The translations under genes and the position numbers were made by a program. A stretch of DNA of 36,051 nucleotides from Chrysochromulina tobinii. Its lineage: Eukaryota. Below, piece after piece: positions 1 through 36,051 of this stretch (positions within the stretch are counted from its first letter, which is position 1; each line of letters begins with the position of its first letter). The DNA is taken from NCBI GenBank assembly GCA_001275005.1, contig JWZX01003067.1:1-36051 (forward strand). Reading direction: 5' to 3'. The notes beneath the pieces are model-generated. The model was not told where the DNA came from and did not search any database. It saw nothing but the letters and a program-made list of their open reading frames with translations.

Positions 1-2
1 AC

Positions 3-1370
3 GTGCGACGTGGCGAGCGCGCGTACATCCTCGCCTCGGGCAGCTATGACACATCCATCAAGCTGTGGGATCTCGGCCCTCTGCTCCGCCAGCTCGACCC
101 AGCTCTCGACGGTGGCGAACGTTTCCGTGGCACGAGCAGCGGCAGCAGCAGCCGTGACCGCTCCACACGCCCATCGCAGGTACCGTCGGAGCTGCAGCTG
201 CCCGAGTGCTTCGCCACGCTCCAGGGCCACGCGGCTTGGGTCTCGGCTCTCACGCCCCTCGGAGACCGTCTCGCGTCGGGCTCGTATGATGGCACCGTTC
301 GCCTGTGGCGGTTGGCCCTTCCGCACGCGCCGCGTGCCGCGCAGCAAGCGATGCATGCGCCGACGATTCTGCGTCAAGGGCAGCCGGTGACTTCTCTGTG
401 TGTCGTTGGTGGGGGTCTGCTCGCCGCGGCCGGCTACGACCACTGCGTGCAGATCTGGGACCCGTCGTCCGCCACGCGGCTGCGCACGCTGCGGGGCCAC
501 GAGGATACCGTCTGGGCGCTCGCGAGCGTGGGCTCGCTCTGCATCTCGGGAGCGGGAGATAACACGGTGCGTCTGTGGGGACCGCCCGGCAACAGTGCGG
601 CGGCGGAGGAGGCGGCGGAGGAGGAGGAGGAGTCCGATGAGGAGAGCGACGTCGACGATGAGCGAGATAATGAGCGAGATTTGAGCTCCGTCTACGCGCG
701 GGTGCATGCACAGCGCTCGCCCACGACTACTGGCACGGGAGGCGGGCGGCGCACTCGCGGCGCTTCGAGCATCGGCTCTAGCGCACCGCCCACACGGCTG
801 CCCGGGGCGCTCCTCGACGAGGAGGAGGACGAGGAGGAGGAGGGCGAGGGCGCCACTCGTAGCGAGGACACGCGCCCCTCCGGAACTAAGCTACTGCTCT
901 CGCTGCTGGTCAATCTGCCCATGCTGCTCTGGTCTGCACCGCTCATCCTCTGGTGTGCGTGCCGGCGCGTTGGCCCACGTGGCATGCTGCGCGCGCTCGT
1001 GACGTTCCTCTCGTGGGCCGTGTGTAACAACCCGATCACGTGGGCACTCGCAGCGCCAGAGCCACGCCCTCTCGCGGTGCACATCACCCTCGCCATGGCC
1101 GCGATGACACGAGGCCACGAGCTCGGACGTTCTCCACCGCCCGACGGCTGGCCGCCGCGCACCAGCCGCCGCGAGCCCTGGCCGCCCGTGGTGGACACCA
1201 ACTGGCTCGATACCAACTGGCTCGAACGCGTCGTCGCCTCACTCCTGGGCGAGCACGACGTACGCCACCGACGCGCACGCAAGCGTGCCGCGTGGCGCCT
1301 CGACCTGGCGCGCTCTCTCCTCATGGGGCGTGCCCCTGCACACGGCCACACGGTGACTTGGCGTGAGTGA
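3..1370 (+). CDS. WD40-repeat protein (5' end outside window) with acidic linker and hydrophobic C-terminal segments
   Basis: Repeats LASGSYDTSIKLWD, GHAAWVSAL..LASGSYDGTVRLW, AAGYDHCVQIWD and GHEDTVWAL..ISGAGDNTVRLW, then E/D-rich tracts and LLLSLLVNLPMLLWSAPLILWCAC. The frame is open from the window start; the 3' structure is uncertain. Confidence 0.85.
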   Translation: MRRGERAYILASGSYDTSIKLWDLGPLLRQLDPALDGGERFRGTSSGSSSRDRSTRPSQVPSELQLPECFATLQGHAAWVSALTPLGDRLASGSYDGTVRLWRLALPHAPRAAQQAMHAPTILRQGQPVTSLCVVGGGLLAAAGYDHCVQIWDPSSATRLRTLRGHEDTVWALASVGSLCISGAGDNTVRLWGPPGNSAAAEEAAEEEEESDEESDVDDERDNERDLSSVYARVHAQRSPTTTGTGGGRRTRGASSIGSSAPPTRLPGALLDEEEDEEEEGEGATRSEDTRPSGTKLLLSLLVNLPMLLWSAPLILWCACRRVGPRGMLRALVTFLSWAVCNNPITWALAAPEPRPLAVHITLAMAAMTRGHELGRSPPPDGWPPRTSRREPWPPVVDTNWLDTNWLERVVASLLGEHDVRHRRARKRAAWRLDLARSLLMGRAPAHGHTVTWRE

Positions 1371-2353
1371 CCTGGCGCGTGGGGCCAGGTTATGATGTCA
1401 GAGTCGTTGATCAGCATAAAACACCTCCTGGTGGCGGTTAGCCGTGGCCGTTAGGCGGCGCGCGGGTGGCGTATTGACCGGTGGGACCTGCCCACGGGGA
1501 CGGCGCGTCCAGTCCCCACCATTTCGTATCCACAATGGCGACTCCCCCTGCAAATGGGGCAACTGTAGCTGAAATCATTTGACGAAACCGAAGTTTCGAC
1601 AACCGTTGACGACGACCCGCGCAGGCAGGACTTAAGTAGTGGAGTCCCCAGAGGGGGTGAGGGGCGCCCAGACCGTCGTCCCACGTCCGCGACCCCCGGC
1701 GCGCGGGCAGGACTTAAGTTATAAGTAGTCCCATCCGTACTGTGCCGGGGTGCATTCCATGGAGGTCTCATGCCCGTCATCGTAGATGTGTCGACCCATC
1801 CGGCATGACCGTGAGCTGTCCACGTACCACGACGGGGCCCTTCTCTTGCGATTTTTGTCGATGCCTTGGCCTTCGCTTTGTAGTATTCTAAGTGTAAAAA
1901 GTGGGAAAAGTATAAAACAAAACCATAAGCGACTGGGTGGCAGCGGAGCACCAGGTCGTGTGGAACGAGCCCTGAGAGCATCGCTGCGATGACGGGGGTA
2001 CCAGCCAAGGCTGTTGAAAGCGTTAGGTCGGATTGGGGGGCTATTTTGGGGTTGCGGGTGGCGATGATACGCAAAAGTTGGCCATTTAGTTGGCCGGCCA
2101 CATTTCGGAAAAAGTGGCCAGTAGGCCCGCGCCGTTGCCCGATGTCGGCAAAGGCAGACGCGGAGGCGGCGGCGGCGTTGCGCGAGCTCGGCGCAACGCT
2201 GAAGGCGTCGAAGGAGGAAGGACACCGGGGGAAGCCCGGGGGGAAGCCCGCGGGACAAGGCGGTACTACTTCACGGATTCACTACCACTACCGTACCTGA
2301 AAGGCTGAAAAACGAAGGCTCCCATCGCCTCGAAATTTCCCTCACAAGCATAC

Positions 2354-3511
2354 ATGTACAGGGAGTCGGGGAGACTTCGAAATTTTGAAGAGTTTGGAGC
2401 TTTGGACCGGGCGCCTTCCAAAATCTCCCAGAGGCCTCCGAAAGTCCTGTGGAAATCTCCGACACGCATGGAACCTTTTGGTGGTTCTGCGATGCGGAGT
2501 GCGATGGTCGGCACGAAGAGTAGAGCCCGTGCCGGCGAGATGCCGCTGCCAAGCACTTTTCCGACAGAGGCCGTGCTATATCGCGCATCCAGCCAGCTCA
2601 ATTTCGCGGAGGTGCTTGCCATCAAAGTCGTGGGTCAACCTGCCAAGCCACAGTGGCGTCCTCTGGTCGGATTGAAGGACATGCCAGATCACCGTGCCAC
2701 CAATAAGTACCTGCTCAAAGGCTACCGCGCGCAGGACGACATCAGCCTGAGAACAGCTCTCTTTCGTGGGCACAGCGAGACGGTGAACATTTGGTCCCAT
2801 CTCGCGGGCAGCCTCCTGCTACTTCCATGCCTCTTTGGCGACTACTATGCGCATTGGCCATGGCTCAGCACTGTCCTGCGCGTGCACGCAGCCATCGGAA
2901 TATGCTGCGGCTTTGCAAGTGTCATCTTCCACATTAGCGAGTCATTCCCGCTGGACGTCTACAACCGCTGCATCCAGTTGGACTACGCCTTCGCCTTCCT
3001 CGCCACCGTCTCGCATTCCGCACTGCTCGCCGCCGTCTTCTTCCGAGAGACGCCGCAAGTCGCGGTCCCACTGCTGGCACTGCTACTGCTGATCTCCGTG
3101 CTGGGCGTGCGCCTATTCGTGGCGCAAACCGACGCCGACGCAACCAATACGCAGCGCCACGCTGACCGCGGCTCCACAATTCGTGTGGCAGGGATAATGC
3201 TTGCTCCCGTGCTTTTGGCCGTGCCCATCTGCGCGCACGTGCTCCTCTTCGACCCCGATTTTGGGCCTGTCGTGCTGTCCTGGATGCTGAGCTTCGCGGT
3301 AGCGGCGCTTGCCTGGCTGTTCAAGCTGCCCGAGCGCCTCTTCCCACCGGGCACCTTTGACTATGTGGGTAACTCACACAACGTGATGCACGTGATGGTC
3401 CTCGTGACATTCCTCTTTTTGCATAATGGCAGCCGCGCGCTGCTCGCGAAAGAGACGCGCCTTCTGGAGGCGGAAACCATCGAAGTCAAACATGGGAACC
3501 ACTGCTTTTAA
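2354..3511 (+). CDS. PAQR / adiponectin-receptor / hemolysin-III family 7-TM protein (true start probably downstream of 2354)
   Basis: YLLKGYR, HSETVNIWSHL (ExxxNxxxH), SVIFH, LDY, PERLFPPGTFDYVGNSHNVMHV (HxxxH) and about 7 hydrophobic segments. Confidence 0.9.
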   Translation: MYRESGRLRNFEEFGALDRAPSKISQRPPKVLWKSPTRMEPFGGSAMRSAMVGTKSRARAGEMPLPSTFPTEAVLYRASSQLNFAEVLAIKVVGQPAKPQWRPLVGLKDMPDHRATNKYLLKGYRAQDDISLRTALFRGHSETVNIWSHLAGSLLLLPCLFGDYYAHWPWLSTVLRVHAAIGICCGFASVIFHISESFPLDVYNRCIQLDYAFAFLATVSHSALLAAVFFRETPQVAVPLLALLLLISVLGVRLFVAQTDADATNTQRHADRGSTIRVAGIMLAPVLLAVPICAHVLLFDPDFGPVVLSWMLSFAVAALAWLFKLPERLFPPGTFDYVGNSHNVMHVMVLVTFLFLHNGSRALLAKETRLLEAETIEVKHGNHCF

Positions 3512-5048
3512 TCTATCAGGCCGGCGGGCGTCAAGGCAGTAGCACCATGAAGATGAGAAACACAACCATCGAGCGGAAGCACGGACAGACATCGCGGATA
3601 GCGTGGTGACACAGAGCAACAGCGAGGCAGCGCCCGAAAAGAACGGACGGCAAGAATCGAATTTGCAACCGATTGAAAAATGCTGCATGAAACTGGCGAG
3701 GTAGGCAGGACCAGATCAGGATGACGTTCAAACAGCATGAATCACACATAATAGACACGACCCCAGGAAACAGCACAAGAAGAATGAGGAAGAGACACAA
3801 CGTGCAGATATATGAACAAAGTCAACGCTCACCGACGCTCACCTAGCTCCATACACAGCCTCGCACGAGGATAACGGCGACTACCTTCATGCTTCCAAAT
3901 TCCCCCACCGCATCTCCAGTCTCGCCCGCTACACCAGCGTCCTTCAGTGGCGTCCAAGGGCGGTCCCGCTTCAGGTTCAGCAATACACTACGGTTCGTAG
4001 ATTCCTGCGTTTACGCGGTCGGAAAGTGTGTCTGTGTGAATTCATACACAAACCGACATGAACCGAAGCTCCGGACGTCGCGTGAACGTTACCCCGGGTA
4101 CCTGCGGCTGTCGAGTCCGGCCGCGGTTTCGGTCGCGCGCTGACGTGACGTGCGGGTTGTGTGTGTTGTTGGTGGGTTTGGATGGTTGTGAGGTTCGTCT
4201 GTGCGGTCCGTGTGCCTTTGTGCGCCCGCGTGTCCCGTGTGTCCCGTGTGTGTCCCGCCTCCCGGCTCCCCCCGATGTCTTTTTACCGGTACATGCATCG
4301 CGTGATTTCTCACACAAACTTGACAAACTCGAGGCTCACACACAGCATGCTACCAAGGCAAGGGGGAAGTGTTCTTCCTGCGCTGGACTACTATGGACCC
4401 GTGGTCGTGCCGTCCATGCTACGAACGCTGGTAGAGACGTTGGGCTCAAATGTCTGCGCAGTGCTGATTCAAGTTGTGACCGCAACAATTGCGAACGGGC
4501 TCTATTTCATTTCCGCCATTTTCTTCTCTGGAATGGATGAGGAAGGCAAGTCCGCGCCCCGCTTCCCATAGCGGTGTCTTATGATAAATTACGACCCGGC
4601 GTGCGCCACTGTGGATCACTGCATCGGCTCCTGTTGTCGTTGTGGCACATGTTGTGGCAAGGGAGCGCGTGCAGAGCCGTGCCCGGGCCAATGAGCCAAC
4701 ATGCATAGAAGAATGTTGATGTGCTGCAAGTAGATCTGGTCATCCATCACACCTCACCGAAAGAGCGTTTACACTGTCTTACGATTCCGTTCGTGCTCAA
4801 GGCCTCGTTGCACGTCGAGCTCGTCCACAGGCAGCTCCGCCTCCCGGACGGATGGGCGGGAGGATGTTATGCGCAAAACGCTGGTGAAAAACGATGACGT
4901 CGCTGTTGAGTCGGAACCGAAACCAACTGCTCTAGAACAAGCCTCTTACGTCTCCTACGCACTGCCTCAACACAAAACAGCTCACACCGCATGTAGCCAT
5001 GCACACAATCCACCATACATGTTGTTCGCCGGTGTCGACCTCACGTTT

Positions 5049-8000
5049 CTAGAAGACTATTCGGTCGGCTAGCCGGAGGAGCGCATTCCTCCACTTGGGC
5101 ACGGAGAAGGCCGCAGCGACGAGCAGTACGAGGAGGCGCTTCTTGACACGTAGCTGCAACGTGCCGCGCAGCGCGAGCAGCAGCGCAATACTTGCCGTGG
5201 CGACGAGGAGCACAGACGCGGCCGGCGCCGACTCGGGGTGCGTCTCCTCGTGCTCGGTAGCGGCCTGCTCAGGCGCTTGAATGAAGGGGCAGCCGCTCGA
5301 GGCGAGCGCCACGGGGTCGAGGCAGAGGGTCGGCGATGAGGCATGAGGGGCTGCACTGCCAGGCTGCGGCGGCAGGGGGCCCACGCCCGCAGCCAGGTGT
5401 GGAGGGAGGCTCGACAGAGGCGACATCTGCCGGGGCGGAGAAGTTTTCCAGCCCCCCCCCCAGGGAGTATGCGAGACAGGCAGCAGCTGCTGCCGCTGGA
5501 AGGCCGCGCCGCCTTGGGCGCCCTGGGGCGCCGCTGGCGCGCTCGGCGCCATCGTCGGCGCGAGCTGGAAGGCGGAGCCAGCGGGCGCCGCGGGCGCACT
5601 CGGCGCCTTCGTCGGCGGTGTGTCCGCGTGCCCACCTGGCTCCCCATAATACGATGGCGTGGCCCCCATGAACGTGTCGCCTTGTGGTGGTGGGAGAAAA
5701 AAGGCGCGGGGCGGGAATACCTCCCCCCTTACCTCCCCGCTGGGGAGTCGTCTGCGCGCACTGGCCTCCCCGCCGACAGCAGCGGCACTACCCGCCGTCG
5801 CTGGATAGGCCGCGCAAGCGCCGCCGCCGGCCGTGCTGCCAGCGCTGCTGAGGCCAGCGCCGACAATCGAGCCGCCATTGCTGCCGCCCACGCTGGGGAG
5901 ATTGGCCAGGTCCGCGTACGAGGCTGACTTGGTCGCACGGAGCGCTGCCCACTTGAGGGCTTCGAGTAAGCCGGTCACGGCCGGCTGATCGTCGACAAAG
6001 AAGGTCGCACGCGACGGCTTTCGACCCACTGTGCACGCGTAGCAGTGGTTGGCGAGGTGCGCATGCCGGCTCCGGAACTCGGCCAGCTCGCTGAAGGCCG
6101 GCTCGTCGGTCGAGTCGTCACCAACGACGAGCACGAAGTCGGGGCGCACGGCATTCAGCGCCTGGCGCATCAACGAGCCCTTGTCCACCCCTCGTGGCCC
6201 CACATGCAATCTAAACGGCTTGCTGACGACCTCGACTGCGGTGTCGCGCAGTACCTCGGTGAGATGGTTATGCAGCTCCTTGGCTTGCATTCGCCCGAAC
6301 TCGGGGTCGGCTTGCTGGAAGTGGAACGCCACGTAGTTCGCGCCGCACTCGGCGAAGGCCCCACAGGTGCGCTCGGCATAGGTCTTGACGATGCTCATGG
6401 CTAGCTCTCGCCAGCCCTCGTCCGTCACACCTTGCTGCATCGCCTCGGAGAGCTCCCACGAAACCCCCCCCGCCATCTCCCACCGGCCATGTAGGCCGCT
6501 CCAGGCGACGTACATGCCGTTGTCGGCGCCCAGGGAGCAGCCCGGGACCGAGCCGAAGGAAGACGCGAGCTCCTCTCGCGGCGACGTCGACATGACGAGG
6601 ACCGTGTTTCGAGAGTCGGCGCACACTACCTCTAGAGCGTTGCGCACCGTCGCCGAAGGAGGCGGGGCGCGCGGGCGCTTTCGCTCCGCGCCAGCCGTGG
6701 GGGCATGGGGCGCGGCGGCGTGCGGCAGGCTGTCAGTGGAGCCATTCGGCTCGTCAAGGTGCAAAGCACTCCCCGGAGGGCTGAGCGCCGGCTGCGGCTG
6801 CGTACCGGCCTCCTCAAGCAGCTTGCCAAATGACGAATGGCTCGCGCGGAGCGAGGTGTGCCCGGGAGAGAAGGAGCCTTGCGACGACAGCGACGGCGAG
6901 CGGGCCGGGTGCCCGTGCAACTCGAGCGTCTTCTCGGAGTTGGGGAAGCCTGGTACCAGAGTGCCCACGTGGTCGAGCACAATGAGCCGACGCGTGGTCG
7001 CGTGATAGCTCGAGATGACCGCCTCGTCGCGCAGCTGCGTGAAGCCCTTACCGTCCTCCATCCCGATGGCTTGAGCCATTGGCCGCCATGCAAAGCCCAG
7101 CCCCAGCCCGCCGCCGCCGCCGCGCTCCGTGCCAGATCCCGCCGCCGCCGACACATCGGCCACCATGCGCCGTGCCCACGCGGCGGCGGTGTTGGAGCGA
7201 CACCAGTCGATGTCACGAGCGAGGCGTGCGGCGCGCGTCGGCCCATCGAGGCTGAGCGCGCGCTGGATGGCCGCCGACATTTTGCGCACCGACCACGGGT
7301 TGCAGAGCACCGCGCCCGAGAGCACACGGGCAAGCGAGCAGAACTCAGAGACCACGAGGCTGCCCGGGTTCGCCTCGTTAGTGAGCAGGTATTCGAGCGG
7401 GAGCAGGTTCAGCCCCTCACGCACCGAGGTCACGAGAAGCACTTCCGTCACCCTGAGGAGGGCGAGGCGCTCGTAGAGTGGCATTGCCGCGCAGCACTCA
7501 AAATGGACTGCGCCAGGGAAGCGGCTGTTGATGCGGCTCACGAGCGCCCGAACGTCCGCCGTGACGCGCGCGTGGTCCTCTGGGCGCGCGTCGGGGGTGA
7601 TGCCGTAGAGCAGCAGCCGCAGAGGCTTCGGGCGCTCCCAGCGCAGGCTGCTGCTGCTGCTGCTGACGTTCGGAGATGCCGATTGCGAAGACGGCGGTGC
7701 TGGGGACGGCGTGTGCTGTGAATGGAGAAGATGCTCAAAGGCCGGCAGCTTGAGAGGAACTCCCTTGAGACCCTCGAGAAGATCGATGGAGCAGATGACG
7801 GTATGCGTGCCGTGCTGGGCGCGCAGGGCGGCCACTCGCTCGCCCACGGCCTCCGAGGGGAGCGCCGAGAGGAGCAGCGGTGGGTCTATGCCCATGTGAG
7901 TGCACGTGAGAGCGATCTGGCGACCTTCGTAGTGCAAGGTGAGCCCACCGCCACGCTTGCTCTCACTCGAGCACGAGAGAAGCCTGTGGAACAGGGGGTC

Positions 8001-9394
8001 TCGTCAATACCAACTGCTCATCATTGCGACTCGATGGCGGATCGGTGGCACTCAGTGGCACTCACCGGCGGCAGCAGGCGATGAAGTTTTGGGCCCATTC
8101 GAAGAGATGGAAGCCAATATGGTCTGCGCACAGCATGCCGCGCAGCAGCTCCTCGCGGTTCGTCAAGCAGCGGAAGATCTCCGATGAAGGGAAGGGCTGG
8201 TGGAAGCAGAAGCCTGTGGACAAAGGGCGCAGGCGAGATGCGAGGCAGCGGCGTGAGCGGCGGCATGACGTGGGACACAAGCGCATGCGGCGTGCGCTAC
8301 AGCGATGACGGCAGCCTCGGCCTAGGGAGCAGCGTCGCAGCATCAGCACAGCGGTAGCGGCGGCGGCGGCAGCATCACTGCACTGCACGGCACTGCCGCC
8401 GCCGCCGCCGCCGCCACAGTGGCGTCGCAAGTGAGATGTGCCAAGCAGGAACGAATCAGCAGCCGATGGGAATGTCAGCGCTAACCAGAGATGCCGGCGC
8501 GCCATGGAACAAGGCTGTCGTCTGTGGCCCGATCGAGGCTACCAACGCAGCCGCGCAGCATGGAGGGTCCGCGCGACGCTTGCTAGGCAGCGTCGGGCAG
8601 CGAGTGCGCCAGGGAGGGCCGGGAGCCACCGGCCAGGGACGACGTGCTCGAGATTGCTAGGGCTGCGACGTGGCGCGTGGGATGTGGGGAGAGCGGCGCG
8701 CACCGATGTTGGCGGAGTTGCGCAGCTTGCGCGCAAGCTCCGAAGGCAACAGCATGAGGTGGTAGTGCTGGATCCAGATGAGGTCGCCTTCCTGGAAGTT
8801 TTCGACGACCGCCGCGGCCACGATCCGGTTTACCTTGCAGTAGTCTTGCCAGCACGTCTCGGCCGCCTCTGTAGGGTTCCACGAGCGCGCGGCCTCCCAC
8901 CCTTCGGGCTGCGAGGACTCTGGCAAGCCGCTGCCGTTGCCACGCCCTCCTCGACTGGGGCGAATGCCCTCGGCCACCTCGTCAACGATCGCGTGCGTCA
9001 CCTGCGTGCTATTGTACACGTCGATGACATTGTGCAGGATCGGCCAGAGCGTCGACTTGCAGTAGCCTTGGTAGAAGCGGCTGGCGACCACTTTGTCGAC
9101 GTAGACGACGACGGCCGCGATGCCCGCAGACTCGATGGCGGCCTCCACGGCGGCGCGCTCCTCCACCGGCACGTAAATGTTGGGCGAACCCACGAAGATG
9201 ACCGGCGTGTCCAGGCTTCTGACTCCGAGCGACACGTAGCGAGAGATGGCAGTCTCCGGCCGCGCAATCTCCCGATCCCAGGCCGCCGTCCACCCGCCCG
9301 TGGAAGCGCACTTGGTCAGCGTGATGGGCAGCGAGTGCGATACTACGACGACGCGGCGGTATGATGTCGCCGCACTTTCCGGCGCCTTCGCCAT
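5049..9394 (-). CDS. TPS: Trehalose-6-phosphate synthase/phosphatase fusion (GT20 + HAD TPP), class-II-like; exons 9394-8704, 8213-8066, 7983-5049
   Basis: FYQGYCKSTLWPILH, LIWIQHYHLMLLP, GFCFHQPFPSSEIFRCL..REELLRGMLCADHIGFH, REGLNLLPLEY, LVVSEF, NPW, ADPEFGRMQAKEL, GVDKG, VGDDSTDE, CTVGRKPSRA. GT-AG introns 8703-8214 and 8065-7984 join these in frame (NIG|GF and CCRR|LLS). Confidence 0.92.
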
Positions 9395-9900
9395 CTCCTG
9401 TGACGTGTTGGTGCTGGTCCTCCTCGCCAGTGGGAGTTTCAGTGATCGTTTCAGTATGAAGATTCACACATGAAGATTCAAAAAATCTCACACACGTGGG
9501 AGTATGGGTTAATAACAGGCTGGCCTACTGGCCACGTGGCGCGGGTCTCACACGGAGTCAGAGTCCGTAAGCCCGTTCGGATGCTCTGCCCGCTCGAATG
9601 TATAGACGTAGGCCCACTCCGCTTGCGGCCTGCTCCCTCGCCGTAAGGCAGTCGAGAATCACCTGAATCCGAGTCCCCCCCTCGTCACGGTCACTTCGAG
9701 GTCCGCAGCCCCGCCCCGTCGCCGCTGGTGCATGCATCCCTTGTGGCGGTAAGCCCGCATTCCGCTTGCGACGTGGGCCAGGATCGCTTGGTCCCTGAAA
9801 GTCGTCCTCTTCGGACTTGTCAGAACCGGGTTGGCGCCGCAGTCGCTACGGGATGCGGGACGGTATCCCATGGCTGACGCCGAAACCCACCTAATAAAGA

Positions 9901-11313
9901 TCACATGCCCCACGGCAAGCCATGCTCGAGCTCCAGCTGCAGCCCGCGCGCGTCGCAAGCCCGTGTAAGGGCCTGGAAGCCGGCTGAGGCTGCACCAGGC
10001 TCGGAGGTGGATGAGAAGGCCCCACAGCACCAAAGGACTTCGAGTGCTCCTAACACTGGCTGAGGTGGCGTTCGAGAGCCTCTAGTCCGTGTCCCGAGGG
10101 CCTCGGCGAGAGCCAAGGCGCCTGTGCTGCCCAACTGGTCTAAGACTAGGTACAGCCAGTGCATATTCGGGCAGCAGTCGCCAAGGCGCTGCCCGTTGGA
10201 GAGCACTGGGCGCTGGCATGCAAATGCTTTCGCCAGCGCTGCCACGCCCTCGTCGCCGGCTGGATTGCCATTGAGATTGAGGTGAAGCAACGACATGCAG
10301 ACGTACAGCCCTTGTGAGAGGATCTGCAGCCCAGCGTCACCTAGTTTCGCGTAGCTCAGGTCGATGAGGAGGCACTTGTAGCCCAATCCTGACACGAGCC
10401 CGTCGCAAAGGACCGTGCAGTCCTGATCGCTCAAAGTAGGCGGTTCCCCCAGTTTGAGCGCTTGCAAGCCATATCCCGATTGGCACACTGCCAGCCGGAG
10501 GGCGCACAGACCCTCGTCGGCCGTCACCTCCTCACGACTCCCAAACGGGTTGCCCATTTCGGCAAACGTAGCTCGCACGTGCTCAGACAAGCCAGTGCTG
10601 TGTGCCACTCGCGCGCATCGGCCACAATAGCGCTTGGAACGCTCGGATTTGATGCTTGGATCGAAACCTGCGCCATCAAGGAGGCAGAGCAACCGGCTCA
10701 TCTTCATCTCGCGCCCACATCCGCCCTCGCAGGTGACCATGCGGTGACTCGCCATCAAGGAGGCAGCGGAATACCGGACCAGCTTCAGGTGGTGATTCCA
10801 GGAGCCTTCGCATGCAAGGCTCTGCAAGACCTGCGTCAGCCGTTGCTTCCGCCCTCGGTGCGCTCGTTGCATCGGCTCGAGGACAGGAGCGAGCACTGCG
10901 CGTAGAGCGCGGCAGACTCCAGAAAGCTGGCCAAGCATGGGGATACGCCGATCGAGGGACCCACGTCTCAAATCCTTCTCCCTGGTCCTCGAGATGCTGC
11001 CGATGCGCGATAGGCAATGGGCATCGAGGGATTCCAATGACGCTGTGGGGCCCGGAGCCGTATCCACCGTCGTCATCGTCGGCGGCGCGCTGCTGCTCGG
11101 CCAGCCATGCGTGCGCCAAACGGTTCGGCGTGTCTCCGAGACGGTCTTCTGCGGCGAGAACAACGCCTGCGAGTCGGTCGGCACAGCCTCCATCGACAGT
11201 TGGCGGAAGATTTCCCTGGCGAGTTCGAGGCCCGCTTCCGGGTCGCGCGCCATGAGCTCGGCGAGCAGCTTACTTACATCGATATCGTCTACGGTGCCGT
11301 TTCCAAGGTCCAT
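9901..11313 (-). CDS. F-box-like / RNI-type leucine-rich repeat protein with a Cys cluster
   Basis: LRRs IDLSYAKLGDAGLQILSQGL, LNLNGNPAGDEGVAALAKAF and LYLVLDQLGSTGALALAEAL. F-box-like LESLDAHCLSRIG...LGQLSGVCRALRAVL. CEGGC...CGRC. Confidence 0.75.
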   Translation of the reverse strand: MDLGNGTVDDIDVSKLLAELMARDPEAGLELAREIFRQLSMEAVPTDSQALFSPQKTVSETRRTVWRTHGWPSSSAPPTMTTVDTAPGPTASLESLDAHCLSRIGSISRTREKDLRRGSLDRRIPMLGQLSGVCRALRAVLAPVLEPMQRAHRGRKQRLTQVLQSLACEGSWNHHLKLVRYSAASLMASHRMVTCEGGCGREMKMSRLLCLLDGAGFDPSIKSERSKRYCGRCARVAHSTGLSEHVRATFAEMGNPFGSREEVTADEGLCALRLAVCQSGYGLQALKLGEPPTLSDQDCTVLCDGLVSGLGYKCLLIDLSYAKLGDAGLQILSQGLYVCMSLLHLNLNGNPAGDEGVAALAKAFACQRPVLSNGQRLGDCCPNMHWLYLVLDQLGSTGALALAEALGTRTRGSRTPPQPVLGALEVLWCCGAFSSTSEPGAASAGFQALTRACDARGLQLELEHGLPWGM

Positions 11314-12376
11314 CTTACCAAGAGCGTCTGCGGAGCGTCTGCGGTGACAGCGGGAGTTGTGTTCATGTTCATGTTAATACACACAACACGTAAGCAGCAC
11401 AGCTGTGAAGACAATACAATACAATACAGGCCAGGCCTAACATGAGACACATGCAGACGGAGAGCTGAGAAACAGCCATAAAGAGAGAAGATCGGCGAGA
11501 CCCAAATATGAACTCGGGAGCGCGAGCGGGGAGGGAGCGCGCCCGCCGACATGGGCGGTGAACCCCCAGATGGGCGAGCCAGGGGGCAGCCAGTAGAAGT
11601 TTCCAAGCCGCCCCCTGAAGAGACGCTGGCTCCGTCCGTCCTCGCGCATGTCAACGACCCGGCATAGAGCCGGATTCGAGACAGGGAACCACTCAAGCTC
11701 TCCCCTCCAAGGGGCAATCACCCAAGGAGCTCTGCATGTGTCCCAAAGAGTACCAACAGAAGGCCACCACACAGCCAGCCAGAAAAGAGAAAAGAAAATG
11801 AGCGCTCGTCACGCAGAGCCTCGGTGTCTCGGTCCAAAACCGCGCCTCTGCGGGTGGAAAAAAAGTAGACCGGGACGTATGTGCAGGTCGTGGGGCCCCA
11901 AAAACCTTTGGCGGCAAAGCGAGATCAGAACGGGATCGCTTGCCTTGACGGCCCGAGTGAGATCAGGACGGGATCACTCGGAACGTGAGCACGTGGATCA
12001 CCGGAATGGATCGAAGCACCCTGAAAAAGGATCGGGCGTGCTCTTCATGTCCAAACCCAGCCAACGTCGCCCACTGCCGTGCCTTGGGCAAAAAAGGGAG
12101 GCCCTAGCTGCGGCAAAAGAGGGCGAGATGGTCAGGTGTATAGCACGGGGCCCCTCCAGGAGGCAAGCCCCTCATGCATCCTTCGCACAAAGTCCCCTGG
12201 TGCCTGCCCAACCCCCCGGGCCAGGTGTTCGCGTTCAAATTAAGCCGCACCTGGGTCAGCAGGCTGGTAAGGGCGCGGTCCGACCAGCCTAATCAGTGGA
12301 GAAGGGAGAGTCAGAGGCAGTCTGGGGGATATGGCTCACCGGTGGGAGTCAGAGAGGAGGTCAGGGTGGATGAGCC

Positions 12377-13289
12377 TCACCATTGGGCTCCTTGGCCGAT
12401 GTAATCAAGATCATCAGAGTCATCTGGGGAATCACAATCACCCGGGTAATCAGGGTTAGGTTCCCACTCGGGGACAGGCTCCGGAGGTCGGGATCGTGGA
12501 GGCTTGGGAGGAGCGGTATGGCTGAGTAGGTCGCGTCTACAGAAAACGCAGACTAGGAACTTCTGGGTTGTGATGCGAGCTCGGGGGGCGTCTCTAGGAG
12601 GGGGAGCAAGGATACGAGATTGGGAATCAAGGGGGGCAAGGTTGATCAGGATGTTAGCATCGAAGATTTGGAAATGCATCGAGATGTGGCGCACGCAGGC
12701 GCACGAGTAGCAACGGTGGAGGTTAGTAAGGCGTTTGGAGTCATCAGGGTGCAGTCGGGGCATGGTAAATCCTGGGGGGGTGAAGAAGTCTCGGCCGAAG
12801 CAGTCAAAGCTGACTCGAACTGCTTGTACACAGAAGGCACATCGACGTCGTGAGGCGGGCACGCGGTCAGTGAGCATTGCCGGGAAGAAGTGGTCGGGGA
12901 GCCGAAGAAGGGCGCAGCAGGCGCAGAAGAGGCCGTCTTCACGGATACGTAGTCGGTGGAGTGAGTCTTCGCGCTGAGCGAGCTGAGAGTTTATGAAGTC
13001 GGTGCTGTGCCACTGGATGTAGGCCGCTTCTTCGATCCTCGTGCGGAGATGGTCGTTATCGAGTTCAAGGCGCATGGTCTCAGATTCAAAGATGTGTAAG
13101 GAGCGTAGGGTGTGGTCAAGGTTGGAATTGAGGCCTTGGTTCTCAAGTTTGAGTCGTTTGATCTCGGACTCGTGCTCAAGTTGGAGTCGTTTGATCTCAG
13201 ATTCAAGGAAACTTGAGTGGCGTTCGGCGACCAGGAGTCTTGAGACAAGCGCACAGACAAAAGTCAGTGTGAGTTGGGACCCCGATTCT
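12377..13289 (-). CDS. Uncharacterised coiled-coil + double CxxC...CxxC zinc-finger-like reading frame (probably an internal exon or a mobile-element gene)
   Basis: The frame stays open about 70 codons upstream of ATG 13075, adding ESEIKRLQLE/ESEIKRLKLE before ESETMRLELD. It contains CACC..CAFC and CYSC..CVFC pairs and a Pro/acidic tail, with many T/A-ending codons unlike neighbouring genes. Confidence 0.45.
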
Positions 13290-13467
13290 TAAAAATGCAG
13301 TCTGTTTCAACATGTCCAATGTCGGTCGTGGGCCCGAACGCCGAACGAGCTTTCAACGGAATTTGCGGCGACCCTCCGCCGTCCCTTCCCAATGCAACGG
13401 CCGTCACTCGCCGTTACGGGGCATGGATGCCGTGGTGTGTGCCACAGGCACCGCCGAGTCGCGCGAA

Positions 13468-13867
13468 TCACGAGCTGAGCAGCATCTGACCGTTGAGGTC
13501 GAGGCAGCGCACGCAATGGTTGGCCTGCTCGGAGAAATAGAGGAGGCCGCGCTCCGCATCGACGGTGAAACAGAGCAGGCCGTTGCTTGAGGTCCGTTTG
13601 GTCGTGCTCAGCGCGAGCGGCGGCGGGGCCGGTGGTGCGGCGGGAGCCGGCGCTGCGGCGGCAGAGGAGGCCGCATAGGCGGCTGCGGCCGAGGCGGCGG
13701 CTGGCGCTGAGGGCGGCGCCAGCAATAGAGCTTCGGACGAAGTGGCGGCCTCGCCGGAAGCATCCGGATCGACAGCGGCCGCTTCGGAGCTCGGCCGAGG
13801 CGCTGCGCCCTCTGTCGCCTCGTCGGAACTGGCGCCGTGTTGAGCACTGGCAGGCGGGGCAGGGGGC

Positions 13868-13907
<40 letters not shown>

Positions 13908-16306
13908 GTGTGGGAGTCGCACTGCTCGCCGGCCCGGCAGCCCCCGGCGCGTCCGAAGGTTCCGATTTCACCACGGCACCCTCTGACGCCGGCGGTGGAG
14001 CGTCGTCGGCCGTCCCGTGCGCAGCCACGCCGTTAAGTGTGGCCCCCGCCTCCGAGGGCGCACCCGCAGCGGACGCCGGCATTGGTGGTACCGACGGCGC
14101 TGCCGGTGATGGCGGCTCGGGCTTGGGTGGCACCGCGCTCGCGCAGACCGCGCCTGACGACTCGCCACTCGCAAACGACTCGGGCACTCCCTGGCCCCCC
14201 TGGCCGTTTTGCGTGGCCTCCGACCCCTCGCCCCCCTCGACCTCCATCGGCGTCGGCCCGGTGGCTTCCCCACAGCCGGTGGCTCCCGCCTCCGGATCAG
14301 GCGCCGGGGCCGCCGCCGACGAGGTCGCCCGCGCGCCTTCGGTGGCCGCAGCAGCGGAGGCATCGGTGGTTGCAGCGGCGGCGGCCCCCGCCGTATCATC
14401 CCCTGTGGCCGACGCGTCTGGCGCCGCCAGCGCCTCTGCTGACGAGGTGCGACCTGCGGTCGCTCCTGCCGCGGGCGCAGCTGCTGCCCCACCCTCGGCC
14501 GCTGCCGGCGCCGCTGGTGCCACGTCGGCCGCTGGTGCCACGTCGGCCGTCGCTTGCGCGTCCAGCGCCATCGCGTCGCGTGCGGGTGGCGCCTCCGACT
14601 TGGGCGCCGACTTGGGCGCGGCCGGTGCGGGCTTGGTCGTTGGCGGCGCGGCGGACGCAGCTGGGGCAGCGCCCACAGGGGCGGCGGGCGGCGGGAAGCC
14701 GATAGCAAGGGTGCGCGTCTGCCCGTCCTTGAGGATGCGACGGATTCGGAAGGTGAAGGTGTCGGACACGTAGATGGCGGCCCGGTCGAGGGCGATCGCG
14801 TTCGGGAAGCTGAAGGCGGCGGCCTGCCCCTTACCGTCGATGACGGCATTGCGCCCGCTGCCCGCGAGTGTGCTCACCGTCCCCTTGGTCGTCACCTTGC
14901 GGATGCGGTGGTTGGCGCGGTCGGTCACATAGAGACATCCCTCCGAGTCCATCGCGATGCCCACCGGGTAGAAGAACTGGGCGGCGCCTCCCGAGCCGTC
15001 CTTGTGGCCAGGCGCGCCGGTGCCCGCCAGAGTCTTCACGTCGCCCTGCTGGCTCACCGTGCGGATCCGATGGTTGCCCGAATCCGCGACGTAGAGCGTG
15101 CCGTCGCTGCCGATCGTGAGGCCATACCTGCCGCGGCAGCACACGCGCGCGCGACGAGGCGTGGATGAGGGGCGGGATGGGGGGAGGAGGAGGGGGGATG
15201 GGGGGAGGAGGAGGGGGCGGTCCAACGGAGCTCATCATGAGACATGTCCCTCCTCCTGATGAGGAGACATCAGATGGCGGGATGGGGGGCGGTCCAACGG
15301 AGCTCACGGCGTTTGGGGGGGTGGGGCGATGGGACGGCGCGCGCAAGGGGGGGATGAGCGCGCGGTGCCCAGGCGTGCGAAGAAGACACTGACGATGACG
15401 AGGGATCGTGTGTGAATGACGATGTGTGAATGACGATGACGAGGGATCGTGTGTGAATGACGATGTGTGAATGACGATGACGAGGGATCGTGTGTGCACA
15501 TGGCCAGCGGCACGCGCGGCGGCGAGGGCGGTGCGCGTGGAGGCGGCGCACGGATGGTCAAATGCTGCCTGCAGACCCGTGCCGTCCTGGAAGCCTGGGT
15601 TGCCGTTGCCCGCGAGGAGCGTGATCTCGCCGTTGGGCGCCACGCGGCGCACCGTGTGCGAGCCTGAGTCGGTGATGAAGGTGACGCCCTCCTTGGTGCT
15701 CACGATCCCTTGGGGGTCGACGAGCGCAGAGATGTTGCCGCGGCCCTCCCGAATGCCAGGGTCCCCGTTGCCCACGATAGTGCTCACGGCGCCGTACGAC
15801 ACGAACGAAGCCCATGAGGCGCCCTCTGCCGGCACGGCCTCAGGCTTCACGTACATCACGCTCACCTTTCGCAGCCGTCGGTTGTCCGAGTCGCTCACGA
15901 GCAAGCTACCGTCCGCAGCTATGCCGAGGCCTGTCGGACCGTTGAAGAGCGCCGATGAGCACGGGCCGTCGGCGAAGCCCGCGGCTCCCGACTGCCCCGC
16001 CACATGCACAATTGGCAGCAGGGGCTGCGGGATGATCCCGGCTGCGGGCGGCGGAGGCAGTCCACCCCACGACGCCTCCTCGTGTTCGACCTTGGGCCGC
16101 TTGGCTCGCGGCTCGGCGGCCGGGGCACGGCTCGGTCCTGCACCCTCGCTTGGCAAGGCGACGGCTCCCTTTTCCTCTTTCTTCTCCTTCTTCTCCTTTT
16201 TCTCTTCCGGCTCCTTGCGTCGCTTCTCCTTCCTCTCCTTTTCCTCTTCGTCCTCTTTCTTCTCGGGCCGCTCGCCGCCTCGGCGCGTGCTCATCCTTTG
16301 CTCCAT
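13468..16306 (-). CDS. NHL-repeat beta-propeller protein with charged N-terminus and long Ala/Pro-rich insert; exons 16306-15552 and 15127-13468
   Basis: FNGPTGLGIAADGSLLVSDSDNRRLR, DPQGIVST..FITDSGSHTVRR, FFYPVGIAMDSEGCLYVTDRANHRIRK, FSFPNAIAL. GT-AG intron 15551-15128 restores FDHP|YGLTIGSDGTLYVADSGNHRIR. The first ATG in frame is at 16306. Confidence 0.88.
15394..15497. repeat. Intronic tandem repeat (~41-nt unit GATGACGAGGGATCGTGTGTGAATGACGATGTGTGAATGAC, ~2.5 copies)
   Basis: Seen directly. The same intron also has GGGGGCGGTCCAACGGAGCTCA twice (~15214, ~15285) and GGGATGGGGGGAGGAGGAGGGG twice. Confidence 0.85.
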
Positions 16307-16497
16307 GGTGTCCAACCGCCCAAAGCCAGCCGCCGGCTTAGCCACCGCCACGTTGAGGCAACTCGCGCGCCGACTGGTGGCCGAGGGTACCCTTCGCCGC
16401 CGCCACGTCAACTCTTTTTCAAGCCTCTTCACGTGAATGACCTTCTGTTTTCTGTGGAAAAATGATGCGGAACAATTTCGAACTCGCGACGGTCAAT

Positions 16498-18297
16498 TCA
16501 GGCCCACGGGGGCCGCCACGGCAAGCGGCTGACCCATCCGAGCGAGCGGGCCACCTGTTCGGGCGCGAGGGTGCGCGCGGTGAGCGTCGCGTTCCAGTCG
16601 TGCGAGTATGAGGAGGTGACGTCCACGAGTGTGCCGTCACCTATGGCCACGACGTAGGTGAGCGTCTTGCCCCAGTCGCGCCCGTAGATGAGCGGCTCGT
16701 CCACGGTGGCCTCGCATGGGTCCAAGGCCACCCATCGGTGTGCGCCGTCGCCCTGTCGCCGACGGCGCACCGCGCGCTTGCCCACGCGCCGGCGCAAGCT
16801 CATCATCAGCGGGACGAGCGGGCGCCCCGACGATTCGCCTGCGGTGGCCGCGGCCGCGCCGCCACGCTCTGCGACAGCCGCCGCCGCCTCATTATCTTCG
16901 GCGCCCTCCGCCCCCGGCGTCTCCTCGGGCACCTTGAGCTCGATCCACATATGATCCGTCCAGTCGACGACGAGGCGCGCGCGCCAGCCGAGGGCGTGCG
17001 CGAGCTGCAGCAGCACCTGCGAGTACTCTCCGCATCGGCCGGTGCGCGTGCGCAGCACCTTCTGCACGTCGTTGTAGCGCGGGAAGCGCGTGACAGCGCC
17101 GCACGCGCGGCAATGCTGCAGCTCCGCACGCGACGCGGCAAAGCTGAGCTCACGCGCTGACGGGTACACGTTGCCGAGCAACTCGCCCGGCCCGGCGCCG
17201 CACTCGGCGCACGTCGCACGATTGTATGGAAAGTGCCTCTTGAACCAGCGGAGAAGCTGCCGCCAACCCTCGAGGCTCGCGTCGACCCCGTGCCGTTCGA
17301 GGGCGGAGCGCTGCAGTGCGCCCAGCTCGAGGCCCGAGTGGCTTCGAACATAGTAGAGCAAGGCGTGGCGCTCGCGGCTACATGTCGACTGGAGCCGGCG
17401 CACACGACGCACATGGGTGAGCAGGTCGCGACGAAACTCCCGCTCTACCAGCCGGCGGCGCGTCGCTGAGTTGCGCACCAGCCGCGGGTCATCCTCGGTG
17501 CCCGCTACGGCACTCGACGTTCTCGCGTTGCCATCCTGGCCGCCTACCTCGCCGTCGCCGCCACCCTCCGCACCGCCCTCTGGTACCACCTCTTCCGCTT
17601 CGCGCCGAGCCGCCGCGTCGAGTTGGCCGTGCGTAGCGAGCTCACTTAAGCGCACGCCCCTTAGCAGCAGCCGCTGCTGGCGCCAAAGCCGCTTTAATCG
17701 CCGATGCGTCGCCCGCTCGGAGAGCTCGAGCCGCTCGCAGCGGAGCGCGTGCGCGAGTGCCGCCTCGCGCATCGCCGGGGCCGCCGTCGCCGCCGCCGCT
17801 GCCCATCTCTCCACGTCCAGTGCGGGCGGGCGGTCTTGCTGCCTGAGCCGCCGCTGCACCACGCGAACTTGAGTGTCGCCGCCGGGCGGTGACGGATCGT
17901 CGCTGGACTGAGGAGCGACTCCGAGCCGCTCGTACCTCAGCCACGTCGCCGCCTGCGAACGGTTGACTCCGACCGCGCCCCACTGGGTACCGTCCGCGGC
18001 CTCAAACAGCCACATGTCGATGGTCCCGTTGACTGGCCGCGTGATGCAAGGCGGCTCTTCCGGCCTTTGCTCTGGCGGGCTGTACATGCGCCGGAGCCGC
18101 CGTTCGCGCAGTGAAGATGCGCCTGGTGCCAGCGCGCTTGCAATGTGGCGATGCGGTCGAGGCAGCTCGACCGTTTCGAGCAGCATCGTTGGCGAGCCGC
18201 CACGTCGCAGCCATGGCCTCGGCCTCGCCCTCGATTGCGTTGCGTGCGGCGCGTTCGGAGCGGCCCATGCCAGCAGCAGGACAAACACGCCGAACAT
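16498..18297 (-). CDS. PNG1: Peptide:N-glycanase (PNGase, transglutaminase fold) with N-terminal signal peptide
   Basis: LLRWFK..F, CAEC and CRAC Zn pairs, RFPRYND, TRTGRCGE (Cys), DWTDHMWIE (His), WVALDPCE (Asp), PLIYGRDWGKTLTYVVA, DVTSSY. ATG 18297 gives MFGVFVLLLAWAAPNA. Confidence 0.92.
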   Translation of the reverse strand: MFGVFVLLLAWAAPNAPHATQSRARPRPWLRRGGSPTMLLETVELPRPHRHIASALAPGASSLRERRLRRMYSPPEQRPEEPPCITRPVNGTIDMWLFEAADGTQWGAVGVNRSQAATWLRYERLGVAPQSSDDPSPPGGDTQVRVVQRRLRQQDRPPALDVERWAAAAATAAPAMREAALAHALRCERLELSERATHRRLKRLWRQQRLLLRGVRLSELATHGQLDAAARREAEEVVPEGGAEGGGDGEVGGQDGNARTSSAVAGTEDDPRLVRNSATRRRLVEREFRRDLLTHVRRVRRLQSTCSRERHALLYYVRSHSGLELGALQRSALERHGVDASLEGWRQLLRWFKRHFPYNRATCAECGAGPGELLGNVYPSARELSFAASRAELQHCRACGAVTRFPRYNDVQKVLRTRTGRCGEYSQVLLQLAHALGWRARLVVDWTDHMWIELKVPEETPGAEGAEDNEAAAAVAERGGAAAATAGESSGRPLVPLMMSLRRRVGKRAVRRRRQGDGAHRWVALDPCEATVDEPLIYGRDWGKTLTYVVAIGDGTLVDVTSSYSHDWNATLTARTLAPEQVARSLGWVSRLPWRPPWA

Positions 18298-18741
18298 CTT
18301 TTTTCGCTCTTCGTATGAGAGTGCAGGGGCCACCAGGGCGAGGTGACCATTGAAGTTTTTCAGAGTGAGGACTTCGTGGGGAAACTCAAAAAAACAAAAA
18401 AACAAAAACGCGAGCGTGTAAAGTGTTCTTTACTTAGTTCTTAATCTACATACAATGTACACGACCCACGCGGGTCACTCATTCACTGACTCCAGTCTAC
18501 TCTACTCAGACTCACACATGCACAGTTGTCAGTTGACGTATCTAAGTACTCTCTATCGAGACGCATCTCACCCGGCTGCAACTCGCATGTTTGACGGCGC
18601 ATAGACGCAAGACGCGAAGACGGCGCATCGCTCCAAGCTCCTACCAAAGCCATTTAGCATTCATCGTTCCAAACATGTAAGTCGATTGCACATGGACAGC
18701 GCAGAGCGCACTTTAGCGCACTGAGCGCCCATACGCTGCTC

Positions 18742-21700
18742 TCACATCATCACCTCAAGGTGGTACAGCTCCCCTGACTGTGCGCCGGCAGCAATCCTGG
18801 GCCAACTCACAGCCACACACTGGATTGGACTCGGCGCATAGAATGCGCCGCCCCCGTCCTTCATGCGAATTGTCGCGCCATCGCGCACCGCACCCTCCGC
18901 CTCTTTGCTGAAGGCCATGGCCTCGCCTTGACGCGTTTCAAGCAGGTTGAACGAATCTGAATCCCAGACTTTGATCGTTTTGTCAGTCGATCCGGACACA
19001 ATCTTGGTCCCGTCCGGGGAAAACGCCACCGATCGGATGGTGTCGCTGTGGGCGTTGGTCTTCTCGCTCAACAGCTCCAGTTTGTCTGCCAGGCAAGCCA
19101 AATGGCGTCAGTTTTGGCCAAGGAGGGGCAATTTTGAAGGCAAAAGCGCACCCGAATCCCAGACTTTGATCGTCTGGTCCCACGATCCAGAAACGATCTT
19201 GGTCCCGTCCGGGGAAAACGCCACCGACGAGATCAAGTGGCTGTGGGCATTCGTCTTCTCGCTCAGCAGCTCCAGTTTGTCTGCCAGGCAAGCCAACAGG
19301 CGTCAGTCTTGGCCAAGGAGGGGCGATTTTGAGCTCGTGGCGCACCCGAATCCCAGACTTTGATCGTCTTGTCGTCCGATCCCGACACAATCTTGGTCCC
19401 GTCCGGGGAGAACGCGACAGACCTGATCCAGTCACTGTGGGCATTCGTCTTCTCGCTCAACAGCTCCAGCTTGTCTGCCAGGCAAGCCAACAGGCATGAG
19501 TTTGGGCCAAGGAGGGGCAATTTTGAGGGCAAAAGCGCACCCGAATCCCAGACTTTGATCGTCTTGTCGCGCGATCCCGACACAATCTTGGTTCCATCCG
19601 GGGAAAATGCCACCGACCAGATGGTGTCGCTGTGGGCGTTCGTCTTCTCGCTCAGCAGCCCCAGCGCGTCTGTCAGACAAGCCAACAGGCGTCAGTTTTG
19701 GCCAAGGAGGGGCGATTTTGAGCTCGCGGCGTACCCGAATCCCAGCCTTTGATCGTCTCGGGTTCCAGGGCAAGCGCTTACCTCTAGATGGTTTCACCCG
19801 CTCTTCTTGGCCTGTGATCTTGTTGCGCCACCATGTTTCGACTTCATCCTCCTCGTCTGAGAACTCCGCATAATGTAGTGTCTTGTCGAATGACCCCCAC
19901 TCGGATTCAACATGTGGACGGAAATTGATTGCATCCCAGACTTTGATCGTCTTGTCGTCCGATCCGGACACAATATTGGTCCCGTCCGGAGAAAACGCCA
20001 CCGAGTTGATGTCCCTGCTGTGGGCGTTCGTCTCCTCGCTCAGCAGCTCCAGCTTGCCTGCCAGACAAGCCAGCAGGCGTCAGTTTTGGCCAAGGAGGGC
20101 GATTTTGAGGGCTCCGCGGCGCACCTAAATCCCAGACTTTGATCGTCTTGTCGTACGATCCTGAGACAATCTTCGTGCCATCGGGCGAAAACGCCACCGA
20201 CGAGATGTTGTCGCTGTGCGCGTTCGTCTTCTCGCTCAACAGCCCCAGCGCGTCTGTCAGACAAGCCAACAGGCGTCAGTTTTGGCCGAGGAGGGGCGAT
20301 TTGAGAGATCGCGGCGCACCCGAATCCCAGACTTTGATCGTCCCGTCCTTAAAGCCAGCCACGATGAGCGACTTTGACTGATTAGCGTGCTTGCCACCAT
20401 CCTTGACACCGTCCCATATGGCGACGCTCATGACCTCGCTTGTGCCCTCGATCTCCTCGATCAGCTCCTGGCTCTCGGCGTCGTACACGAAGATGGAGTT
20501 GCCTGAGCCACTGACGATGCGTGTGTAGCCGACCGCCACAGAGCTGACGACACTCTTGTGCGACAATGTGCCGATGCACGCGTCCTTCTCTTGGGATTTG
20601 TTACGCCACTTGAGTGCTCGCGTCGGCTGCTCGGACGATATGTGCGAAGCTGCTTCACGAAAAACCGCACTTGCATCTGGCTGCTGCAGGGCGAGCTGCA
20701 TCACTGCCGCGCCCTTGTCACGCTGCAGCACGTCCATGTACTTTCCCACAAATTGGCGCATCTCGGTTGCGTCTGTCAGGTTCACACCGTCCACACGTCG
20801 CAGCTCGAGGTAGTCCTTAGCCACGCTCGAAAGAAGGCCTCTATCGACTCGTTCACGAAGTAGTGCGAGGTCCGTCGCATACACGTGGGCAGCTTGGGCA
20901 GCGAAGGCACCTTTCGCGCCCTGGCCATCGGCCCGACAGAGGTGCAAAATGCCGTGTCTCAGCCAGCAGTAAGTCGCCGCCACATCGTCCGGCTCACGAC
21001 CTTCGGTTGGTGTCACGGTGCGCCACGCGATGAACCCCTCGGCGAGCATCGCGTGCCCGTCCTTGCGCTGCACCTTGAACTCCGCCGATGGCTCTCTGAT
21101 CGAGCTGCCATCGGCGATCTCGCCCGTCAGCCAGTCGACGATGGTCTTGTGAAAGACATGCAACTTGCCATCGCGCACCGGAAAGAGAAGTGCCGTCGTC
21201 TCAATCACGCGCCTCTGCTTCAAGTCGTCCCATCCGAGGAGCGCCGCCGCCATTGCCCCCGTGATCGGCTCGCGCGCAGCCGCAATCAGCTCAACAAGGG
21301 GCTTCGCCTCGGTCCACGCGGGGTCCACCTGACCTTCGGGAAAGGCGCGCTTGAAGTTGACGGCGTACACCTCGCCCAGGCCGGCCGGGAGCGAGTCGAG
21401 GCTCTCGAAGTGAATCTCTTGGCCTTTCTTGGCCTCGCTCTCGAGGTGCTGGCTGAGCATGTAGGCGTACAAGAAGAGGCCCTCCGCCTTGGCCGAGAGT
21501 GCCTCCACTGCAGCGTCTAATGACGACGTGCTGAGGCGGCCAACGATAAAAGCCTCGAGCTCCCCGGCATCAACCTTTGTGCCCTGGCAGAGAGTGGGCA
21601 GCTCCTCGCGGACCTTCTCGTAATGGACGTGCGCCTCCTTTTTTGCCTCGAGCATGTCTATATGGTTGAGCTGGATCTCGCACACGTACCTCGTGCCATC

Positions 21701-29900: not shown

Positions 29901-32417
29901 GATGGAGCCGTCAGCGCCGCCGAGGGGCCCGGGGGCTCCGCTGCCGTCCTCGACCTCTTTTCGGACATGCTCTCAAAGCTCGGCTGGAACCAGCCGCAGG
30001 AGGGCAAGCACGATGAGTCGGCCAGTCTGCTGCTCCGGCAGCTTGCCAACAAGCCCGGCGGCGCGCTCCCGGCCAACGAGCCGCAGCGCCAGCCGTTGGC
30101 GAGCTTCTTCGACTTTATGTTCAGGCCGCCTCCGCGGCGCGAGGAGGAAGAGGCCGCGGTGCGCTCTGCGCCGCCAAAGGAGGGCGCCCCTTCGGGTATG
30201 GGCGCCCCTTCGGGTATGGGCGCCCCTTCGGGGCATCCCCACCCGGGCGTCGACATGTCCGTCGGCGGCCTGCCGGTGCTCGCGCCGCCGCCGCCGGTCA
30301 AGTCGCCGAAGAACGACTCGTCGCGCTCGGGCTTGCACGCGGCCGACGGGCGTCGAGATGGGCGTGGCTGTGCCCTCACGGAGGCGCTGAGTGAGGCCTC
30401 CCTACGAGAGGGTGCGCTGCGCCCCCGCTCGCCCGAGGACGATGACGCCGGGGGCTCGAGCGCCTCGGGGCTCTCGGCATCGATGCCCGTCGGCTGGCGG
30501 CGCTTCTCGTCCCTCGACGGCCGCCCGTACTTTTTCAACCCGAACACGAACGGGACGCAATGGGAGCCACCGATCTTACGGTACGAGATGACGGACGAGG
30601 AGGGGCTGCCGTGCTACTATTTTTACGATCCGCTCACCCGCCGCACCTCGTGGATCGAGCCCGAGAACATCCCCGGCTGGCAGCTGCCGGAGAGGCAGCA
30701 GCGCCAACTGCGCGGCGCCGCGCGCGTCGGCGCCTCCATCGCGGCTGGTCTCGGCACGCAGCCGGCGGGCCACTTGGCGCCCACGGCAGCGATGACGGCT
30801 GGTGGCGCATGGCCGCGCGGCGAGTCGGACGAGGCGGACTATGAGGACGTGGACTTGCTCTCGCCCGGCGACGCGGCGGACGAGGTGCACAAGATGGCGC
30901 CCGACTCGGACCACGCGGGCTACCCTTTCTCGGACCCGACTTACGAGGAGACCTCCGACTTTTTCCTCTCGCCGCAGCCAACATCGTCCCATGGCGCGTC
31001 GCCGCCGGTGGCGATCGCGCCGCAGCCGATCCGCGCAGCCCAGCTGCAGCTGCCGCGCGCCGCCTTTGCCCCCGCCGCCGAGGCTTTCTACTCGGAGGAC
31101 GAGGATGAGCTCAAGGGCGTCACCATCAAGGACCTCGGCACGGGGCGCACCATCACGATCCAAGATTTGGAGCGCGAGTATCCTCCTCTCAAGAGCAGCC
31201 CGCATTCGGCGGGCGCGCTCGCCGCTGACACGGGCGCCGGTGTGGCCTTGCCGAAGCTGAGCGCGCGTGAGAAGATGGCGAGGGTCGCTCAGCAGCACGA
31301 GATCGGCGAGATGGCGCGGCAGCATCGCCAGCCCCAGCCCCAGCAGCGGCAGCAGCATGGGCAGCAGCAGCAGCATGGGCAGCAGCTCCAGCGCCAACGG
31401 GAGCAGCCGCAGGCTGCACGGTCTCCGCCCAACACGGCGCGCTCGACCGGATCTGCCCGCGCGAGCGACCAGCATCGCTGGATCGAGCGCGCGGAGCAGA
31501 CGGAGCTGGACGGCTATCCAGACGACGCCGAGGCGGAGGCGTACAACAATCGCAAGCTGCCGCAGCATTACAAGGCGCTCGCCATCAAGGACCTGGACAC
31601 GGGGCGCACGATCGCCTTTGAGCATGCAGATATGCTCCGGCAACCGTTGCTCGTGCGCGACCTTGATGCCAACATCCTGCTCCCCTTGGCCCCGGACGAG
31701 GGGCGCAGCGCCATCGCGGAGGAGATGCTCAACCCTCCGCCCGCCCAGATGAAGTTCATGTCCTGCTCGCTGGAGCGCACGACGCTGCCGCCGCCCCTCT
31801 CGCTCCCCGAGTACCGGCTGTTCAAGGTGAGTCGCAAGCGCAAGGTCGAGATGTTCTCCGCGTGCCGCCGGCAGGAGGACACTGGCATCACCCACTTTGA
31901 CGTGCGCTGGATGGACGGGGTGCTCTCGTTCACCGGCCGGCTGCAGCTGCTCCCCCCGAGCGCCGGCTCGCACCTGCACGAGCTCGCCATGTACGATGAC
32001 TACATCAACTACTATGGCTTCCCGCGCGAGCTCGGCTTCATCCGGACCAAGCAGCTGCTCAACTTGGGCGAGACGGGCGCGCTGATTGAGCTCATCATCC
32101 CACGCGTCTCGCCCGATGGCGCCGCCGCCCAGTTCCGCGTGAACGCGGTCCCGGGCCAGTCGATGCTCACGATGTACAAGCAGCGGCGCGCGCGGGAGCA
32201 CATGTTCGTTCTGCGCGGCCGCCTCTCGATCCTTGACTCCCGAGCGCTCGTCGAGCTGCGCCATCGCGATGAGAAGGGGCGCCTCAATGTCGTCCTCCAG
32301 GCGAAGCGAATGCGCTCGAGCAAAGGCGAGGCGCAGCCATGGCGTGTGGGCTTCGCCCATCCGCTCTCGGCCTTCCAAACCTTTTGCGTGCTGCTCGCGC
32401 TCCACACGGACCATTGA
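26934..32417 (+). CDS. Unconventional myosin heavy chain: motor, IQ motifs, two WW(-like) domains, C-terminal Tubby-like domain
   Basis: IYTFVGSVLLAVNPY, P-loop GESGAGKT, switch I NSNSSRFGK, YLLEKSRV, switch II LDIFGFE, FEQLCINFANEKL, HFVHCVKPN. IQ-like AQKYLRMWLALRRF, IQHAVRSHRVR, LQKHLRGWVAMRQY, IQAAYR. WW MPVGWRRFSSLDGRPYFFNPNTNGTQWEPP. Ends WRVGFAHPLSAFQTFCVLLA. Confidence 0.93.
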   Translation: MSSPQPQDGSPPSPPGSRSPHLRGRRDKGKPATDVASSRDAAAGVSDVTQLLTLTEESVMQNTMVRFSRDEIYTFVGSVLLAVNPYKVIPALYGEAAMEAFQHVSMLEAPPHIYALMEGAYRKAVNGGGNQCLIISGESGAGKTESTKHALSYLVWRMRFATSVGATGASSSSSSPDSSDGTSASGARLTTSILQANPLMEAFGNACTSRNSNSSRFGKCVRLTLDAERGYLLGGQVETYLLEKSRVTSGMADHFASGERNFHAFYQLVAGVAEAQAAGPKAAGGGGGGLLGFLRLVASEQDELSPHALVGFESLGLTGSPRDYRLLGQFGGAADAHHIAAAKARGLDDAAAFRKTCAALCDLGCSRDEIRSLFSLLAALLHLGNGEFEDDATGIARPAPGLGAAALAAASRALRCPQLADLLLHRSLKVGGEMMRIDLRAEQADNLLRGILKSLYTLGFGWILRRVNSVLRAGGAEPTAPSRDSAGVVVLDVLDIFGFENFASNSFEQLCINFANEKLHQLFLKTMFKAEEAVVARERLTLPPIEYCDNQRCLAMLEDAPRGIFHVLDTCCRVHASAASFCLQVHAWHAECEFLVLSMNGTNEDRTFTVRHFAGDVCYHVEEFSSKNTETMESQTRQVLDAEGLALLRPIFDDEGDAAAPAPSADEPIGGSGQSRDANGHGANGGGGGGLSFGTAAAAVAASTGLRRATSTAGVERGEAGRMASSTGKRFLRDMGRLMASLLASSSHFVHCVKPNGMEQPELLSYEMVAEQLTSLGTLETVQLMGLGYPVRIKYEQLRRRYLPRLANIPGAVLLSPKLFVEMILEVCDTPPGDYKLGVTRLFLRHRAAQVLESLEPLDVSVLEPLVRSKVDAFWQAASRIRDALLTYYHQKRFRAFWKCVRIAQKYLRMWLALRRFKRMVSSAGTIQHAVRSHRVRLACQARRARRGAAIRLQKHLRGWVAMRQYLRVLDAASTIQAAYRLKHPPPQADGAVSAAEGPGGSAAVLDLFSDMLSKLGWNQPQEGKHDESASLLLRQLANKPGGALPANEPQRQPLASFFDFMFRPPPRREEEEAAVRSAPPKEGAPSGMGAPSGMGAPSGHPHPGVDMSVGGLPVLAPPPPVKSPKNDSSRSGLHAADGRRDGRGCALTEALSEASLREGALRPRSPEDDDAGGSSASGLSASMPVGWRRFSSLDGRPYFFNPNTNGTQWEPPILRYEMTDEEGLPCYYFYDPLTRRTSWIEPENIPGWQLPERQQRQLRGAARVGASIAAGLGTQPAGHLAPTAAMTAGGAWPRGESDEADYEDVDLLSPGDAADEVHKMAPDSDHAGYPFSDPTYEETSDFFLSPQPTSSHGASPPVAIAPQPIRAAQLQLPRAAFAPAAEAFYSEDEDELKGVTIKDLGTGRTITIQDLEREYPPLKSSPHSAGALAADTGAGVALPKLSAREKMARVAQQHEIGEMARQHRQPQPQQRQQHGQQQQHGQQLQRQREQPQAARSPPNTARSTGSARASDQHRWIERAEQTELDGYPDDAEAEAYNNRKLPQHYKALAIKDLDTGRTIAFEHADMLRQPLLVRDLDANILLPLAPDEGRSAIAEEMLNPPPAQMKFMSCSLERTTLPPPLSLPEYRLFKVSRKRKVEMFSACRRQEDTGITHFDVRWMDGVLSFTGRLQLLPPSAGSHLHELAMYDDYINYYGFPRELGFIRTKQLLNLGETGALIELIIPRVSPDGAAAQFRVNAVPGQSMLTMYKQRRAREHMFVLRGRLSILDSRALVELRHRDEKGRLNVVLQAKRMRSSKGEAQPWRVGFAHPLSAFQTFCVLLALHTDH

Positions 32418-32969
32418 GGCATGAGGGTGCCTTGCGAGCTACCAGGGGGCTGCCTGGCGCGGGCCGACAAACATTGCCCTTGGGGCAGACTGAGGAATGA
32501 TGATGTGGTGGCGGCTGGAAGAGATTCTTGCACAGACGAGAGATGCGGCATGCGACTCTGGCATAAGTAAGTACACGCACATACAAGTACAGGGTGACAC
32601 TGATTACTGTCGTGTCATCAGTGGAGCGCGTGAGAACGGTCTCGAGTGAGCGGAGGTGAGTCGTGAGCGATCCCCGCGTTAGGCCTCTATGTTAGCCGGT
32701 GGGCGGTGCGACCGACCTTTCTTGGGCCCACGCTTTGTTAGGCATGGAGAAATGTGGGCCTTGTACGTACGTATACCTTGTTTGCGGCCCAATACCAGTA
32801 GTGTACCGGGTGGAGTGTAATGTCTCATCAGTGTGCACGGCTTTTAGTTAACTTTGATTTCCTTGCGTCCCTCGCTGCGCACTGCGCGACAATGGCGCTC
32901 CGTCAAAAGGCGGCGCCGTCGAAGAATCTCGAGAATTGAGATTTCCCGCATTCAACAGAGCGCTTTTCA

Positions 32970-35312
32970 ATGGCGCCTTCGTACTGTTGGCGCCTGTTGG
33001 CGCTCTACCTACTGACGGTCGAAGCTGCTTCGTTCGGGTTCTCGCTCGCGCCCCAGCGGCCCCCGTCGACGACCCAGCGTGTGCCGCAGCTTCTCGCCAT
33101 CTGCGAGTCCCCTGATGGGTCGCAGGCGTACGCGCGCCTCAAGCCGTTTGAAATTCAAATTCCAAACATCAGCGAGGAGCTGCTGCGCAAGGCGAAGATG
33201 GCCGCGTTCTCAGGCCAGATCACGATGAAATCATTGACCCACGCGATCGCGGCGGCCTCAGCTCTGCAGCCGTCTGCCAGCGACGGCGTCGAAAAGGCAG
33301 AGGAAACGCCAGCAGGCGATGCCAAGGCGGAGAGCGACGTGCGCGGCCAGGTGCGGGTCCGCGCGCGGCCCATCGTCGCGCAGGCGGCGACGCTCGCGCC
33401 GGACCATCCCGCCGCTGCGGCGGCCACCGCGGCCGCAGGCTTGCTCCCCGATTGGGAGGCCTGCTTGCAGGCAGCGACAGAGCACGAGTGCATGCTGCGC
33501 CTCGAGCCCCCACAGCGCCTTGACGAGGCCTCGGCCGTCCGGCGGCGCCCTGCCGTGCTCGATGACAAGCCGCGGCCTGCCCAGCTCGAGGGCAAGGTGA
33601 CCCCTGCGGCCCTCGATGAGAAGGCTCGGCCTGCCGCGCGCGAATCTGGCGAGACTCGAGCCGCGCCCAGTATGGCGCCCAAGGACATGCAGCTGCCCAA
33701 GATTCTGATCTTCGGGGTGGGCGGCGGCGGCGGCAACACGGTCGCGCGCATCCCGTCGGCGCTCTCCTCGATGCTGTCTGGGATGGGTGAGGCGGCCGAC
33801 AGCGCGACGAGTGCGACGCTCGAGATGTGCCTGCTCAACACCGACGTCCAGGCCCTGACGATATCGGCAGCTGCAGCGACGAGGGCGAGCGCGGACGCTG
33901 CCGCGGCCTCCAACTCTCGCAACCCGCGCTCGGAGGGCGCCGCGGATGCGGTGGTCATCTCTTCGGTGCAGCTGGGCGCCTCCTCGCTGCGTGGGCTCGG
34001 GGCCGGGGGAGTGCCCGAGCGCGCGCGGCGTGCGGCGGAGGAGGAGGCAGACGCTATTCGAAGCCGACTAATAGGCGCGGACCTCGTCTTTCTGACCGCG
34101 GGCATGGGCGGGGGAACCGGCTCAGGCGCGGCGCCCGTCGTCGCGCGTCTCGCGAGAGAGAGCGGGGCGCTCGTCGTCGCCGTCGTCTCGACGCCATTCG
34201 GCTTCGAGGGAGGCACTCGGCACGACACTGCGCAGGCGGCCATCGAGGAGCTCGGCAAGCATGTGGATGTGCTCGTGGTGGTGCACAATGAGAAGCTGAT
34301 CCAGATCTTGCCCGACGGGCTCCCGCTGAGGGACGCCCTGCATGCTGCGGACGAGGTGGCCGCCCAGGCGATCGTCAGTGTCGCCGCGATGCTCGCGGCG
34401 TCGCAAACGATCAATGTCGACTTTGCAGATCTCGAGGCGATCATGCGAGGCGCGGGGCGCGGCCTCATCACCATCGGGCGTGCCGCGGGCGCGGGCGCGG
34501 CGCAGGCGGCGGTGCAGGCAGCGCTCTCGTCACCGCTGCTCGACGTGAAGCTCGAGCAATGCAGCGGCCTCATCTACTCCATCACTGGGGGTGCGTCGCT
34601 AACGCTCCATCAGGTCCGCTGATGACCGCTGATGACCGCTGATGACCGCTGATGACCGCTGATGACCGCTGATGACCGCTGATGACCGCTGATGACCGCT
34701 GATGAGCGTGCGTCGCTCACGCCCCATCAGGTTCGCGAGGTGGGCGAGGCACTGTCTCCCCTGCTAGTCGATGATGCGAACGTGATCTTCGGAACGTCGA
34801 TCGACCCTTCCCTGCCCGACGATGAGGTGATCGTGAGCCTCATCGCGACGGGCTTCGCGCCGCCGCAGCAGCAGCCACGGAGGAGTTCGCCGCCGCCTTC
34901 GGCGATGCCGTCCGAGATCGTCTCGTCGTCCTCCCCCGATGCGCCCTCCCCCGGTGCGACTCCATACGACCTGTTCGCGTACCACCCGCCGCAGCCCAAG
35001 CTGCTTGCCCGCGACGGCGCCTCGGTCGCGGAGGAGTCGCTCCGTCGGTACGATGAATACCTGTGCGAGCGCACGTATGGAGAGGGCGTGCGCGCCGAGC
35101 CGACGCCCACGACGGCGCCGGTCCCGGAGGCGCGATCGGGCGCCATCGTGGGCGCCCAGCCGAGAGGGGGGGCGGCTCCGACGCCCACGACGGCGCCAAC
35201 GGCCGAGGAGCAGCTGGAGGGGGCGCGCTGGTACGACAGCATCGTCGCGCGCAAGTTGAAAGCCGAGCGCGATGCTCACGAGGCCGCACACGACGGCAGG
35301 TGGGGCATCTGA
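32970..35312 (+). CDS. ftsZ: Nucleus-encoded plastid-division FtsZ; exons 32970-34613 and 34731-35312
   Basis: [49 protein letters not shown]7 loop [15 protein letters not shown]. Intron 34614-34730 joins [38 protein letters not shown]. The N-terminal signal peptide ends near VEAA-SF. Confidence 0.93.
34616..34705 (+). repeat. Perfect 10-bp tandem repeat (CCGCTGATGA)x9 inside the ftsZ intron
   Basis: Seen directly. Confidence 0.97.
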
Positions 35313-36051
35313 TGAGTATGAGCTGGACGGCGAGATCCGGGGAGGGGTTGGGGTGGGCGATGGGGATGAGCGACGCTGCCACGACGCCTGGAGCGATGTG
35401 GTCGAGCGGCTACGTCAAGCCTTGCCGCGGAGAAGATGGAACTTCTCTCGACAGGGCGCTGACCATCCCACATGCATCCGTGGCCATGGACAGAGACAAC
35501 AGAGTAGTACTACTGAGGTGCCCCAGATCACTACGCGATAGGCTATACGCGATACATTGCCGTGAACCCGATGATGAGAGGGGCCGGCCGATACATGGTG
35601 TACACATTGTTGTGCGAGGTGAGAGACGTGCGCATGCTGCGTGAGTAAGTCATGAGTCATGAGTGGCGACTGGCCGAGGGGGGGTGACTGTACATTTACA
35701 TGGGGCGCAATGGGGTGTGACCTGTGTGCGTCCTTGAGGCGGCATGACGCATGTCCGATGAGCGATGTCGACGGAAAGGAAGTGTATGGACTGTGGAGAT
35801 GGAGTTCAGTTGGAGAATCAGATGTCAGGTGATATGTTCATGCGTGCGGCATGTGGCATGCCCGGGGAGTACATGTAGTGTCTCGTGGTGGTCGATCAGT
35901 GACCTCGGCGTTCCCGAGAAGTTTTCTATGTTTTCTGCGGGCCTTCGCTTTCCGTCTTCCATTGAGAGGGTCGAAGCGCGTTGTATCGAGCCTCGACGTG
36001 CCTCCGGAACCTCGGAGGGTCCGGTTTTAAGGCACAATGCCGAGGGACCAC

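Follow-up and report, generated by a model that had tools for sequence, protein, structure and literature searches.

A predicted NLR-like gene of the haptophyte Chrysochromulina tobinii carries an amplified WD40 exon-intron cassette with five hypervariable codons

The window, that is, the whole stretch of DNA analysed here (36,051 nt, contig JWZX01003067.1 of Chrysochromulina tobinii), carries a NACHT-type/WD40 gene on its minus strand. Joining the seven exons gives a single open frame of 4041 nt with a lone terminal stop; the six introns (66, 67, 112, 66, 65 and 66 nt, first to last) are therefore all in phase 1, as the initial annotation of this DNA had stated. The gene and its parts are the following:

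18742..23224, minus strand: NACHT-type/WD40 gene, entire coding region, 7 exons, 1346 aa
20320-23224, minus strand: exon 1; MG-starting N-terminal leader, P-loop NTPase, ~360-aa insert, winged-helix/helical region, two degenerate WD repeats
20254-20319, minus strand: intron 1; 66 nt, phase 1, GT..AG; RNA joint 20253>20320 in runs X1 and X2
20125-20253, minus strand: exon 2; 129 nt, first WD repeat of the conserved set
20058-20124, minus strand: intron 2; 67 nt, phase 1; RNA joint 20056>20124 in runs X1-X4
19782-20057, minus strand: exon 3; 276 nt, WD repeat and, after it, an in-frame insert of 49 aa with its own GTAAGC donor
19933-19951, minus strand: 19-nt direct repeat, copy 1, at the end of the exon 3 WD repeat, 0 mismatches
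19670-19781, minus strand: intron 3; 112 nt; RNA joint 19669>19782 in runs X3 and X4
19739-19757, minus strand: 19-nt direct repeat, copy 2, 1 mismatch, 194 nt downstream of copy 1
19541-19669, minus strand: exon 4; 129 nt, WD repeat
19475-19540, minus strand: intron 4; 66 nt, phase 1, without in-frame stop
19346-19474, minus strand: exon 5; 129 nt, WD repeat
19281-19345, minus strand: intron 5; 65 nt, phase 1; RNA joint 19279>19345 in run X4
19152-19280, minus strand: exon 6; 129 nt, WD repeat
19086-19151, minus strand: intron 6; 66 nt, phase 1
18742-19085, minus strand: exon 7; sixth conserved WD repeat, 70-aa C-terminal tail with one more degenerate repeat, stop

Splicing of introns 1, 2, 3 and 5 is seen among the joints listed for RNA contigs of four metatranscriptome runs. 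The sole listed joint for intron 4 (19473>19546) carries 6 extra letters, and no unambiguous joint for intron 6 was found among those listed for the four runs. RNA contigs also match positions 19782-19962 of exon 3 without mismatch. The 129-nt exons 2, 4, 5 and 6 are each preceded by CAG and followed by GTGCGC. An open reading frame (19263..19691) runs straight through intron 4; with 66 nt and no in-frame stop, retention of this intron would leave the frame intact.

In Pfam searches, exon 1 matched NPHP3_N with 98.3 bits (cut-off 24.8, E 7e-28) and AAA_16 with 40.1 bits (cut-off 32.6), APAF1_C reached 26.2 bits (cut-off 22.8), and WD40 was matched as well; the classic NACHT model PF05729 (23.5 bits, cut-off 26.7) and HTH_TANC1 (19.6 bits) stayed under their cut-offs. 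WD40 matches cover exons 2-7 with E 1e-12 to 1e-26, and Walker A and B motifs are readable in the translation. A helical/winged-helix module follows the NTPase and a repeat sensor lies at the C-terminus, as in NLR-like STAND proteins. Judged from its sequence, the gene product is a predicted NLR-like STAND NTPase of NACHT/NPHP3_N type with a C-terminal WD40 repeat sensor. Pfam detected no N-terminal effector domain of a known family in the window gene, and gave no match with E up to 5 for the 49-aa insert, the 360-aa insert of the NTPase region, the C-terminal tail or the tail of the stand-alone genes described below. The window gene's tail is conserved in P0117, P0129 and P0154; when the last exon served as a protein query, most of the hits were long WD40 proteins unrelated to the gene, and the tail was covered only by P0117, P0129, P0152 and P0154.

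The array is a tandemly amplified 195-nt cassette of exon plus intron. Tandem Repeats Finder reports a period of 195 with 7.1 copies at 18959-20342, together with a higher-order period of 389 nt (88% matches). The exons 20253-20125, 19669-19541, 19474-19346 and 19280-19152 had been described as exactly 129 nt each, which was confirmed on the minus strand, and the introns as about as alike as the exons, which held as well: the 6 pairwise comparisons among the 4 full units average 86.7% identity for introns vs 84.9% for exons. All 6 window occurrences of a 34-nt intron core lie within the array; shuffles give an expectation of 0. The four 129-nt exons stand as members of the repeat set, but the conserved repeats number six, not four, exon 3 (with a 147-nt in-frame insert) and the start of the last exon holding the others. 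Mean protein identity of the six is 86.4% (range 80.5-95.2%), rising to 94.5% once five hypervariable sites are left out. The WD repeats of the gene tally to 2 degenerate, 6 conserved and 1 in the tail. The assignment of one structural blade to each exon had to be abandoned: an exon holds one WD sequence repeat spanning two blades, with strand d belonging to the first and strands a-c to the second. The idea that any number of cassettes keeps the frame was upheld, the units being symmetric in phase 1 and the exon length being a multiple of 3 in 211 of the 212 unique complete units collected from related DNA.

The 147-nt insert of exon 3 (49 aa, in frame) lies after the WD repeat and recurs in L015 as well as in P0029 and P0117, which are distant relatives. 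Intron 3 combines three pieces: the insert tail, a copy of the exon end that is no longer used (19739-19757), and a cassette intron of the ordinary kind. We had considered a replacement of exon 3 as a unit by foreign DNA of the same length and dropped it, as the 19-nt direct repeat flanks the insert; an old insertion with this repeat on either side accounts better for the segment. The 194-nt spacing of the two 19-nt copies nearly equals the cassette unit length.

Cassettes elsewhere were searched by matching an intron 20-mer against metagenome contigs, apparently from the same and related organisms. They proved abundant, as the initial annotation had anticipated: 123 of the 126 loci fetched bear arrays and cluster into about 85 groups; the 3 remaining pattern matches have nothing in common beyond the 20-mer and are attributed to chance. 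A single assembly (prefix Ga0210242) contains 8 array-bearing contigs. In the 212 unique complete units, the exon measures 129 nt in 186, and the intron varies freely from 60 to 77 nt. Genes of two kinds contain the cassette, NACHT-type ones and stand-alone ones with 7 repeats. Repeat numbers differ among NACHT-type paralogues, with 3 (L013), 6 (window), 8 (L004), 9 (L010), 10 (L052/L031) and 10 (L065), these loci stemming from several metagenomes in which many arrays stop at contig ends and some 'paralogues' may be of different species. Exactly 7 repeats are found in 14 stand-alone arrays, and one C-terminal tail is common to 18 loci.

Comparison of 211 non-redundant cassettes confined hypervariability to codons 15, 16, 18, 34 and 36 of the repeat. 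In this set, the mean pairwise difference is 0.621 at positions 1+2 of these five codons, 0.200 at third positions of the other codons, 0.134 in the intron and 0.076 at positions 1+2 of the other codons, a site-class contrast that serves as a proxy for dN/dS. This puts the variation of the five codons at 3 times that of third positions and 4.6 times that of the intron. Even in the 50 pairs with a backbone difference <5%, the hypervariable sites show a difference of 0.488, and 190 distinct five-residue combinations occur among 227 cassettes. In a structural model of a relative's repeats (P0129; mean pLDDT 74.9, 85-97 in the repeat region and below 50 in the tail), the d-a loop holds codons 15-16, strand a codon 18, and the b-c turn codons 34 and 36. 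Foldseek matches of this model are 7- and 8-bladed and double propellers, with PDB 2ymu at the top (E 2.5e-26, TM 0.35 over the whole model). We infer that the hypervariable residues are arranged along the propeller's top face, where they may bind a varying ligand.

To what extent cassettes belong to their array was examined in the non-hypervariable columns. Cassettes of one array are on average 0.102 apart. The mean is 0.106 for cassettes that share a position in different arrays, 0.105 for cassettes whose positions differ, and 0.109 when NACHT arrays are compared with stand-alone ones. Saturation under one shared constraint, without exchange, could produce such equidistance too, the ~170 usable columns per cassette being unable to separate the two. 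The nearest neighbour lies within the same array for just 18 of 167 cassettes. Positional orthology is absent, cassettes being equidistant irrespective of gene or position. A correlation between exon and intron distances (r = 0.19) was set aside as a sign of mosaicism, with too few sites for calibration.

The explanation that we consider probable is that the sensor domain of an NLR-like STAND protein was built from the amplified 195-nt cassette, and that its repeats evolve as whole cassettes are duplicated, lost and exchanged in the germ line, five residues per repeat, predicted to lie at the surface, being under diversifying selection. Unequal recombination or gene conversion, acting on cassettes of one locus or of different loci, would create new arrays. 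The intron, conserved as it is, would be co-amplified passively with the exon and would supply extra homology, and phase symmetry would keep every recombination product in frame. Selection for new binding specificities, as in immune-type receptors of fungi and brown algae, is the likely cause of the variation at the five residues. The protein may act in non-self or pathogen recognition. The WD40-based diversity generator proposed in the initial annotation survives in part: symmetric cassettes, related arrays, variable repeat numbers of paralogues, missing positional orthology and the five hypervariable codons speak for it, and no support was obtained for exon skipping or reordering in RNA, number change between strains and the hint of assembly collapse.

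A more far-reaching scenario, which we hold to be rather unlikely, would have NACHT receptors and stand-alone 7-repeat genes draw on one genome-wide cassette pool by ongoing inter-locus exchange. The phase-1 intron would then be a homology handle for in-frame exon swaps, and the whole would act as a repertoire generator for non-self or virus recognition, independent of the fungal and brown-algal systems and perhaps operating at the splicing level or somatically as well.

The array could also be an ordinary recent repeat duplication without adaptive role, the variable residues being unconstrained and the gene family expanding neutrally. Tandem exon duplication is common, the 389-nt higher-order period is a sign of simple block duplication, and the window locus is stable in three other assemblies. 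However, relaxed constraint cannot lift replacement-type sites above the neutral level, and the five codons exceed both third positions and the intron; they are almost saturated even in pairs whose backbone is 96% identical. The 37 remaining codons are strongly conserved (0.076) and exon length is a multiple of three in 211/212 units, which argues for purifying selection on a working fold. A purely neutral origin has, in our estimate, a distinctly small chance of being correct.

Cassettes might further be used at the RNA level or somatically, regulated skipping, reordering or recombination producing many isoforms per array. All exons are symmetric in phase 1, hence every skip stays in frame, and the frame likewise survives retention of intron 4. 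Brown-algal receptors are reported to splice their repeat exons alternatively in the available parts of PMC13449251 and PMC11378527, and some RNA-contig joints span 267 to 1039 nt, from exon ends to later exon starts. These long joints, however, have 21-38 nt on their shorter side, in sequence common to several exons, and each fits an ordinary neighbour-to-neighbour junction equally well; multi-unit 'skip' joints were consequently rejected as evidence of exon skipping, their placement within repeated sequence being ambiguous. Among the joints listed, the donor at 19782, the one donor in unique sequence, joins the next exon only, and those that can be placed unambiguously are all neighbour-to-neighbour, in assembled contigs that drop rare variants and minor isoforms. 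The skipping or reordering in RNA that had been suggested earlier was not borne out by these joints, and we regard such a use of the cassettes as very improbable.

The same locus was found in three other assemblies (L035, L121 and L125), with the same units in the same order. Array identity to the window is 99.6% for L121 and 100% for L125; L035 shares 7 kb of identical flanks with the window and shows 142 differences in exon 1 and 7 in intron 5. Repeat-number polymorphism at this locus is absent among these three assemblies, which possibly come from related samples, and the variation between strains that had been envisaged finds no support in them. On the scale of this comparison, array turnover does not appear to be fast, with the proviso that the samples may be related. 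The odd blade count had also been read as a hint of assembly collapse, and the array or parts of the gene could be an artefact, collapsed or chimeric between paralogues. Identical flanks combined with 142 exon 1 differences would fit an assembler switch between 90%-identical paralogues, and 195-nt repeats are poorly handled by metagenome short-read assemblies, where many arrays end at contig ends. Against this, L035, L121 and L125 reproduce every unit of the array, which leaves the hint of collapse unsupported; the units are 13-15% different and so distinguishable; exon 3 and its junction are matched by RNA contigs without mismatch; and the cassette layout recurs at 123 loci. An artefact is thus extremely unlikely.

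As for the intron itself, RNAalifold on 256 unique introns gave no consensus pair of a conserved RNA structure, and the five introns of the window have no folding advantage over shuffled sequences (z +0.2 to +0.9). A strong purifying constraint on the intron was considered and weakened once units carrying the search pattern were removed: in the 133 of 235 units without it, intron entropy is 0.455, against the 0.563 of third positions and the 0.70 of mostly four-fold sites. Intron constraint appears from these sequences to be mild and to lie largely at splice signals. That each repeat received its intron separately, as a copy from a mobile intron family (introner), is hardly credible: the introns sit at the identical codon and phase in every repeat, were found solely inside WD arrays (123 loci, the 3 other matches sharing just the 20-mer), show by eye no flanking duplication around ordinary introns and diverge like near-neutral sequence carried along with the exon.

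Amplified germ-line cassettes under diversifying selection, the explanation we prefer, have counterparts in known systems. PDB 2ymu, which we take to be a highly repetitive WD40 propeller of bacterial origin, is a many-repeat WD40 array by its entry title and the best structural match of the relative's (P0129) repeat region; the likeness is one of fold only, introns, NTPase and hypervariability analysis not being involved. Haptophyte blooms, for their part, are commonly ended by viruses.

The closer parallels come from fungi and brown algae, as described in the parts of the cited papers available here. In the Podospora anserina NWD/HNWD family (HET-E, HET-D, HET-R), a NACHT-type NTPase is likewise followed by WD40 repeats (PMC1805685; a further source is PMC2873952). 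Fungal highly internally conserved (HIC) repeats have at least about 85% protein identity within one gene, and the Podospora repeats are ~85% identical (PMC4986451); the window repeats, at 86.4%, lie in the same range. Loci have widely differing repeat numbers in both (2-15 there vs 3-10 here), and in Podospora, too, repeats are as similar between loci as within a locus. The hypervariable codons 7/9 and 25/27 of the NWD repeats map to the top interaction surface (PMC1805685), and the four positively selected codons of HET-E/NWD sit where the haptophyte variable codons sit: in each case there are two hypervariable pairs, one in the d-a loop and one in the b-c turn, each flanking a conserved residue and with a spacing of 18 codons between the pairs. 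Residue combinations are mostly distinct, in 55 of 69 repeats there and 190 of 227 here. In contrast to Podospora, the haptophyte repeats are separate phase-1 exons and the DNA unit includes a conserved 65-67-nt intron; such introns go unmentioned for fungal repeats in the available parts of the sources. The haptophyte cassettes also have a fifth hypervariable codon (15), the gene lacks a HET or other known N-terminal domain, the cassette is shared with companion stand-alone 7-repeat genes, and the host is unicellular. Repeat number is polymorphic between strains in Podospora, whereas the same units recur here in three further assemblies.

The likeness to the Ectocarpus ROCO-LRR and NB-ARC-TPR receptors, drawn in the initial annotation, is apt (PMC3341825, in the parts available). 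There, one repeat corresponds to one exon of constant length divisible by three, exon gain or loss is neutral to the frame and multigene families have variable exon numbers; the haptophyte exon, with 129 nt and symmetric phases (1-1), has the same properties. Positive selection on ligand-facing residues in Ectocarpus (PMC3341825) may find its parallel in the site-class contrast, a proxy, and the orphan repeat copies on the opposite strand near genes have a possible haptophyte case in L010:7224-7852. The haptophyte differs in its repeat (WD40 of 129 nt, not LRR of 72 nt or TPR), in its NTPase of NACHT/NPHP3_N type, in its short introns (60-77 nt), whose conservation equals that of the exons, and in RNA joints that, where placeable, are neighbour-to-neighbour only, alternative splicing being reported for Ectocarpus (PMC11378527).

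A full-text literature search found no account of the haptophyte cassette-array system. Conserved WD40 repeats with few hypervariable surface residues are known from fungi and one repeat per exon from brown algae; the haptophyte locus has both diversification solutions together, in a third, unrelated lineage. The best reading is that the system unites the fungal highly internally conserved NLR pattern with the brown-algal one-repeat-per-exon layout. If so, these genes would be candidate innate-immunity or non-self receptors of haptophytes, would be an example of the WD40 repeat becoming hypervariable at the same four positions by convergence, and would offer a natural test of whether conserved introns aid cassette exchange.

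The window has the composition of GC-rich eukaryotic DNA. A long open frame on its minus strand (23383..20276) leads into a tandem array at 18959-20342, which comprises 7.1 copies with a period of 195 nt and a 389-nt higher-order period on top. The 195-nt unit is made up of 129 nt located between CAG and GTGCGC, followed by a 65-67-nt spacer. Joining seven exons gave a single frame of 1346 codons with one terminal stop, and the six introns are therefore all in phase 1.

Exons (joined frame), protein insert (translation) and neighbouring genes, each a single long open frame; window coordinates
23224-20320, minus: exon 1
21305-22387, minus: ~360-aa insert between NTPase core and winged-helix region, residues ~280-640
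20253-20125, minus: exon 2, 129 nt
20057-19782, minus: exon 3, 276 nt, a repeat plus 147 nt
19669-19541, minus: exon 4, 129 nt
19474-19346, minus: exon 5, 129 nt
19280-19152, minus: exon 6, 129 nt
19085-18742, minus: exon 7, beginning with the sixth repeat
16498-18429, minus: gene for a transglutaminase-core/Rad4-like protein
23373-26417, plus: gene for 2-oxoglutarate dehydrogenase E1
26928-32417, plus: gene for a myosin with a WW domain

The initial annotation had described one-repeat, phase-1 exons, four of them exactly 129 nt long, with introns as alike as the exons. The four lengths and the description as a whole were confirmed and extended; among the four full units, identity is 84.9% for exons and 86.7% for introns. 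Six copies of the intron core are present in the window, all of them in the array, with 0 occurrences expected. The protein carries two degenerate repeats, six conserved ones (86.4% identity) and a further degenerate one in its tail.

Pfam searches with exon 1 gave NPHP3_N (98.3 bits), AAA_16 and APAF1_C, with NACHT and HTH_TANC1 under their cut-offs, and later exons gave WD40. These matches identify the gene product as a STAND NTPase of the NLR-like kind whose sensor consists of WD40 repeats. Among named relatives, the nearest belong to the haptophytes Prymnesium parvum and Chrysochromulina tobinii, and remoter ones are found in pelagophytes and among fungal NACHT-WD proteins. The N-terminal leader (about the first 70 aa; window 23020-23224, minus strand) begins with MGAGASAL, which resembles a myristoylation-type start. 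This leader recurs with 77-93% identity at the N-termini of proteins of quite different architecture, among them P0090 (1694 aa, NACHT and LRR Pfam matches) and the long proteins P0074 and P0076, and it may be an N-terminal module shared by several receptor-like families. The ~360-aa insert is highly conserved across all relatives and a Pfam search with it gave no match; a protein-atlas feature search pointed, as a lead only, to a ‘RelA/SpoT domain-containing protein’ cluster (score 0.91).

Splicing was examined in RNA data. Sixteen runs contained at least half of the gene's sampled words, and contigs of four of them carried the joints 20253>20320, 20056>20124, 19669>19782 and 19279>19345, corresponding to introns 1, 2, 3 and 5 and including the unusual donor of exon 3. 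Some introns were also covered unspliced, mostly with mismatches, so that this coverage is attributed to paralogues, precursor RNA or DNA. The contigs give no clear sign of the exon skipping that the initial annotation had considered: the short side of apparent multi-unit skip joints measures only 21-38 nt and falls in sequence common to several exons, which makes these joints uninformative. Intron 4 (window 19475-19540, 66 nt) has lost the in-frame TGA present in the other cassette introns; its retention would therefore add 22 residues and leave the frame intact.

The same locus was found in other assemblies. The metagenome contig L035 aligns collinearly and gap-free to window 14104-25291 (11,188 nt), and the whole array is spanned by L121 (99.6%) and L125 (100%). 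All three carry the same units as the window in the same order. This identity in three assemblies, possibly from related samples, argues against the assembly collapse that had been suggested and against rapid copy-number change. There are 150 differences between L035 and the window: exon 1 holds 142, intron 5 holds 7 and one lies elsewhere, the 7 kb of flanks being otherwise identical. The differing exon 1 patches (window 20500-22999) match paralogue sequence (protein P0001 versus P0002 and P0003), and they may equally be allelic conversion tracts or paralogue switches introduced by an assembler.

The cassette is also present well beyond this locus. A 20-nt intron pattern retrieved at least 129 stretches from metagenome contigs. 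Among the matches listed, a profile of the window's units recognised arrays in 123 of 126 loci, the remaining three having only the 20-mer in common with the cassette; the arrays form about 85 groups, many of which are fragments, and a single assembly contained 8 array-bearing contigs. Two gene types carry the cassette. NACHT-type paralogues are 87-91% identical to the window's gene at the DNA level, with unrelated flanks, and their repeat number varies: 3 in L013, 8 in L004, 9 in L010 and 10 in L052/L031, compared to 6 in the window (L065, assigned to this type by its tail only, has 10). The second type consists of stand-alone genes, which appear to start at a Met directly before the first repeat. 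Fourteen of the stand-alone arrays among the matches listed have exactly 7 repeats (L034:4708-6416, L012, L025, L027, L048, L060, L067 and others), and 18 loci of this type share one conserved C-terminal tail of ~50 aa, for which no Pfam family was matched. L010 has two truncated arrays, at 7224-8283 and ~2 kb downstream from a NACHT-WD gene, that meet head to head at a WD codon. The plus-strand copy runs on into a last exon that has diverged (77% to the window); these are either orphan cassettes or the product of an assembly join.

Of 212 unique complete units, 186 have a 129-nt exon and 211 an exon length divisible by three, and intron length ranges freely from 60 to 77 nt. This is the signature of coding exons, spliced introns and preserved phase symmetry. 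In 235 unique units, most positions have an amino-acid entropy of less than 1 bit; codon 36 has 2.2 bits, and codons 15, 16, 18 and 34 have 3.2-3.9 bits. In 211 non-redundant cassettes, positions 1+2 of these five codons have a mean pairwise difference of 0.621, compared with 0.076 for positions 1+2 of the remaining codons, 0.200 for their third positions and 0.134 for the intron. Even for pairs whose backbones are less than 5% apart, the hypervariable sites differ by 0.488; pairs 2-4% apart have only 1.7 of the 5 hypervariable residues in common, and 227 cassettes display 190 distinct five-residue combinations. After removal of the search-pattern units, intron variability equals that of the exon overall and is somewhat lower than that of four-fold sites. 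No conserved fold was found in the cassette introns.

At non-hypervariable columns, cassettes are ~0.10-0.11 apart whether they come from one array, from equal positions of different 7-repeat arrays, from different positions, from different NACHT arrays, or from a NACHT and a stand-alone array. No positional orthology of cassettes was detected, distances being alike within and between arrays, and only 18 of 167 cassettes have their nearest neighbour in their own array. The cassettes could form a pool mixed by exchange, or else be saturated under a shared constraint. A few recent events can be seen (units 3, 5 and 10 of L065 are only 0.6-1.8% apart).

Exon 3 departs from the regular unit. From the WD codon at 19938 to that at 19744 there are 194 nt that cannot be aligned with the units, and the exon end is present on both sides of them as a 19-nt direct repeat (second copy, 19739-19757). 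This insert, placed after the second conserved repeat (window 19782-19935), adds 49 codons in frame as well as a new GTAAGC donor. The second 19-nt copy now lies within intron 3, as RNA confirms. The 194 nt almost equal one cassette length. Homologous inserts are carried by L015 and by two distant relatives, P0029 and P0117. The 49 aa resemble a WW domain in consensus only; a Pfam search with them found nothing. An unrelated insert of 163-182 nt, inside a repeat exon and likewise bracketed by a repeated exon end, is in frame in L017, L022, L028 and L051, and L041, L054 and L062 show the same gap pattern.

The WD region of a relative, P0129, was modelled with a 33-sequence alignment (mean pLDDT 74.9; repeats 85-97, tail <50). 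By repeat position, strand d covers 5-9, a 17-22, b 28-33 and c 38-42. The predicted location is thus the d-a loop for codons 15-16, the beginning of strand a for codon 18 and the b-c turn for codons 34 and 36. Because each exon encodes strand d of one blade and strands a-c of the next, the proposed one blade per exon holds for the sequence repeat but not for the structural blade. In PMC1805685, Podospora NWD repeats have four positively selected codons, 7/9 flanking conserved 8 and 25/27 flanking conserved 26, mapped by the authors to the top interaction surface; as modelled, the hypervariable codons of the cassette would have the same arrangement.

The evolutionary ‘cassette’ interpretation is thus well supported. 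The analysis does not demonstrate exon skipping, strain-level copy-number change or a controlled diversity generator. The system is of solid interest for NLR evolution and algal host-virus biology. A full-text literature search found no description of a WD40 cassette system in a haptophyte. Features in common with the fungal NWD/HNWD family (PMC1805685; PMC4986451) are the NACHT-WD40 architecture, ~85% internal conservation, variable repeat number, the same hypervariable positions and an absence of repeats specific to one locus; those in common with Ectocarpus ROCO-LRR and NB-ARC-TPR genes (PMC3341825) are one repeat per exon, a layout that is neutral to the frame and probable selection on residues facing a ligand. 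The fungal/Ectocarpus parallel was already drawn in a 2026 paper (PMC13449251). What is new is the combination of fungal and brown-algal features, with WD40 repeats, in a haptophyte, together with short introns co-amplified with their exons and a second, stand-alone gene family built on the same cassette.
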